This document shows, in pieces, positions 1-61,517 of a DNA stretch of 61,517 nucleotides. The DNA is taken from assembly GCA_040753435.1 (NCBI GenBank), contig JBFMEN010000047.1, positions 1 to 61,517 on the forward strand. The letters are read 5' to 3'. Both the position numbers and the translations under genes were made by a program. Numbering within the stretch: the stretch's first letter is position 1; every line of letters begins with the position of its first letter. Source of the DNA: Candidatus Omnitrophota bacterium (GTDB taxonomy: Bacteria > Omnitrophota > Gorgyraeia > Zapsychrales > JANLHA01). The notes below the pieces were generated by a model. That model did no database searches. It was not told the origin of the DNA and was given only the letters and a program-made list of their open reading frames with translations.

Positions 1-32
1 GCAAATAATCTTTTAAATTATTTCTATAAAGA

Positions 33-305
33 TTATTTTATTTTTTCTTTCATTTCAAGACCTGGCTTGAAAACAACAACTTTCCGTGGGGGCACAGGAA
101 CGCTATCGCCAGTCCGGGGATTCCTTCCAAAGCGAGCTCGGCGCTCTTTAATTTTAAAAACACCGAAATTCCGCAGCTCCACTTTTTCGTTTCGCATCAA
201 ACTCTCAACGATCACGTCAAAGGTTGCCTGGACGATAGTCTTGACATCAACTTGCTTGATACCGGTCATGTCGGTAATCTTAAGCACGATATCCTTTTTT
301 GTCAT
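33..305 (-). CDS. hup: HU/IHF-family nucleoid DNA-binding protein
   Basis: VELRNFGVF and GRNPRTG motifs; start moved to ATG 305, preceded by AGGAGG SD. Confidence 0.93.
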   Translation of the reverse strand: MTKKDIVLKITDMTGIKQVDVKTIVQATFDVIVESLMRNEKVELRNFGVFKIKERRARFGRNPRTGDSVPVPPRKVVVFKPGLEMKEKIK

Positions 306-331
306 GGATTTCACCTCCTGTTGTCATAACC

Positions 332-360
332 ATCGTACCAACAAGCATTTACAGTGTCAA
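332..360 (-). promoter_or_regulatory. sigma70-type promoter of hup
   Basis: TTGACA (360-355), 17 nt, then TGg-TACGAT extended -10 (337-332). Confidence 0.6.
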
Positions 361-415
361 GGCCTTTTAAAAAAGCTTTTTCAAGATTAAAAAGCAACCG
401 TTTCCCCTACGGAGT

Positions 416-856
416 TCACTCCATATTAATCCAGACGCACGCGCCATCACCCGAATCCTGGCAAACAAATTCCAAATCTCCGTCAATATCGTAATTAATG
501 GTATAAAATACCGGTCCATTCTGCCGCAAGGCCTTTATATACCATATTTCTCCGGAGCCGGCACTCTGAACAGTAAAATAAAAATCATCACTCTGAATAT
601 CAAGATCCAGGGCCTCGTTAACATCTGCCGTATTTAAACAAACCGGCGTACTGTCTTTTCCACAAAAATCATATGATTTACTATGATCTACAGTAATCTG
701 TATTGCAGCAGCAATCTGCTGTAAATATAATTTGGCAGCGTTCACCGTTTGGATTTCCATGGCCTTTAAAAGATTGGGGAAAGCCAGCGATGCTAAAACT
801 CCAACAATAATGACAGTCACCATAACTTCGATCAAGGTAAAGGCCTTTTTTTTCAT
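416..856 (-). CDS. type IV pilin-like protein (class III signal peptide)
   Basis: MKKKA|FTLIEVMVTVIIVGVLA N-methylation motif; AAAGGAG SD before ATG 856; two Cys pairs including a C-terminal loop. Confidence 0.85.
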   Translation of the reverse strand: MKKKAFTLIEVMVTVIIVGVLASLAFPNLLKAMEIQTVNAAKLYLQQIAAAIQITVDHSKSYDFCGKDSTPVCLNTADVNEALDLDIQSDDFYFTVQSAGSGEIWYIKALRQNGPVFYTINYDIDGDLEFVCQDSGDGACVWINME

Positions 857-873
857 TTCATCGCTCCTTTCGA

Positions 874-3800
874 TCACAAAGTGACCGCAAAATTGTCTTC
901 ACCCACCATTTCTTTAATAGTATTAAATAAATGTTCATTGGGATGAACATAGAGATCTTTTCCTATCAGGATCTGGACGCTTTTAAATTTCGTGGTATTT
1001 AATTCCAAATAAACAGGAACTCTGCCCGGGAACCTCCCAAGCTGTTTCTTAAACCGGGCCAGGCCCTCTTGATCCATCCCGGCCAGATTAACTTTAACCG
1101 CCTTTATCGTTTCATAGACATCGCTAATCTTTTTTAAATCATCGCAAATAATATTTACAACTTCATCACGCAAGGCAGCCTTTCCAAGAATGATCACAAT
1201 CTGGCCCGGCTGCAAGCGTTCAGCCACCTTTTGATAAACAGATGGAAAAATAACTCCTTCAATACTTCCGAATACATCTTCCAATGTCACGATAGCCATG
1301 CGTTCCCCTGTTTTTCGGGTAGCGGTCAGCTTAACATCTGTGATCAATCCAACGAATTTAACAATTTGCCCTTCGGAAAAATGCGAAATCTCCTTCGAAG
1401 TTCCATTAGAAAATTTCTTAATCTCAAAACAATACTGCTCCAAAGGATGCCCGGAAACATAAAATCCGATTACCTCTTTTTCATAGGCAAGCATCTGACT
1501 TTGCGGCCACTCAGGAATATCAGGAACAGACTGGATATCCTCGCCGAAGCCATTATCGCTTTCTTCCATACCAAAGAAAGATAACTGGCCCGAAGATTTC
1601 TCTTTTTGATTACTCCCGCCAATATTCAATGCCTGATCACAAACGGCCATCAGTTGAGATCGCTTCTCCCCGAAGCAATCCAGCGCCCCGCATTTAATTA
1701 AGCTTTCCATAACTTTACGGTTCACTAAACGCAAATCAACCCGGGAACTGAGATCAAAAATGGATTGATAGGCCCCTTCCTCTTCACGGTTATGTATAAT
1801 TGACTCAATCGCAGTTTGGCCTATATTTTTAATTGCCAACAAGCCGAAGCGAATTCTTTTCTCGTCGACAACACTGAATTCAAGCACGCTTTCATTAATG
1901 CTCGCAGGCAGCACGGCAATCTTCAGGTTCTCACACTCCTTAACATACTCAACTATTTTATCCGTGTTATCCCGTTCGCATGTCAGCAATGAACACATAA
2001 ATTCAACCGGGTAATTCGCTTTCAGAAATGCCGTCTGATAAGAAACCATCGCATAAGCGGCGGAATGACTTTTATTAAATCCATACCCCGAAAAATAATC
2101 GATCAAATCGAACAGTTCATTGGCCTCCCGCTCCTCTATGCTGCTGAATTCTTTACATCCCCTGACAAAATCCTCCCGCATCCTAAGCATAACATCGACT
2201 TTTTTCTTGCTCATGGCCCGGCGAAGATTATCGGCCTGGGCCATGCTGAAACCGGCCAAAACGCTTGCCGTCTGCATAACCTGTTCCTGATAAACAATCA
2301 TTCCGTAAGTTTCTTTGAGTACCTTTTCGAGTTTTGGGTGAGGATAGACGACCTTGGCTTCTCCCTTTTTCCTCCGGACATAATCGTCGAGCATGCCGCT
2401 GCCCATTGGACCGGGGCGATAAAGCGCCAGAATGGTAATTAAATCTTCAAATTGGGAAGGCCGGCTTTTCCGCAGCAGTTCACGCATACCCGGGCTTTCC
2501 AGCTGGAAGATTCCTATGCTGTTTGCATTTGATAAAAGGGCGTATGTCTTTGGATCGTTAATGGGTATGTTTTCAATATCAAGCTTGATTCCTTTTGTCT
2601 GCTCCACCCATTTCACCGCTTTTGCAATCACAGTCAGGGTACGCAACCCAAGAAAGTCCATTTTGAGCAGTCCCATCTGGGCAATCCCGTCCATCGTATA
2701 GCCCGTGGTCATCTGGCCGTCCGTAGAACGGTATAAGGGAACATATTCGGTGAGGGGTTTATCGGAAATAACGACTCCGGCAGCATGGATCGAGGCATGC
2801 CTGTTGAGACCTTCAAGGACTTTGGCAGTATCGATAATATCTTTAGCCGTGCGGTCTTCCTCGCACATCTTGACAAGGCCAGGTTCGACTTCAAGGGCCT
2901 TCTCTATCGTCATTCCCAAATCCGGCGGAATAACTTTGGCAAGACGGTCGACATCAGCATAAGGAACTCCCATTACACGCCCGACATCCCTGACGGCAGC
3001 CCGGGCCTTCATTTTTCCAAAGGTAATAATCTGGGCGACATTGGAATCTCCATATTTGCTGGTAACATAACTAATGACTTCAGGACGTCGATCGAAACAG
3101 AAATCAATATCAATATCGGGCATCCCTGCGCGATTGGGGTTTAAAAATCTTTCAAAAAGCAATCCATACCGTAATGGATCCAGATTAGTGATTCCAAGCA
3201 AATAAGAAACAATGCTCCCGGCCGCCGAACCTCTCCCCGGGCCAACCGGGATGTCCTGGCTTTTTGCATAGTTAACGAAATCCCAGACAATAAGAAAATA
3301 AGGGACAAAGCCCGTTTCCTTGATAATTTCAAACTCATGCTTCAGACGAGACATGACTTCGGCTGGTTGACCACTGTAACGGGTCTGCATTCCCTTTAAG
3401 CACAGTTCCCACAAATAATCTTCCTGGGTCTTCCCTTGGGGAGGATCAAACCTGGGCAGATGATACTGATTAAAATTAAACTCCAAGTTGCATCGTTCCG
3501 CAATATCCACTGTGTTAGTCAATGCCTGGGGAATCCATGAGAACAGCCGGTGCATTTCTTCATACGACTTGAAATAAAATTGGTCTGATGCCATGCGCAT
3601 GCGTTTTTCGTCACTTAAAAATGCCTGGGTTTGAATGCATAGTAAGGCATCATGCGCCCTCCACTGATCCCTTTCAAGATAATGGACATCATTGCTTGCT
3701 GCGACCTGGATATTTAAATCCTTGGCAATCCTGACCAACCCCTCATTCACTTTTTTTTGCTCTGGAATCCCATGATCCATTAACTCGAGATAAAAATTCC

Positions 3801-4305
3801 CGGATCCAAGAATTTGTCGATAATCATCCGCTTCTTTCAACGCCGCATTATAATTTTCTGTAGACAACAAATAGGAAATCTCTCCCTTTAAACATGCGGA
3901 CAGACCGATCAGCCCTTTGGAATACTTGGCCAAAACTTCTTTATCGATCCTTGGCTTGTAATAAAATCCTTCCAGATATCCACATGAAGAAAGCTTAACC
4001 AGGTTTTTATAACCCTCATAATCCTTGCATAACAAAACAAGATGCGCGCTGCCTCCCTGTTTTCCGCTCTTGTCGAAGCGAGTTCCCCTGGCAACATAAG
4101 TTTCCATACCAATAATCGGTTTAACCCCGGCTTTCTTTATGATGGAATAAAAGTCAACAGTGCCAAAAATATTGCCATGATCAGTCATGGCAACAGCCGG
4201 CATATTTAAGGTCTTGGCTTTATCCGCCAGTTCCTTAACGCGACAGGCGCCATCAAGAAGACTATATTCGGTGTGGACGTGAAGGTGAACAAATTGATTG
4301 GACAT
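874..4305 (-). CDS. dnaE: DNA polymerase III alpha subunit
   Basis: PHP motif HLHVHTEYSLLDG, GRGSAAGS, PDIDIDF, YGFNKSHS, OB fold; true start ATG 4305 (ORF track runs through the intergenic hairpin). Confidence 0.97.
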   Translation of the reverse strand: MSNQFVHLHVHTEYSLLDGACRVKELADKAKTLNMPAVAMTDHGNIFGTVDFYSIIKKAGVKPIIGMETYVARGTRFDKSGKQGGSAHLVLLCKDYEGYKNLVKLSSCGYLEGFYYKPRIDKEVLAKYSKGLIGLSACLKGEISYLLSTENYNAALKEADDYRQILGSGNFYLELMDHGIPEQKKVNEGLVRIAKDLNIQVAASNDVHYLERDQWRAHDALLCIQTQAFLSDEKRMRMASDQFYFKSYEEMHRLFSWIPQALTNTVDIAERCNLEFNFNQYHLPRFDPPQGKTQEDYLWELCLKGMQTRYSGQPAEVMSRLKHEFEIIKETGFVPYFLIVWDFVNYAKSQDIPVGPGRGSAAGSIVSYLLGITNLDPLRYGLLFERFLNPNRAGMPDIDIDFCFDRRPEVISYVTSKYGDSNVAQIITFGKMKARAAVRDVGRVMGVPYADVDRLAKVIPPDLGMTIEKALEVEPGLVKMCEEDRTAKDIIDTAKVLEGLNRHASIHAAGVVISDKPLTEYVPLYRSTDGQMTTGYTMDGIAQMGLLKMDFLGLRTLTVIAKAVKWVEQTKGIKLDIENIPINDPKTYALLSNANSIGIFQLESPGMRELLRKSRPSQFEDLITILALYRPGPMGSGMLDDYVRRKKGEAKVVYPHPKLEKVLKETYGMIVYQEQVMQTASVLAGFSMAQADNLRRAMSKKKVDVMLRMREDFVRGCKEFSSIEEREANELFDLIDYFSGYGFNKSHSAAYAMVSYQTAFLKANYPVEFMCSLLTCERDNTDKIVEYVKECENLKIAVLPASINESVLEFSVVDEKRIRFGLLAIKNIGQTAIESIIHNREEEGAYQSIFDLSSRVDLRLVNRKVMESLIKCGALDCFGEKRSQLMAVCDQALNIGGSNQKEKSSGQLSFFGMEESDNGFGEDIQSVPDIPEWPQSQMLAYEKEVIGFYVSGHPLEQYCFEIKKFSNGTSKEISHFSEGQIVKFVGLITDVKLTATRKTGERMAIVTLEDVFGSIEGVIFPSVYQKVAERLQPGQIVIILGKAALRDEVVNIICDDLKKISDVYETIKAVKVNLAGMDQEGLARFKKQLGRFPGRVPVYLELNTTKFKSVQILIGKDLYVHPNEHLFNTIKEMVGEDNFAVTL

Positions 4306-4317
4306 ATTTGCTTTTAC

Positions 4318-4401
4318 AGCGAAAAACGAAAAGCGAAGATTGAGAAGCGAAGGAACAAAGCATGCGTTTCGCCTTTCGCTTACCGCCCTTCGCCTTTCGT
4401 T
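4318..4401. repeat. inverted array of degenerate 7-mers (5 x AGCGAAR, spacer, 5 x YTTCGC-type) forming a long hairpin
   Basis: agcgaaa/aacgaaa/agcgaag/attgaga/agcgaag (4318-4352) mirrored by gtttcgc/ctttcgc/ttaccgc/ccttcgc/ctttcgt (4366-4400); common symmetry centre 4359.5. Confidence 0.8.
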
Positions 4402-4411
4402 ATGAGATATT

Positions 4412-6226
4412 TTATTCCCATTCAATGGTCGCCGGTGGCTTCGAGCTGATATCATAAACAACTCGATTGACTCCGACGACTTCATTAATAATACGATTAG
4501 AAATTCTGGCAAGCAGATCATGTTCCAAAGGAACCCAGTCCGCCGTCATTCCATCCGTGCTTGTAACGCAACGGATGGCAATGACATTATCATAAGTGCG
4601 TTGATCCCCCATGACACCAACTGTTTTAACCGGAAGTAAAACAGCAAACGACTGCCAGACCTCCCCATAAAGACCGGCTTTCTTGATTTCCTCAAGGACA
4701 CGCTCATCTGCTTCCCGCAAAATCGTCAGCCTTTCTTCCGTAACCTCCCCAAGAATTCGCACAGCCAGTCCCGGGCCAGGAAACGGTTGTCGTTTAACAA
4801 CCGTATCCGGAAGGCCAAGATGACGTCCGATTTGGCGGACCTCATCTTTAAAAAGTTCACGTAACGGTTCAAGCAACTGCAAATGCATGTTTTTGGGAAG
4901 CCCGCCGACATTGTGATGGCTTTTGATGGTTGCAGAAGGCCCTCCGAAAGGAGAAACCGACTCGATCACATCGGGATATAAAGTTCCCTGGGCCAGAAAA
5001 GCGGCATCTTTGATCTTTTTGGCTGCGTCCTGAAAAACTTTCACAAATTCATCGCCGATGATCTTTCGCTTTTCTTCGGGATCAACGACTCCTTCCAATC
5101 TTTTAAGAAATTGTTTGGAGGCATCAATAACGGTCAAATTCATTTTTAAATTGCCTCTAAAAGTACGTTCAACAGTTTTGACCTCATTATTGCGAAGTAA
5201 TCCGTTATCGACAAATATGCAATTCAGCTGCCGGCCAATCGCACTGTTAATAAGCGTAGCAGCGACGGAAGAATCGACCCCTCCGCTTAATCCCAAAACG
5301 ACCTTCTTTTTCCCGACAGTTTCCTTAATCTGTTTTAACGAAGTTGTGACAAATTTTTCCATGGTCCACCTGGGAAAACAACCACAAATCTGATAAACAA
5401 AATTAGTGAGGATGTGTTCGCCTTTTTGAGTATGGACCACTTCAGGATGGAATTGTACGCCAAAAATCTTCTTCACAGGGTGACTGATGGCGGCAATCGG
5501 AGCGTTGAGAGTATGGGCCAGAACATTAAAACCCTTCGGAAGAACAATGGTTTCATCGCCATGACTCATCCAGCATGTCAGATTTGTTGGCAGATTAACA
5601 AACAGATCCCGGTTACGGTCAATAAATAACTCTGCCCGGCCATATTCCCTTTGTTTACTGCGATTTATTTTACCCCCATGCATATGCACAATCGACTGCA
5701 TGCCGTAACAAATTCCAAGGATCGGAATTCCCATTTCAAATATTTTTTCATTCGGTAAAGGGGCGCCTTCATCATAAACGCTCATTGGCCCACCGGACAA
5801 AATAAGCCCCTTCGGATTTTGTTTCAAGATCTCTTCAGGGTTAATATTAAATGGAACGATGCGGCAAAAAACTTTATTCTCCCTGATCCTTCGGGCAATC
5901 AATTGTGTATATTGTGACCCGAAATCAAGAATCAAAATTAAATCTTTATGTCGTTGTTTGGTCACTTTAATCGAAAACTTTAAACGACCTTTAGGCGCTC
6001 GAAGTTTTGGCGTTTTATTTCTTACGCCCATCCCGGATTTTTTTGAAAAAAATACTTTACCTTTCGAGGCAGTGACTTTCCCGGACTCATTTTTAGTCAT
6101 CGGCATCTTTTGTGATGTTTTCTTCACAGGTGTCTTTGTCAGAGTTGCTTTCCGTGAGGTTCTTTTAACCGCATTTACAGTCTTACTGGATACTGTCTTT
6201 TTCGCAACTTTTTTTGATTTTGACAT
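4412..6226 (-). CDS. guaA: GMP synthase (glutamine-hydrolysing) with ~92-aa Lys-rich N-terminal extension
   Basis: [46 protein letters not shown]; AGGTG SD 6 nt before ATG 6226. Confidence 0.96.
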
Positions 6227-6279
6227 TTTTTTCACCTAATTTTTTAATTAAGGATTTTGCCCTTCTGCTCCCCAAAAAA

Positions 6280-7440
6280 CTATTTCCCCATCCCAACCCG
6301 TTGCCCTACCTGAAAAACCTTTCCCTCGGTTTGAATTGATGGGGCGATAATAATCTCGACATCATGTATGGCTTTAATTGTTTCTGCTCCAAGAGCCCCC
6401 ATAGACGCCTTAAGAGCGCCGACCAGATTTTGTGAACCATCATCAACCGTGGCGGGCCCTAACAAGATTTGTTCCAGAGTTCCGGTTGTTCCCACTCTAA
6501 TACGGGTACCTCTCGGAAGATTCGCATGAGGCATAGCCATCCCCCAATGGTATCCCCGGCCCGGAGCCTCTTCAGCTCTGGCAAAGGCGGAACCGACCAT
6601 ACAGGCATCAGCGCCGGCGGCAAAAGCTTTACATATTTCTCCACCAATCCTCATACCGCCATCTGTAATTATTGGAATATACTTCCCCGTTTTTTTATAA
6701 AAATGATCCCTTGCTGCTGAGGCATCAACTGTTGACGTGATCTGCGGAACTCCGATCCCAAGAACCCCGCGAGTTGTACAAGCTGCTCCGGGCCCGACCC
6801 CAATCAAAACAGCGCTTGCCCCCAGTTCCATTAATTCCAAGGTCATTTTGTAGGTTACGACATTACCAATGGCGATCGGCATTTTCGATTCCGAACATAA
6901 TTTTTCAAAATCACAAACTTTATATTCAGTTGAAACGTGTTTTGCTGAAGAAACCTGGGATTGAACAACCATACAGTCCGCTCCGGCCTTCTGTGCGATC
7001 TGACTGAATTGTTCAGCATGCTGGGGCACACAACCGACTACGGTAGGCACACCTGCTTTTTTAATCTCTTCAATTCGTTTCGCAATTAAACTTTCCTTTA
7101 TTTTTGGCAAATAGAGCTTCTGGAGTAATTCCGTGGCTTTTTCCGGTGAGGCATCTACAATTTCACTCAATACTTCATTCGGATCTTCATAACGGGTTTG
7201 TACTCCATCCAGATTTAAAACCGCAATACCCCCTAATTTACCCATAGCAATCGCAAAATTCACATCGACAACACCATCCATAGCCGCAGCCATGATCGGG
7301 ATTTCAAGCCTTGTTCCAGCAAATTCGCAGCTAATATCAACTTCGTTGGGATTAATCGTCATCATTCCAGGAACAAGGGCGACTTCATCAAAACCGTAAC
7401 AACGCCTAGCGCGACGGCCAATCCCTATCCACTCTGCCAT
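6280..7440 (-). CDS. guaB: IMP dehydrogenase, GuaB3-type (no CBS pair)
   Basis: GVGPGAACTTR catalytic loop, ITDGG, MVGS, N-terminal YGFDEVALVPG typical of the GuaB3 family; adjacent to guaA. Confidence 0.85.
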   Translation of the reverse strand: MAEWIGIGRRARRCYGFDEVALVPGMMTINPNEVDISCEFAGTRLEIPIMAAAMDGVVDVNFAIAMGKLGGIAVLNLDGVQTRYEDPNEVLSEIVDASPEKATELLQKLYLPKIKESLIAKRIEEIKKAGVPTVVGCVPQHAEQFSQIAQKAGADCMVVQSQVSSAKHVSTEYKVCDFEKLCSESKMPIAIGNVVTYKMTLELMELGASAVLIGVGPGAACTTRGVLGIGVPQITSTVDASAARDHFYKKTGKYIPIITDGGMRIGGEICKAFAAGADACMVGSAFARAEEAPGRGYHWGMAMPHANLPRGTRIRVGTTGTLEQILLGPATVDDGSQNLVGALKASMGALGAETIKAIHDVEIIIAPSIQTEGKVFQVGQRVGMGK

Positions 7441-7537
7441 AAAGACTCCTTTTTAAAATTTTCCCTAAGTATATGGAAAATAATAAGTTTTTTCCTTATT
7501 TGCTTTAAAAATTCTAATGGATTTAAAAATATATTTT

Positions 7538-7566
7538 AATATATATAAAGGAAAGCCCCATGTCAA
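7538..7566 (-). promoter_or_regulatory. sigma70-type promoter of guaB-guaA
   Basis: TTGACA (7566-7561), 17 nt, TATATT (7543-7538). Confidence 0.6.
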
Positions 7567-7704
7567 CTATAAAAAATGGAATCTCTGCAATTAAAGAGAA
7601 TACCCCATATTAAGGCAGTTAATATAAGCAAAACTCATGTTTTTTTATAAAAATTACCTTTTTAAAGTTGCGGGGGGCAGTAACACGGGGGCTGACTAGA
7701 TGGT

Positions 7705-8235
7705 TTAATTGATTCCTGATCCAATTCTGATCCCTTTAAACACGCCGGATCCGGCAATGACTATACCTGGGGTCTCTGCAATACAAAAACTATCGTAACA
7801 AAAACCGTTTGAGCCTGGAGCGTCCTCTTCACAAAACTGAAACACCAAAAAATCGTCTTCACTCCCCTCCTGAAACCTTGCCTCCTTTAAATAACAGTAG
7901 TATGCACGACCATCAGCGATATCGCAGCCGCTCGTTTCTCTAACAATTACAAAGTGATGCCCCGGAGCGTTGAAAGGGTCTTCAATGTCTAAGCCATCCA
8001 TGCCAGTAAGACAGCCGCTGTTTAACGCCAAAGCACATTGAACACTAGAACTATCAACGTTGTTCATTAGCAGACATCTCTGAACGGCACTATGTAATGT
8101 GTTAAAAGCCTGGAGCGCCTCGGCAGCATGAGAAGCTCTGATTACACCCACCAATCTCGGCAACGCTACGGCGGTTAAAACACCGATAATGATAATCACA
8201 ATTATAAGCTCTAGAAGAGTGAAACCTTTTTTCAT
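7705..8235 (-). CDS. type IV pilin paralog 1 (8 Cys)
   Basis: MKKG|FTLLELIIVIIIIG; start uncertain (ATG 8235, 8259 or 8271); paralogous to the next two genes. Confidence 0.85.
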   Translation of the reverse strand: MKKGFTLLELIIVIIIIGVLTAVALPRLVGVIRASHAAEALQAFNTLHSAVQRCLLMNNVDSSSVQCALALNSGCLTGMDGLDIEDPFNAPGHHFVIVRETSGCDIADGRAYYCYLKEARFQEGSEDDFLVFQFCEEDAPGSNGFCYDSFCIAETPGIVIAGSGVFKGIRIGSGIN

Positions 8236-8278
8236 CAAAAGAACTTTTTTGCCAAACATCCTTAAATTCATCAAACGC

Positions 8279-8863
8279 TTATGGCTCCGGTATAGGATTC
8301 GGAGGAAGTGGCGGCGGGTTGTCGATCACTGACGGAGAGGCATCCGTAACTCCCGGACCAATCCTGATCCATTTAAAAGCACCTGCGCCGACGATTGTCA
8401 CCCCTGCTGCTGCCTCAGTGCAAATATCTCCAGTGCAAAAGGTTAATCCCTCCTCAGTATTACTGCAAAACTGATAAATTATATAATCAGAATAATCATC
8501 AAGGCTTTCCTTTAAAGTCGCCCCGATTTGATAACAATAGGATTCGACCCCGCAGTGTGTATCCCATCCTGTTTTCATAAAATGGCTTCGGGGGTCATTG
8601 AAAGGATCATCCACATCCAGCACACCTTCATAAGCAATACACTGTGAAACAGCCAGGGCGTCGCAATCCACAGAAGAATCTCCAATACCACTCATTAGCA
8701 AACAACGGTCTATCGCGTCTTTGATTACAGAAAAAGATTGCATCGCTTCCGGCGCATAGGAAGACTTGACCATATCGACCAGTTTGGGCAGCCCCAGACT
8801 GGCCATTACGCTGATAATGATGATCACAACGATAAGCTCTAGAAGGGTGAAACCGTTTTTCAT
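8279..8863 (-). CDS. type IV pilin paralog 2 (8 Cys, Pro-rich C-tail)
   Basis: MKNG|FTLLELIVVIIIIS; same Cys scaffold; C-terminal NPPPLPPNPIPEP. Confidence 0.85.
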   Translation of the reverse strand: MKNGFTLLELIVVIIIISVMASLGLPKLVDMVKSSYAPEAMQSFSVIKDAIDRCLLMSGIGDSSVDCDALAVSQCIAYEGVLDVDDPFNDPRSHFMKTGWDTHCGVESYCYQIGATLKESLDDYSDYIIYQFCSNTEEGLTFCTGDICTEAAAGVTIVGAGAFKWIRIGPGVTDASPSVIDNPPPLPPNPIPEP

Positions 8864-8870
8864 CATAGGG

Positions 8871-8899
8871 ATGATAGCAAATAAAATTAAAGGAAACAA
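8871..8899 (-). promoter_or_regulatory. putative promoter of pilin 2 (leaderless geometry)
   Basis: TTGTTT (8899-8894), 17 nt, TGc-TATCAT (8876-8871); 7 nt to ATG 8863; no SD. Confidence 0.5.
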
Positions 8900-9046
8900 T
8901 CAGAATCAATAAATATTTAGTGAATTAAAAAAGGGGCAACTTTAAGAATCTTCAATGTTTCCTACTCAGTCAAAATTAAAATTTAACCTGCACGGGGAGG
9001 AGGAGCTGCAGAATGCTTGGTTTGTAATAAATTAAAGATTTAAACA

Positions 9047-9586
9047 TTAATTTATAATTCCAGGGCCGATCTTAACGCCTTTAAAGACCCCTGAACCGCC
9101 AATTGTTGTCCCTCCTGCAACTTTTAAGCACAAGTCATTAGCGCAGGTAGTTCCATTGGCACTGCCGCTGCAATATAACAACCTTAGAAAATCGACACTG
9201 GATCCTCCTTTTAATGCCGCTAATCTTGAATAACAGTAAGATAAGCTTCCAGTAATATTGGTAAAACAACTGCCGCCGAAACTACCCGTGAAAGAAAAGT
9301 GGCTTCCCGGAGAATCGAAAGGATTGCTTATGCCCAAATCATCAAAATCACCAAAGCAGCCGCTATCCCACAAAGAAGCACATGCGGAAAGTCTGGATTC
9401 ATTTATGTCGTTCATCATCAAGCATCGTTGCATGGATTTATTAATGATATTAAACGCCTGAATCGCTTCTGAAGCATGAGAAGCCTTAATCATACTCGCC
9501 AACTTCGGCAAAGCCAGACCGGTCATTACCCCGATGATAATAATGACGATGACGATTTCAAGAAGGGTAAATCCTTTTTTTCCCAT
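9047..9586 (-). CDS. type IV pilin paralog 3 (8 Cys)
   Basis: MGKKG|FTLLEIVIVIIIIG; same Cys scaffold and GSGVFKGxxIG C-terminus. Confidence 0.87.
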   Translation of the reverse strand: MGKKGFTLLEIVIVIIIIGVMTGLALPKLASMIKASHASEAIQAFNIINKSMQRCLMMNDINESRLSACASLWDSGCFGDFDDLGISNPFDSPGSHFSFTGSFGGSCFTNITGSLSYCYSRLAALKGGSSVDFLRLLYCSGSANGTTCANDLCLKVAGGTTIGGSGVFKGVKIGPGIIN

Positions 9587-9593
9587 AAAATTT

Positions 9594-9622
9594 AGAATAT
9601 CCTAAAAGAACTCCGAGTTCAA
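9594..9622 (-). promoter_or_regulatory. putative promoter of pilin 3 (leaderless geometry)
   Basis: TTGAAC (9622-9617), 17 nt, TATTCT (9599-9594); 7 nt to ATG 9586; no properly spaced SD. Confidence 0.45.
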
Positions 9623-9624
9623 AC

Positions 9625-9665
9625 AAAAAAAGAAAAAAGGGTAGAGATCTTCGCTCTACCCTTTT
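9625..9665 (-). terminator. intrinsic terminator after groEL
   Basis: aaaagggtagag-7 nt loop-ctctaccctttt perfect stem followed by a long T tract on the minus strand. Confidence 0.85.
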
Positions 9666-9697
9666 CATTTCCTGCTTGCGTTCTTTATCTGAACTAA

Positions 9698-11341
<1,644 letters not shown>

Positions 11342-11401
11342 TCAATTGTTCAAATTCTGAATTTACCTTAAATATTAAATCTCTTAAAACAACTCTGATT
11401 C

Positions 11402-11695
11402 TTATTTCTTAAGAATGGCCAAAATATCATCTTCTCGCATAATCAAATATTCTTCCCCTTCTTTGGTCGTTACTTCCGTTCCGCTGTACTTCCCATATAA
11501 TACGCAATCACCTGCTTTAACTGTCAGTCCAACTTTCTGGCCATTGTCCATGACTTTGCCATCTCCGACAGCGACCACTTCGCCTTCCTGCGGCTTCTCT
11601 TTTGCGGTATCTGGAAGAACGATGCCCCCTTTAGTCACTTCCTGCGCCTCAAGCGGCTTTACAATAACTCGGTCTGCCAATGGTTTGAGATTCAC
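11402..11695 (-). CDS. groS: co-chaperonin GroES
   Basis: [28 protein letters not shown]; GTG start with GGAGG SD. Confidence 0.98.
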
Positions 11696-11747
11696 CTTGC
11701 ACCTCCTTGTTAAATAAGATTATCCAAATAAATCTTGCTGAATTTTT

Positions 11748-11774
11748 TTGGCACTTGAACTTTCAGAGTGCTAA
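11748..11774 (-). promoter_or_regulatory. CIRCE element (HrcA operator)
   Basis: minus strand TTAGCACTC-N9-AAGTGCCAA versus consensus TTAGCACTC-N9-GAGTGCTAA, upstream of groES. Confidence 0.92.
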
Positions 11775-11801
11775 TTTTACAAATTTTCAAAATTTTGTCA
11801 A
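11774..11801 (-). promoter_or_regulatory. sigma70-type promoter of groESL
   Basis: TTGACA (11801-11796), 16 nt, TAAAAT (11779-11774) abutting CIRCE. Confidence 0.65.
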
Positions 11802-11859
11802 GAAGAAAATTTTGCAGGAGGACGGAAAACTCGGGGAGAAAAAACGTAAGTACAAAAAA

Positions 11860-12897
11860 TTATAGCTCTTCAAGCGTTACTTTCACCTGTCCTTTTTTTG
11901 CTCCTCTTTGAAAAGTAATCTCGATAATATCACCAGCGGAATATTCCTTTTCAAGAATCCGGATCAAATCTTCATTATTGCAGATTTCCTTTCCGCCTAT
12001 CGAAATAATCATATCTCCGGCAGCAATCCCGCCGAAGCTGTCCCGACGCGTTGGCCTCAGGCCTGCCTTATCGGCGGGGCCATCCTTCTGAACATGGAGA
12101 ATCAAGGATCCTTCCAGTCCCATCCGTTGCCGAACACTGTCTGGCACCAGCACGACACCAAGACCAGCCCTCTTGATTCGGCCGAATTTAATCAATTGAG
12201 GAACGATGCGTTTGACATCATCAATTGGAATGGCAAATCCAACTCCGGCATAGGCGCCGGAAGGACTGAAAATCGCCGTGGAAATACCAATCACTTCACC
12301 TCTTGAATTAAGTAACGGTCCGCCTGAATTTCCGGGATTGATGGCGGCATCTGTCTGAATGACATCATAAATCTGACGGCCTGTCATGGAACGAATATTT
12401 CGTCCCAACGCGCTCACGACTCCTGTCGTTAAAGAATGATCCAGCCCGAAAGGATTTCCGATGGATAATACCCGTTGCCCTACCTTTAAATCTTTGGAAC
12501 TTCCCGCATTCACAGGGCTCAGTTCTTCCCTGGGCGAATCAATTTTCAAAACCGCCAAATCATGATCCGGCGAATATCCGACAATTTTTGCCGGATAGAC
12601 TTTCTGATTTGATAAAACTACGTGTACCCTGTCCGCCTGATAAATCACGTGAAAATTCGTTACGATATGTCCCCGGTCATCCCAGACAAATCCGGAACCG
12701 GCGCCTTGAGGAATTTCATAAATGTTTTCGGAAAACCAGTCCCACTGCAAAGCTGCGTTTTTGATAAAGACAACGGACGGAGCGGTTTTTTCAAAAACAT
12801 CAATAATCTGCTGTTCTTCAGAAATCAACTGGGCCGGCGCGGATATTGGTAAGAATAAAAGAAACAAAAAGAATATGAAAAAGCGATTCATCTTCAT
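11860..12897 (-). CDS. HtrA/DegP-family serine protease with one PDZ domain
   Basis: signal peptide; VTNFHV, DLAVL, TDAAINPGNSGGP; AAGGAG SD before ATG 12897. Confidence 0.92.
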   Translation of the reverse strand: MKMNRFFIFFLFLLFLPISAPAQLISEEQQIIDVFEKTAPSVVFIKNAALQWDWFSENIYEIPQGAGSGFVWDDRGHIVTNFHVIYQADRVHVVLSNQKVYPAKIVGYSPDHDLAVLKIDSPREELSPVNAGSSKDLKVGQRVLSIGNPFGLDHSLTTGVVSALGRNIRSMTGRQIYDVIQTDAAINPGNSGGPLLNSRGEVIGISTAIFSPSGAYAGVGFAIPIDDVKRIVPQLIKFGRIKRAGLGVVLVPDSVRQRMGLEGSLILHVQKDGPADKAGLRPTRRDSFGGIAAGDMIISIGGKEICNNEDLIRILEKEYSAGDIIEITFQRGAKKGQVKVTLEEL

Positions 12898-12926
12898 CAA
12901 TATTCTCCTTAATGTTTTCATGAAAA

Positions 12927-13748
12927 TTATAATAAGCTCGCCATTCCTTTGTAAATCAAATCCTTATCCACAAAACACCGGTACCTGGAAACATACTTTT
13001 TCATCAAGTCACTGTATCCCCCGGTCACGACAATACTTGGTTTTTGTTTCAATTGCTTTGATAGCAAACCAATAAGACCTTTGATCATTTCCCCGTAACC
13101 ATAAAAAATCCCGCTCAAAATGCTTTCTTCAGTTGTCTTTCCGATCAAATGATTGGGTTTGCAGATTTCAACCTTTGGCAACAAGGCCGTCTTATCATAA
13201 AGGGCTTCCGCCGACAAACGTATCCCAGGAACGATCATTCCCCCAAGGTATTCTTTTTTTAAGGAAACCGCATCCACTGTGATCGCTGTCCCGAGATCGA
13301 CTACGACCGCCGGACTCCCGTAAAGTTCAACGGCAGCATAGGCGCAGACAAGGCGATCCTGCCCGACTTGTTTTGGTTGAGCATATTGGTTATCAATAGG
13401 GACAATAATACTTTTGCCGACAACCTCAGGAACGATATCGAATACTTTTTTAACGCAACGGGCAACAACCGTCGTGGCTTTCGGAACGACACTGCAAATA
13501 ATGGCGGCGGCAATGGCAGTGTTGGCGTTAGTTAAAGATTGTTTTATATTTCGCTTTTCTCTCTTTGCTCTTCCTGTCTTGCCATGCAGACGCTCTTCGC
13601 TGACTAAAGCGCTAAACGCCTTAATCACTCGCTTCTCATAGCAGCCGGTTCCGGCGCCGGTTTCGACGCTCTCGCGTTTTAAAACCCTCTTCCCTTCAAC
13701 AACCGCAATACCCGTGTTTGTGTTACCGATATCAATGGCCATAATCAT
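12927..13748 (-). CDS. coaX: type III pantothenate kinase (with ~20-aa basic insertion)
   Basis: IDIGNTN, SVVP, GQDR, VDLGTAITVD, GGMIVPG, TGG. Confidence 0.92.
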   Translation of the reverse strand: MIMAIDIGNTNTGIAVVEGKRVLKRESVETGAGTGCYEKRVIKAFSALVSEERLHGKTGRAKREKRNIKQSLTNANTAIAAAIICSVVPKATTVVARCVKKVFDIVPEVVGKSIIVPIDNQYAQPKQVGQDRLVCAYAAVELYGSPAVVVDLGTAITVDAVSLKKEYLGGMIVPGIRLSAEALYDKTALLPKVEICKPNHLIGKTTEESILSGIFYGYGEMIKGLIGLLSKQLKQKPSIVVTGGYSDLMKKYVSRYRCFVDKDLIYKGMASLL

Positions 13749-15766
13749 TTTAATTTCCTTTTCTTTTCACGCTGTGACATTATGACCTCTTTGCCCGCGG
13801 CAGTTAATTCTTTAATTCGGTCGCGGATTGCGGCCGCTTTTTCGAATTCAAGATTCCTGGCCGCCAGTTCCATTTCCCTTTCAAGTTCGGCAACGTAATT
13901 TGAAAACGCATACTCTTCATCGTTCTGTCCGACTACCTGGCGCGTCAATTCAATCGCATCATCTTCACTATAAAATTCCGCGATGCCTGTCTTAATCGCT
14001 TTTTCAATGGATTTAGGCGTGATTCCATGCTCTTGATTAAACTCCTGTTGGATCTTTCGTCGGCGCTCACATTCTTCAATAGCTTCATGCATTGCACTGC
14101 TGATCGTGTCCGCGTACATAATAACACGACCATTAATATGACGCGCTGCCCGTCCAGAAACCTGGATTAAGGATGCCTTTGACCTTAAAAAACCCTGTTT
14201 GTCAGCGTCAAAAATTGCGACCAGCGAAACTTCCGGAAGATCCAATCCCTCCCGCAACAAGTTTACCCCGACAAGAACATCGAATTCCTTCATACGCAGA
14301 TCCTGGAGTATCTTGGCCCTGTCAATAGTCTGAATATCCGAGTGCAGATATTTTACACGAAGACCCCGTTCCAGCAAATACTCCGTAAGGTCTTCCGACA
14401 TCCGTTTGGTCAGTGTAGTAACCAGGACACGCTCATCAGCCTTTGCCCGTCGTTCACACTCGGACAATAAATCATCGACTTGTCCATTAGTAGGGCGAAC
14501 TTCAATCGGCGGATCAACAATGCCAGTCGGCCGAATGATCTGTTCAGCGATATATCCCCGGCTTTGTCTGATTTCATAGGCTCCCGGTGTCGCTGAAACA
14601 AAAACGCTCTGCCCTGTCAACTTTTCGAATTCTTCAAATTTAAGCGGACGATTGTCCAGACAGGACGGCAACCTGAATCCATGCTCCACCAGCGTTTCCT
14701 TCCGGGCTCGATCGCCTTCGTACATCCCTTTGATTTGCGGAACCGTGACATGAGACTCGTCAATCAAAACAATAAAATCTTCAGGAAAATAATTCAGCAG
14801 GCAATATGGCTGGGCACCTGGAGGCCGGCCGGATAGCGCACGTGAATAATTCTCAATCCCATGACAATATCCCATTTCTTTGAGCATTTCCATATCAAAG
14901 CGTGTCCGTGAATTCAACCGCTGCGCCTCGACCAGCTTCCCTGCCTTGTTCAATTCCGCCACCCGTAGCGTCATCTCCTCCTCAATTTCTTTTAACGCAT
15001 GTTCGATACGCAGTTGAGTGGTAATAAAATGTTTCGCCGGATAAACAGCTGTTTTCTCAAGGCGAGAGATGACGTTCCCTGAAACGGGATCGATCTGGCT
15101 GATTATTTCGATTTCATCGCCAAAAAACTCAATACGCAGGGCATCCTGACGGTATGAAGGATAGACCTCAAGGACATCGCCGCGCACCCGTATTTTCCCC
15201 CGGCTGAAATCGTAATCATTGCGCTCATATTGAATATCAATCAACTGCCGCAAAACTTCATCGCGGTCAATCCCCTGTCCTTTCTCAAGGAACACCAGCC
15301 TCGTTTGATAATCTTCCGGAGAGCCCAGATTATAAATACAGGAAACACTGGCGACGATGAGGACATCGCGCCTGGTCATCAATGAAGTCGTAGCGGCAAG
15401 ACGTAACCGATCGAGCCGGTCATTGATAGACGCGTCTTTTTCAATATAAACATCTGTTTGAGGAATATAAGCTTCCGGTTGATAATAATCGTAGTAGGAA
15501 ACAAAATATTCGACGGCATTGTGGGGGAAAAAATCTTTAAATTCACTATAAAGTTGGGCGGCCAGGGTTTTATTGTGAGAAATAACAAGAACAGGTCTAT
15601 TGATGCGTTCGACGGCATTGGCCAAAGTAAAAGTTTTTCCGCTTCCTGTGACACCAAGTAATGTCTGGGCCTTCACTCCCTTATTGACGTTAGCAACAAT
15701 CTCATTGACAGCATTAAGCTGATCGACAACCGGTTTAAAGCTGCTGACTAATTGAAAATGTTCCAT
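13745..15766 (-). CDS. uvrB: excinuclease ABC subunit B
   Basis: GVTGSGKT, YYDYYQPEAY beta hairpin, DESH, C-terminal UVR domain. Confidence 0.99.
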   Translation of the reverse strand: MEHFQLVSSFKPVVDQLNAVNEIVANVNKGVKAQTLLGVTGSGKTFTLANAVERINRPVLVISHNKTLAAQLYSEFKDFFPHNAVEYFVSYYDYYQPEAYIPQTDVYIEKDASINDRLDRLRLAATTSLMTRRDVLIVASVSCIYNLGSPEDYQTRLVFLEKGQGIDRDEVLRQLIDIQYERNDYDFSRGKIRVRGDVLEVYPSYRQDALRIEFFGDEIEIISQIDPVSGNVISRLEKTAVYPAKHFITTQLRIEHALKEIEEEMTLRVAELNKAGKLVEAQRLNSRTRFDMEMLKEMGYCHGIENYSRALSGRPPGAQPYCLLNYFPEDFIVLIDESHVTVPQIKGMYEGDRARKETLVEHGFRLPSCLDNRPLKFEEFEKLTGQSVFVSATPGAYEIRQSRGYIAEQIIRPTGIVDPPIEVRPTNGQVDDLLSECERRAKADERVLVTTLTKRMSEDLTEYLLERGLRVKYLHSDIQTIDRAKILQDLRMKEFDVLVGVNLLREGLDLPEVSLVAIFDADKQGFLRSKASLIQVSGRAARHINGRVIMYADTISSAMHEAIEECERRRKIQQEFNQEHGITPKSIEKAIKTGIAEFYSEDDAIELTRQVVGQNDEEYAFSNYVAELEREMELAARNLEFEKAAAIRDRIKELTAAGKEVIMSQREKKRKLK

Positions 15767-15787
15767 CTATTTTTTACCCTTCTAAAA

Positions 15788-16240
15788 TCATCGCAAATAA
15801 TTCCTTACATGCTCAAAAAAACAACTTGCCAGCCTCTTATCCCCAAAACTTTTGCGCTTGAAAATCCCCCAATCCGCAATAACAAAATGCCGGACTTCCA
15901 TCTCGGTTATATCCTGGTAGGTTCGGACATAAACATTCATTCGTCCATAGCGTGTTCCCAACAACAGCCTTGTCTTTCGAACCCCTGTCACCAGCAGCAC
16001 GGCTTCTCCTTCTTCAGGAAACACCATATCAATTTCATAGACCTGTGGCTCAACTTCTTTTTCAATCACCCACCCCAGATCAACTAAAGTCTGTTTGGCC
16101 GCATCAAGGACGTTTGCATGCCCGCTATAAAAACGCTCTGTACAGGGTTTTTTATCTGATAGATAAACCGGAATGCTCACCGTACTGCATCCATATATGA
16201 ATATAATCAAGACCGCAAATAATAAAAGTTTTCCTTTCAT
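15788..16240 (-). CDS. lipoprotein of unknown function
   Basis: MKGKLLLFAVLIIFIYG|C lipobox; AAGGA SD before ATG 16240. Confidence 0.7.
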   Translation of the reverse strand: MKGKLLLFAVLIIFIYGCSTVSIPVYLSDKKPCTERFYSGHANVLDAAKQTLVDLGWVIEKEVEPQVYEIDMVFPEEGEAVLLVTGVRKTRLLLGTRYGRMNVYVRTYQDITEMEVRHFVIADWGIFKRKSFGDKRLASCFFEHVRNYLR

Positions 16241-16250
16241 TGTCCAATCC

Positions 16251-16940
16251 TTAAATGAATTTATTGACAAAAGAAATATCTATTCCTGATCCTTTCAAAA
16301 ACCCCTTCATGTCTTCAGGCAATTCAGCTTCAACTGAGACTTCTTTTCCTGTTAACGGATGATTAAAACTTACATGCATGGCATGCAAAGCAAGACGTTT
16401 CATATCGATATCAAAGTCCCGGCGCATCGCATAAATGCGTTCTCCCAGCAAAGGATGTCCGATATGGGCAAAATGAATACGGATTTGATTGGTCCTTCCA
16501 GTTTCCGGAACGACCTTCACGATCGTAAAACCTTTCCCATAAGTCATCACCTGAAAGCGCGTCGATGCAGGCTTCGCCCTGCTTTTATCAGAAAATTTTT
16601 TCTGGTGATAATCCTGAACCTTTTCGGCCAATGTTCCCGATCTTTGTTTCAAGCGCCCTTTAACAAAGGCAAGATAAGTTTTGTGCACCCGTCCCTGCTG
16701 AAAGAGTTGCATCATCAACTGCTGGTTTTTCTTGCCTTTAGCATAAACAATTACTCCAGAAGTAGACTGATCTAGGCGATGACAGGGATGAAGGGCCAGG
16801 CCCTCATGAGGATATTGTTCATTAACGATCCTGGTCAGAAAATTTTGTGTTTTGCCGGGAGCCGGCGTCACCAGGACCCCGGAAGGCTTGTTGAAAATAA
16901 TAAACTGTCCGTCGTCATATAATATTGAAATTTTTTTCAT
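16251..16940 (-). CDS. RluA/RluD-family RNA pseudouridine synthase (no S4 domain)
   Basis: NKPSG, HRLDQSTSG catalytic motif, TGRTNQIR, GHPLLG, LHA; start moved to ATG 16940. Confidence 0.9.
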   Translation of the reverse strand: MKKISILYDDGQFIIFNKPSGVLVTPAPGKTQNFLTRIVNEQYPHEGLALHPCHRLDQSTSGVIVYAKGKKNQQLMMQLFQQGRVHKTYLAFVKGRLKQRSGTLAEKVQDYHQKKFSDKSRAKPASTRFQVMTYGKGFTIVKVVPETGRTNQIRIHFAHIGHPLLGERIYAMRRDFDIDMKRLALHAMHVSFNHPLTGKEVSVEAELPEDMKGFLKGSGIDISFVNKFI

Positions 16941-16960
16941 CAATTTCCCCTTCCGCTGTT

Positions 16961-18481
16961 TTAAAGACAACCACCTTGCGAATGAACAAGATATAATTCG
17001 CATGGGACGACTGAATCCTTCAATACTCCTCGATGCCAATATTGAAACATCTGTTGCCCCTTCAACTCAAGACCATAATAATCGCGCATGCCTTTAAAAA
17101 ATATTGAAAAAGGATCGTAGCTCTTTAATCCATGACAAGTGATATAAACAGGAACCTTCTTCGCCAGAAGATTATCGAGCTCTTCTTTAAACGTCTTCAG
17201 TTCATTTTTTTTAAAATAAGGATTTGCGAGAGGACGAGACAAAAGTTTAACCCCCGCCCTGAGATAAAAAACACTCCCATCGCCAACAATAACAACAGAG
17301 TCAGGTTCGACATTATCCTTGATCCATCCGGCAAATCTACCCGTCACATCACTTAAATGCCTTTCTTCAAAAATAGAAACATATGTTTTAAAAGGCACGA
17401 TCGATAAAATCAGAACTAGCAGCAAAGAAAGCACGGCAAACTCTTTTCTTGACTGATGATTAAGCCAGTCTAATACAAATCCGATTCCGATATATAAAGG
17501 AGGAAGGGACATGATTAAAAAACGCGGCAATCCGAATGCGACGAGAGCAAACGATAATAAAACCGAAAAGAACCATACGCCGATAAAAATTCTCTTCTTG
17601 ACCGAAGGAATCACTATTAAAGAAACCATGAATAGCGCCAACCCCAAATACAAGGTATTTTGTCTTAACAAATCCAGATAGGAACGAAAATAATGCAGAT
17701 AGTGGCCAAAGGTAAGAAAAGAAAAAAGCTCCTTATTCAAAAAATAAACAACCGAAGGCGCCCCGGGAACCACGCTCCTAATTAAAATTGGAGCATAAAA
17801 AATCAGGCAAATACTCCCCCCCAATAAGGTAAATATTAACCAGGGAGCTCTAAAAATTTTTTCCCCCGGCGCTTCACCTTTTTTAAAGATCAATAACGTC
17901 AAAAAAGCCGGATAAACTGCCACTGCATCCTGAACTCGCGCTGCCATTGCCAGACCAAAAAACAGACTCGACCATAAAAGGGAAGAATCTTTATCATCAG
18001 ACGAAAACTTCAAGACCCAATAAAGACTTAATAAAATGAAAAAAGCTGCCGGCATATGGGAATTCCCGTAAAGGGAGTTTCCTAAATAGATCGGACTAAC
18101 GCTTAACAGGAACGACGAAATAACAGCCGTACCCTCAGTCAACATTTTTCTTACAAAATGAAAAAAAACCCAGACGGTCAAGGAAGAAAAAACAACACTC
18201 ATGAAATTCACTGCCAAAATACTTTCCCATTTCATCTTTTGGGCCAAGGCCACAAATCCTGCCGCTAATATGGAAGTGAGAGGAAAGCCATGACTATGAC
18301 TGTAGTGTAGTATTCCCGTATTGACCGTTTTCTCAGCCGCTTCTACCAACATCAGGCAGTCGCAATGAAAAGCTCCGACTCCCATTAATCGCAACCTTAG
18401 AATCAAGCTGAATAAAAAAATCCCAACGGCGATCAAAGAAGAATGTTGTCCAAAGGATATTTTGCTTCTCACTATTGGCAT
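16961..18481 (-). CDS. polytopic membrane glycosyltransferase-like protein (GT-C / ArnT-PMT-like)
   Basis: many hydrophobic helices, H-x-D early loop, PL plus helix pattern, PRF motif, soluble C-terminal domain. Confidence 0.6.
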   Translation of the reverse strand: MPIVRSKISFGQHSSLIAVGIFLFSLILRLRLMGVGAFHCDCLMLVEAAEKTVNTGILHYSHSHGFPLTSILAAGFVALAQKMKWESILAVNFMSVVFSSLTVWVFFHFVRKMLTEGTAVISSFLLSVSPIYLGNSLYGNSHMPAAFFILLSLYWVLKFSSDDKDSSLLWSSLFFGLAMAARVQDAVAVYPAFLTLLIFKKGEAPGEKIFRAPWLIFTLLGGSICLIFYAPILIRSVVPGAPSVVYFLNKELFSFLTFGHYLHYFRSYLDLLRQNTLYLGLALFMVSLIVIPSVKKRIFIGVWFFSVLLSFALVAFGLPRFLIMSLPPLYIGIGFVLDWLNHQSRKEFAVLSLLLVLILSIVPFKTYVSIFEERHLSDVTGRFAGWIKDNVEPDSVVIVGDGSVFYLRAGVKLLSRPLANPYFKKNELKTFKEELDNLLAKKVPVYITCHGLKSYDPFSIFFKGMRDYYGLELKGQQMFQYWHRGVLKDSVVPCELYLVHSQGGCL

Positions 18482-18490
18482 AGATCATTA

Positions 18491-18525
18491 AATAAAAAAG
18501 GACAGGCCGGGAAAGACCTGTCCTT
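18491..18525 (-). terminator. intrinsic terminator after the PilZ-small protein unit
   Basis: aaggacagg-10 nt-cctgtcctt stem followed by TTTTATT on the minus strand. Confidence 0.75.
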
Positions 18526-18544
18526 CAAAAAAAATTGATAAAAA

Positions 18545-18721
18545 TTATTCCATAGGCTCAAATGTTTCGTCCTCACCGTCCTCATCGATCTGGGATTCCA
18601 GTAAATTAGTGATGCGGTTGAGTTTTCTCAAAACAAGAACTGGAAAAATAACGAACATCCAGGCATTAACCGCAATAATAATAAACTGCTGAACCGGTGA
18701 TAATGATAAAACATTTTCCAT
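18545..18721 (-). CDS. 58-aa single-pass membrane protein with acidic tail (not in ORF track)
   Basis: hand translation MENVLSLSPVQQFIIIAVNAWMFVIFPVLVLRKLNRITNLLESQIDEDGEDETFEPME; AAGGGG SD; sits between the PilZ stop and the terminator. Confidence 0.75.
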   Translation of the reverse strand: MENVLSLSPVQQFIIIAVNAWMFVIFPVLVLRKLNRITNLLESQIDEDGEDETFEPME

Positions 18722-18734
18722 AATAATAAACCCC

Positions 18735-19112
18735 TTAAATCTCCGCTTTCTGCATCATTGAATGAACATAGTCAGCAATGGCATTGGCATCTTTATCGGC
18801 AATATCGTTAAAATAAATGGCTGTATTATAATTTTCTTTATCTTCTGCCGGCTCAACGCGTACAATTACGCCTTCACATGAAATTTTCTTTGTCAAAATC
18901 TTTCCGTTTTTTTTGTAAGAAAGAAGCAGTTGAATTTTCAATTTTGTCATAGGGTCGATATATTTATCGACCTTGCAGAGAACCCCTGAACGGCTAAGGT
19001 TTTTAGCCTCCGTGACTGCGTCAAACTCTTCTCCGCAAATCTTAACAGGCACATTCCCTTTAACGCGGGGATGCCTTCTTCTTTCTTTTTCTAATCTGCC
19101 GAGATCAACCAC
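18735..19112 (-). CDS. stand-alone PilZ domain protein
   Basis: RRRHPR (RxxxR) and NLSRSG (D/NxSxxG) motifs; GTG start with GGAG SD. Confidence 0.88.
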   Translation of the reverse strand: MVDLGRLEKERRRHPRVKGNVPVKICGEEFDAVTEAKNLSRSGVLCKVDKYIDPMTKLKIQLLLSYKKNGKILTKKISCEGVIVRVEPAEDKENYNTAIYFNDIADKDANAIADYVHSMMQKAEI

Positions 19113-19272
19113 GATTTTCTCCGTTTTCAGAAATTATTCTGAAGTCTCTTCAGCCTTCGCATCTTTTCTTGATTTTGTCCAGCAATTCATGTTGCAATAA
19201 TAGCGGCTATTGCGATAAAAACGCTTTGCGGGCTTGACTGTTTTTTTACAAAAAGCACATTTTTTTAATTCT

Positions 19273-19644
19273 TCACTTATCTCGTGGGCCATTTAAAACC
19301 ACTCCTTTCAACGAAGAACGCCCTTCAAAACAATCTTCAAAACACTTTCGATAAAAATTATATAAAGGGTCATTCTGAAATTCTATTCCGAATTGGTAAT
19401 AATCCCCAAAAGGTTCCTTTTGGACCCATACAACCTTTCCTGAAATAATAAATTGATCGTGATCCCGCAACTGAAAACAGACGCGTAATTCAGTGCCTAA
19501 CGCTAAAAACTGTTGCGATCTTAATCGAACTCCCCCGCAACTCAAATCATAAGCCGCTGCACCCTCAAAGGTTTCAAATCGGCTGGTTTCTATCCCTGAA
19601 GGTTCCCTGAAAGGAATACGGCGAAAACGTCTATGTTCTGCCAC
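19273..19644 (-). CDS. stand-alone PilZ domain protein
   Basis: RRFRR and DLSCGG motifs, GKVVWV, YQFGIEF; GTG start with AAGGGG SD. Confidence 0.88.
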   Translation of the reverse strand: MAEHRRFRRIPFREPSGIETSRFETFEGAAAYDLSCGGVRLRSQQFLALGTELRVCFQLRDHDQFIISGKVVWVQKEPFGDYYQFGIEFQNDPLYNFYRKCFEDCFEGRSSLKGVVLNGPRDK

Positions 19645-19786
19645 GGAAGCCCCTTCTTACTGTTTTTCCTGAAAGGTCTTGAGGAATTATAACATAATCT
19701 TCCTGCCTGGCAACGACTTTTTTCCCTTGAAAAAGGCTGATTTTTGAGCATCTGTTCCAAAAAAAACTAGTTCCGGAATTTTTTCA

Positions 19787-19795
19787 TGATATAAT
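19787..19795 (+). promoter_or_regulatory. extended -10 promoter of exeA (leaderless geometry)
   Basis: TGaTATAAT, a perfect extended -10 ending 8 nt before ATG 19804; no SD. Confidence 0.6.
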
Positions 19796-19803
19796 TCTGG
19801 CAT

Positions 19804-20619
19804 ATGTATAACGATTTCTATGGATTCAGAGAAAATCCGTTTAACGTAACATCCGACCCGGATTTTTTCTTTCCAAGTTCCCAGCACGAAGAAGCCTTTT
19901 CTCATCTCGTTTTTGGAATAAAACAAAGAAAAGGAATCTTAACCATTACCGGGGAAATCGGTACGGGGAAAACCACTCTTTGCCGTTCCCTGATCCGGCG
20001 CCTAGATCCCAGCATAAAAAGCGCTTTGATTCTGAATCCATATTTCTCGGAAGCCCAGCTTTTGCGCTTGATCATCACTGACCTTGGGATTGAGGGCAAA
20101 TTTAAAAACAAACTGGATTTAATCCAGGCCCTGAATCATTATCTTTTACAAGAATCCGCCGAAGGAAACAACGTTGTGCTTATCATTGATGAAGCTCAGG
20201 ATCTGAAGCCTCCTCAATTGGAACAAATACGTCTGCTGTCCAATCTCGAAACAGATAAAAACAAACTGCTCCAGATTATTCTGGTCGGCCAGCCAGAGCT
20301 GCTGGATAAGCTTCATCTCGATTCACTGCGCCAGCTCAATCAACGTGTTTCAATCAGGTACCACATGCTCCCGCTTAAAAAAGAAGAGACCGCCAGATAC
20401 ATTATCCATCGATTACGCATTGCGAGCGGTTGCAAAGACACCGAAGATCTCCCTGTAAAATTTACCGAAGAGGCTTTTGAAGCTGTTTATCATTTTTCAA
20501 AAGGGACCCCGCGTCTTATCAACACAATCTCTGACCGTGCCCTGCTTAATGGATTCGTTAAAGAATCCCGAACCATTGATCAACAGATAATATGCCAAGC
20601 AGCACGGGAAACAACCTGA
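19804..20619 (+). CDS. ExeA/GspA/MshM-family AAA ATPase (no peptidoglycan-binding domain)
   Basis: MYxxFYGFxENPF, GEIGTGKT, LIIDEAQ, LVGQPEL, GTPRLIN. Confidence 0.9.
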   Translation: MYNDFYGFRENPFNVTSDPDFFFPSSQHEEAFSHLVFGIKQRKGILTITGEIGTGKTTLCRSLIRRLDPSIKSALILNPYFSEAQLLRLIITDLGIEGKFKNKLDLIQALNHYLLQESAEGNNVVLIIDEAQDLKPPQLEQIRLLSNLETDKNKLLQIILVGQPELLDKLHLDSLRQLNQRVSIRYHMLPLKKEETARYIIHRLRIASGCKDTEDLPVKFTEEAFEAVYHFSKGTPRLINTISDRALLNGFVKESRTIDQQIICQAARETT

Positions 20620-20642
20620 TCAGACAATACGAAGGACTTATA

Positions 20643-21176
20643 ATGAGTACCATTCATGATGCCTTAAAAAAAGTTCAGGATAACATGCAGCCTGAAAACA
20701 TTCTGCCCGGGGAACAAAACGGACCAGAACAACCTAAAACTCATAATCCGTTCAACCCCCCGCCTTCCGCAAAACCTGAAGTTCCTGATAAGATGGAAGC
20801 AGGACAAAGAAAAAATGGAAAAAATTTTCTCGTCATTCTTTTTACAGTCTTAATCCTGTGCGGGTTGGGGTTTGCCCTGACTTACGGAATCGATCATCTC
20901 GAACTCTTTCTCTCGCGTCAGCACTTCCTTCCATTCAAAAAACAAATATCCGAAGTCGAAAAAAATGCACTTCCGGGCAATACGATTAAGGTTCAGGGTA
21001 CCATTATGATGGCGAAAGGAAGAACAGCGGCCCTGATCAACAGCGAAATTTATGAGGTTGGAGGCATTGTTAATGGTAAGAAAATTAAAAGCATTGATCG
21101 TAATACAGTAGTTGTCGCCGGGGAAGACGGTGTGGAAGAAATTCTAAGCGTTTCGAATAAACTATTTTCGCCCTAA
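20643..21176 (+). CDS. ExeB/GspB-like membrane protein
   Basis: MSTIHDALKK N-terminus, Pro-rich linker, one TM, C-terminal AALINxxxYxxGxxVNGxKIxxI beta domain; follows exeA. Confidence 0.7.
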   Translation: MSTIHDALKKVQDNMQPENILPGEQNGPEQPKTHNPFNPPPSAKPEVPDKMEAGQRKNGKNFLVILFTVLILCGLGFALTYGIDHLELFLSRQHFLPFKKQISEVEKNALPGNTIKVQGTIMMAKGRTAALINSEIYEVGGIVNGKKIKSIDRNTVVVAGEDGVEEILSVSNKLFSP

Positions 21177-22288
21177 TCGCAATCGCCTTTTTCAATAAAT
21201 TTATTAATCGATGATCGTATCAAGCCGTCATCGATATTTTCCTGAATTTTGACCTTGCCTAATCCTGTCATCAAAATAAAACGATTTCTCCCCGATTTAA
21301 ATTTCTTATCATGCCTCATGCAACGGAGAATATCATCAAGCGATATATTGTGAATCTGATTTGGAAGACCTGCTCTTGAAAGGGCATTATTAACTCGCTC
21401 GACAATATCAAGTTTAACAACTCCCAAAGCCAAAGATAGGTCTGCCGCAACCCGCATGCCAAGCGCTATCGCTTCTCCATGATTATATTCCTCATATTGA
21501 CAGGCGGCTTCAATCGCATGGCCGACGGTATGACCGAAATTGAGGATTGTCCTTAAACCCTGATGTTCTTTTTCGTCTCTTGAAACGATACTCGCTTTTA
21601 TTCTGCTGCACTGGGCAACAACTTCAGTTAGAAGTTTTTGATTTAAATTAAGAAGATCCTCCACCCTGCTCTCAATCATTTCAAACAAACCTTTATCGCA
21701 AATAATGCCATACTTTACTGCTTCGGCCAAACCAGCCTGGATTTGACGCTTGTCAAGAGTCGCCAGAACAGAGACATCACTAAATACAAGACGGGGATGA
21801 TAAAAAGCGCCAACAAGATTTTTGCCGAAAGGCAAATCAATGGCTACTTTTCCCCCTATAGATGAATCAATCTGGGCCAGAAAGGTTGTGGGCACCTGAA
21901 TATAAGGAACTCCGCGTTTGAAACAGGAGGCGACATAACCCACCAAATCTCCGACCACCCCCCCGCCAAATGCAACGAGAAAAATGCTTTTGCCAGCATA
22001 CCGGTCTGCGATCTGATGAATCAGTTCAAACGCGGTTTCTGCCGACTTGCTTGCCTCCCCGCTGGGAATTTCTATGAAATCGACTTCAAACCCGTTTTTT
22101 CTCAACCCCGATGCCAACAGATTCCCATGATTGGATTTGATGGCGGGATTCGTCACAATAACCGCAGTATGGCCCAGACCAAGACCCGTTAATTGGCTTC
22201 CTAAATCTTCAAGACAGGAGTGCCCGATGACAATTTCATATTTTTCAATATCCCGTTTAATTTCAACAGCTATTGGTCTCGAAGACAT
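21173..22288 (-). CDS. aroB: 3-dehydroquinate synthase
   Basis: GGGVVGD, PTTFLAQIDSSIGGK, LNFGHTVGHAIE, HGEAI. Confidence 0.97.
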   Translation of the reverse strand: MSSRPIAVEIKRDIEKYEIVIGHSCLEDLGSQLTGLGLGHTAVIVTNPAIKSNHGNLLASGLRKNGFEVDFIEIPSGEASKSAETAFELIHQIADRYAGKSIFLVAFGGGVVGDLVGYVASCFKRGVPYIQVPTTFLAQIDSSIGGKVAIDLPFGKNLVGAFYHPRLVFSDVSVLATLDKRQIQAGLAEAVKYGIICDKGLFEMIESRVEDLLNLNQKLLTEVVAQCSRIKASIVSRDEKEHQGLRTILNFGHTVGHAIEAACQYEEYNHGEAIALGMRVAADLSLALGVVKLDIVERVNNALSRAGLPNQIHNISLDDILRCMRHDKKFKSGRNRFILMTGLGKVKIQENIDDGLIRSSINKFIEKGDCD

Positions 22289-22302
22289 AACCCGTTCCTT
22301 TT

Positions 22303-22914
22303 CTAAAAATAAACATCAATACCCAGTAAACTCGCGCTCTTGAAAACCAGCAACGTGATTAAATTAAACAATCCGAAGTTCAATAAAATTAGTACAATAA
22401 TAATACCAAAGCGTTCCATTTTTGCATAATGATAAGCTAAAGATTCCGGAAGCAGACTAAAAAGCACTCTGGAACCGTCCAACGGTGGAATCGGTGTCAG
22501 ATTAAAAAAAGCGAGAATTAAATTTACAAAAACGATTGTGATAAGGAAACCCCGTAACTGCAGCGGTATGTCGTCAAGCAGATGAAAAAGTCCGACAGAG
22601 ATCAACGCAAGTAAAATATTTGTAAGAGGGCCTGCCAAACCAACCCACAACATGTCTCGCTTTGGATTACGCAACTGATTAAAATTGACAGGAACCGGTT
22701 TCGCCCAACCAATTGGAAAAAGGCCGAGCATTCTGAGAAGAGCAGGCAAAATAAGTGTTCCGAAAGGATCGATATGTTTGAAAGGATTTAATGTCAAACG
22801 CCCTGCCTCCTTGGCCGTTTTATCCCCGAACCATAAAGCCACAAGGCCATGAGCGCATTCATGAAAGATAACAGAGAATAACAACACACCGATCATTGCA
22901 GCAGTTTGCAGCAT
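22303..22914 (-). CDS. site-2 protease family (M50) metallopeptidase
   Basis: HECAH, GRLTLNP, AGP, FNLTPIPPLDG. Confidence 0.93.
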   Translation of the reverse strand: MLQTAAMIGVLLFSVIFHECAHGLVALWFGDKTAKEAGRLTLNPFKHIDPFGTLILPALLRMLGLFPIGWAKPVPVNFNQLRNPKRDMLWVGLAGPLTNILLALISVGLFHLLDDIPLQLRGFLITIVFVNLILAFFNLTPIPPLDGSRVLFSLLPESLAYHYAKMERFGIIIVLILLNFGLFNLITLLVFKSASLLGIDVYF

Positions 22915-22932
22915 ACAAAGTCCCTTCTGTCT

Positions 22933-23784
22933 TCAAATAACTAATAATACTTTTATTATGAGCAAGACAGGATAATCCAGGCTCATCTCGTTTTGGGGAA
23001 GGCCTTCAATTTGAACGCATTGGTCCAGAAAGCTGTCCAGCACGCTCCGATAACCCATAAGGTAAAATGTCTGGCCGTCATCGGTGGTGATTTGGTGACG
23101 GATATTTTCATTGGAGGTTTGAGAAATTAGTTTAACAGTACCCTTTAAAAATACTTTTATCTTCTCTTCTTCGGCCCTTAACCTCTCTTCTTCGGCCTGT
23201 CGTCTTGCCTCTTCCTGGCGTCTTAAAGTATAAATATTTTTGGTGGGTAATTGAACGACCCGGGGAGGAGCTGTTTCTTTGGAATGAAAATCAACAAAAT
23301 CGACATAAACCCAGCCATAAGTTCCCTCGACAGGAGAAATAGCGTACCAGTCATCCAGGGTCTCAAGCAACTGAACTTTTGTCAGCTTGTTGAGTTGGCC
23401 GATCACGGATGAATTCAGATCTTTTCTGGCCCGAATATTAACATGATTGCCATTGATCTCACCGATTCCATCCCGTAAAAAATTAACAAGCTTCCGATTC
23501 ACGTAACATTTAACGTTTTCCGGAAGCTTGACCCGATACCAGCTAAAACTTTTCTCTACGACCGTAACTTTGTCGCCCTTTTTAAATACGCCCAGGGTCT
23601 CAAAACTTTCATCCTGGCCGGCCCGAATGTTCGCCTTTTCCACATTGACAATTCCTGTAAAAGGAAATTCCTGGGCATAGACGTAACTAACATTCAACAA
23701 AAATAAAACCACAAGGCAGGCAGAATGGCTGCGTCTTATCAATGAAAAAAAAATTCCTGCAGTTTGCCGGGAAAAATTTTTCAA
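22933..23784 (-). CDS. secreted protein with two bacterial SH3 domains
   Basis: signal peptide; two repeats of N(I/V)RA...G...W(Y) SH3b pattern; charged linker; TTG start. Confidence 0.8.
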   Translation of the reverse strand: MKNFSRQTAGIFFSLIRRSHSACLVVLFLLNVSYVYAQEFPFTGIVNVEKANIRAGQDESFETLGVFKKGDKVTVVEKSFSWYRVKLPENVKCYVNRKLVNFLRDGIGEINGNHVNIRARKDLNSSVIGQLNKLTKVQLLETLDDWYAISPVEGTYGWVYVDFVDFHSKETAPPRVVQLPTKNIYTLRRQEEARRQAEEERLRAEEEKIKVFLKGTVKLISQTSNENIRHQITTDDGQTFYLMGYRSVLDSFLDQCVQIEGLPQNEMSLDYPVLLIIKVLLVI

Positions 23785-23786
23785 CG

Positions 23787-24053
23787 TTACTTGGTCTTGG
23801 TAGCTGCTTTGGTTTCTTTACCCTTGGCGCCAGTTGCCGAAGCTGCTGTCGTGCCGGCGGCCGTCTCTTCTTTAGCCGTCTTAGTCTTGCGTGCTTTCAC
23901 CTTGACAATCTTTGTCTTGGGTAAAGAGGTCACTTTTTGACTCTCTTCCCACTGTCCTTTTTGGATTAAGTCTTTAATCCTTTCAATACGGGTAAGGACC
24001 GTTCGCTGTTGGGTACCGGCAGCATCGACTCTTAATGATGGATGTAATGACAT
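23787..24053 (-). CDS. small basic protein (PVC superphylum signature protein, TIGR04137-like) with Lys/Ala/Thr tail
   Basis: MSLHPSL...RTVLTRIERI..L...G.W....V..LPK pattern. Confidence 0.8.
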   Translation of the reverse strand: MSLHPSLRVDAAGTQQRTVLTRIERIKDLIQKGQWEESQKVTSLPKTKIVKVKARKTKTAKEETAAGTTAASATGAKGKETKAATKTK

Positions 24054-24054
24054 A

Positions 24055-24663
24055 TCATAGACTCCTTATATAACAATCCGAATATTTTTTCTTTAATCCT
24101 CGATAAACTGACTTGGCCTGATTACTATCAGCAAACCTGCCAACACAGACAATATAATATGAACCTTTACCAGCAATAAATGCCTCATAACCCGCTTTGA
24201 TCAAGTCATCGGCTTCCCGCTGGGCGCGCCCTTTTTCTTTAAAAGAGGCGACTTGAATAGTATGTATTTTCGCTAATGTATCTTTTTTGTCAACACTTTT
24301 CTCCGGTTCACTCAAAGCAGGCATACCCGTTTGAGCTTCCTCTTTTGTAACTTGTTGCGAATCATGTGATTCTGATTTTACTTCAAAAGCTGCGGGAACT
24401 GTTACAGAAGCGACTAACGGGGTTTGGGCAAAATTTTCAGGCGTCTTGCTGAAAATCTTTTTCCTGATGTTCCTCCCTTTTTCGACTCCCAGGGAAAAAG
24501 CGACAATGCCGATCATAATAATGAAAACACAAAGAATAATGATATTTTCCAAAGACAGATGAAAAGACCGATTAAAAAAAAGGGGCTGGCTCTTTTGACC
24601 AGATTCACGAGCCGCACCAGGAAAAAGTTCAAATTGAGATTGTCGATTAAAAAAATTACTCAT
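24055..24663 (-). CDS. membrane-anchored SPOR domain protein
   Basis: one TM (FSLGVEKG), C-terminal IQVASF...VCVGRF...A...L SPOR pattern. Confidence 0.82.
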   Translation of the reverse strand: MSNFFNRQSQFELFPGAARESGQKSQPLFFNRSFHLSLENIIILCVFIIMIGIVAFSLGVEKGRNIRKKIFSKTPENFAQTPLVASVTVPAAFEVKSESHDSQQVTKEEAQTGMPALSEPEKSVDKKDTLAKIHTIQVASFKEKGRAQREADDLIKAGYEAFIAGKGSYYIVCVGRFADSNQAKSVYRGLKKKYSDCYIRSL

Positions 24664-25709
24664 TTCCCTATCGGAGATTTCCCCATGTGTTTCATAATAT
24701 TCAAATTCTTCTTGAACATTTTCTGAGAATAAAGTTGACAGAAAACTTTAATGATCTTGGGATCAAACTGTGAGCCGCTGTTCTGCTTCAATTCTTCAAC
24801 CGCTTCTCCGATTGATAACGGCCCTTTATAAGGTCTCCCGCCAATCATGGCTTCAAAAGCATCAACAACAGCCATGATCCGGGCGCCTAAAGGAATCTGT
24901 TCCTTTTTTAAACCCAACGGATATCCTGTCCCGTCGTACTTCTCATGATGATAAAGAATCAAAGGCAAAACCGGCTTCAAAAACTCTACGGGTTTAATTA
25001 ATTCTGCGGCTTTTGAAGGCATGTCTCTGATAATCTGGAATTCCTGCGGCGTCAACTGACTGTTTTTTGACAACAATTCATAGGGAACGTTTAATGCGCC
25101 GATATCCCGTAAAACACTGGCATAATAAAGGTTTTCCATTCCCAACTGGCTCATGTGCATCTTTTCAGCGAGAGACCTTGCGATATTATAATAAACAGAA
25201 ACATGATGGGAACGCAGGGCGGTTTTTTCAAGAAGGCCTCCTACCAATTTAATACTGCTTAAAATCGTTCTCTGTTGTTGCTCGTGAAGCTGAAGATTCT
25301 TTATGGCAGTAACTGATTGTTCGGCAAATACAGAAAGAATTTCCCTGTCATAATCTTTGAACGCTTCCTCTTTTCTGGCGCGTTTGACAAAAATTGCGCC
25401 GACAGTATCATCCGCTACGAGCGGTAATCCCAAAAGATGAGATTCAATAAGAGGGTATCCCTCTGTCACCCGAAGCTCTTTTCTGGAAATCTTCTGAAGA
25501 TCTTTCTTTTTGTCTAAAAGAATATTGATCTGATTGTCAAAGATGGCTACCATCACAATTTTTTTTTGATCAGGATCAAGGATAAAAACCCTTGCGGATT
25601 GAGCTTTGATAAACTGGCAAAGAAGCCGGGTCAACCTCAAAGAAAGCTCGCGGACATTATAAGTTGAGTTGACCAGACGATAAACCATATGAACTGCCGA
25701 GAGTATCAT
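24660..25709 (-). CDS. GAF plus degenerate HD-GYP domain protein
   Basis: GAF-like N-terminus; LRDIG in place of LHDIG; HHEKYDGTGYP, IPLGARI; start uncertain (ATG 25709 or TTG 25757). Confidence 0.82.
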   Translation of the reverse strand: MILSAVHMVYRLVNSTYNVRELSLRLTRLLCQFIKAQSARVFILDPDQKKIVMVAIFDNQINILLDKKKDLQKISRKELRVTEGYPLIESHLLGLPLVADDTVGAIFVKRARKEEAFKDYDREILSVFAEQSVTAIKNLQLHEQQQRTILSSIKLVGGLLEKTALRSHHVSVYYNIARSLAEKMHMSQLGMENLYYASVLRDIGALNVPYELLSKNSQLTPQEFQIIRDMPSKAAELIKPVEFLKPVLPLILYHHEKYDGTGYPLGLKKEQIPLGARIMAVVDAFEAMIGGRPYKGPLSIGEAVEELKQNSGSQFDPKIIKVFCQLYSQKMFKKNLNIMKHMGKSPIGK

Positions 25710-25761
25710 ATGGCATTGCTGTTTGCCTTTTCGATTTTTATTTTCTGATCCATTCAAGTCA

Positions 25762-26925
25762 TTATACCTTTGTATACGCGTCGAAAAAACGTTTATGCTC
25801 ATCCATTGCGGACCTGTCCGTCATTCCCGCAATATAATTACAAATAATAAGATATTCTTCCTCCTCACTGCACCCTGTCCTGGGATATACTTCCGGAGGC
25901 AGTTGATTCGGCTCTTTAAGATAAACATCGAACAGGGCTTTGATAATCCTCTTGGCCTTATTCGTCATTCTTAAAACCCTGTAATGATTATATAACTTGT
26001 TGAACAAAAGTGACTGAAGTTCATCACGCAGAGCCTTCATTTGGTTACTAAAGCTGATCACTGGCTGGCGATAAACCTTCACATCTTCAGCGGATGAAAA
26101 ATTCAATCCCGGGAGCCGCTGGCTCGTGTTCCATAAAAGATCCTGTACCTGCATATCAATAAGCGCTTTAACGACCTGATACCGAAGCATCTCCAGATCA
26201 TGAAAATGCACATTGTTCCCCAGTCTCTCCAGGGCCTTGCACCAAAGCTCACTCTCCTTTAAATCATCAATAGTAATACAGCCTGATTTCAGCCCGTCAT
26301 CGACATCATGATTCAAATAGGCCAATGAATCGGCAAAATCAACAACCTGGGCTTCCAAAGTCGGGCCTTCATCCCTGTATTCTGTCAGAAATCCTGCCTC
26401 ATCATAGGAGGACTGATGCTTCAGAATTCCCACCAAAACCTCTCTCGTTAGATTAAGGCCGTCGAAATCAGGGTAACGTTTCTCAAACTGGGTGACGATT
26501 TGAAAGCTGCGCATATTATGATTAAAACCTTTGTAATTCGCCTGTTTCATGATTGCGGTCAAGGCCTCTTCTCCCGCATGACCGAAAGGCGGGTGTCCCA
26601 AATCATGCGCAAGGGCAATGGCTTCAATCAAGTCCTCATTTAATTGCAAGCTGCGTCCGATGGTCCGCCCGATTTGCGCCACTTCAATCGTATGAGTCAA
26701 CCGTGTCCGATAATAATCGCCTTCAAAGATAACAAAAACCTGTGTCTTGTATTCAAGCTTTCGAAAGGCCTGACTGTGGACGATGCGATCTCTATCCCTT
26801 TGATAAGCGGTGCGCACTGGATGGTCAGCCTCCTTGAATTTCCTTCCGCGGCTGTCCCGGCTTTTCATGGCATATGGAGCCAGGTTCTCAATTTCAAGTT
26901 GTTCGAATTTTTCCCTTGTTCTCAT
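25762..26925 (-). CDS. dgt: deoxyguanosinetriphosphate triphosphohydrolase-like HD protein (short form)
   Basis: RDRDRIVHS, RKLEYKTQV, RTRLTHT, AHDLGHPPFGHAGE, YIAGMTD. Confidence 0.94.
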   Translation of the reverse strand: MRTREKFEQLEIENLAPYAMKSRDSRGRKFKEADHPVRTAYQRDRDRIVHSQAFRKLEYKTQVFVIFEGDYYRTRLTHTIEVAQIGRTIGRSLQLNEDLIEAIALAHDLGHPPFGHAGEEALTAIMKQANYKGFNHNMRSFQIVTQFEKRYPDFDGLNLTREVLVGILKHQSSYDEAGFLTEYRDEGPTLEAQVVDFADSLAYLNHDVDDGLKSGCITIDDLKESELWCKALERLGNNVHFHDLEMLRYQVVKALIDMQVQDLLWNTSQRLPGLNFSSAEDVKVYRQPVISFSNQMKALRDELQSLLFNKLYNHYRVLRMTNKAKRIIKALFDVYLKEPNQLPPEVYPRTGCSEEEEYLIICNYIAGMTDRSAMDEHKRFFDAYTKV

Positions 26926-27416
26926 TTATTCTTCTTCTTATCCGCCTCAATCAACTTCTGATGGAGCTCCTCTAAGGATTGTGATATGACCTTCACGTCG
27001 CCCAACACCGGCATGAAATTGACGTCGCCGGTCCACCGAGGAACAAGATGCATATGCAGATGTTTCGGAATTCCTGCACCGGCAGCATGCCCTATGTTCA
27101 TTCCAATGTTAAAACCGTCAGGATGCAACACTTCCTGGAGCAGCTCCTTCATATACGCCAACAAATCAAAAAATTCCAGGCGCTCGGCGTCTTTCATTTT
27201 ATTCAAATCATCAACGTGCCTGTACGGGACAATCAGCAAATGGCCATTGTTATAAGGAAAAATGTTGAGCACGGCATAACAATGCTTCCAGCGAACGACA
27301 ACATAATCCTGAGCAGAACGTTCTTCTTTAGCCAATTTACAAAAAAGGCATCCCTTGCCCTTCTTGCCGATTGTCGTTAAATACTGTACCCGCCAAGGCG
27401 CCCATAACCGTTGCAT
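26922..27416 (-). CDS. HIT-family hydrolase (Ap4A phosphorylase-like)
   Basis: LWAPWR, CLFC, NIFPYNNGH, AGAGIPKHLHMHLVPRW. Confidence 0.92.
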   Translation of the reverse strand: MQRLWAPWRVQYLTTIGKKGKGCLFCKLAKEERSAQDYVVVRWKHCYAVLNIFPYNNGHLLIVPYRHVDDLNKMKDAERLEFFDLLAYMKELLQEVLHPDGFNIGMNIGHAAGAGIPKHLHMHLVPRWTGDVNFMPVLGDVKVISQSLEELHQKLIEADKKKNK

Positions 27417-27429
27417 ATTATCCCACCTT

Positions 27430-27909
27430 TTATTTCACCCTGACAATCTTTGTTTTAACGGAATTCCCCTCTATTTTTATTACACCATAAGAACAGTACG
27501 GAGCGAAAATTTCATCGTTGGGACTCCCCGGATTAAAAAAAACAACTCCGTCGATCTTCTTATTGAAAGGCTCATGAGAATGTCCGAAAATAATTACGTC
27601 CACATCCTCGTCCTTAAACTCATCTTTAATATGATCGATTAGATGCTCGGGAGAACCTTCCCCGTGCAGTACTCCGATACACACCCCATCATACTTTAAG
27701 ATCAAACGCCGCGGCAATTTTTTTCGCAAAACCTGATCGTCCATATTCCCATAAACCGCCTCCACATCATTAATTTGTTCAATCTCACCTAACATCTTCG
27801 TATCACAGATATCTCCAGCGTGAATAATCAAATCGGCCTTGGGAAGCTCTTTTCGAACTTGCGGCGGGAGGCTGCGGGAATGTGTGTCTGATAAAACAAT
27901 GATTTTCAT
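27430..27909 (-). CDS. YfcE/MJ0936-family metallophosphoesterase
   Basis: SDTH, HAGD, YGNMD, HG, FGHSH, NPGS. Confidence 0.93.
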   Translation of the reverse strand: MKIIVLSDTHSRSLPPQVRKELPKADLIIHAGDICDTKMLGEIEQINDVEAVYGNMDDQVLRKKLPRRLILKYDGVCIGVLHGEGSPEHLIDHIKDEFKDEDVDVIIFGHSHEPFNKKIDGVVFFNPGSPNDEIFAPYCSYGVIKIEGNSVKTKIVRVK

Positions 27910-27915
27910 AAATAA

Positions 27916-29550
27916 TCAAGCAACTATAAATGGCTTATTATACATATTTACCAGTGTCCTTAACTCTCGTTCATTCCAAATCCACATGTGTTCCTGAAGA
28001 GCACGAACACGCACCTCTTCACCCAGGTCCTGAAGGGTGATCAGGATACAGCGTTGAGGCTTTGCATATCTCTGTTTGATTTCGCTAAGGATTGACGCAA
28101 GATCTTGTTCTTTAATCTCATCTTTCTTCAACAATACAAACCATTCTCCTTCTGACGTTGAGGCGCGGATAAAATCAAATCCGGCTTCGGGCAATAAAGA
28201 AATATCTTCGGCGGCAATGTTTTCAAAAACAGGCAGTTTGTACTTTCTGCCGTCTAACTGAAATGACTCATTATCAAAACAATTGAGCAAATCAATAATT
28301 CTTGAAGGGGTGTCCTTCTGCTCCTGAATTCTGAAATCATCTAATGCTCGCGCAAATTCCTCGCGGAATTGTTGCCGCTGATAATCAGGATCAGTTTCAA
28401 TTGTTTCCCTCCGTCTTTGATAAACAAAATAAAGCCAATATCGGAAAAGGCGGTCTCGGATGTAAAACGATTTGCTGCTTTTACCTACCAGACCCATTTC
28501 CTGAAGCCTGTTAAGTTTCGGGGTCAACCCTCCCTGCTTGATGCCCATTCGCCCGGCAAGTGTTTTAATCTTCTGCTTCTCTTGAGAAAGAAATATCAGA
28601 ATATCAGCATAAATTAAATTGCCTTTCCCAAAACAAAGATGATGTGTTGTGAGATCAAAATGCCGGCTCAAAACCCCCCAAGAATCAAATAAGATGTCCT
28701 CAACGGCTTGTGACAGTAACGGCACAAAGATCTCTTTTTGATGATGCAATGTGGCGAATGACAAAAGCTTTTCACACATCAAACGCAAATAAAGCGGGTG
28801 CCCCCCCGTAAAATCGACTAAAAAACTCTTCAAATCATCTCCGATCCTGACCTCTTGCAAATGTTTAGTCACATAATCACTGCACGTCTTTAAGCCAAAA
28901 GCACTCACTTCAATAATTTCAAAATTTCCGAAGAGCAGTGACAATTTTTCAGCCAAAATCATCCTGGCCTGTTCATGGGCTGAACTTGCAAAAATATACA
29001 AACATTGTTTTTGCGTCATAATCGTCTTGCCTAATTCCTGAAAAACTTCTGGGATTCCCAATTCCATCAGGCATTGAAACTCATCAACAGCCAAAATGCA
29101 AAAAAGCCCTGTCTCAGCGGAAAAAATCTGAGGCAGGGCAATTGCATCTTTATATGCTTCAACTTTTTTTGAATGTCGAAGATGCTTTTGGATTCTGCCT
29201 ATAACAGCCGTTGTCTTCGGGATTAATGACTGGGTCGTTTCAACAAGAAGGTTCAAATCCTGATGAAGCGGAAGAGAACGAATTTTAGAAAACTCATATA
29301 GAATTGTTCCCGCTACTTTTCTGCAAAAGTAATCCACATCTTTGTATTCAACATCAATATAAAGCTGGATTGAATCCGGAGCGGAGATTTCCGAGAGGAA
29401 TTTATGAAGAATAAAGGTTTTTCCGATGTAACGATCGCCGATTAGAGCGACGTTCTGTCGATAGCCGTCCTTAAAATCGAGGACTCTTTTACGCAGTTGA
29501 TCGATAATCTTTTTACGCCCATAAAATTTTTCAATCGACGCCAAAGGCAT
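27916..29550 (-). CDS. archaeal-type (MJ/STAND-like) ATPase with winged helix and C-terminal nuclease-like fold
   Basis: FYGR, GDRYIGKT Walker A, VDEFQ Walker B, TGGHP, wHTH, RDRLFRYW. Confidence 0.7.
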   Translation of the reverse strand: MPLASIEKFYGRKKIIDQLRKRVLDFKDGYRQNVALIGDRYIGKTFILHKFLSEISAPDSIQLYIDVEYKDVDYFCRKVAGTILYEFSKIRSLPLHQDLNLLVETTQSLIPKTTAVIGRIQKHLRHSKKVEAYKDAIALPQIFSAETGLFCILAVDEFQCLMELGIPEVFQELGKTIMTQKQCLYIFASSAHEQARMILAEKLSLLFGNFEIIEVSAFGLKTCSDYVTKHLQEVRIGDDLKSFLVDFTGGHPLYLRLMCEKLLSFATLHHQKEIFVPLLSQAVEDILFDSWGVLSRHFDLTTHHLCFGKGNLIYADILIFLSQEKQKIKTLAGRMGIKQGGLTPKLNRLQEMGLVGKSSKSFYIRDRLFRYWLYFVYQRRRETIETDPDYQRQQFREEFARALDDFRIQEQKDTPSRIIDLLNCFDNESFQLDGRKYKLPVFENIAAEDISLLPEAGFDFIRASTSEGEWFVLLKKDEIKEQDLASILSEIKQRYAKPQRCILITLQDLGEEVRVRALQEHMWIWNERELRTLVNMYNKPFIVA

Positions 29551-29561
29551 AAATCAATCTC

Positions 29562-30224
29562 CTAAAACTTGGGCAAATAAAACAACGGGTTCATTGCTGT
29601 TCCGTTTCGGCGAATTTCAAAATAAAGAAAACTGTCTTCACCGCTTCTTGATGTGGCGATAGCCTGGCCTTGACGTACCTCATCGCCAAGGGCGATGGAA
29701 AACTGACCATTATTCGCGTACACTGACATCAGTCCGTCATGATGATCGATAATCACAGTTGAACCATATCCCAATAAATCATCAGCAAAAACAACTTCAC
29801 CTTGTCTCACTGCGGTGATTGGCGATCTTGATCCTGCTTTGATCCGGATTCCCTGCTTCAAAAGCCCGCGAGAGGAAGAAAAATGACTTAAGACCGGCCC
29901 TTTCAGCGGCCATGAGAAACCATCTTTAGGTGAATGGTCTTCCGATATCACGATATCCAGAACATGATCCGCCCCCGGGATGAAGATCTTTTCTCCGGGA
30001 CGCAGCAAAGACGCGTCACTGATATTATTCAGGGCGATCACCTGATCGATATCCACGTTATAACTTTGAGCAATGCGCCACAAAGTTTGTCCCTTTTTAA
30101 CGGGATGAAAGACCCCTTTTCCTCTTTCTTTCGAAATCGGAGCCGTTTCAGGATAATATACTGAAACACAACCTGTTAAAAAGACAATCAAAAACCATGT
30201 CGTGGCGAATAATGAATATTTCAG
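29562..30224 (-). CDS. LysM plus M23-family lipoprotein (NlpD-like)
   Basis: LTG|C lipobox, LysM (HPVKKGQTLWRIA), WPLKG, M23 fold with HxxxD and HxH degenerate (QGIRI, YANN, LYFE); proposed CTG start 30224 with AGGGG SD. Confidence 0.8.
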   Translation of the reverse strand: MKYSLFATTWFLIVFLTGCVSVYYPETAPISKERGKGVFHPVKKGQTLWRIAQSYNVDIDQVIALNNISDASLLRPGEKIFIPGADHVLDIVISEDHSPKDGFSWPLKGPVLSHFSSSRGLLKQGIRIKAGSRSPITAVRQGEVVFADDLLGYGSTVIIDHHDGLMSVYANNGQFSIALGDEVRQGQAIATSRSGEDSFLYFEIRRNGTAMNPLFYLPKF

Positions 30225-30245
30225 AGAGCGGCCCCTGTTAAAAAA

Positions 30246-30319
30246 TGGAGCGAGGGACGGGAATCGAACCCGCGTAGCCAGCTTGGGAAGCTGAAATTCT
30301 ACCACTGAATTACCCTCGC
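30246..30319 (-). tRNA. tRNA-Gly (anticodon CCC)
   Basis: cloverleaf by hand: acceptor GCGAGGG/CCCTCGC, D stem ATTC/GAAT, anticodon loop TTCCCAA, T loop TTCGATT, encoded CCA; 74 nt. Confidence 0.97.
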
Positions 30320-30348
30320 AAAATTTATTGAAGTTGCTCAGCAACGAC

Positions 30349-30987
30349 TTAAGCCTTATTAATTTTTTCTTTTAGCCTTTTCGCCGCCAATGCCGCATCT
30401 GCCGCCATACAAATCGCTCGAGTAACTGCTGCCCGACGATATCCACATGACAACAAACTTTCAATGTTATCACAGGTTATTCCGCCGATCGGAAATACCG
30501 GAATCGATAACTTTTCCTTCACATCGGTCAACAGCTTTAAATCAAGAGGAGATCTTTCCGGCTTGGTTAATGTTTTAAAAACCGAACCAAAACCGATATA
30601 ATCTGCTCCTTGCTGTTGCGCTTCAATAGCCTGGGACAATGTCTGGCAGGAAACGCCGATAATAAAATTCTTACCGGCTAAACGTCTGGCATGAGATAAT
30701 GGAATATCATCTTGACCGACATGAACCCCGTCGGCATTCGACGATAATGCGATATCTAAACGATCATTAACGATAAATAAATGTTTACCGCCCAGCCTCC
30801 TGATGACCCGTGAAGAAAACTCCATTATCGCCCGCGCGGAACCAGCCTTATCCCGTATTTGGAAAATATCAACACCCATGATCGCAGAAGCATCAAGAAT
30901 ATCAAATAGCTTTTCATACCCTGCGACCTGTGTATCCAATACGCAATACAACTGAGCCTGCCTCAACAATTGACCCTTATCATTCAT
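30349..30987 (-). CDS. thiE: thiamine-phosphate synthase
   Basis: QIRDK, IVNDR, DGVHVGQDD, GADYIGFG, TKP, PIGGI. Confidence 0.93.
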   Translation of the reverse strand: MNDKGQLLRQAQLYCVLDTQVAGYEKLFDILDASAIMGVDIFQIRDKAGSARAIMEFSSRVIRRLGGKHLFIVNDRLDIALSSNADGVHVGQDDIPLSHARRLAGKNFIIGVSCQTLSQAIEAQQQGADYIGFGSVFKTLTKPERSPLDLKLLTDVKEKLSIPVFPIGGITCDNIESLLSCGYRRAAVTRAICMAADAALAAKRLKEKINKA

Positions 30988-31012
30988 GAATCGATACTTT
31001 AAGAATTTAAGA

Positions 31013-31021
31013 ATTATAACA
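31013..31021 (-). promoter_or_regulatory. putative internal extended -10 promoter of thiE
   Basis: TGtTATAAT 25 nt upstream of the thiE ATG; no -35. Confidence 0.4.
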
Positions 31022-31029
31022 TTCTTTTA

Positions 31030-31452
31030 TTATTTATAAAATGAAAACTTTCTGACAAGAATTGCTTCTAAATAATAAATCTGATATCGCAGCCGCTTGA
31101 ACCTTTCTGCCGCATCCTTCCGCATCAACTTTGAAATTTCTTCGAGTACACGCACAGACTCTTTAACACGCTGTAAATTCGCTAATAATATGTCTTCAAC
31201 ATTCTTACGTTTCATCTCGGACGCTGTCGATGTCTTTCCGATATCTTTTTTTATATCTCTGGCCTCAATAATCTCTTTCCAATTCAAAACTTTCATCAAA
31301 TCAGTCAATTCATGTCTGGCTTCTTTAAAGGCCCGTGTCACTACTCGTTGATTAAAAGCAAAACGCGATACGTCCTCACATACCCTCAATCCTTCTTTTG
31401 CCCTGTTGAAATTGGCATCTAAAAGACGATAAAGCCTTCGATCCGTCATCAT
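31030..31452 (-). CDS. ThiD2-like domain (N-terminal domain of cyanobacterial ThiE) as a separate gene
   Basis: RLLDANFNRAKEGLRVCED, ANLQRVKESVRVLEE, FKRLRYQIY. Confidence 0.8.
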   Translation of the reverse strand: MMTDRRLYRLLDANFNRAKEGLRVCEDVSRFAFNQRVVTRAFKEARHELTDLMKVLNWKEIIEARDIKKDIGKTSTASEMKRKNVEDILLANLQRVKESVRVLEEISKLMRKDAAERFKRLRYQIYYLEAILVRKFSFYK

Positions 31453-31931
31453 CTTCCGCCTTTAATTCTGCTGATTATATTGGTCGTCGACAGCCCAGAC
31501 ACATATTCAATCAGCTCGACTTTCCCGCCCCGTCCTTTAACGATATCCGCTCCAGCAATATCGTCTTCTTTCCAATCCGCCCCTTTAATCAAGATGTCCG
31601 GTTGAATCGCTTTAATCAATTCATAAGGAGTATCTTCGTCAAAAATCGTAACAAAGCTGACACAAGCCATGGCAGCCAAAACCCCTGCCCTGCATAACTC
31701 ATTGTTAATCGGGCGCTGAGGGCCTTTGATAGAATGAACAGAACGATCACTGTTCAGCCCAACGATCAAAATACGGTCTTTTCCACTGGCGCCTTCCAAA
31801 TAACTGATATGTCCATAATGAAGGATATCAAAACATCCATTAGTAAAGGCAATTGTCTTGCCTTGTTTGCGGAGGTCTGCAATTTTTCTTTTAAGAGCGG
31901 GGAGTTTTAGGATTTTATTTCTCGTGGTCAT
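31449..31931 (-). CDS. rfaE2: D-glycero-beta-D-manno-heptose 1-phosphate adenylyltransferase
   Basis: FTNGCFDILHYGH, VGLNSD, KGADW, STTNII. Confidence 0.93.
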   Translation of the reverse strand: MTTRNKILKLPALKRKIADLRKQGKTIAFTNGCFDILHYGHISYLEGASGKDRILIVGLNSDRSVHSIKGPQRPINNELCRAGVLAAMACVSFVTIFDEDTPYELIKAIQPDILIKGADWKEDDIAGADIVKGRGGKVELIEYVSGLSTTNIISRIKGGR

Positions 31932-31968
31932 TTTTAAACATCTTTCACGCTTTCAGCAATCATTAATA

Positions 31969-32544
31969 CTAAAACTGCTCTTCAATCAATTCACAAATCA
32001 CGTGAGCAATAGTAATATGGGATTCCTGGATACGCGCTGTCACTTTCGAGGGAACGGACATACACAAATCAGCTACCTTAAGAAGATTTCCTCCTCCCTG
32101 ACCGGTCAAAACTATAGTCTTCAGGCCTTTGGCTTTGGCCGTCTGGATACCGGATACTACATTCCTGGAATTCCCGCTTGTAGAAATTCCAAGGGCCACA
32201 TCCCCCGGCTCCCCCAGCCCCTCAATCTGTCTGCTAAAAACGATATCAAATCCATAATCGTTGGCTAGCGCCGTCAGGATGGATGTATCTGTGCTTAAGG
32301 CAATGGCGGGTAAAGCTTGCCGTTCCTTTTGAAAACGACCAATAAACTCGGCGGCAATATGTTGACTATCCGCTGCAGAACCACCGTTTCCGAAAACAAT
32401 AATCTTGTTCCCGCCTTTTAAAACATTACCGATGATTTCGACGGCTTGCTGAATCTTATCCAAATTGTCTGCCAACGCCTGCTGTTTAACAGCAATGCTT
32501 TCTTGAAAGATTTCCTGAATTCTCTCTAACATTTTCTGCTTCAT
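31969..32544 (-). CDS. gmhA: phosphoheptose isomerase
   Basis: FGNGGSAADSQH, ANDYG, ISTSGNS, TARIQESH. Confidence 0.96.
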   Translation of the reverse strand: MKQKMLERIQEIFQESIAVKQQALADNLDKIQQAVEIIGNVLKGGNKIIVFGNGGSAADSQHIAAEFIGRFQKERQALPAIALSTDTSILTALANDYGFDIVFSRQIEGLGEPGDVALGISTSGNSRNVVSGIQTAKAKGLKTIVLTGQGGGNLLKVADLCMSVPSKVTARIQESHITIAHVICELIEEQF

Positions 32545-32564
32545 TTTTCACCTGAACTCTTTTT

Positions 32565-33587
32565 TTAAGAGGCAAAAAAGACCGTTGCTACTTTGTAAAG
32601 CTCCATATCAATGGTTTTACGTTTTTTTATGGCATTGGCAATTGGCACCGAATTCAGCCGATTATCCCTGAAACTTACCATCATCCCGAATTTCTCTTCT
32701 TTAGCCAATTCAACCGCTTTAATGCCAAACTGCGTTCCAATCAAACGATCATATGCCGTCGGAGTCCCTCCGCGTTGAATATGACCAAGAACGCTCACGC
32801 GAGTCTCATAGCCAGTATCATCCTCAATTTTTTTGGCGACATACTCACCCACTCCACTAAAATGCCGTATATGGAGAGGATCAATTGCATTGCGAGAAAA
32901 ACCTTTAATGTTAGCGCCTTCTGAAACGACGATGATGCTGAAGGTTTTGCCCCTGCGATGCCTGGCCTTTAATTCATTGCATACTTTATCCATGTCTGAT
33001 TCAATTTCAGGAATTAAAATGACATCGGCTCCTCCGGCAATCCCGGACTCAAGAGCAATCCATCCGGTATATTGCCCCATGACTTCAATAACGATAATCC
33101 GATGGTGACTTTCTGCGGTTGTGTGAAGCCTGTCAATACATTCTGTGGCGACATTCACGGCCGTATCAAAACCAAACGCATAATCTGTTCCCGAAAGAGC
33201 ATTATCAATAGACTTGGGAACTCCAATGACTTTAATAAGTCCTTCTTTGTTGAGACTCAAAGCAATCTTAAGGGTTTCCTCGCCTCCCACCGCAATTAAA
33301 GCATCAATACCACTGCGTTTATAATTCTCGGCAATTGCTTCCACGTCCTGCCTGTTGTCCAAAGGATTGATTCTGCTGGTCCCCAGAATGGTTCCTCCCT
33401 TATCCAGAATGCCTGAGGTCATCCTTGCGTCCAAAACCTTCATGTCATTGTCAATTAATCCCTGCCAGCCGTTTTTAATACCTAAAACAACATAACCTTC
33501 CATCATCCCTTTCCGGACGACAGCACGAATAACAGAGTTTAAACCGGGACAATCTGCACCGCCTGTTAAAATCCCGATCTTTTTCAT
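32565..33587 (-). CDS. pfkA: 6-phosphofructokinase family protein with atypical active-site residues
   Basis: DCPGLN, GGTILGTSR, VPKSIDN, TTAESH, LGHIQRGG. Confidence 0.85.
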   Translation of the reverse strand: MKKIGILTGGADCPGLNSVIRAVVRKGMMEGYVVLGIKNGWQGLIDNDMKVLDARMTSGILDKGGTILGTSRINPLDNRQDVEAIAENYKRSGIDALIAVGGEETLKIALSLNKEGLIKVIGVPKSIDNALSGTDYAFGFDTAVNVATECIDRLHTTAESHHRIIVIEVMGQYTGWIALESGIAGGADVILIPEIESDMDKVCNELKARHRRGKTFSIIVVSEGANIKGFSRNAIDPLHIRHFSGVGEYVAKKIEDDTGYETRVSVLGHIQRGGTPTAYDRLIGTQFGIKAVELAKEEKFGMMVSFRDNRLNSVPIANAIKKRKTIDMELYKVATVFFAS

Positions 33588-33687
33588 GAAGGCACCACCT
33601 TTTAAAAAGTTTTTATGGAAAAATTTTTTAAAAAGGCATTTATATCAAAAAATGAATTTCCGGAGAAGGCAACTATTTCTCTATCTC

Positions 33688-34290
33688 TTAAGCGCGATAG
33701 CCTTCAAAAGGGCCGGATTGAGACGGAGAAATTGGTTTCTCCTCTTTCTTTTTAATACTTACCTGCGGGATGATCTTTGTTACATCGACCTCAACCAAAA
33801 TGCTTTCTTCCAGCCCAATCATATCCTGAATTTTGCGCTGAATCGTTTTCTGAACCCTGGAAGATACTTCGGGGATATTAACATCCCCGCTAAGAACTAA
33901 TCTGGCTTGAACATTTAATCCCTTTTTCCCGGCCAGAATCGATGTTCGCACCTCTTTGACTTCAGCGGCCTGCAAAACTACCCGCCGAATAAGATCTTCC
34001 ATGGCAGCCAGAGAAACACTAACACGCCCCTCTGGATTATCAAAAGCAATATTGCGTTCTTTCTGATGAACTCCATAGATTGTTTTAGCCATAAGGTGAG
34101 TCTTGATAAGCAGCAGCAATGCGATCAATCCGAAGAGAAGCCGCATCTTAGGTTCATAATAAATGATATCCAGAATTTCCTGCGTCAAATCCCGTGGGAT
34201 AATATGGGCAACAAATAATGACAAAAAGCAAACAAACAACAAAATAACAACTTCATAAAATAAAACCGCCAAACGGACACGAAGTTTCAT
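33688..34290 (-). CDS. AmaP-like membrane anchor protein
   Basis: two N-terminal TMs, GRVSVS...EDL, Asp23-like C-domain; coupled to asp23. Confidence 0.75.
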   Translation of the reverse strand: MKLRVRLAVLFYEVVILLFVCFLSLFVAHIIPRDLTQEILDIIYYEPKMRLLFGLIALLLLIKTHLMAKTIYGVHQKERNIAFDNPEGRVSVSLAAMEDLIRRVVLQAAEVKEVRTSILAGKKGLNVQARLVLSGDVNIPEVSSRVQKTIQRKIQDMIGLEESILVEVDVTKIIPQVSIKKKEEKPISPSQSGPFEGYRA

Positions 34291-34643
34291 TGTTCCCCCC
34301 TCTCAATTCCGCGAATATTGATATTAACGTCCTTAAGATCGATGTCAACTGCCCGCTCAATCGCTACACGGACAACCTCCTGGGCTCTTGAAGCAAGATC
34401 AGGGATGCTTAGACCATATTGAATAAAAACTTTAATCTCGACACTGACTTGATTATTTTTATCCACAGAAACCTTAACCCCTGGATTTTTGTTAACCCCG
34501 ATGAATTCCTGGATTTTATCAAGAATTCCATCCTGGGCTAATGAAAGTCCTTTGATTTCAGCAATGGCATTCGCCGCAATATCCGCAATTACATGCTTGT
34601 GTATCTGAATTGACCCCAGATCCAATCTCTGATTCTCTCTCAT
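34287..34643 (-). CDS. Asp23/Gls24 family protein (YqhY-like)
   Basis: GSIQI...VIADIA, GVKV, YGLSIP...Q..V, VNINIRGI; GGAGG SD before ATG 34643. Confidence 0.88.
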   Translation of the reverse strand: MRENQRLDLGSIQIHKHVIADIAANAIAEIKGLSLAQDGILDKIQEFIGVNKNPGVKVSVDKNNQVSVEIKVFIQYGLSIPDLASRAQEVVRVAIERAVDIDLKDVNINIRGIERGEQ

Positions 34644-34644
34644 C

Positions 34645-36000
34645 TTAATCCTCCGCCTCATTTTTCATATTTTTTTCAAGAAAATGTGTTGAGATCTTAC
34701 CTTCAATAAACAATGGGTGCTCCAGTATTTCTGCATGGAGACCTATTGTGGTTTTGATTGGGCTAATATGAAATTCATCCAGCGCACGGCGCATAATACT
34801 AATCGCCTCTTTACGGGTGGATGCAAATGTAATGAGTTTTGCAACCAACGAATCATAAAAAGGCGAGATCGTATATCCTGGATAAATATGAGTATCAATA
34901 CGAACACCGCGTCCTCCCGGAAGATTCAACTGCTCGATCTTTCCCGGGGAAGGCATAAAATTATTTCGAGGGTCTTCTGCGTTGATCCGGCATTCAATAG
35001 CAGCGCCCCTTATAATGATATCTTCCTGTTTAAATGTCAGAGTCTCCCCCGCAGCCATCCGAATCTGCTCCTTGATGAGATCGACTCCCGTAACCATTTC
35101 GGTCACAGGATGCTCGACCTGGATCCTGGTATTCATCTCCATAAAATAAAACTGATTGTTTGCGTCGAGCAAAAATTCAATAGTCCCAACGCCATGATAA
35201 TTAGCTGCCTTGGCCGCATCTACTGCTGCCTTCCCAATCTCTTTACGGAGCTTCTCTGACAAGGCGGGGGAAGGTGTTTCCTCGATCAATTTTTGATGCC
35301 TTCGCTGTATACTGCAATCACGCTCCCCCAGATGGATCACATTTCCATATTGATCGGCAAGGATTTGAAATTCGATATGGCGAGGATCAACAATATACTT
35401 TTCGATATAAACATCGGGGTTTCCAAAATTTGCTTCTGCCTCTTTACGTGCCATGGAAAAAGAACTTGTTAATGTTACATCATTATGACAAACCCTCATC
35501 CCTTTTCCGCCACCACCTGCAGCCGCCTTTATAATCACCGGATATTTAATCTCTTTCGCTACCTCAAGCGCCTGCTGGGCGTCATTTACCACGCCCTTTC
35601 CTCCCGGAGTAAGAGGAATATTGATCTTGCGCATGGTCTCTCGTGCCTGAACCTTATCTCCCATTAAACGGATTGATTCAGGGCTCGGCCCAATGAAACA
35701 AATATTGCAGGATCCGCAGATTTCTGCAAAATGGGCGTTCTCTGAAAGAAAACCATATCCTGGATGAATGGCATCGACATCGGTAACCTCAGCGGCTGAA
35801 ATAATGGCTGGAATGTTTAAATAACTTTCCGAGCTTTTGGCAGGGCCGATACAAACTGCCTCATCGGCAAAACGTACATGAAGGGAGTCCCGGTCGGCTT
35901 GTGAAAAGACGGCTACGGTTTGGATCCCCATCTCCCGGCAGGCACGAATAATCCTTAAAGCGATTTCTCCCCGATTAGCAATTAAAATCTTTGAAAACAT
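34645..36000 (-). CDS. accC: acetyl-CoA carboxylase biotin carboxylase subunit
   Basis: [43 protein letters not shown]. Confidence 0.98.
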
Positions 36001-36039
36001 GGCAAACTTTCTTTAATAAGTTTAGACCTTTCCTGAAAT

Positions 36040-36504
36040 TTATACTGGCTCCACTAAAAACAATGGCTGACCAAATTCTACAGGCTCGGCGTTATTGACA
36101 AGGACATCAGCAACTTTACCTTTAATTTCCGATTTAATCTCATTCATCAACTTCATGGCTTCAACAATACAAACTACCTGGCCGATATCGACAATCTGGC
36201 CGATTTCCACAAACGGCGCGGATTCCGGAGATGGCGCGCGATAGAATGTTCCTACCATCGGAGATGCAATCTCAACTCCCGCTGTAGCAGCACCGGATAC
36301 AGATTGTTGAGCAGCGACTGGTGAAGGCGAGGAAGCTACTGGCATATTATGAATAACCGGAGCCGCAGCTTGAAAACTCGGTGCGGCCATCATTTGCGAT
36401 CCCTTTTTAAGTTTCAGCTTTGCGCCCTCGCGCTCCACCTCCACTTCAGTAAGCTCATTCTCATTCATGAGCTTAATAATCTCCTTGATTTCTTTTAAAT
36501 TCAT
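36040..36504 (-). CDS. accB: biotin carboxyl carrier protein
   Basis: SPMVGTFY, EAMKLMNEI, VEFGQPL. Confidence 0.98.
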   Translation of the reverse strand: MNLKEIKEIIKLMNENELTEVEVEREGAKLKLKKGSQMMAAPSFQAAAPVIHNMPVASSPSPVAAQQSVSGAATAGVEIASPMVGTFYRAPSPESAPFVEIGQIVDIGQVVCIVEAMKLMNEIKSEIKGKVADVLVNNAEPVEFGQPLFLVEPV

Positions 36505-37067
36505 TTTTGGATCCTTTCGACGTACTGACCGCTACGCGTGTCAATTTTAATCCAATCTCCTTGACTTATAAACAAAGGAACTTGAATAACCGCTCCTGTT
36601 TGAATTTTGGCCGCCTTGGTCCCTGCCCTGGAAGAATCGCCTTTAATTCCTGGCTCAGCCTCAACAATTTCAGCTTCAATGAAATTAGGCAAGACAACTC
36701 TAAGCGCTTTATTTTCGTACATAAATCCTGTAACTGCAAGATTTTCCAATAAAAATTTCTCAGATCCTCCCAGCCTTTCCAAAGAAACCTCAACTTCTTC
36801 GTACGTTTCATGATTCATAAAATGATATATATTGCCCGCGCTATAAAGAAACTCCATTTCATGCTCCTCAAGAGGAATATCTTCTAATTTATCAGCGGTT
36901 CGAAATGTACGTTCAAGAACTGCATCTGTTTTAATATTCTTTAGTTTAACTCGACAAAACGCACTCCCTTTCCCCGGCTTAACATGCTGATATTCCATAA
37001 CGAGGTAGATCTCACCATCGATATTCAATCCCATGCCCGAGACCAGTTGATTAATTCCGATTGTCAT
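36501..37067 (-). CDS. efp: elongation factor P
   Basis: HVKPGKGSAF, PGIKGD, VPLFI, DTRSGQYVER; AAAGGA SD before ATG 37067. Confidence 0.97.
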   Translation of the reverse strand: MTIGINQLVSGMGLNIDGEIYLVMEYQHVKPGKGSAFCRVKLKNIKTDAVLERTFRTADKLEDIPLEEHEMEFLYSAGNIYHFMNHETYEEVEVSLERLGGSEKFLLENLAVTGFMYENKALRVVLPNFIEAEIVEAEPGIKGDSSRAGTKAAKIQTGAVIQVPLFISQGDWIKIDTRSGQYVERIQK

Positions 37068-37129
37068 ACAATTATTATCCTTTCGAAAAAACACAGACAG
37101 TCGATTTCCAATTTCCTGTCATTTTTAAT

Positions 37130-38200
37130 TTAAAAATGAAATGGTGGTTCCACTTTTGAACCACGGCTGAGGACTTTACAACCTGTTTCTGTAACCAAAA
37201 CCATGTCTTCAATACGTATTCCAAACTGTTGGGGCAAATAGACACCAGGTTCAACCGTCACTACCATTCCCTTTTGCAAAACCTCATTACTTTTTAAGGA
37301 CAATCGTGGGCATTCATGAATATCCAATCCAACTCCATGGCCGGTTGAATGAGTGAAAAATCGATCTAACTTTTTTACCTTCAATGATTTTCGGGCCGCC
37401 AGATCAATCTCTGCAACAGGGACATTCGCTCTAATATGGGCAATGGCTTCTTCCTGGGCCGCCGCCACCACTTTATAAATATCGGTTACAAGTTTGGCTA
37501 TTTTATCGGAAAGAAAAATGCGTGTCAAGTCAGACTTATATCCATCTATTTCTATTCCTATATCTACTAGTACTATATCATTATCTTTTATTTTACGATT
37601 AGTTATTACAGCATGAGGATATGCCGAATTGGGGCCGGAAGCAATGATCGGATCAAAGGAAAAAGCTGCACCTCTTGCTTTTATAAAATTTTCCGCCTTA
37701 TACAATAGCTCTCTCTCTGTCATGCCCGGCTTTAATAATTGCTGAAGATAAGCGAACAGCTCGCGGTTTACCTCCAGGCATTTGAGTATAATACTGATCT
37801 CCTCATTGTCTTTTATGGCCCTGGAACGTTCAACCAGACCATTCAAAGCAATCAACTTCATCTGTTTGGAACAAGCCTTTCTTAATTCTTTAAAAAGGCT
37901 TACGGGCACATGCCGTTCATCAAACCCAAGGCGGAGAAGCCCTTTATGGTCCACAATTTTAAAAACTTCATCAACCCGGCTTGTTTTAAATTCTTTCACC
38001 AAAATTCCGGCGCCTACTGAAGCCCGGATTTCATCCTTATATCGTCCATCAGTAATGATATATGGCTTTCCCCCTGCAAAAAGCAGCCAGCTGTCACTGA
38101 CAGGAAAACCGACTAAATAACGAATATCTGTTTTGTTAACGACAAGATAGGCATCATGACAAGAAAGTGATTTGGAAAATTTTTTTAGGCGTGAATTCAT
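37130..38200 (-). CDS. Xaa-Pro aminopeptidase (M24B)
   Basis: SGPNSAYPH, VDIG, SDLTR, HSTGHGVGLDIHE, TVEPG, GIRIED. Confidence 0.93.
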   Translation of the reverse strand: MNSRLKKFSKSLSCHDAYLVVNKTDIRYLVGFPVSDSWLLFAGGKPYIITDGRYKDEIRASVGAGILVKEFKTSRVDEVFKIVDHKGLLRLGFDERHVPVSLFKELRKACSKQMKLIALNGLVERSRAIKDNEEISIILKCLEVNRELFAYLQQLLKPGMTERELLYKAENFIKARGAAFSFDPIIASGPNSAYPHAVITNRKIKDNDIVLVDIGIEIDGYKSDLTRIFLSDKIAKLVTDIYKVVAAAQEEAIAHIRANVPVAEIDLAARKSLKVKKLDRFFTHSTGHGVGLDIHECPRLSLKSNEVLQKGMVVTVEPGVYLPQQFGIRIEDMVLVTETGCKVLSRGSKVEPPFHF

Positions 38201-38256
38201 GAAACTTGTGATTGGAAATCAAAAAGAATAAAAAAATCCAATTCCATCCTTCATTT

Positions 38257-38694
38257 TCATTTTATTAATCCGGTGATCGCTTTTAATCCAAGCAAATAAC
38301 TGTTCAAACCGAAACCACTGATTTGCCCAAAAGCGACAGGCGCTATTAAAGACTTATGCCGGAACTCTTCCCTGGAGTGAATATTTGAAAGATGAACTTC
38401 AACAGTCGGAATATCAACAGCGGCAACAGCATCACGAATTGCGACACTTGTATGGGTATATGCAGCAGGGTTCATCAAAATAGCCGAAATCCCTTCGCTC
38501 TTTGCCTGCCCGATTTTATCGACAATATCGCCCTCATGGTTAGATTGGAAGATTTCCAGTTCCAAATCATTCTCCTGGGCCAGCGCTTTCAGCTCACGAT
38601 TAATATCCTCGAGGGTATTTTCACCATAAACAGTTTTTTCCCGCTGCCCTAACAAATTAAGATTTGGCCCATGAATGACCAGAACTCTCTTCAT
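38257..38694 (-). CDS. aroQ: type II 3-dehydroquinate dehydratase
   Basis: [30 protein letters not shown]; GAGGAGG SD before ATG 38694. Confidence 0.97.
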
Positions 38695-38709
38695 GTCTCC
38701 CCTCCTCAT

Positions 38710-38745
38710 TAGTCTATAGCTCATGGGCTTATAGCTAATAGTTTA
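38710..38745. repeat. degenerate tandem heptamer tract (TAGCTnA-type)
   Basis: tagtcta / tagctca / tgggctta / tagctaa / tagttta in the trm112-aroQ intergenic region. Confidence 0.55.
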
Positions 38746-38776
38746 TTGACCCCGTCCCATGCCTTTACGATCAATA

Positions 38777-38932
38777 TTATTTGTCCGCTTCATCAACCAG
38801 CAACACCGGAATACCCTCTTTAACAGGATATTTCCGTCCGCATTTCTTGCAGACCAGCCTGTCATTTTGTTCCAAAAGGTCTCCCTGACAGGCGGGACAA
38901 GCTAAAATTTTCAACAACTCATGGTTAATCAT
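38777..38932 (-). CDS. Trm112-family small zinc-ribbon protein
   Basis: LLKILACPAC...L.C..C...YPVKEGIPVLL; start ATG 38932. Confidence 0.9.
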   Translation of the reverse strand: MINHELLKILACPACQGDLLEQNDRLVCKKCGRKYPVKEGIPVLLVDEADK

Positions 38933-38954
38933 AAAACCTTTCCGGTAAAGACAA

Positions 38955-39302
38955 TTACGGCTGATTCGATATTTCAACAAATTTCATTTGCACTTCATAA
39001 AGAATGGTATTTAATAAATCTTCCTCTTCTTTCTCAAGATTGCCTTTTGTCTTCTCCCTTAAAATAACAAGCGTATCAATCAGCATTCTGGCCTGATCAA
39101 TGTTCTTTTCGACTTTTTCAGTTAAAGGATTGGGAATAATCCCCATAAATATTACCGCTTGCATGGCCAAACTCGTCACATAAGTCTTAAAATCAAATTC
39201 CGGCTGATCTGCATGCTGCTGATCATAAGCCGTCTGAACCTGCTCTTTCTCTTTGGCCGCTGATTCCTTCCAGCCCTCATCGACTTTCTTTTCCTGCTCC
39301 AT
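38955..39302 (-). CDS. DUF1844-like protein
   Basis: F...V.SL..QA...MG...NP.T......N...A...ID.L..L.EKT.GNL...E...L...LY; AGGAG SD before ATG 39302. Confidence 0.8.
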   Translation of the reverse strand: MEQEKKVDEGWKESAAKEKEQVQTAYDQQHADQPEFDFKTYVTSLAMQAVIFMGIIPNPLTEKVEKNIDQARMLIDTLVILREKTKGNLEKEEEDLLNTILYEVQMKFVEISNQP

Positions 39303-39339
39303 CTCCATCTCCTAATATAATTAAATTTATAATTAAAAT

Positions 39340-39368
39340 AGAATAGCAAACATCAAAAGCAGTGTCAA
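39340..39368 (-). promoter_or_regulatory. sigma70-type promoter upstream of the DUF1844 gene
   Basis: TTGACA (39368-39363), 17 nt, TATTCT (39345-39340). Confidence 0.5.
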
Positions 39369-39382
39369 TCAGGAGGTTAGAA

Positions 39383-40063
39383 TCATTCTTCAGTTTCAAA
39401 AGAAATAACCACATTAAATGTCAGTTCAGGATAATTCAAGTCCCTTGGAAACGGCGGGAAAGGAGCGGCTTCTTTAATACTCCGTAAACTGATCGTATGC
39501 AAGTAATTATTAGCTGTTGTTTTTTCAGGGATGATTTTGACTTGTTTTAAAGCGCCGTCAGAAGAAAGGATAAAGGTTAGATAAACTTCCCCTATTTCAA
39601 ACTGGGGGTCATCGACATAAAAATACGCCCGATTTTTTATCTTTTCCCTTATCTGCTGATGATAATTCATATAACGCGGGCCCATCATTTTTTCAGAATC
39701 AAGCATAGGAACCTGAATATGACGTTTTTCTCCCATTCCCTTGAGCCTGCGCGTTGATTTCTGAATCAAATCGAGTTTAACAAGAGGCTTTTGGGGTTCT
39801 CCAACTGGTTCAAGGGCTTTGCCTCTATCGTTTGAAGAAACCTTGGGAAGGACTATTTTTTTGTTTTCCTTAAGGCCTTTTGCGGGTTCGATCATGACAG
39901 GCTCTTCACTCTTTTTGATAAGGCTGGAATGATAAACAACCTCCATCGCTTTTTCATCAATCTCTTTCCGATAATCAATATCTGTTAACCAAAAGACGAT
40001 TAAAATAAACGTGTGGATCAAAAATGATATGATCAATGCATATTTGAAAATACGGTTTTCCAT
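39383..40063 (-). CDS. TonB/TolA C-terminal domain membrane protein
   Basis: N-terminal TM with SxxxH (SFLIH), charged linker, C-terminal AAPFPPFP TonB_C-like domain. Confidence 0.72.
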   Translation of the reverse strand: MENRIFKYALIISFLIHTFILIVFWLTDIDYRKEIDEKAMEVVYHSSLIKKSEEPVMIEPAKGLKENKKIVLPKVSSNDRGKALEPVGEPQKPLVKLDLIQKSTRRLKGMGEKRHIQVPMLDSEKMMGPRYMNYHQQIREKIKNRAYFYVDDPQFEIGEVYLTFILSSDGALKQVKIIPEKTTANNYLHTISLRSIKEAAPFPPFPRDLNYPELTFNVVISFETEE

Positions 40064-40078
40064 GAACAAACAATTAGA

Positions 40079-40744
40079 TCAACGATAAATGATGGCTTTT
40101 AAAAAAAACTTAAAAAATCTGATGGTATCCTTAACCGGATCAATATTGCTTTTTTCTATCGAATAGATTGTGCGGACAGGAACAGAATAGACCGGATATT
40201 TCAAGTAGCTGGCTTTAATCAACACCTCAGTTTCAATTTCATATCCTGACGATTCCAGTTTAATTCTTCTTAAAATATCAGCGCTGATATATCGAAAACC
40301 GCATTGCGTGTCGGGAATTCTCTGTTTACAAACAACCGAAATCATCCATGACATCACCCTGTTTGTCACCCGTCTTAGTAAAGGCATGTCCTGAACCTGA
40401 GTCATTCTGGTACCGTTGACAATGGAACAGGGGTCGGCTTCAGCAGCCTTTATGATTTTATCAATATCTTTCGCATCATGCTGACCGTCGCCGTCCATGG
40501 TGATTACGCCTTCATAATTTTTCTCGATCGCATAAACAAATCCTCGTCGAAGAGCAGCGCCTTTGCCGCTCCTGACATCATTACTTAAGACCACCGCCCC
40601 TCTCCCGCGCGCATTTTCTCCCGATCCGTCCGTCGATCCGTCATCAATCACAACGACATCAAGGCCCTTCCCAAGAACACTTTCGACGACCATCCCGATC
40701 GTTTCGATTTCATTATAAATTGGAACAAGTACACAGCATTTCAT
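40079..40744 (-). CDS. family 2 glycosyltransferase (DPM-synthase-like)
   Basis: VPIYNE, IDDGSTD, GKGAAL, MDGDGQH, DTQCGFR; start ATG 40744 overlapping the upstream stop (ATGA). Confidence 0.9.
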   Translation of the reverse strand: MKCCVLVPIYNEIETIGMVVESVLGKGLDVVVIDDGSTDGSGENARGRGAVVLSNDVRSGKGAALRRGFVYAIEKNYEGVITMDGDGQHDAKDIDKIIKAAEADPCSIVNGTRMTQVQDMPLLRRVTNRVMSWMISVVCKQRIPDTQCGFRYISADILRRIKLESSGYEIETEVLIKASYLKYPVYSVPVRTIYSIEKSNIDPVKDTIRFFKFFLKAIIYR

Positions 40745-41634
40745 GTGCTGGTAATCCTTTCCGGTCCGCACTCCTCGTCGATCCAGAATTTCCGAAAGAC
40801 CAGCCATTGTGATGGATTTCTCTTGATTGCTTTTTCCAAGGCCGTCACCTGTTGTTTTGCAAAATGATGATTAAATTCCCGTTCGTCCATTTTCTGGGGG
40901 TCATCGGGAAGGTCCAAAGGTTCGGAAATAGAAATACGAAAGGTCCCATCCGGGTTTCTGGTTAAAAACATTGGAAGAACCGTCGCTCCGGTTCGATAAG
41001 CAAACATTGCCGGCCCTCTCGGGATCATCGTCCTTCTGTTAAAAAAATCCATAGGAATTCCAGTTGCGCTAAAATCCCTGTCTGCCAAAAGAGCAATGAT
41101 GCCGTTTTGCTTCAATGTCCGGATACAACGACGTATGGCAGAATGAACGGGAACCACGGTAACGCCGGCGCTTTCCCGTTGATGGTTGAACAGCTCGTTA
41201 ACCGACCGTTCCCGATGAGGCAAGGCTATTGCGGTCAAAGGAAAACCAAACCTGGAAAGAGCCAATCCTCCCAACTCCCAATTTCCAATATGGGCGGTCA
41301 TAATAATAACGCCCCTTCCTTTTTTAAGGCCTTCTTCCAGAAGCTCGCGATTTTCTAAAACAACATTCTGCTTCACAAACGCTTCAGTAAACTTCTCCAT
41401 CCTGAAAAACTCTGTCAGATATTTTCCAAAGTTCTGAAAAACCTCTCTTGCGATCTGATGCGCTTTTTCATGATCATTTAAAATAACAAAAAGATTGTCA
41501 TGAACGGCCTTGCGATCCCGGGGAGAAACAAAATATTTGATATCGGATAAAAAAACGGCGATACAATACGCGACTGAAATGGGAAGAGCACTGGCAATAG
41601 TTTGAGCTATTTTATAAAGATAGTATTTCAGCAT
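40741..41634 (-). CDS. LpxL/PatA-family lipid acyltransferase
   Basis: AHIGNWE, LLADR, FF...T..P.GPA, P.QW. Confidence 0.85.
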   Translation of the reverse strand: MLKYYLYKIAQTIASALPISVAYCIAVFLSDIKYFVSPRDRKAVHDNLFVILNDHEKAHQIAREVFQNFGKYLTEFFRMEKFTEAFVKQNVVLENRELLEEGLKKGRGVIIMTAHIGNWELGGLALSRFGFPLTAIALPHRERSVNELFNHQRESAGVTVVPVHSAIRRCIRTLKQNGIIALLADRDFSATGIPMDFFNRRTMIPRGPAMFAYRTGATVLPMFLTRNPDGTFRISISEPLDLPDDPQKMDEREFNHHFAKQQVTALEKAIKRNPSQWLVFRKFWIDEECGPERITST

Positions 41635-41674
41635 ATCTTTCTATTTATAACAGATAACTCTTCCACTCCCCAAC

Positions 41675-42841
41675 CTATTCCTTCGTCTCTGTTTCATTCA
41701 ATATAAGCTGGGCAATATCCAATGCCGCATGCGGTTTTGCCTCTGCGTAAGCGGCTTTACTCATATCAATAATTTTTTCTGGAGATTTGAGAAGCAGTTC
41801 AACCTCTTCGCCGATATCGTTGGTCTTGTCAATGCGGATCGCGATCCCCTTTTGTAACAAGAAGTCCGTATTACGCATTTCCTGACCAGGAAGCGGATTA
41901 ACAATCACCATTGGCAGACCCTTGCACAGACATTCGGCCGTCGTCATTCCGCCGGGTTTCGTGATAATCAATGTCGCGGCTTCCATCAATTCATCAACGT
42001 TATTTGAATACTCATAAAAGATTAATTTTTTATTCTTCGTTTGCTTCTTCGGACGCTTCTTGGTCTGCTGTTTCTCAAGCCACTTCATTAATTTTTTATT
42101 AACTCCCGTCAAAACCACTAATTGCAAGGGCATTTCGATTGTCATCAATGATTTAACAACGCCCCGGATTGGGCCAAGCCCTTGCCCACCCCCCATTACA
42201 AGAACAGTGGGAATGCTTAAATCGATCCCCAGCTTGTCTGCAATAGGTTGCTTGCCAAGTTGCGCCGCAAACTTGGACCGGACAGGAATTCCATAAACCT
42301 TGATCGAATCTTCCGAAACGCTTTTTGTGATAAAACGTTCCTTTGCCTCCGTACTCGGCACGATATAATAGTCCACTCCTTCATTAATCCAATAAGAATG
42401 CGGGGCATAATCAGTAAGCACGCCGATGACCTTAAACTTTGCCCCGTGCTCTTTTTTATAATCGGCGACCATGCCGCAAGGAAAAGCTTGAGTGCAGACA
42501 ACAGCATCGGGATGATATTTTTCGATCAATTTGCCCATCTTGGCATGACTGGTTTTATGAAGAAAATCTTTGATCCTTTTAGATTTCTTGACGATGTTTG
42601 GATTGTCATATAAATAATCCCACACCTTGGGAGTGGTTTTAATCACGCTCATGTAGGCGCTGTTAACGACCTTTTCCAGACGGGGATAGGTATATCCGAA
42701 GCCGTTGATGGTGGGAGCATCAATCGTTGGATCAATCTCTTTAAGAGCGTGCTGAATTGCCATGGTCGCCTGGCGATGCCCCGAGACCCTGGTAATATAC
42801 ATCAACAATATACGTCGTTTCTTTCTAGCGGTTGTTATCAT
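41675..42841 (-). CDS. UgtP/MGDG-synthase-like glycosyltransferase (GT28)
   Basis: SGH, CTQAFP, TDY, GIPV, MGGGQGLG, ITKPGG, PGQE..N; start moved to ATG 42841. Confidence 0.85.
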   Translation of the reverse strand: MITTARKKRRILLMYITRVSGHRQATMAIQHALKEIDPTIDAPTINGFGYTYPRLEKVVNSAYMSVIKTTPKVWDYLYDNPNIVKKSKRIKDFLHKTSHAKMGKLIEKYHPDAVVCTQAFPCGMVADYKKEHGAKFKVIGVLTDYAPHSYWINEGVDYYIVPSTEAKERFITKSVSEDSIKVYGIPVRSKFAAQLGKQPIADKLGIDLSIPTVLVMGGGQGLGPIRGVVKSLMTIEMPLQLVVLTGVNKKLMKWLEKQQTKKRPKKQTKNKKLIFYEYSNNVDELMEAATLIITKPGGMTTAECLCKGLPMVIVNPLPGQEMRNTDFLLQKGIAIRIDKTNDIGEEVELLLKSPEKIIDMSKAAYAEAKPHAALDIAQLILNETETKE

Positions 42842-43094
42842 TTTTTTCACGATCCTCCAGCTTAGAGATTTCAATACGTGCCAATATACTGCCAACGGCA
42901 GCATCTTCGCCCGTTTTTACATAAATTTCCTTAACAATCCCTTCTGCTCCTGCCGGAATATTGAATATCGCCTTATCAGTAGCCACCTCGACAAGATCAT
43001 CATCCTTCTTAACAAAGTCACCAATAGAGCAGTGCCAAAAAGCGATTGTTGCTTTTCCAATCCCCCCGCCTAATTGAGGCAATACAACATTCAT
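42825..43094 (-). CDS. stand-alone E2-type lipoyl domain protein
   Basis: LPQLG...W....GD.V...D.L.EV.TDKA...I.A...G.V lipoyl pattern; no catalytic domain. Confidence 0.85.
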   Translation of the reverse strand: MNVVLPQLGGGIGKATIAFWHCSIGDFVKKDDDLVEVATDKAIFNIPAGAEGIVKEIYVKTGEDAAVGSILARIEISKLEDREKNDNNR

Positions 43095-43720
43095 GAATCT
43101 TCTCCAAATCGTTGTTGAAAAACATTGACGATTTTCTTCTTGGCATCCTCCATGCTGAAAGAATTCTTTCCTTCATGTTCGATCGAGGTCATCTCAACAT
43201 CCATTCCACAAGGATGAATCACATCGAAGAGGTTCAAATCCACAGCAATGTTAATGCTCATCCCATGAAAGGCAACCCACTTCCGAACACCAATGCCGAT
43301 AGAAATAATTTTCTTCTCGCCAATCCAAACACCCGTCTTTCCGGAAATTCTTCTCCCCACTATATCAAAAAGCCTTAAGAAATCAATTCCAACTTCTTCT
43401 AACTCATGGAGATATTGATGAAGGTCTTTACCGGAATTTTCCAAATTAAAAATGGGGTAAATGACGAGTTGCCCAGGGGCGTGCAATGTGACCTCCCCGC
43501 CCCGGTTGACAGGAACAACCGAGATGTTCCGACGGAGCAATTCCTGATCCGACAATAAAATATGCTTCCTGTCAGCCAACCTGCCTAATGTTAATACAAC
43601 AGGATGTTCACAAAGCAATAAAAAACATTTATCTCTTGCCTCTATCGCCTGATTGACACATCGCTCCTGAATCTTCCAAGCCTCATCAAACGCAACCAAT
43701 CCCAGATCCTTAATCTCCAT
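43091..43720 (-). CDS. lipB: lipoyl(octanoyl) transferase
   Basis: CEHPVVLTLG, RGGEVTLHAPGQL, GVW, KI.SIG, HG.SIN, PCG. Confidence 0.93.
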   Translation of the reverse strand: MEIKDLGLVAFDEAWKIQERCVNQAIEARDKCFLLLCEHPVVLTLGRLADRKHILLSDQELLRRNISVVPVNRGGEVTLHAPGQLVIYPIFNLENSGKDLHQYLHELEEVGIDFLRLFDIVGRRISGKTGVWIGEKKIISIGIGVRKWVAFHGMSINIAVDLNLFDVIHPCGMDVEMTSIEHEGKNSFSMEDAKKKIVNVFQQRFGEDS

Positions 43721-43811
43721 ATCCAATTACCATTACTGTTGTTTCTCGCGGACAAATAATAACATTACGGTCAAGAAAGCAACTTTTATAGCCCATAAAA
43801 ACTAAAGCCGT

Positions 43812-44879
43812 CTATTTGTATTTACCAATATTAAGCAACTGTTTAAATTCTTCGATGTTCTTAACGTAAGGAATCGCGTCCTCATAGGAAATGATCCCCT
43901 CGCGAAAAAGAAGCTGCAGGGATTTATCCATGCTATGCATGCCATAAGCGCTTCCTGTTTGAATCGCAGTAGGAAGTTGCTCTATCGCCTGTTCGCGAAT
44001 AAGATTTCTCACTGCAGGAGTAGCAATCATAACCTCTGTCGCCAGGACACGCCCCGCCCCGTCGGCACGGGAAAGGAGATTTTGAGAAATGACTCCCTGC
44101 AAAGCGGAAGCCAGTTGGAGCTTGACTTGCGTTTGTTGATGAGAAGGGAAAACATCTATGATCCTCTGGATTGTTTGAGGAGCATCCGGCGTATGGAGGG
44201 TCGCGAGCACCAAATGACCTGTTTCCGCGGCTGTCAGCGCCGTTGCAATTGTTTCGAGATCCCTCATCTCACCCACGACGATAATATCCGGATCCTGTCG
44301 CAAAGAACGCTTTAATGCCTCGGCAAATGAATTAGTATCGGCAAAGACCTCCCTCTGCTTAATAATGCTCTTTTTATTAAAATGCATATATTCAATAGGA
44401 TCCTCTATCATGATAATCAGATTCTCGCGTTCTTCATTGATAAGGTTAATTATGGCTGCCAGGGTTGTGGTTTTCCCGGTTCCTGTCGGGCCTGTCACGA
44501 GGACAAGACCATTTTTCTTGCGAGCCAAATCGGCCATAACGGGAGGGAGTCCCAGTTCTTCCATGGTTGGAATAAATAAAGGAATACGCCGAAAGGCAGC
44601 TTCTACAGAGCCGCGCTGAATATGGACATTTACGCGATATCGGTCCATCCCCGATAACGCCAAAGAAAAATCGAGTTCTTTTTCAACTTCGATTTTCTCT
44701 TTCTGACGATCGGAAAGAATTCCATAAATCAACCTCTTAAGAGCATCCTTGGTCATAGGTTCGAAATCAGTAGGAACGAGTTTTCCGTCAATGCGCAGGA
44801 TCGGCGGGGAGTCGTAAGTCAAATGAATATCAGAGGCCCTTTTATCGTTGGCCATAATCAAAAGGTCACGAAGTTCCAT
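43812..44879 (-). CDS. pilT: type IV pilus retraction ATPase
   Basis: ASDIHL, GPTGTGKTTT, EDPIE, LRQDPD, AETGH, TLHT, AVRNLIRE. Confidence 0.94.
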   Translation of the reverse strand: MELRDLLIMANDKRASDIHLTYDSPPILRIDGKLVPTDFEPMTKDALKRLIYGILSDRQKEKIEVEKELDFSLALSGMDRYRVNVHIQRGSVEAAFRRIPLFIPTMEELGLPPVMADLARKKNGLVLVTGPTGTGKTTTLAAIINLINEERENLIIMIEDPIEYMHFNKKSIIKQREVFADTNSFAEALKRSLRQDPDIIVVGEMRDLETIATALTAAETGHLVLATLHTPDAPQTIQRIIDVFPSHQQTQVKLQLASALQGVISQNLLSRADGAGRVLATEVMIATPAVRNLIREQAIEQLPTAIQTGSAYGMHSMDKSLQLLFREGIISYEDAIPYVKNIEEFKQLLNIGKYK

Positions 44880-44969
44880 ATAGCGGTTCTCCTTTGACTA
44901 ATAATAAATATTTTAAATCAGTCTATCACGACTGACGCTGATTGTCTAAACTTCTCTGATGAAATATGT

Positions 44970-46127
44970 CTATCGCCGGGAGATCCAGGAGCTGATGCGC
45001 TTGATGCCCTCCCGGATGCGTTCTTTTGATGTTGCAAAACTTAACCTGACATATCCCGGAGCCCCGAATCCATCGCCGGGAATCAAAGCAACGTTGACAT
45101 CGTTAAGGATCGCTTGAGCGGTTTTATTTGAATCGCCAAGAAAAGACAAGTCACAAAACATATAAAAAGCGCCTTGTGGCCTGACATAGGAAATGTGGAT
45201 ATCATCGAGAAGGGTCATCATCAAATCCCGTCGCGACTTGAATTCATCGCGCATTAACATAATTTCATCCTCGGGAGATTGAAGAGCTTTCAAGGCGGCG
45301 GCCTGACTTATGGAGGAAGGGTTCGATGTTGTGTGGTCCTGAAAATTTTTCAGATAATCCATAGCAAGTTTGGGCCCTCCTGCATATCCAATCCTCCAGC
45401 CTGTCATGGCATATGCCTTGGAGACCCCGTTTACTGTAATCGTTCTGTCATAAATTTCTTTATTTAATGAGGCAATCGAAATATATTCGGAAACATCATA
45501 AATTAATTTCTCATAGATCTCATCACTTATCACCATAATATCTTTGGCGACACAGATCTCTGCAATCTTCTCAAGTTCATTTTTCCCGTAAACAGAGCCG
45601 GTAGGATTTGAAGGGGAGTTAAGAATAAGGATTCGTGTCTTGTCCGTAATAGCCTTTTCCAATTGATCAGGGGTGATTTTAAAATCTCTGTCCGCAGTGG
45701 TTTGAATATATTTCGGGGTGGCTCCGGCGAGTTTGACCATTTCCGGATAACTGACCCAAAAAGGGGAAGGAATCAGCACCTCATCTCCCTCATCGGCCAG
45801 GACTTGAATGGCGCAATATAAAGAATGTTTGGCGCCACAAGAAACAGCAAGTTGGTTCACATCATAATCAATATTATTATCTCTCTTAAACTTCAAAGCA
45901 ATTTGTTTTCTAAGATCAACAGTTCCTACACTTGGCGTGTATCGTGTTTGTCCATTTCTGATTGCCTCAATACCTGCTTCCTGAATATAAACAGGGGTAT
46001 TAAAATCAGGTTCACCCGCCGCAAAATTTACAATATCGGCTCCCTGGGCCTTCAATTCTTTAGCCCTTGCGGTAATTGCCAAAGTTGATGATGGAGACAA
46101 CATTTTAATGCGCTGGTTGATCTTCAA
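44970..46127 (-). CDS. PLP-dependent aminotransferase class I/II (AspC-like)
   Basis: AGEPDF, NSPSNPTG, SDEIY, SKAYAMTGWRIG, RLSFA; SD spacing favours TTG 46127 over GTG 46133. Confidence 0.92.
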   Translation of the reverse strand: MKINQRIKMLSPSSTLAITARAKELKAQGADIVNFAAGEPDFNTPVYIQEAGIEAIRNGQTRYTPSVGTVDLRKQIALKFKRDNNIDYDVNQLAVSCGAKHSLYCAIQVLADEGDEVLIPSPFWVSYPEMVKLAGATPKYIQTTADRDFKITPDQLEKAITDKTRILILNSPSNPTGSVYGKNELEKIAEICVAKDIMVISDEIYEKLIYDVSEYISIASLNKEIYDRTITVNGVSKAYAMTGWRIGYAGGPKLAMDYLKNFQDHTTSNPSSISQAAALKALQSPEDEIMLMRDEFKSRRDLMMTLLDDIHISYVRPQGAFYMFCDLSFLGDSNKTAQAILNDVNVALIPGDGFGAPGYVRLSFATSKERIREGIKRISSWISRR

Positions 46128-46160
46128 TCTCACATCTCCTTTTAATTCTTTTTATCACCA

Positions 46161-46195
46161 ATAAAGAAAAGGCCTGTCCTTAAGGACAGGCCTTT
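46161..46195 (-). terminator. intrinsic terminator of the ribosomal protein superoperon
   Basis: perfect palindrome aaaggcctgtcc-ttaa-ggacaggccttt followed by T-rich tract on the minus strand. Confidence 0.88.
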
Positions 46196-46208
46196 AATTA
46201 ACTCATTT

Positions 46209-46757
46209 TTATTTTTCTTTCTTCTTCCGACGGAAAATTCCTTTAAGCCCGCCCTCATCCTTGGGCTTTTTCTCTTCTTTATGTTCTGACCCCTCTTTCA
46301 CAGGCAAGGCTTCGTGAGCGCTTTCCATTTGGGTCTTTTCCTCATTCTTTGATACGGGCTTGCGCTTGGGCTTTTTACTTTCCTTTAAAGGAGCCTTCTC
46401 CTTTTCAGTGAGCTCAAGTAAAACCATTGCCGCATTATCTCCCCTGCGGTTTGCGGCAAGCTTGATAATACGGGTATACCCTCCATTACGGGAACTGAAA
46501 CGAACGGCCGTTTTATTGAACAGATCACTAACTAAATTATGGTCGCAAAGAATAGTGAACGCCCGGCGTTTGTGAGCAAGAGTGCCTTTTTTGCCTAAAG
46601 TGATGAGCTCATCGACCAGCTTACGGGCTTCTTTTGCTTTGGCTTCGGTGGTCTTTATACGTTGTTGAATCAATGTTGCTTTTGCAAGATCACGAATAGT
46701 GGCCTTACGCCAGCTTGAATTTCTTCCCAAACGATTTCCAGCAATTCCATGTCTCAT
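46209..46757 (-). CDS. rplQ: 50S ribosomal protein L17 with charged C-terminal extension
   Basis: MRH...LGR, I.TT..KAKE, GGYTRI. Confidence 0.97.
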   Translation of the reverse strand: MRHGIAGNRLGRNSSWRKATIRDLAKATLIQQRIKTTEAKAKEARKLVDELITLGKKGTLAHKRRAFTILCDHNLVSDLFNKTAVRFSSRNGGYTRIIKLAANRRGDNAAMVLLELTEKEKAPLKESKKPKRKPVSKNEEKTQMESAHEALPVKEGSEHKEEKKPKDEGGLKGIFRRKKKEK

Positions 46758-46816
46758 TGTTATAACCTTCCATCAGGATGGAAACTGTTTTTCCGAGGAT
46801 CCATCCGGCTTAATAA

Positions 46817-47803
46817 TTATCGTTTCAACTTTTTAGGATCAACTTTCATGCCAAGGCTGAGTCCCATTACCTTCAGCAATTCGTTGATCTCAGTCAAGGA
46901 TTTCTTGCCAAAGTTACGAAAATTCAACAACTCTGACTCCTGATACTTTACTAAATCCGCAATTGTTTTAATTTCTGCATCTTTCAAACAATTGGCGCTT
47001 CTTACAGATAACTCGAGTTCGGAGATCGGCAGACGAAGTTTCTCATACATGGCCTCTTCTTCGGCTGAAATTTCTTCTTCTTCCTCCTCTTCCTCGGGAA
47101 GCTGCCCGTATGATACAAAGACATCCAGATGTCGCTGTAAAATATTCGCGCCGTAAAGCAATGCCTCTTTTGGTTCAATCGCACCGTTTGTCCAGATTTC
47201 AAGGACCAGTCGATCGTAATCAGTCCGCTGCCCGACCCGGGTATCTTCCACATAATAATTTATTTTTACAATGGGTGAAAAAATCGAGTCAATCGCGATG
47301 GTCCCTAAAGGAGATTCTTTCTTTTTATTCTGTTCACCGGGAACATACCCTCGGCCACGGGAAACTTCCATCTCAACATTCAACGGAACATCTGCCGTTA
47401 AAGTTGCAATGTGGTGATCCGGATTAATAAGCTCAATGGTTTCATCACATATGATGTCTTTAACTTTGATTTCACCTTTTGTATCGGCTTTTATATAAAT
47501 TGTTTTAGCAACTTTAGAATGCGAACGAAGAACCACACCTTTAATATTCAATATAATATCAGTAACAGGCTCAAGCACACCTTCCATTGTGCTAAACTCA
47601 TGTTGAACTCCATCAATCTTTATGGAAGTGATCGCACTCCCTTCGATCGAGGACAATAAAATACGGCGCAAAGAATTGCCTAAAGAGACGCCATATCCCC
47701 GTTCAAAAGGCTCGGCAATAAATTTGCCATAGTAACTTGTGTAGGTGGATTCATCACATTCCAACCGTTTGGGCATCTGAAAATCTCGCCACTTGACTCC
47801 CAT
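46817..47803 (-). CDS. rpoA: RNA polymerase alpha subunit
   Basis: EPFERGYG..LGNSLRR, HEFS, ELSVRS.NCL, NFGKKS. Confidence 0.99.
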   Translation of the reverse strand: MGVKWRDFQMPKRLECDESTYTSYYGKFIAEPFERGYGVSLGNSLRRILLSSIEGSAITSIKIDGVQHEFSTMEGVLEPVTDIILNIKGVVLRSHSKVAKTIYIKADTKGEIKVKDIICDETIELINPDHHIATLTADVPLNVEMEVSRGRGYVPGEQNKKKESPLGTIAIDSIFSPIVKINYYVEDTRVGQRTDYDRLVLEIWTNGAIEPKEALLYGANILQRHLDVFVSYGQLPEEEEEEEEISAEEEAMYEKLRLPISELELSVRSANCLKDAEIKTIADLVKYQESELLNFRNFGKKSLTEINELLKVMGLSLGMKVDPKKLKR

Positions 47804-47838
47804 AAGGTCCTCCTAATTATTAGTAAAAAAATCTCTTA

Positions 47839-48456
47839 TTATTTCGAATACAACTCAATGATCAATTGTTCATTGATGGGAAAAACAATGTCTTCACGCT
47901 CAGGCAAACGCGATACTTTTCCTTTCAAATAATCCGCATCTACCGTCACCCAAGACACGTTTTCCCTTCCCTGATACTCTTTATTTAACTCAAGATTGGT
48001 CTTTGCATATTGTTTGATATTATCATTGTTCTTAACAGAGATCTCATCGCCGGCTTTAATTAAATAGGAAGGCACATTGACCCTTTTATCATTAACACAA
48101 ATCAAGCCATGGCTAACCATTTGTCTGGCCTGAGGTCTGGTAGTCGCAAACCCAAGACGATAAACAACATTATCCAGACGCCGCTCCAGCAACTGAAGCA
48201 ACACACTCCCAGTGACTCCTTTGGAACGATTAGCTTTTTCATAATAACGACGGAACTGCCTTTCCAATACGCCGTAAAGACGTTTAACCTTCTGTTTTTC
48301 TCTCAGCTGGAGACCATAATCAGAAAGTTTTGTCCGTTTCGCCCCATGAAAACCCGGTGCATAATCCCGACGCTCCAAAGCATTACGCTTTGATGAAAAA
48401 AGCTCAATCCCTTCTCTTCTTGAAAGTCGCCATTTCGGCCCGGTATATCTAGCCAT
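47839..48456 (-). CDS. rpsD: 30S ribosomal protein S4
   Basis: MARYTGP, QLREKQK, ERRLDN, ELYSK; start corrected to ATG 48456 (AAAGGA SD). Confidence 0.98.
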   Translation of the reverse strand: MARYTGPKWRLSRREGIELFSSKRNALERRDYAPGFHGAKRTKLSDYGLQLREKQKVKRLYGVLERQFRRYYEKANRSKGVTGSVLLQLLERRLDNVVYRLGFATTRPQARQMVSHGLICVNDKRVNVPSYLIKAGDEISVKNNDNIKQYAKTNLELNKEYQGRENVSWVTVDADYLKGKVSRLPEREDIVFPINEQLIIELYSK

Positions 48457-48490
48457 ATCTATTGAATCCTTTCTCGTTACTTCAAAAGTA

Positions 48491-48898
48491 TTAAACCCTG
48501 CGTTTCTTGCGAGGACGGCATCCATTATGAGGAACAGGCGTCACGTCCCTTATCGCCGTTACCGTTAATCCGGCAGCCTGAATTGCACGAATAGCCGATT
48601 CCCGTCCTGAACCTGGCCCTTTCACAAAGACATCCACATTTTGCAAACCTAATTCCTTTGCTTCTTTAGCCGCAGCTGAAGCAGCAACCTGCGCAGCAAA
48701 AGGGGTTGATTTTTTCGATCCATTAAAACCGACAGCCCCCGGACTTGACCAGGAAATAACATTGCCCTGTTTGTCAGTAATCGAAATGATCGTATTATTA
48801 AAAGTTGCCTTGATATGCGCTGACCCTGCAACAACACCTTTCAGGGCTTTCTTCTTTGCCTTCTTCTCTTTTCCGGCTACTGGTTTTTTGTGTGCCAT
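48491..48898 (-). CDS. rpsK: 30S ribosomal protein S11
   Basis: [29 protein letters not shown]. Confidence 0.98.
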
Positions 48899-48930
48899 AA
48901 CAATCCTCTAATGTGTTCACAAATGTTTAT

Positions 48931-49308
48931 TTACTTTGAAGTCCTTACTAGTTTGCTAGTAGCGGTTCTTCGCCCTTTGCGGGTACGGGCGTTGGTTTTT
49001 GTTCTTTGTCCCCGAACAGGCAGACCTTTTCGATGTCGTAATCCGCGATAATTTCCGATATCCATCATGCGCTTGATATTCTCAGAAATGTCACGCCGCA
49101 GCTCACCTTCCACAAGATAATTATTCTGAATCACTGCGGTAATACGCGCGACTTCTTCATCGGAAAGATCTTTTGCGCGTTTGCTCAACTCGATATTTGC
49201 CTCAGTTAAAATCTTTTTGGCATTAACCCGGCCGATTCCATAGATATAGGGTAAGGCCGCGTCAATTCTTTTTTCTCTCGGTATATCGACACCTAAAATT
49301 CTTGGCAT
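48931..49308 (-). CDS. rpsM: 30S ribosomal protein S13
   Basis: [25 protein letters not shown]. Confidence 0.98.
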
Positions 49309-49340
49309 TTTTCTTTCCTTTTTCCTATCTAATAAACACT

Positions 49341-49454
49341 TTATCCTTGACGTTGTTTGTGTTTGGGATTTTCGCAGATAACACGCACAACACGATTTCG
49401 TCGAACGATTTTACATTTGTTACAAATTCTTTTAATAGACGATTTAACTTTCAT
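49341..49454 (-). CDS. rpmJ: 50S ribosomal protein L36, Zn-ribbon (C+) form (not in ORF track)
   Basis: hand translation [37 protein letters not shown]; ATGA overlap with infA. Confidence 0.97.
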
Positions 49455-49672
49455 TTTTTATCCCTATAGGTTATCCGTCCCCGATTTAAATCGTAGGGCG
49501 AAAGCTGGACCTTGACTTTATCTCCCGGAATGATCCGGATAAAATGCATTCGTATTTTTCCTGAAACATGAGCCATTACGATATGCCCGTTCTCCAATTC
49601 CACTTTAAACTGAGCATTTGGCAACGCCTCAACAATTGTTCCTTCAACTTCAATTAAATCTTCTTTTGCCAT
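49451..49672 (-). CDS. infA: translation initiation factor IF-1
   Basis: LPNA.F.V.L.NG, SGK.R...I.I..GD.V, SPYDL.RGRI. Confidence 0.98.
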
Positions 49673-49688
49673 AGCCTGAAAAACTGTT

Positions 49689-50444
49689 TTAAAATTTCGT
49701 TAATACCTCCGCCGCACCCTTTTGAATAAGAATCATATGTTCAAAGTGCGCGGAAGGTTTGCCGTCAAGAGTCTCCACTGTCCATCCATCATCCAATATT
49801 TTTGTCTGCCAATCACCCATGTTTAACATCGGTTCAATACAAAAAACCATTCCTTCCTGCAAAACCGGACCGCAATTTGCCGGCCCATAATTTAAAATCT
49901 CCGGCTCTTCATGCAGCTGTCGACCAATCCCATGCCCGACAAAATCGCGAACAACCGAACATTCATGGGCTTCAGCGTAAATCTGGATCGCATGAGAAAT
50001 ATTGGATAAATGAACACCCGCTTTAGCCTGAGCAATCCCTTTGTTTAACGCCTCGCGCGTCACGTCAACCAATTTCTTCACAGCAGGATCAACCGGATCA
50101 ATGGTAACTGTCAGAGCGGCATCGGCATAATAGTTCTGATAAATTAATCCCGCGTCAATGCTAACGATATCTCCCGTCTTAATGATTCGATCCCCGGGAA
50201 TCCCGTGCACAACTTCCTGATTAACTGAAACACACGCAGAAGCGGGATATCCACGATACCCCTTAAACGCCGCGATGCATCCATTTTTTCTTATTAGCTC
50301 TTCTGTCAAAAGATCGATATCAGCTGTCCTCATCCCTGCTTTCACTGATGAGGATACTTCTTTAAGGACCAATGATAAAATCCGACCGGCTTTCCTAAGT
50401 ATCTCTATCTCTACCGGCGTTTTTATCGGAACAATCTTATTCAT
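49689..50444 (-). CDS. map: type I methionine aminopeptidase
   Basis: HGIP, IDAG, DAA, GHGIG..LHEEP, IEPM, SAHFEH. Confidence 0.97.
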
Positions 50445-51087
50445 TCGATTTAATCAAACCCTCGAAAAAAACCAGTACGTCTTTTACATCCTGGCTCGCA
50501 TCCACTTTCCTCAATTTTTCCTGTTTCTGATAATAATTGATGATGGGAGCTGTGCTCGTCAAATAAACGTCCATGCGGTTCCTGATGGTTTCTTCTTTAT
50601 CATCGGCTCGCTGGTATAACTCGCCCTGGCAAAGATCGCAAATCCCTTCTTTTTTAGAAGGGATATTAACAGTATGATAAACAGCTCCACATTGTCGACA
50701 AACCCGTCTTCCGGTCAAACGTTTGATAATCACCGGTAAATCCACTTCCATAAAAACAACAACGTCGATAGGCGCGTCAAGATCGCTGAGGATTTTATCC
50801 AGGTCCTGCGCCTGTTGAACTGTTCTCGGGTAACCATCGAAAAGGACGCCTTTACTCAAATCCGAGTTTCTCAATTTATTGGCAATGATTCTCGTAACAA
50901 CCTCATCCGGAACAAGTTCTCCCTTATCAACAAAACTCTTCATCTCATTACCAAGTGAAGAACCGCTCTTCATTTCAGCCCTTAAGATATCCCCAGTAGA
51001 CAAATGCAGCATCCCGAATTTTTCTTTGATCGCAGCGGCAAGCGTTCCTTTGCCTGCTCCCGGAGGTCCTAATAATACAACCCTCAT
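50437..51087 (-). CDS. adk: adenylate kinase with 4-Cys LID
   Basis: GPPGAGKGT, STGDILR, DGYPR, CRQC...CDLC, RADD. Confidence 0.98.
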   Translation of the reverse strand: MRVVLLGPPGAGKGTLAAAIKEKFGMLHLSTGDILRAEMKSGSSLGNEMKSFVDKGELVPDEVVTRIIANKLRNSDLSKGVLFDGYPRTVQQAQDLDKILSDLDAPIDVVVFMEVDLPVIIKRLTGRRVCRQCGAVYHTVNIPSKKEGICDLCQGELYQRADDKEETIRNRMDVYLTSTAPIINYYQKQEKLRKVDASQDVKDVLVFFEGLIKSNE

Positions 51088-52436
51088 TAACGTCTCCCTC
51101 TCAATTGTCCTGATTTCATAAACCCTTCATAATGGCGAGTCATCAAATGCGATTCAATTTGTTTCATGGTGTCCAGCATAACGCCGACAGTAATCAAAAC
51201 CCCTGTACCACCGAAGAATGATGCGACCAGATAAGGAACTTTGAAAGAAGCCATAATGGCGTCAGGCATAACGGCAATGATACAAATAAAAGCTGCTCCG
51301 GCCAGTGTAATTCGGGTTAGCACAAAATCCAGATATTCCGCGGTCTGATTCCCGGGTCTGACACCTGGAATGAATCCCCCATGCTTTTTCAATTGATTAG
51401 CGACTTCAACGGGATTAAAAACAATTGCGGTATAAAAATAACAAAAGAAAATAATTAACAGACCATAAATGGAATAATAAACAAAGTTCCCTCGCATTAC
51501 CAGACCTGCAAACCATTGCAGTCCCTGAGAGGGGATAAAACTGGCAATTGTCGCCGGAAACAATAAAATCGACTGGGCAAAAATAATGGCTATGATTCCT
51601 GATGTGTCGACCTTTAATGGAATATAGGTACTTTGGCCGCCATAAACCTTGCGCCCTACAACCCGTCTCGCATATTGTACGGGAATCTTGCGTTGTGCCT
51701 GAGTGATTAAGGTGATCGCTAGAATCACGCCGAACAAAAACACCAACATCATTAATAATGTCAACGGCTGTAATTGAGCAGCGCCAACGGTTTTAGCGGA
51801 CATCAAACGAACAAGCATCTGAATGGCTGCCGGAGCTGAGGAAATAATACCGGCCGTGATTATCAAAGAAATACCGTTTCCAATTCCCCGTTCCTGAATT
51901 TGCTCACCCAGCCACATTAAGGCTAATGTCCCAGAAGCCAGTGTCAGGACAGTAATAAGACGGAATCCCCAACCTGGGTTGTTAACCACCATCAAATTTT
52001 CAAATCCCTGCCGTTCCAGCCAAAGCGCAATAAAAAACGATTGGATAATCGCCAAGCCAAGAGTTCCATACCGGGTATACTGGTTAATCTTGTGGTAGCC
52101 GGCTTGACCTTCCTTGGCTAATTTTTCTAAAGCCGGGATAACAGCAGTCAACAGCTGCATAATAATAGAACTGGAGATATAAGGCATTATGCCGAGTCCA
52201 AAGATGGTCATGCGTTCAAATGCGCCTCCTGAAAACATCCCCATCATGCCAAAGATCGTTCCTCCGCCTCCAGCAGAAGAATTCATATTTTCAAAATATT
52301 GGGCCAGGATCGAGCCATTCACACCAGGCGTAGGCACCAGACATCCGATACGATAAATCGCTATCAATCCCAGTGTGATAATAATGCGATTTTTTAACTC
52401 AGGAATTTTAAAACAATTGTAAAACGCAGAAAGCAT
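51087..52436 (-). CDS. secY: preprotein translocase SecY
   Basis: LGIMPYIS, GIGNGISL, IPVQY, GGFIPGVRPG, GGTG.LI. Confidence 0.99.
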   Translation of the reverse strand: MLSAFYNCFKIPELKNRIIITLGLIAIYRIGCLVPTPGVNGSILAQYFENMNSSAGGGGTIFGMMGMFSGGAFERMTIFGLGIMPYISSSIIMQLLTAVIPALEKLAKEGQAGYHKINQYTRYGTLGLAIIQSFFIALWLERQGFENLMVVNNPGWGFRLITVLTLASGTLALMWLGEQIQERGIGNGISLIITAGIISSAPAAIQMLVRLMSAKTVGAAQLQPLTLLMMLVFLFGVILAITLITQAQRKIPVQYARRVVGRKVYGGQSTYIPLKVDTSGIIAIIFAQSILLFPATIASFIPSQGLQWFAGLVMRGNFVYYSIYGLLIIFFCYFYTAIVFNPVEVANQLKKHGGFIPGVRPGNQTAEYLDFVLTRITLAGAAFICIIAVMPDAIMASFKVPYLVASFFGGTGVLITVGVMLDTMKQIESHLMTRHYEGFMKSGQLRGRR

Positions 52437-52446
52437 GCCTTACCGT

Positions 52447-52923
52447 TTATTTTTCAGCTGTTTCGTTTTTAAATGCACTTTTATCAAAAATCTCTGTCTT
52501 GCCGCCGGCCTTCTCGATCTTTTCAACTGCAGATTTGGAAAAAGCTGTCGCCTTGACTGTCAAAGCAACTTCCAATTCTCCCTCGCCCAAAATCTTAAAT
52601 GGCTTATAAACATTATGGATGAGGCCCGCGTCTTTTAACACCTTGGCGTCCACGACATCGCCTTTTTTAAATTTAGACAGATCAGACAATTTAATAATCT
52701 GATAAAGAATCGGACGATGACTATTAAACCCGACTTTGGGTAGACGTCGAATAATCGGCATTTGGCCGCCTTCTGAACCGATAAGAACGGCAGAACCAGG
52801 ACGACAGTTTTGCCCATTCATTCCACGGCCAGACGTTTTACCACTTCCCGAGCCATTACCCCTTCCAACGATGCGTTTACGTTTTCGAGAGCCCTTTGGC
52901 GATTTAAATTCATGGATCTGCAT
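52447..52923 (-). CDS. rplO: 50S ribosomal protein L15
   Basis: GRG.GSG.GKTSGRG..GQ, EGGQMP..RRLPK.GF. Confidence 0.98.
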   Translation of the reverse strand: MQIHEFKSPKGSRKRKRIVGRGNGSGSGKTSGRGMNGQNCRPGSAVLIGSEGGQMPIIRRLPKVGFNSHRPILYQIIKLSDLSKFKKGDVVDAKVLKDAGLIHNVYKPFKILGEGELEVALTVKATAFSKSAVEKIEKAGGKTEIFDKSAFKNETAEK

Positions 52924-52933
52924 AATTGATCAC

Positions 52934-53557
52934 CTATTCCAAATTAACCTTGGGGGACTTTAAGCTTGTCAGCCCCCTCATTGTCGCTTTAACGATATTA
53001 ACGGGATTATTAGAGCGATGGCACTTTGTTAAAATATTATGAATACCCGCACCCTCACAAACCGCCCGAACAGGACCTGAAGCAATAACTCCGGTTCCTT
53101 CGCCTGCCGGTTTTAAAAGAACCCTTGCGCTTCCCCATGCCCCGATAATTTCATGCGGGATGGTTGTTCCTTTTAAAGGGATCTTGACCATTTTCTTTTT
53201 GGCCGCCGACATCGCTTTACGAATAGCTGTCGCAACTTCACCGGCCTTGTCCTGGGCAAAGCCCACATTGCTTTTACCATCTCCAACAACAACTAACGCA
53301 CTGAACGAGAGCTTTTTGCCGCCTTTGGTGACTTTCGTTACTCGACGAATTGAAAGGACTTTCTCAATAAAATCACCCTCAGAACCATCGGACTTCTTTG
53401 CGTCGGATTCTTTCCTAAAAGAACCTCTTCTCCTTGGTCTACCGGTTGCAGGCGATTCCTCGCCTGTCGCAGTTTTTTCTTCTAATAAATCCGGATTCCC
53501 TTCCACCGACCTCTGCGATTCCAACTCCGGTGTCTTTTTATTCTCTTGTTGTTCCAT
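52934..53557 (-). CDS. rpsE: 30S ribosomal protein S5 with long N-terminal extension
   Basis: [28 protein letters not shown]. Confidence 0.98.
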
Positions 53558-53582
53558 CTATTTATCTTGCTCCCTATTTTTA

Positions 53583-53960
53583 TTAAAATTCAAGACCGTT
53601 TGCCCTCGCGGCCTCGGCAAACGCTTTAACCCGACCATGGTATAAATATCCGCCTCGATCAAAACTGACTTTCTTGATTCCTCTTTCCTTTGCCATCAGA
53701 GCAAACATCTTTCCTAAAACAGCAGCTCCGTCCACATTGCCGCCATTTTTAACGCCAGCAGTAACTACTTCTTTATTGCGCGTCGATTTCCCGAAAAGAA
53801 CTTTGCCCGTTGTGTCATCAATGATTTGGGCATAAAAATTCTTCAAACTTCGATGAACACATAACCGAGGCTGATCAGGTCGTCCCGAAATTACTTTTCG
53901 GATTCTTTCATGCTTTGCTAATCTTTTTTCTTCCCGTTTATTTAATTGTTGTTTTTTCAT
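53583..53960 (-). CDS. rplR: 50S ribosomal protein L18
   Basis: [18 protein letters not shown]. Confidence 0.98.
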
Positions 53961-53968
53961 ATATTACG

Positions 53969-54508
53969 CTACTTGGTTACGGATTTACCCTGCTTTCTTC
54001 GAACCTTTTCACCCACATAACGAATACCTTTTCCTTTATAGGGTTCAGGTGGTTTAATTCCCCAAATTTTATCGGCAACCTGCCCAACCTGGGCCTTATC
54101 AATTCCTTCAACTACGATTGAGGTTTGGCTCGGAACCGCTACGGATACGCCTTTGGGAACAACATATTCGACAGGATGACTTAACCCCAAATTAAAAACA
54201 ATTTTTCCTCCCTGAAGCTGAGCTCGGAAACCAACACCCTGGATTTCAAGTTCTTTTCTATGACCTTCAGTAACCCCAACTATCATATTCCTCAGCGTAG
54301 ACCATGCAGTACCATGGTTTGCCAAATGTTGTTTAATATCAGAGAGGCGGGTTAAAATCAGCTTATCCTCCTTCTGCTCAACCTTGATCCCAGGAAGCAT
54401 CTTTAATGAAAGCTTCCCTTTCTTTCCTTCAATAGTAACTGTTCCATTTAAGAAAGAAACCTTGACATCTTTAGGAACCTTAATTGGAATTTTACCTAGT
54501 CTTGACAT
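53969..54508 (-). CDS. rplF: 50S ribosomal protein L6
   Basis: MSRLGK.PI, HGT, GVGFRA, PEPYKGKGIRY. Confidence 0.98.
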   Translation of the reverse strand: MSRLGKIPIKVPKDVKVSFLNGTVTIEGKKGKLSLKMLPGIKVEQKEDKLILTRLSDIKQHLANHGTAWSTLRNMIVGVTEGHRKELEIQGVGFRAQLQGGKIVFNLGLSHPVEYVVPKGVSVAVPSQTSIVVEGIDKAQVGQVADKIWGIKPPEPYKGKGIRYVGEKVRRKQGKSVTK

Positions 54509-54548
54509 AATTAAACCTCATTTGGGACATCAACAAAAAAAATTAAAT

Positions 54549-54944
54549 TTACCAAATATGGCAGATAACTTCCCCGCCCACTTTCAATTTTCGTGCTTCA
54601 CGATCAGACAAAACCCCTTTAGAAGTTGAAATGACCGCTGTTCCCAGTCCGTTCAAAACCATCGAAAGTTTTCTCCCAGCCGTATAGACCCGCAGCCCCG
54701 GTTTCGAAACACGATTTATTCCCATTATTACTGATTTTTGCCCCTCATACTTCAGATAAACGCGATAAGTCCCCTGGGCATTGTCTTTAAGCAGACGGAA
54801 ATCTTCAATATAATTTTCGTTCTTGAAAATCTCAAGGATTCTGCCTACCAGCTTCGCCGCCGGAATATCCACAGTTTCTTTTCTGGTTTGGGTGGCATTT
54901 CGAATGCTAGTCAGCATATTTGCTATTGGATCGCTCAACGACAT
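54549..54944 (-). CDS. rpsH: 30S ribosomal protein S8
   Basis: DPIA.ML..IRNA, SKPGLRVY, STSKG, GGE. Confidence 0.98.
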   Translation of the reverse strand: MSLSDPIANMLTSIRNATQTRKETVDIPAAKLVGRILEIFKNENYIEDFRLLKDNAQGTYRVYLKYEGQKSVIMGINRVSKPGLRVYTAGRKLSMVLNGLGTAVISTSKGVLSDREARKLKVGGEVICHIW

Positions 54945-54983
54945 CGTTATTCCTTTTATAAAGAATTCAACTATTATTACTAA

Positions 54984-55169
54984 TTACCAACTTGCCTTTC
55001 TTACTCCTGGTATTTCCCCTCGCCATGCCAATTCACGAAAACAAAGACGGCATAAACCAAAACGCCTCATGTACCCTTTTGGTCGTCCGCATAGTTTACA
55101 TCGGTTATGCTGCCTCACCTTAAATTTAGGCTCTTCTTTTGATTTATTAATAAGCGCTTTTCTTGCCAT
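54984..55169 (-). CDS. rpsN: 30S ribosomal protein S14, type Z (Zn-binding)
   Basis: 61 aa; RCKLCGR...[13 protein letters not shown]. Confidence 0.98.
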
Positions 55170-55187
55170 ATTATGAAATTTTCCTCC

Positions 55188-55733
55188 TTAAGCCCTTCGA
55201 AACGGCACGCCCAATAAACTCAACAATTCCATCGTTTGTTCTTTGGGTTTATTATTAAAAACAAATGTGATATCCATTCCCTGTTGACGAGCAATTCGCC
55301 CGGAATCAATTTCAGGAAAAACTGCCTGGTCCGTAATGCCAAATGAATAATTTCCGAATCTGTCGAAAGATTTGAGAGAAACCCCATTAAAGTCACGGAT
55401 ACGAGGCAGACAGATGGTCACCAAACGATCCAGGAATTCATACATTTTTGCTCTTCGAAGGGTTACCTTGCAACCTATTGGTAATCCTTTACGCAGTTTA
55501 AAATTAGAAATCGCCGTACGCGATCTGCGAATTGTCGGTTTCTGACCTGTAATAGCGGTTAAATCCGCCATTGCCGCTTCCAGCAACTTAACATCATGAA
55601 TAGCTTCACCGACTCCCATATTAATAACGATCTTTTCCAGTCGAGGCGCAGCCATCACATTCTTAATACTGAATTTTTCTCGTAAGTTTGGAAGAATTTC
55701 TTTATGATATTTTTCCTGCAATCGTGGTACCAC
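55188..55733 (-). CDS. rplE: 50S ribosomal protein L5
   Basis: KIVINMGVG, TGQKP, FKLR.G, LPRIRDF.G; GTG start. Confidence 0.98.
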   Translation of the reverse strand: MVPRLQEKYHKEILPNLREKFSIKNVMAAPRLEKIVINMGVGEAIHDVKLLEAAMADLTAITGQKPTIRRSRTAISNFKLRKGLPIGCKVTLRRAKMYEFLDRLVTICLPRIRDFNGVSLKSFDRFGNYSFGITDQAVFPEIDSGRIARQQGMDITFVFNNKPKEQTMELLSLLGVPFRRA

Positions 55734-55762
55734 TTCCTGCTCCTTTAATATATTCTTTTCCT

Positions 55763-56074
55763 TTAAATAACCTCACCGCTTTTTTTGCTATATCTAACCT
55801 TTGAACCATCCTTTAAGGTCTTGATACCAAATCTAGTCGGTTGATTGGTTTTCTTATCAACTAATAAAATATTGGAAATATGCAGGGGGGCTTCTATCTC
55901 GACAAAACCACCTTGCTGATCCTGCTGGGTCTTCCGTTTAGACTTTTTAACCATGTTGATCTTTTCAACCAAAACCTTGTCGATTTCAGGAAAAACTTGC
56001 AGAACTTTTCCGGTCTTTCCCTTATCTTTTCCAGTAATCACCATGACTTTATCATTTTTTCTGATTCTTAACAT
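55763..56074 (-). CDS. rplX: 50S ribosomal protein L24
   Basis: D.V.VI.GKDKGK.G, EAPLHISN. Confidence 0.98.
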   Translation of the reverse strand: MLRIRKNDKVMVITGKDKGKTGKVLQVFPEIDKVLVEKINMVKKSKRKTQQDQQGGFVEIEAPLHISNILLVDKKTNQPTRFGIKTLKDGSKVRYSKKSGEVI

Positions 56075-56075
56075 T

Positions 56076-56444
56076 TTAAATAACCTCAGGTGCCAATGAA
56101 ATAATTTTCATGAACTCCAAATTGCGCAATTCTCGCGCAACTGGCCCGAAAACCCGCGTTCCTCGAGGATTTCCTGTATCATCAATAACAACCATAGCGT
56201 TGGAATCAAAACGCACGGTCGAGCCATCGGGACGTTTAATCGGAAATTTAGTACGAATAATAACGCCCTTAACCTTTTGTCCTTTTTTAATTTGAGAATC
56301 AGGGGCGCATTCCTTGACGTTTGCACGAACAATGTCCCCTATTTGGGCCCAACGTCGCCCTTTAACGTTAAGAACCCCGATAATCGATGCTTTTCGAACA
56401 CCCGAATTATCTGCCACATCCAATACTGACTTCATATATAACAT
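56076..56444 (-). CDS. rplN: 50S ribosomal protein L14
   Basis: [26 protein letters not shown]. Confidence 0.98.
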
Positions 56445-56458
56445 AAGTCGCCCTCAAT

Positions 56459-56710
56459 CTATTTGTAGATTTCAACAAGGACCCATCGCTTATCTTTTGA
56501 TATGGGCCGGGTTTCCATAATCAGCACCCGATCTCCCATCTTAGATGAGTTTTGTTCATCATGAACTTTAAATTTTTTAGCAGCTCGAACAATTTTGTTA
56601 TATTTAACATGTTTGAACACAGATCGGACTTGCACAACCCGAGTCTTGTTCATTTTATCTGAAACGACCTCTCCTTCGAGTGTTCGCCTTCGGTTAACTC
56701 GCGTTTCCAT
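56459..56710 (-). CDS. rpsQ: 30S ribosomal protein S17
   Basis: G.VVSDKM.KT, HDE, ETRPISK.K.W; start ATG 56710. Confidence 0.97.
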   Translation of the reverse strand: METRVNRRRTLEGEVVSDKMNKTRVVQVRSVFKHVKYNKIVRAAKKFKVHDEQNSSKMGDRVLIMETRPISKDKRWVLVEIYK

Positions 56711-56897
56711 CTTTTTCTCTCTCATTCAAAATCGTTAATATTCGGGCGATATCCCTTTTAATCGATTTAAACCTGGCCGGCTTTTCAACCCGCCCGAGTT
56801 TACGCTGGTAGTTCAAATCAAAAAGTTCTTTCTTCAAACTTTTTTCCTTTTGGACCAGTTCATCTTTGCTTAATTGTTTAATCTCTTGTACTTTCAT
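56694..56897 (-). CDS. rpmC: 50S ribosomal protein L29
   Basis: ELF.L, IARI.TIL; position between rplP and rpsQ; start ATG 56897. Confidence 0.95.
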   Translation of the reverse strand: MKVQEIKQLSKDELVQKEKSLKKELFDLNYQRKLGRVEKPARFKSIKRDIARILTILNEREKDGNAS

Positions 56898-56910
56898 ATC
56901 CAACCCTCAA

Positions 56911-57327
56911 CTAATGTAAATCTCGTGTTATGAATTTGGTCCTAAAAGGAAGTTTAAAAGCGACTAGCCTAAAGATCTGACGGGCAAAATCCTCAGGAAT
57001 ACCACCGATTTCCAATATAACTTTACCCCGCTTAACAGGACACATCCAGTGAGAGAGATCTCCTTTACCTTTGCCCATTCTCGTCTCTGCCGGCTTTTTC
57101 GTGACTGGTTTTCTAGGAAAAACATTAATCCACAATTTTCCAGCGCCCTTCATTTTACGAGCAACGGTCAGGCGCGCAGCTTCCATATGATTTGCAGCCA
57201 TCACGCCATTCTCTAAAGCCTTCAGGCCAAACTCACCAAAAACCAGAAAATCGCCTCTGGTTGCAATGCCCCGGTTCTTTCCCTTCTGGGCCTTGCGGAA
57301 CTTAACTTTTCTCGGCATCATCAACAT
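56911..57327 (-). CDS. rplP: 50S ribosomal protein L16
   Basis: P..VKFRK, EAAR, KPAETRMGKGKG. Confidence 0.98.
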   Translation of the reverse strand: MLMMPRKVKFRKAQKGKNRGIATRGDFLVFGEFGLKALENGVMAANHMEAARLTVARKMKGAGKLWINVFPRKPVTKKPAETRMGKGKGDLSHWMCPVKRGKVILEIGGIPEDFARQIFRLVAFKLPFRTKFITRDLH

Positions 57328-57350
57328 CGAGATAATCTCCTAAAAATTAT

Positions 57351-58013
57351 TTACTGCTGTTTATTAGCTTTCGCTTTACCTTTTTGAGGTATAACCTGTC
57401 CGTGATAAACCCATACTTTAACACCGATCACACCATAAGTCGTATGGGCTTCGGAAAAACCAAAATCTACATCAGCGCGCAACGTTTGTAAGGGCAATGA
57501 GCCTTCATGATACGTTTCCCGGCGAGCAATTTCTGCACCGCCCAAACGCCCTGCGACAGAAATTTTAATCCCTGGAATCCCCGATTGGATAGCCTGATCA
57601 ATCGATCGCTTTACTGCCCGGCGAAATGCCACACGTTTTTCCAATTGAAACGCTACCGTTTGAGAAATCAACTGAGCATCAGTTGCGGGATTCTTAATTT
57701 CAATAATATCAATCGTTAGATCTTTCGACACAATCTTGGCAAGCTCACTCTTAAGGCGATCAATATCTGCGCCTCTTCGTCCAATGATAACACCCGGACG
57801 AGCAGAGGCTATCTTGATCTTTACCTGTTCTCCCATACGCTCAATATTTACATAGGAAACTGCCGCATGAACATATTGAGTTTTGATGAATTTACGGATT
57901 GCATGATCCTCTTTGATGTTCTTTACATAGTCTTTTGAATCCGCATACCAAAGACTGCGCCAATTCTTATTAATCCCGATCCTTAAAATGTATGGATGTG
58001 CCTTTTGTCCCAC
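57351..58013 (-). CDS. rpsC: 30S ribosomal protein S3
   Basis: MGQK.HP, RPG..IG, GRLGGAEIAR, PLQTLRA, YG.IGVKVW; GTG start. Confidence 0.98.
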   Translation of the reverse strand: MGQKAHPYILRIGINKNWRSLWYADSKDYVKNIKEDHAIRKFIKTQYVHAAVSYVNIERMGEQVKIKIASARPGVIIGRRGADIDRLKSELAKIVSKDLTIDIIEIKNPATDAQLISQTVAFQLEKRVAFRRAVKRSIDQAIQSGIPGIKISVAGRLGGAEIARRETYHEGSLPLQTLRADVDFGFSEAHTTYGVIGVKVWVYHGQVIPQKGKAKANKQQ

Positions 58014-58023
58014 GCATCTGCTC

Positions 58024-58359
58024 CTATTTAGTGATCAAATCCAGTTCTATTGTTAAATGTGTTGTCCGTTTCAGAATCTTTGTCGCCCGTCCGAATGGAG
58101 CCGGACGAAAACGCTTCCAGGACGACCCCGGATCGGCGATGATTTTGGAAATATATAATTGCGCTCCCTCTAACCCTTTTTGTTTGGCATTGCTAACGGC
58201 CGAAGTCAGTACTTTGGAAATAATATCCGTCGCGCGTTTATCAACCTGCGAAAGAATGGCTAAAGACGTATTGACATCTTTACCACGGATTAAATCAATA
58301 ACTGGCCTGACTTTGCGAGGCGAAATACGGATATGTCTTCCTATTGCTTGTGCGATCAT
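58024..58359 (-). CDS. rplV: 50S ribosomal protein L22
   Basis: ISPRK.R, SA..NA, RA..I.KRT.H; alternative TTG start at 58371. Confidence 0.97.
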   Translation of the reverse strand: MIAQAIGRHIRISPRKVRPVIDLIRGKDVNTSLAILSQVDKRATDIISKVLTSAVSNAKQKGLEGAQLYISKIIADPGSSWKRFRPAPFGRATKILKRTTHLTIELDLITK

Positions 58360-58390
58360 TGTCTTGTCCAATAAAAAATTTTAATTCATA

Positions 58391-58678
58391 TTAAGTTTTA
58401 TCGGGTGCCTTCTTGGCCTTGACACCACCATGATTCCTAAAAATTCTGGTTGGCGCAAGATCACCAAATTTATAACCAACCATATTTTCCGTAATATAAA
58501 TGGGGACATGCTTTCTACCATCATGAATAGCAACTGTATAACCAACGAACTCGGGAGAAATAGTTGAAGCTCTTGACCACGTTTTGATAGGGTCTTTTCT
58601 TCCCGACTCTTCCATTCGCTTCAATTTTTTTAATAAAGCCTCTTCGACATAAGGGCCCTTTTTAATTGACCGTGGCAT
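58391..58678 (-). CDS. rpsS: 30S ribosomal protein S19
   Basis: RSIKKGP, KTWSR, H.G..H, MVG.K.G. Confidence 0.98.
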
Positions 58679-58679
58679 A

Positions 58680-59516
58680 TTACTTCGTCCTTCTTTTTAC
58701 GATGTATTGATCCGAATATTTTCGTCTTTTACGTGTCTTCAAACCTTTTGTTGCTTTGCCCCACGGAGTGACCGGATGAGGATTTCCCTGAGGAGCTTTT
58801 CCTTCACCACCACCATGAGGGTGGTCAATTGGATTCATCGCAACTCCCCGAACGTTTCCTTTTCTGCCTAACCATCGTGAACGGCCGGCTTTCCCGATAG
58901 AGATAGTCTCGTGCTGAACATTTCCAATCTGACCAATTGTCGCCCTGCAAATAATTGGGACTTTTCTTACCTCACTTGAAGGCATCCTTAAGAGAGCGAA
59001 TCCTCCTTCTTTGGCAATCAATTGGGCCGAAGTTCCTGCCGAACGGGCAATCTGTCCGCCTTTTCCCGGTCGCATTTCAATATTATGGATCGCCGTTCCT
59101 AACGGAATCTTATCCAACGGCATACAATTACCGACCTTGATTTCGATATCGCCTTCTTTCGTGCTATTAACTTTATCCCCAACCTGAAGTTCCAAAGGAG
59201 CAATAATGTATGCTTTCTCGCCGTCAGGGTACTGAATCAAAGCAATCCGTGACGTACGATTAGGATCATATTCAATCGCCAAAACGTCTGCGTTCTCGTC
59301 AAGACGGGAACGTTTAAAATCGACTAAACGGTACATCCGTTTATGCCCGCCGCCTCGCCAACGCATCGTGACTCGCCCGTATGCATTCCGCCCTCCCTTT
59401 TTCTTAAGCGGCTCAAGCAGAGACTTTTCAGGTTTGGATTTTGTTATCTCGGCAAAATCTGAAATAGCTGTGTGCCTTAATCCATTTGTAACTGGTTTGA
59501 ATCTTCGAATACCCAC
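58680..59516 (-). CDS. rplB: 50S ribosomal protein L2
   Basis: [34 protein letters not shown]; GTG start. Confidence 0.99.
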
Positions 59517-59539
59517 TGTTAAACCTCTATCTTTTGTCT

Positions 59540-59821
59540 TTAGGTAACGTTGATGGAGTGCCCTTCTTTTAACGTCACAATAGCTTTCTTCCAGGGAGTC
59601 GTGTGACCCATATCACGACGTACGCGTTTACGTTTGCCTGGGACTAATATGACATTGACTGCAGAAACCTTTACACTGTAGATTTCTTCAATAGCTTTCT
59701 TGATCTCAGTCTTATTGGCCGTTTTTAAAACTTGAAAAAGGTACTTTCGTTTGGGTTCTAAAAGCGATGAACCCTTTTCAGTTCTTACCAACGATTGGAT
59801 AATATCGTAACTTGTAATCAT
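59540..59821 (-). CDS. rplW: 50S ribosomal protein L23
   Basis: TEK, ANK.EIK.A.E, WKKA.V.L. Confidence 0.97.
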
Positions 59822-59826
59822 TTTAT

Positions 59827-60453
59827 TTACTTTGTTATGCGTTCCATTAATTTATCTAAAGCTGTCTTTGTTAAGAGCAAATATTTATTCCGCAAGATGT
59901 CGTAGGCATTAACATCTTCAGTTCTCATCATTTCAAACCGCGGAATATTACGGCTAGCCAACTCAATGCTTGGATCACACCCATCAAGCAATGCCAGTAC
60001 TTTTCCTTTAAGATTTAATGTCTTAAGAAACAAGGCGAAATCCTTCGTCTTTGTAAACTTATCAGTAAACTCGTTAATAAAAACTAACTGTTTGGAATGA
60101 TATTTGGCATTCAGACTTTCTCTTAGAGCGGCCCGCTTGATTTTTTTAGGCAATGTGTAACTAAAATCACGCGGATGAGGGCCAAAAACGATACCACCGC
60201 CAATAAACTGGGGCGCGCGAATGGTCCCTTGACGTGCACGACCTGTCCCTTTTTGACGATAAGGCTTCTTCCCGCCTCCGTTGACATCACCGCGTTCTTT
60301 AGTCGAGACCGTCCCTTGTCGTAAAGAAGCCTGGTACATCAATATCGCTTGGTGCAATAAATCTTGATTTACTTTCTGGCCAAAAATATCATCTGATAAA
60401 TTCAGCTGAGATGACTCTTTTCCTTTCTTATCTAAAACCGGCAGCATAACCAT
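59827..60453 (-). CDS. rplD: 50S ribosomal protein L4
   Basis: RQGT, GGG.KP.RQKGTGRARQG, GG..FGP.PR. Confidence 0.98.
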   Translation of the reverse strand: MVMLPVLDKKGKESSQLNLSDDIFGQKVNQDLLHQAILMYQASLRQGTVSTKERGDVNGGGKKPYRQKGTGRARQGTIRAPQFIGGGIVFGPHPRDFSYTLPKKIKRAALRESLNAKYHSKQLVFINEFTDKFTKTKDFALFLKTLNLKGKVLALLDGCDPSIELASRNIPRFEMMRTEDVNAYDILRNKYLLLTKTALDKLMERITK

Positions 60454-60454
60454 C

Positions 60455-61162
60455 TTACTTCTTACCTTTCGCCTTTGACTTGCTTTGTTTCATTGGATTC
60501 CGTTTAACTGCGACACGTGCGGGCTGTTCTTCCAATGACTTATATGCCTTTTTATGAGAAAGATTGATTTCAACCACAGTTTTTTTACAGCCAGGCACGG
60601 CGCCTTTTAACAATACAATATTATTTTCAATATCAACGCCCATAACACGTAGACCCTGAATGGTCACCCGATCTGCCCCCATATGACCGGGCATATGAAC
60701 CCCTTTTAATGTACGTGACGGCGTTGCTGATGTCCCGATAGATCCGACTCTTCGATGATGCATAGAGCCATGTCCCGCAGGGCCTCCATTCCAGTGCCAA
60801 CGCTTCATCCCGCCCTGGAAACCTTTACCTTTTGAAATTGAAGACACATCAACAAAATCACCAGGTTTAAAAATATCGGCTTTGATTTCCTGGCCCAACT
60901 GATAGCCGTTATTATCTTTTGATTCAAACTCTCTGATTACAGCTACAGGACTGACTCCCGATTTTTTAAATAGTCCCATCAATGGTTTCTTAACACGCGA
61001 TTCCTTTACGGCACCAAAGCCAATCACCACTTTCTTGGGCTCATCTTTTAAACCGAGAACAGGACAAGGTCCGACTTCAACGACGGTCACAGGGATCACG
61101 TTCCCTTCTTTATCAAAAATCCTTGTCATGCCTAATTTTTTTCCCAGTAATCCTCGGATCAT
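60455..61162 (-). CDS. rplC: 50S ribosomal protein L3
   Basis: K.GMT, PVTV, KGKGFQG..KR, HG, MPGHMG, KG.VPG. Confidence 0.98.
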   Translation of the reverse strand: MIRGLLGKKLGMTRIFDKEGNVIPVTVVEVGPCPVLGLKDEPKKVVIGFGAVKESRVKKPLMGLFKKSGVSPVAVIREFESKDNNGYQLGQEIKADIFKPGDFVDVSSISKGKGFQGGMKRWHWNGGPAGHGSMHHRRVGSIGTSATPSRTLKGVHMPGHMGADRVTIQGLRVMGVDIENNIVLLKGAVPGCKKTVVEINLSHKKAYKSLEEQPARVAVKRNPMKQSKSKAKGKK

Positions 61163-61204
61163 AAACTCATCCTCAACAAATTCTTCAAAACTCTGAAGAA
61201 ATGA

Positions 61205-61507
61205 TTATTGCTTAATTTCAACATCGACTCCGGCCGGCAAATTCAGTTTTCGTAACGATTCTACTGTTTTCGCTGTCGGATCTAAAAGATCAATAAGCCT
61301 CTTGTGAATAACCAGATGAAATTGTTCGCGTGCTTTCTTATTCACATGCGGAGATCTCAAAATCGTATATAATTCCTTCTTGGTTGGCAAAGGAATTGGT
61401 CCGGCAACTCTCGCTCCTGTACGAATCGCCGTATCAACGATTTCCTGAGCAGACTGATCAATTAAACGATGATCGTAAGCTTTTAATTTTAATCTTATCT
61501 TTTGCAT
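61205..61507 (-). CDS. rpsJ: 30S ribosomal protein S10 (true start may lie beyond the window edge)
   Basis: IR..LKAYDH, GPIPLPT, RSPHV.K..REQF, L.LPAGV. Confidence 0.97.
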
Positions 61508-61517
61508 AGTAAACCAC

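Follow-up and report, generated by a model that had tools for sequence, protein, structure and literature searches.

A gene-less heptamer ladder hairpin between guaA and dnaE of an Omnitrophota bacterium and its probable place in a genome-wide class of ladder palindromes

The DNA analysed here (the window) is contig C47, a stretch of 61,517 nucleotides from the genome of a Candidatus Omnitrophota bacterium (GCA_040753435.1, hereafter G000), which comprises 2.21 Mb in 71 contigs with 45% G+C and is 94.8% complete. The element under study occupies most of the 106-nt spacer (4306-4411) between two genes of the minus strand, guaA and dnaE, whose coordinates are given in Table 1 together with those of the other features discussed. 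The nearest named relatives of GuaA were found in Omnitrophota metagenome-assembled genomes, with 70-71% identity, and guaA homologues with 80-85% identity are present in 40 of 41 relatives. The open reading frame listed for dnaE (874..4521) includes an upstream extension of open frame, the true start being the ATG at 4305-4303. Translation from 4305 gives MSNQFVHLHVHTEYSLLDGAC (also given as MSNQFVHLHVHTEYSLLDG), which is a canonical PHP-domain N-terminus, and an identical start position occurs in relatives. No obvious Shine-Dalgarno sequence was seen in 4306-4318 ahead of dnaE. The exact 30-mer at the dnaE start was not found in metagenome contigs, and no record of an identical DnaE protein was found.

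Table 1. Features of the guaA-dnaE junction and of other loci discussed in the text. Positions without a contig name refer to the window.
Feature	Position	Strand	Sequence or description	Basis
dnaE (DNA polymerase III alpha)	874..4305	-		ORF list and translation
Spacer, hairpin foot to dnaE start codon	4306..4318	-	mRNA sequence GCUGUAAAAGCAAAU	
Arm A	4319..4353		plus strand GCGAAAA ACGAAAA GCGAAGA TTGAGAA GCGAAGG; unit 4 degenerate	
Central 12-nt spacer	4354..4365		AACAAAGCATGC; apical loop; holds the 6-nt palindrome GCATGC	
Arm B	4366..4400		plus strand GTTTCGC CTTTCGC TTACCGC CCTTCGC CTTTCGT; unit 3 degenerate	
11-nt spacer, guaA stop codon to hairpin foot	4401..4411	-		read from sequence
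guaA (GMP synthase), longest ORF	4412..6235	-	stop TAA 4414-4412; C-terminus ...TIEWE(stop)	
Y1 transposase gene (PF01797)	C31:115-684	-		genome search
Y1 transposase gene (PF01797)	C48:10756-11457	+		genome search
Carbamoyltransferase junction, G000	C69:114272-114340		GCGAARR hairpin, 3' of the carbamoyltransferase gene	
Carbamoyltransferase junction, G001			four-helix-bundle gene (114.7 bits to TIGR02436) between AGTGNY hexamer arms	
Carbamoyltransferase junction, G005			right-arm end as sole remnant	
Carbamoyltransferase junction, G002 and G004			the two genes abut; empty	
Four-helix-bundle gene, G000	C25		arm unit AAGGATT	
Four-helix-bundle gene, G000	C62		arm unit ACAAGWT	
Four-helix-bundle gene, G000	C48		arm unit CCCAAGTT	
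Four-helix-bundle gene, G000	C65		arm unit TAAGTNG	

The initial annotation had described the element as an inverted ladder of heptamers, and its geometry was confirmed in every detail. CG or TG cores recur at 4320, 4327, 4334, 4341 (the TG) and 4348 in arm A and at 4370, 4377, 4384, 4391 and 4398 in arm B, all of them symmetric about 4359.5, in such a way that each mirrored pair of cores adds up to 8719. In the guaA-dnaE transcript arm B, which is the complement of GCGAARR units, forms the 5' arm of the hairpin and arm A the 3' arm, the degenerate unit of one arm lying opposite the degenerate unit of the other. The outer helix, 4320-4336 with 4383-4399, is 17 bp long and consists on the plus strand of 12 Watson-Crick pairs and five A-C mismatches, all five of which become G-U pairs on the minus (mRNA) strand; this part of the stem has no further mismatch. 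Over the full symmetric ladder (4320-4354) there are 21 Watson-Crick pairs, four G-T, seven A-C and three other combinations. The stem ends at 4320, 14 nt ahead of the dnaE ATG that lacks a Shine-Dalgarno sequence, and, also as first described, no T run follows it on either strand. A scan for promoters and terminators found neither kind of site in 4306-4411; an intrinsic (Rho-independent) terminator was rejected on this result and on the lack of a U tract. An Rfam scan of the whole window gave a tRNA at 30249-30319 as its sole match at the gathering score, so that the hairpin matches no family there.

Both strands of the 106-nt spacer fold as RNA far more stably than shuffled sequences, with -35.7 kcal/mol (z -3.8) for the minus strand and -33.7 kcal/mol (z -4.2) for the plus strand, and none of 200 shuffles equalled the real sequence in either case. 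As DNA (97 nt), the corresponding values were -18.7 and -17.4 kcal/mol. The strand asymmetry pointed out in the initial annotation thus holds for the outer helix, but over the hairpin as a whole it amounts to little, 2-4 kcal/mol for RNA and 1.3 kcal/mol for DNA, because the four inner G-T pairs favour the opposite, non-mRNA strand and because the plus strand can slip its register by one unit. That asymmetry had been taken as a sign of selection on RNA structure. Selection at the RNA level would tilt wobble pairs toward the sense strand, and over 30 ladder hairpins lying between co-directional genes the G-U pairs numbered 69 in the sense and 71 in the antisense orientation (12 loci against 10, with 8 ties), so the argument was rejected. 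The two arms match, moreover, only unit by unit: displacing one arm by a whole unit from the best register lowers the fraction of Watson-Crick pairs only from 0.78 to 0.70, as would fit slipping arrays and not a position-specific stem.

Ladder palindromes, by which we mean two facing arrays of a 7- or 8-nt unit with a short spacer between them, recur in the genome, and the suggestion of a small, repeat-derived dispersed element was borne out by about 37 gene-less ladder hairpins belonging to at least six unit families. The census, in which each array was paired with a complementary partner array, gave 34 such hairpins with a gap of up to 130 nt and 37 when periods 6-9 were included. Simple scans located about 25 loci with GCGAARR or YYTTCGC arrays, GCGAARR being the largest 7-nt family of G000, and a period-based scan recovered further units of period 7 (AAGGATT, ACAAGTR and AATGGAA) and of period 8 (CCCAAGNN, GCACAAGA and GGGGCACN). 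With one mismatch allowed, the pattern CGAARRGCGAARRGCGAA matched 34 times in G000 versus 4 times for a backwards control, which exceeds chance. The complement and reverse controls of the census gave 15 and 7 matches in G000, where they are not independent of the real ladders because the unit core is nearly palindromic, and 0-1 per sample in relatives.

The ladders range from 3 to 8 units in each arm and their loops from 2 to 117 nt, and many arm feet carry TAG, TAA or CAG directly ahead of the first unit, the feet of the guaA-dnaE copy being ATAA and ACAG. A MITE was rejected, as the copies share the repeat unit only and not loops or flanks, except in a local cluster on contig C2. No target-site duplication was found at the filled versus empty junctions compared. 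Placement between co-directional genes (29 of 32 distinct ladder loci) equals the genome baseline of 88%, so that enrichment was rejected and placement is uninformative either way. The guaA-dnaE hairpin, one of about 37, is ordinary for its genome and shows no sign of a role peculiar to its locus.

Arrays of the GCGAARR unit are confined to the species of G000, being absent from all 40 relatives searched. The CGAARRGCGAARRGCGAA pattern had no match in five genomes of the same genus and two in 35 other genomes of the order, both with one mismatch and both in a single genome; a looser scan for GYGAR arrays, which would include a GTGAA version of the unit arisen by a CpG-to-TpG change, found none in the 400 kb examined from G001 and the 390 kb from G004. 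For nine ladder loci of G000 an orthologous junction was present in the DNA fetched from G004, a sister species without any four-helix-bundle (FHB) gene, and none of the nine has a ladder in that genome, where the junctions are tight or plain; in the tight ones, which are the majority, the stop codon is near or overlaps the next start. At the rpsA-tyrS junction the GCGAAAA ladder of G000 has as its counterpart an ordinary GC-rich hairpin in four relatives of the genus, and at the dnaK-dnaJ junction both G000 (CCCAAGNN) and the order-level relative G030 (AGCTNTC) carry ladders, of unrelated units. The carbamoyltransferase junction (Table 1) is the most telling: depending on the member of the genus, the site is occupied by a cassette, by a hairpin without a gene and of another unit, by a remnant, or by nothing. 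Downstream of the hairpin in G000, a remnant of the old right arm, CACTAACACTAGCACT, survives and is translated as the TxT-rich N-terminus of the next protein. AGTGNY is not a genome-wide family in G001, being confined to the arms of one FHB cassette.

The guaA-dnaE junction itself was compared in relatives; synteny of the two genes is kept across much of the order. Spacers proved variable, from 0 nt in G009, 16 nt in G031 and 27 nt in G039 up to a maximum of 183 nt, and several carry ladder-type arrays of other units: CAGTGAA in G005, CGTGAAR in G002, AAGAAGY in G040, TGTGACC in G006 and CGGGGAT in G027. Among the 16 longer spacers of relatives, seven fold at z <= -3, including those of four of the five genus relatives, and nine do not (z 0.09 in G004). 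Counting G000 itself, a hairpin of significant stability is thus present at this place in five of the six members of the genus. Orthology between the hairpin of G000 and the hairpins of G001, G005 and G003 stayed ambiguous on alignment; the motif ATGCTTT, common to the hairpins of G000 and G005, is the only shared loop stretch, and the cores GCGAA and GTGAA are one transition apart. A remodelled old hairpin and repeated colonisation of the site are indistinguishable on this evidence, and the guaA-dnaE element may alternatively be an old, locally useful hairpin whose arms have been remodelled.

The initial annotation mentioned similar heptamer arms flanking FHB genes of the TIGR02436 type, which is true of this genome. 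A TIGR02436 search found four FHB genes in G000, all on contigs other than that of the hairpin, and an iterative profile search of all open reading frames added none; all four lie between inverted ladders of 7- or 8-nt units (Table 1). At least three of their arm units (AAGGATT, the ACAAG type and CCCAAGNN) recur in gene-less hairpins at other places in the genome. The guaA-dnaE copy has arms of the FHB-cassette type but no gene, as the initial annotation proposed, and the absence of an open reading frame from its 12-nt spacer AACAAAGCATGC makes it a hairpin without cargo. No FHB gene with GCGAARR arms was found by the iterative search in the assembly, at its 94.8% completeness, and the GCGAARR arm pairs lying 458 and 2219 nt apart, on C2 and C71, enclose ordinary genes or none. 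One FHB gene of G000 has an in-frame TAA and another is truncated.

The occurrence of FHB genes and of ladder hairpins was compared, with an identical detector, in 140-400 kb from each of seven relatives. Ladder hairpins were absent from the three genomes without FHB genes, G004 (0.39 Mb), G020 (0.40 Mb) and G007 (0.40 Mb), 1.19 Mb in all. Among the FHB-bearing genomes, G000 has 4 FHB genes and 37 ladder hairpins in 2.21 Mb, G001 has 3 and 3 in 0.40 Mb, G030 has 6 and 7 in 0.40 Mb, G036 has 5 and 0 in 0.26 Mb and G014 has 3 and 0 in 0.14 Mb. The correlation between FHB presence and ladder hairpins is suggestive only, because it comes from eight non-independent genomes, in partial samples, with two FHB-bearing zeros (G036 and G014).

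G000 also encodes two Y1 transposases (Table 1), whose best family is NF047646 (REP-associated tyrosine transposase, RAYT), with 68.8 and 77.4 bits for a curated cut-off of 80; the IS200 model gave only 23 bits. About 160 nt separate a YYTTCGC array from the gene on C31, and arrays of TTGGGAAC and AATCCTT begin 30-90 nt past that on C48, in both cases on one side only of the gene, with one flank reaching a contig end. In G030 and G014 the RAYT-like genes have inverted repeats of an ordinary kind at their flanks (TTCCGGGGACAC... and GTAGGGACAGCGCC), one of them with a classical GTAG head, and G000 has small REP-like families of its own, AATATTAGGGACAGACAC and AAATAGGGCTCCGTCCCCTATTC.

Several explanations of the guaA-dnaE hairpin were weighed against this material. 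An RNA element peculiar to this locus and under selection on the mRNA strand, with the function of a double-strand-specific processing site or of a stabiliser fixing the guaA:dnaE expression ratio, would account for the five outer-helix transition mismatches all running toward G-U on the mRNA strand, for the better fold of that strand and for the significant hairpin seen in this spacer in most of the genus, and it has a parallel in the heptamer stems of Coxiella 23S rRNA intervening sequences, which are cut by RNase III (PMC4990558). The enzyme that the initial annotation had in mind is, however, missing: no RNase III domain was found in G000 with TIGR02191, PF14622 or PF00636, and no RNase III in 40 of the 41 genomes of the order. 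PF14622 matches one of those 41, and PF00636 gave a single match above cut-off among 20 relatives, inside an open frame of 44,856 residues. That the models can recover the enzyme is shown by its detection in 8-9 of 14 controls and, across the phylum, in 86 of 151 genomes. The absence of the gene makes an RNase III-type role unlikely in this organism. The family-wide excess of sense G-U pairs is missing as well, the inner G-T pairs favour the wrong strand, the spacer shrinks to 0-27 nt in three relatives and is unstructured in nine of the 16 others, and neither sequence conservation nor an Rfam match is seen, so we regard an RNA element of this kind as improbable. Equally hard to credit is a decayed cassette, in which an FHB arm-gene-arm unit lost its gene and the arms were brought together. 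The hairpin has arms of exactly the design seen in the four FHB cassettes, FHB genes do decay in G000, and the carbamoyltransferase site holds an FHB cassette in G001, an arm remnant in G005 and a gene-less hairpin in G000. Against this, the assembly has no FHB gene with GCGAARR arms, although this is its largest 7-nt family, the 12-nt spacer keeps no remnant of a gene, and gene-less hairpins outnumber FHB genes about 9:1. The C69 hairpin, furthermore, is of a different unit from that of the G001 cassette and adjoins the retained old right arm, which implies that it replaced the cassette and was not derived from it.

In proteobacteria, REP and REPIN elements are mobilised as single-stranded DNA hairpins by RAYT transposases, and the ladders could likewise be non-autonomous palindromes cut and pasted in this form by the candidate RAYT-like transposases of G000, the FHB link then being secondary. 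The two Y1 genes with NF047646 as best family, the ladder arrays near both of them, the TAG, TAA or CAG at many arm feet, and the combination of species-specific repeat families with an absent strand bias, which suits a DNA-hairpin substrate, are consistent with such a history. Both proteins score under the curated cut-off, however; there are only two such genes for at least six ladder unit families; unit number and loop vary widely, unlike in the uniform REPINs; and the feet of the guaA-dnaE copy lack a conserved GTAG head. Since the RAYT-like genes of G030 and G014 have ordinary, non-ladder repeats at their flanks and G000 has REP-like families of its own, which suit the role of RAYT partner better, REPIN-type mobilisation was kept as a rival of low probability. 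Somewhat less unlikely, while still doubtful, is that the FHB (PF05635) protein, a relative of the Avd accessory protein of diversity-generating retroelements, forms one system with the ladder palindromes. The protein would recognise the periodic stem of 7- or 8-nt units and help such stems to become installed, or to be maintained, at gene junctions. Every variant of the protein would be tied to its own unit, the gene-less hairpins being non-autonomous copies. Such a system may have flourished in an Omnitrophota clade without RNase III, where long double-stranded stems in operon transcripts would be tolerable.

The reading that we favour, and consider rather probable, is that the guaA-dnaE hairpin is one gene-less member of the genome-wide class of ladder palindromes, arising and persisting at the DNA level and passively co-transcribed with its neighbours. 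A seed array would be gained, as DNA, at a gene junction and would then grow and shrink through slipped-strand mispairing, during which the ladder would stay foldable because any unit core (GCGAA/TTCGC) pairs with any core of the opposite arm. Spread to new junctions would depend on a factor acting in trans, for which the FHB proteins and the two RAYT-like Y1 transposases are candidates. As guaA and dnaE are co-directional and have no promoter or terminator between them, the element is probably co-transcribed; it would then form a hairpin of about -35 kcal/mol in the message, and in a lineage without RNase III this hairpin would persist. Its effects would be at most passive, as a block to 3'-exonucleases that shields the guaA part of the message and as a spacer by which dnaE translation is uncoupled. 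Passive stabilisation of the upstream mRNA is a possible, putative role of the hairpin.

The guaA-dnaE element belongs to a described but unexplained class of intergenic heptamer repeats. Examples are, in Xanthomonas, the GGGAATC arrays that form convergent inverted pairs, 70-75 of them in each genome (Rehm et al. 2015, PMC4692102); in Geobacter metallireducens, the Gmet_H4 and class 3 heptanucleotide elements (PMC2700814); and, in Beggiatoaceae, the TAACTGA repeats (PMC4679880). That heptamer repeats are in excess in bacterial genomes was first noted in 2007 (cited in PMC4692102), and this excess is still unexplained. Here as in those organisms, tandem 7-nt units, usually in 3-7 copies (five per arm at guaA-dnaE), are dispersed mostly between co-directional genes, the unit is lineage-specific and the function unexplained; as in some copies of that class, facing arrays, 12 nt apart in our case, are able to form a stem-loop or cruciform. 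Unlike the known repeats, GCGAARR cannot form a G-quadruplex, the inverted hairpin arrangement is the rule and not a subset, and several families of 7- and 8-nt units share one genome. The three papers draw no link from heptamer repeats to FHB genes, whereas in G000 there is one.

A second likeness is with the 23S rRNA intervening sequences of Coxiella burnetii and Leptospira, which carry an S23p/PF05635 FHB gene (Warrier et al. 2016, PMC4990558). These have a long inverted-repeat terminal stem containing tandem heptamers, whose number varies between strains, a point we count as a further likeness, and a PF05635-family gene lies between such arms four times in G000. Unlike them, the guaA-dnaE copy is gene-less and lies in an mRNA spacer and not in an rRNA helix, and RNase III, the excising enzyme, is not encoded in this lineage. 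The comparison with the REP, BIME and REPIN elements of enterobacteria and Pseudomonas, based on general knowledge and on NCBIfam NF047646, gives a similarly mixed picture. Those too are short, imperfect, extragenic palindromes, species-specific, in tens of copies and between operon genes, and RAYT-like genes, below the curated cut-off, are present in the genome. Known REP copies can also stabilise the mRNA upstream of them. Ladder arms differ from them in being internally periodic (five conserved and two variable bases per unit) and variable in length, the ladders have no conserved GTAG head, and the RAYT-like genes of relatives have non-ladder flanks.

The interest of these observations lies in the ladder class and not in the single guaA-dnaE hairpin. 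G000 and its relatives offer several handles on this class: a unit confined to one species, a junction that is filled, empty or gene-bearing depending on the sister species, sister genomes with neither FHB genes nor ladder hairpins, a lineage-wide loss of RNase III that removes the usual explanation for such stems, and two RAYT-like genes as an alternative mobiliser. With them, what was a vague association is turned into hypotheses that can be tested at the bench and by a census of genomes.

The junction 3' of the carbamoyltransferase gene was found in four different states within one genus: a hairpin of GCGAARR heptamers, the unit of the guaA-dnaE copy, in the source genome (G000); a cassette of the four-helix-bundle (FHB) gene with arms of AGTGNY hexamers in G001; a remnant of the right arm in G005; and an empty junction in both G002 and G004. 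The membrane protein encoded downstream has, in G001, G005 and G000, a TxT-repeat N-terminus that is the translated right arm. The two repeat types adjoining at the G000 junction are also paired within a giant open frame on contig C52, where an in-frame array of seven GCGAARR units, translated as ARKAKGEERTAKSETRK, is followed about 90 nt further on, in the same frame, by a CACTNN hexamer array translated as NTNTDTITDTNT.

Four near-identical GCGAARR hairpins were clustered on contig C2, standing between successive genes 1.3-1.6 kb apart and sharing extended common flanks, GAGTTATTCTTGTAACGAAAGG... and ...TTCGTATCAAAATTACCCGCCC, the latter being in turn tandemly repeated; the whole stretch is bounded at both ends by CCCAAGNN octamer ladders. 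At four places GCGAARR arrays are directly adjoined by members of two small families of REP-like repeats, AATATTAGGGACAGACAC and AAATAGGGCTCCGTCCCCTATTC. Among the four FHB genes of G000, the C65 copy is missing its N-terminus and the C62 copy carries an in-frame TAA, so that half of them look decayed; the C65 copy and its ladder arms sit between two putative tRNA genes, as judged by sequence.

Two genes resembling REP-associated tyrosine transposases (RAYTs), the candidate mobiliser in a rival reading of the ladder hairpins, were located in G000. Octamer and heptamer arrays lie 3' of the one on C48, and the glycosyltransferase gene that precedes it apparently contains an in-frame ladder hairpin. 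C48 ends in 127 nt that match, in reverse complement, the 127 nt with which C31, the contig of the second gene, begins, and therefore the assembly is broken there by a repeat.

Locations of the repeats and associated genes
Feature	Location	Strand
RAYT-like Y1 transposase gene 1	G000 C48:10756-11457	+
RAYT-like Y1 transposase gene 2	G000 C31:115-684	-
Regions inspected around RAYT-like genes	C48:9000-12686; C31:1-1700	
Apparent in-frame hairpin, glycosyltransferase gene	~C48:9659-9743	
GCGAARR hairpin cluster	G000 C2:13500-18300	
Carbamoyltransferase junction	G000 C69:114272-114420; counterparts L131 (G001), L133 (G005), L132 (G004), L134 (G002)	
Giant open frame (13,923 codons)	G000 C52:3-41771	
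In-frame GCGAARR array	C52:30600-30648	
In-frame CACTNN array	C52:30737-30764	
REP-like families	G000 C71:55056-55230, C71:57395-57500, C31:843-900, C31:1435-1530, C33:14899-14982	
Apparently decayed FHB copies	G000 C65:40814-41420; C62:42266-42732	
Upstream dnaE frame extension	window 4306-4521	-
dnaK-dnaJ hairpin	G000 C17:23861-23935; G030 C5:about 23629-23702	

At the guaA-dnaE hairpin, the dnaE frame remains open for 72 codons upstream of the true ATG, spanning the entire hairpin and extending into the end of guaA, and for this reason ORF finders list dnaE as 874..4521. This open extension is probably due to chance, aided by the composition of the repeat units.

The clade of G000 has apparently lost RNase III. 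A search of the whole G000 genome gave zero matches to TIGR02191, PF14622 and PF00636, and PF14622 was matched in only one of 41 genomes of the order; in a phylum-wide sample, an RNase III match was present in 86 of 151 genomes, mostly from other classes.

A ladder hairpin was found between dnaK and dnaJ both in G000 and in the order-level relative G030, made of unrelated units, CCCAAGNN in the former versus AGCTNTC in the latter. The same junctions seem to be reused repeatedly.

Follow-up and report, generated by a model that had tools for sequence, protein, structure and literature searches.

In Neisseria, the non-core minor pilins ComP, PilV and PilX are major-pilin-like paralogs that are encoded away from the pilus machinery, co-assemble and alter the properties of the fiber. 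Other bacteria carry several pilin genes as well: Thermus thermophilus has PilA4 and PilA5, which form wide and narrow pili (PDB 6xxd, 6xxe and 8qqj), and Myxococcus has several pilA genes; these pilins contain at most one disulfide, and experiments have shown that they are used differentially. Omnitrophota, many of which seem to rely on host cells, are thought to make contact mainly through type IV pili. Type-4a pili are near-universal among Omnitrophota and have been proposed to mediate host attachment (PMC10066038).

We analyzed a 61,517-nt stretch of DNA from the genome of an uncultured Omnitrophota bacterium (the window) that carries a trio of pilin genes, here called pil1, pil2 and pil3. 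The trio resembles the Neisseria proteins in its orphan location and in its full pilin architecture with Glu+5, and it may share with ComP the possession of more than one disulfide. ComP has two, C76–C125 and C118–C139, which bound a C-terminal DD region (PMC4906244). In contrast, the heads of the trio have no sequence or Foldseek similarity to those of the Neisseria pilins, their cysteines are at other positions and number eight instead of four, and the basic DNA-binding surface of ComP contrasts with head pI values of 4.1, 4.5 and 6.9. As in Thermus and Myxococcus, several pilin genes could build or join the fiber of a shared machinery.

A pilin gene array beside groEL

The ORF list and translations place three co-oriented ORFs on the minus strand, flanked on one side by groEL (PF00118) and on the other by an IMPDH/GMP-reductase-family gene (PF00478), itself beside guaA. 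The preliminary description of three same-strand paralogs next to groEL was borne out, and the neighbor it called guaB is this IMPDH/GMP-reductase-family gene. pil1 (9047..9586, minus strand) encodes a 179-aa prepilin with the leader MGKKG↓FTLLE, eight cysteines and a head of pI ~6.9. pil2 (8279..8866, minus strand) encodes a 195-aa prepilin counted from ATG 8866, the likely start of an ORF that spans 8279–8899 and has an alternative TTG at 8899; the protein has eight cysteines, an acidic head (pI 4.1) and a Pro-rich C-terminal tail of 20 aa (TDASPSVIDNPPPLPPNPIPEP). pil3 (7705..8235, minus strand) encodes a 176-aa prepilin from ATG 8235, again with eight cysteines and an acidic head (pI 4.5); its ORF covers 7705–8274 with alternative starts at 8259, 8271 and 8274, and position 8271 is 7 nt past the pil2 stop. 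As noted earlier, assembly genes do not adjoin the array: none lies within ~10 kb of it, and the only pilus motor gene of the window, which encodes a PilT-like retraction-type ATPase of 355 aa (43812..44879, minus strand), is 34 kb away. A fourth prepilin-type gene of the window (416..877, minus strand; 153 aa, 4 Cys) directly follows dnaE and falls outside the 8-Cys clade.

An intrinsic terminator after groEL (9634..9666, minus strand; 13-bp stem plus T-run) sets the pilin array apart from the groES–groEL transcript. The pil1 upstream region (9587..9633, minus strand) contains TTGAAC-17 nt-TATTCT ending 7 nt before the ATG, a match made by eye and below the threshold of our promoter scan; in the 180-nt pil1–pil2 spacer (8867..9046, minus strand), TATCAT ends 4 nt before ATG 8866. 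The scan yielded no excess of sites over shuffled sequence, and no site preceding a pilin gene exceeded the threshold. The spacer between pil3 and the IMPDH-family gene (7441..7704, minus strand) holds the promoter-like TTGACA-17-TATATT (7566–7538) and strong Shine-Dalgarno sequence of the latter gene, and forms the downstream edge of the inserted array. A Shine-Dalgarno sequence is absent from pil1, pil2, pil3 and a further paralog of the genome (C7), whereas the cluster-encoded pilins have one, which argues against very high expression of the trio and the C7 paralog or points to another mode of initiation.

All three proteins start with K/N-G↓FTLLE followed by a hydrophobic helix and pass the curated cut-offs of PF07963 (24.1–27.8 bits versus 21.2) and TIGR02532 (26.4–31.3 bits versus 16.3), which substantiates the class III signal proposed for each copy; Glu+5 and the assembly helix are fully conserved across them. 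The AF2 model of pil1 (pLDDT 93.0, pTM 0.81) consists of a helix of residues 8–58 (alpha1) and six antiparallel beta-strands, and that of the pil3 head (pLDDT 93.6, pTM 0.87) has the same alpha1 plus six antiparallel strands. By their class III signal, predicted lollipop architecture and the machinery present in the genome, pil1–3 belong to the type IV pilin/prepilin superfamily. The scaffold did not prove to be that of an already characterized family, a possibility that the preliminary description had raised: curated pilin and pseudopilin families all leave the head uncovered, and a PDB sequence search with the family profile gave matches confined to the N-terminal helix, among them 6xxd, 6xxe and 8qqj. 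Foldseek comparison of full-length and head-only models with the PDB, run without a standard-pilin control, found nothing at E < 0.001; the best global match, M. xanthus PilA (8tj2, TMq 0.47), was not significant.

The trio does not fit two established pilin-type families. Models of the T2SS pseudopilins GspG, GspH and GspJ gave helix-only matches far under their cut-offs (TIGR01710, 33–36 bits versus 88.85; TIGR01708, 25–32 versus 80). A classical type IVa major pilin (PilA/PilE) is expected to have a single C-terminal disulfide that delimits the D region, whereas the eight cysteines here start at the end of alpha1 and reach as far as the penultimate strand.

Relationship to the cluster-encoded 2-Cys pilin

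The trio has a relative in a short Omnitrophota cluster pilin of ~132–138 aa that contains two cysteines (ERCYL...C...LDIEDP...HF...G.G.FK.I); examples are C1:4298-4714 in the same genome and the first pilins of L051, L052, L058 and L059. In Omnitrophota MAGs and congeners this short pilin is the first of a pilin run and is followed by three to four minor-type pilins, and we presume that it is the major pilin of the organism. Alignment of the trio-family head with 12 short 2-Cys pilins by hhalign gave a probability of 98.3% (E = 2e-14; query 1–131, template 1–96 of 96). Both have a near-identical assembly helix, the RC...C pair, LDI(E/D)DP..P..HF, the central strands and the C-terminal G.G.FK.I strand; the trio differs in being ~40 aa longer, in lying outside pilus clusters, in lacking a Shine-Dalgarno sequence and in occurring in one genus only. 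By the hhalign mapping, one insertion of the head lies in the alpha-beta loop, another interrupts the beta1-beta2 hairpin, and the third, ~18 aa long, precedes the last strand. The six additional cysteines of the trio are accounted for by these three insertions plus one cysteine at a beta2 core position (the YCY motif), while the short pilin's own pair sits in alpha1 and the alpha-beta loop. As judged from sequence, the trio is a set of old, diverged paralogs, an enlarged offshoot of the ordinary 2-Cys cluster pilin and not a free-standing new family. Of the four-disulfide pilin subfamily proposed at the outset, the Cys-rich scaffold with divergent loops stands; its independence does not, the head being homologous to the 2-Cys pilin.

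The 6/8-Cys clade is very rare: of the 282 Omnitrophota genera sampled, a single one contains it, and it had two non-self relatives among 1.84 billion cluster representatives; a scan of JGI metagenome contigs with the head profile detected no relatives. One 6-Cys member, P0018, sits on a 796-bp contig. In congeners, the groEL/IMPDH gap is empty or contains either unrelated genes or one 6-Cys pilin. This gap is a variable spot, and the array is missing from most congeners. In the family-wide search, the members of the clade did not behave as conserved single-copy orthologs, being multi-copy here and absent from most of the genus.

Machinery for pilus assembly is present elsewhere in the genome. 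The locus on contig C1 is complete, with PilMN, PilO, a secretin, an MshE-type PilB, PilC, a 138-aa first pilin that comes straight after PilB and PilC, and three minor pilins. A second pilus locus is on C56. The genome further encodes two Peptidase_A24 prepilin peptidases, four PilB-like ATPases, PilT-like ATPases, and ~20 prepilin-type genes.

Cysteine content and putative disulfides

Each mature protein has exactly eight cysteines in matching order, as the aligned translations confirm; the positions in mature numbering, one set per copy, are 50/64/72/102/113/134/143/148, 50/63/71/100/106/129/139/144 and 50/63/71/100/110/131/142/147. The motifs (D/N)PF..P..HF and G(S/A)G.FK.(I/V).IG, also listed in the preliminary description, recur in 3/3 copies. 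The 8-Cys scaffold was described as invariant, which holds among the three copies but not beyond them, since the nearest relatives have six cysteines. Cysteine number rises in even steps, from two in the core family to six in the C7 paralog, the G003 ortholog and P0018 and to eight in the trio. Even counts are found in 15/16 Cys-containing prepilin ORFs of the genome compared with 46% of its exported-like proteins overall (P ~8e-5, or ~7e-4 by hand calculation when the four paralogs are counted as one); the latter set, selected by a crude signal-peptide filter, shows no even-Cys bias. Four intramolecular disulfides in each head would be consistent with this parity and with cysteines having been acquired stepwise (2, then 6, then 8).

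The hints about pairing conflict. The relatives P0020 and P0031 suggest C4–C5 and C6–C7, whereas the cysteines missing from 6-Cys members point to C2 or C3 as the partner of C4. Neither DsbB nor VKOR was detected in the genome, which is 95% complete, and the only DsbA-like protein with a CxxC motif is a membrane-anchored thioredoxin-fold protein encoded at C3:39953-40396, which carries CSFC. No relevant paper on type IV pilins that are Cys-rich or have four disulfides turned up in our literature searches.

Proposed role and competing explanations

We assign a probability of roughly 0.6 to a reading in which the trio are type IV pilin subunits, old paralogs of the cluster-encoded pilin, for which use by the C1 machine, four disulfides and varied surfaces are inferred; alternative or accessory pilus subunits are probably the best description of their role. 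PilD would cleave pil1–3. A C1-type machine is proposed to polymerize them because, judged by the helix alone, the trio is closer to the C1 pilin (19–20/30 identical residues) than to the C56 pilin (11–12/30). They would then serve as alternative main subunits, or as low-abundance ones interspersed in the fiber. The eight cysteines would pair within each molecule as four disulfides, bracing the enlarged head, and the divergent loops, together with the unlike charge of the three heads, would vary the fiber surface, which could plausibly let the fiber attach to different partners or substrates.

The preliminary description had also called the array a cassette of interchangeable subunits. pil1–3 are 44–48% identical overall, 53–66% in the N-terminal helix and 39–40% in the head. 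Indels affect the beta1-beta2 hairpin and the inter-Cys loops, in agreement with the strong divergence between cysteines first noticed. Their DNA is 56–57% identical and pS is saturated (0.72–0.83), so a dN/dS comparison of loops with scaffold is meaningless; pN of 0.32–0.36 against pS of 0.72–0.81 indicates purifying selection. The only DNA shared among the copies is an N-terminal coding stretch (longest 134 nt, 70–71% identity), and no repeats flank them. The array looks like Neisseria pilE/pilS in that same-strand, tandemly linked pilin paralogs combine conserved and variable segments. However, all three copies here are complete genes, each with its own signal peptide; silent truncated copies and high-identity tracts are lacking, and the divergence of the copies is ancient. 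A cassette for antigenic or phase variation whose copies exchange sequence by recombination is thus extremely improbable, and interchangeability in the recombinational sense has to be given up. It is also very unlikely that pil1–3 are DNA-receptor minor pilins like ComP, even though the parent family matches PF16732 (ComP_DUS), with the C1 first pilin scoring 33.6 bits against a cut-off of 27.3 and precomputed matches occurring among the short relatives. None of the trio matches PF16732 even at E <= 1, the ancestral Cys pair joins alpha1 to the alpha-beta loop unlike the ComP pattern, and the heads of pil2 and pil3 are strongly acidic.

Two further explanations concern the fate of the proteins and the state of their cysteines. 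Instead of being fiber subunits, pil1–3 might belong as pseudopilins to a short endopilus in the periplasm, or might be surface proteins that only use prepilin export and processing; orphan genes without adjoining machinery or a Shine-Dalgarno sequence would suit such a fate, as would a number of prepilin-type genes that exceeds the needs of two pilus clusters. We regard this as unlikely in view of the low, helix-only pseudopilin scores, the full conservation of Glu+5 and the assembly helix, and the homology of the head to the pilin that comes first, and is presumably the major one, in T4P clusters with PilM/N/O, a secretin and an MshE-type ATPase. Alternatively, the proteins could be pilins in which some or all cysteines are not disulfide-bonded and instead ligate structural Zn/Fe or stay reduced. 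Clostridioides difficile PilJ contains a structural zinc with Cys ligands, the trio has an invariant His in the HF motif beside the Cys-bearing region, a reduced state is expected for an anaerobe lacking DsbB/VKOR re-oxidation, and the exported-like proteins at large are not biased to even counts. But the trio contains no metal-type CxxC or CxxH motif, its cysteines are spread over strands and loops like stapling sites in the AF2 models, their even-step gain and the parity of the prepilins speak for pairing, and the genome does have one membrane-anchored DsbA-like CSFC protein; unbonded cysteines therefore seem rather improbable.

A more far-reaching version of the fiber-subunit reading appears doubtful. 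Here the trio and three 6-Cys relatives would represent a pilin head unseen in solved structures, held by three to four disulfides formed through an unknown oxidation route (no DsbB/VKOR) and translated from leaderless or Shine-Dalgarno-less mRNAs, and a possibly host-dependent bacterium would swap these species-specific attachment subunits for different partners. We see the trio as an uncommon form of a familiar protein type rather than as a new system, and because a single genus harbors the clade, the practical reach is limited.

The array shows the phylum's ordinary pilus subunit remodeled, with paired cysteines and surface loops added, the genes duplicated and the copies placed at a site of the chromosome that varies. 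Should all four disulfides exist, no other type IV pilin that we have found described would be so heavily cross-braced (ComP has two disulfides), and this in a genome without recognizable DsbB or VKOR. The soluble heads of 150 aa would then make a small and tractable test case for how proteins fold oxidatively in uncultured, anaerobe-like lineages and how pilus surfaces diversify.

Three eight-cysteine prepilins between groEL and an IMPDH-family gene

Three minus-strand prepilin genes separate groEL (9698-11341; PF00118) from an IMPDH/GMP-reductase-family gene (6280-7440; PF00478) that adjoins guaA: pil1 (ORF 9047-9586, likely start ATG 9586, 179 aa), pil2 (8279-8899, likely start ATG 8866, 195 aa) and pil3 (7705-8274, likely start ATG 8235 or 8271/8259, 176 aa). 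In all three products a short, basic leader precedes G|FTLLE and a hydrophobic helix, and scores exceed the curated cut-offs of PF07963 and TIGR02532; the remaining pilin and pseudopilin models matched the helix only, with scores far under their cut-offs. Each mature protein contains eight cysteines in an identical order as well as the motifs (D/N)PF..P..HF and G(S/A)G.FK.(I/V).IG. The preliminary description of the three pilins was therefore right in every particular. Pairwise identity is 44-48% over the whole protein, rising to 53-66% in the helix and dropping to 39-40% in the head; indels occur in the beta1-beta2 hairpin and the inter-cysteine loops. pil2 has a 20-aa Pro-rich C-terminal tail (8279-8341; TDASPSVIDNPPPLPPNPIPEP), and a paralog on contig C7 of the same genome ends in TTATSPPSFFWW (C7:17059-17100); both tails extend past the conserved last strand and would presumably protrude from the fibre.

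AlphaFold2 modeled full-length pil1 (22-sequence alignment; pLDDT 93.0, pTM 0.81) and the pil3 head (21 sequences; pLDDT 93.6, pTM 0.87) with a long alpha1, six antiparallel strands and, between the two in the alpha-beta loop, one or two short helices. Foldseek comparison of both models with the PDB, run without a pilin positive control, returned nothing at E < 0.001, and the best global match was Myxococcus PilA (8tj2; TMq 0.47). The proteins are thus predicted to have the general pilin architecture and a head without a close solved relative.

DNA identity between the copies is 56-57%. Synonymous divergence is saturated (pS 0.72-0.81) and pN is 0.32-0.36; the three genes are therefore real, anciently duplicated and under purifying selection. 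The only repeated DNA within 7400-9800 is a 134-nt stretch encoding the N terminus, at 70-71% identity. Nothing here looks like a recombination cassette, and the earlier "cassette" claim is unsupported in that sense.

The groEL/IMPDH gap was compared with that in five same-genus genomes (window 7441-9697 and loci L047, L048, L049, L050 and L023). Two of them (G001 and G002) have a spacer of 216-247 nt; G005 has four unrelated genes of metabolic type (NAD-binding, methyltransferase, polyprenyl-synthase-like and one unknown), G004 a protein of 1286 aa in which no Pfam domain is recognised, and G003 one 6-Cys pilin adjoining the IMPDH-family gene, with the contig end beyond. Because gap content differs among congeners, the array is accessory cargo. 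No integrase, tRNA or repeats were seen at the gap borders. Downstream of groEL lies a strong intrinsic terminator (9666-9634). The IMPDH-family gene is preceded by a promoter-like site and a Shine-Dalgarno sequence of its own.

Descent from a short cluster-encoded pilin

A word-indexed search of 5.8 billion proteins gave only 15 matches, which, the window's own proteins aside, were mostly shorter pilins of 125-171 aa. The most typical is about 135 aa long with two cysteines and the pattern ERCY(L)...C...LD(I/V)(E/D)DP...HF...ATRN.DGG...G..F..I; in congeners, as in named Omnitrophota MAGs, it heads a run of pilin genes, ahead of three or four minor-type pilins. Profile-profile comparison of the trio and C7-paralog heads with 12 short pilin heads (98.3% probability, E = 2e-14) spanned the short head end to end and mapped three insertions in the trio. 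The first lies in the alpha-beta loop (one extra cysteine) and the second in the beta1-beta2 hairpin (one cysteine); the third, about 18 aa long, precedes the last strand (three cysteines). One further cysteine, that of the YCY motif, occupies a core position in beta2.

The C7 paralog (C7:17059-17589) is a fourth copy with six cysteines, lacking C4 and one of the loop cysteines C2/C3. With the head profile, an exhaustive HMMER search over 1.84 billion cluster representatives recovered 22 proteins at E <= 1e-3, of which six reached E <= 1e-10. The source genome itself accounts for four of the six; the others, P0018 (on a 796-bp contig) and P0019 (in a same-genus genome), have six cysteines each. 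Of the 61 genomes searched within the order, 11 gave a match at E <= 1e-3; a strong match over the full length came from the source genome and G003 alone, and a weak, nearly full-length one from G023 (E 4e-7). Phylum-wide, three of 401 genomes passed E <= 1e-5, all belonging to one of 282 genera, and a scan of JGI metagenome contigs gave zero relatives. Within these searches the 6/8-Cys clade is restricted to one genus; the profile search across Omnitrophota proposed earlier found the clade in that genus, with four copies in the source genome. In a maximum-likelihood tree the six sequences form one clade (support 90/84) with long terminal branches (0.6-0.75) and an unresolved internal order. 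The cysteine number therefore went from 2 to 6 to 8, in even steps each time.

None of the six clade members (the trio, the C7 paralog, the G003 ortholog and P0018) has a Shine-Dalgarno sequence in the start regions inspected (window 9587-9633, 8867-8920 and 8236-8278; C7:17602-17650; L023:1-66; L131:40-138). In most of them a -10-like hexamer (TATTCT, TATCAT, TATAAA or TAGAAT) ends 4-8 nt before the ATG. Strong AGGAG sites precede the cluster-encoded pilins (contigs C1 and C56), groES, groEL and the IMPDH-family gene. The missing Shine-Dalgarno sequence speaks against very high expression or in favour of an unusual way of initiating translation, and the pattern suggests that initiation is leaderless, or unusual in some other way, and has been kept across old duplicates.

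Probable disulfide bracing

Type IV pilins mostly have one disulfide, and the two of ComP were described as unique (PMC4906244). The trio proteins are probably disulfide-braced. Four disulfides are suggested by the gain of cysteines in even steps and by the even counts in 15 of the 16 cysteine-containing prepilin ORFs of the source genome (range 2-10), compared with 46% of exported-like proteins in general; the models, which place the trio cysteines on neighbouring strands and loops, are in line with this. On the pairing, the joint loss of cysteines in the 6-Cys members points to C4 bonding with C2 or C3, whereas the relatives P0020 and P0031 point to C4-C5 and C6-C7. Against four disulfides, DsbB and VKOR were not detected in the source genome (94.8% complete), and of its two membrane-anchored, thioredoxin-fold DsbA-like proteins (C3:39953-40396 and C71:10723-11208) just one carries a CxxC motif (CSFC); the other reads CPFS. 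The absence of a general even-cysteine bias also weighs against them, although the exported-like proteins were selected by a crude signal-peptide filter.

Pilin repertoire and probable function

The six genomes of the genus, at about 2 Mb, encode 12-22 prepilin-type ORFs apiece. Among these are further enlarged orphans of the cluster-pilin family with 2, 4, 6 or 10 cysteines, some of which form tandem or divergent pairs. One divergent pair (L055/L139; G005:C30:17800-20800) has 10 and 6 cysteines in quite unlike patterns, and a tandem pair on G001:C1 consists of 2-Cys proteins of 158-165 aa. Enlargement and cysteine enrichment of this family are repeated within the genus, and the trio is one case of a general habit of the lineage. 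Two more prepilin-type ORFs of the source genome (C40:4440-5066 and C71:42235-42708) have heads unrelated to the trio and very cysteine-dense tails, e.g. ...VPCCCRNACPSITARCSGTGCGCN; one has an odd count of nine. The fourth prepilin-type gene of the window (416-877; 153 aa, four cysteines) overlaps the stop of dnaE, an odd partner, by 4 nt.

The compact pilus locus C1:2853-12218 encodes, in order, a PilM-PilN fusion (501 aa), PilO, a secretin, PilB with an MshEN domain, PilC, a 138-aa pilin (two cysteines; PF16732 at 33.6 bits) and three minor pilins; a 164-aa unknown is also encoded. The MshEN N-domain is of the c-di-GMP-binding type. The window contains two stand-alone PilZ genes (18735-19644) and an AAA_22 ExeA-like gene (19804-20619), and the genome has two prepilin peptidases.

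The assembly helix of all three trio proteins is identical to that of the C1 cluster pilin at 19-20 of 30 positions and to that of the C56 cluster pilin at 11-12. The C1-type machine probably processes the trio and builds it into fibres, either as alternative subunits or as interspersed ones, and the divergent loops and charge differences of the heads (pI 6.9 in pil1, 4.1 in pil2 and 4.5 in pil3) would alter the fibre surface. The earlier interpretation is partly supported: a recombinational cassette finds no support, and what stands is a set of Cys-rich pilin variants, probably disulfide-braced, that are probably alternative or accessory pilus subunits. Omnitrophota have been proposed to attach by means of type-4a pili (PMC10066038), so the most plausible use of the trio would, we infer, be to recognise partners or substrates.
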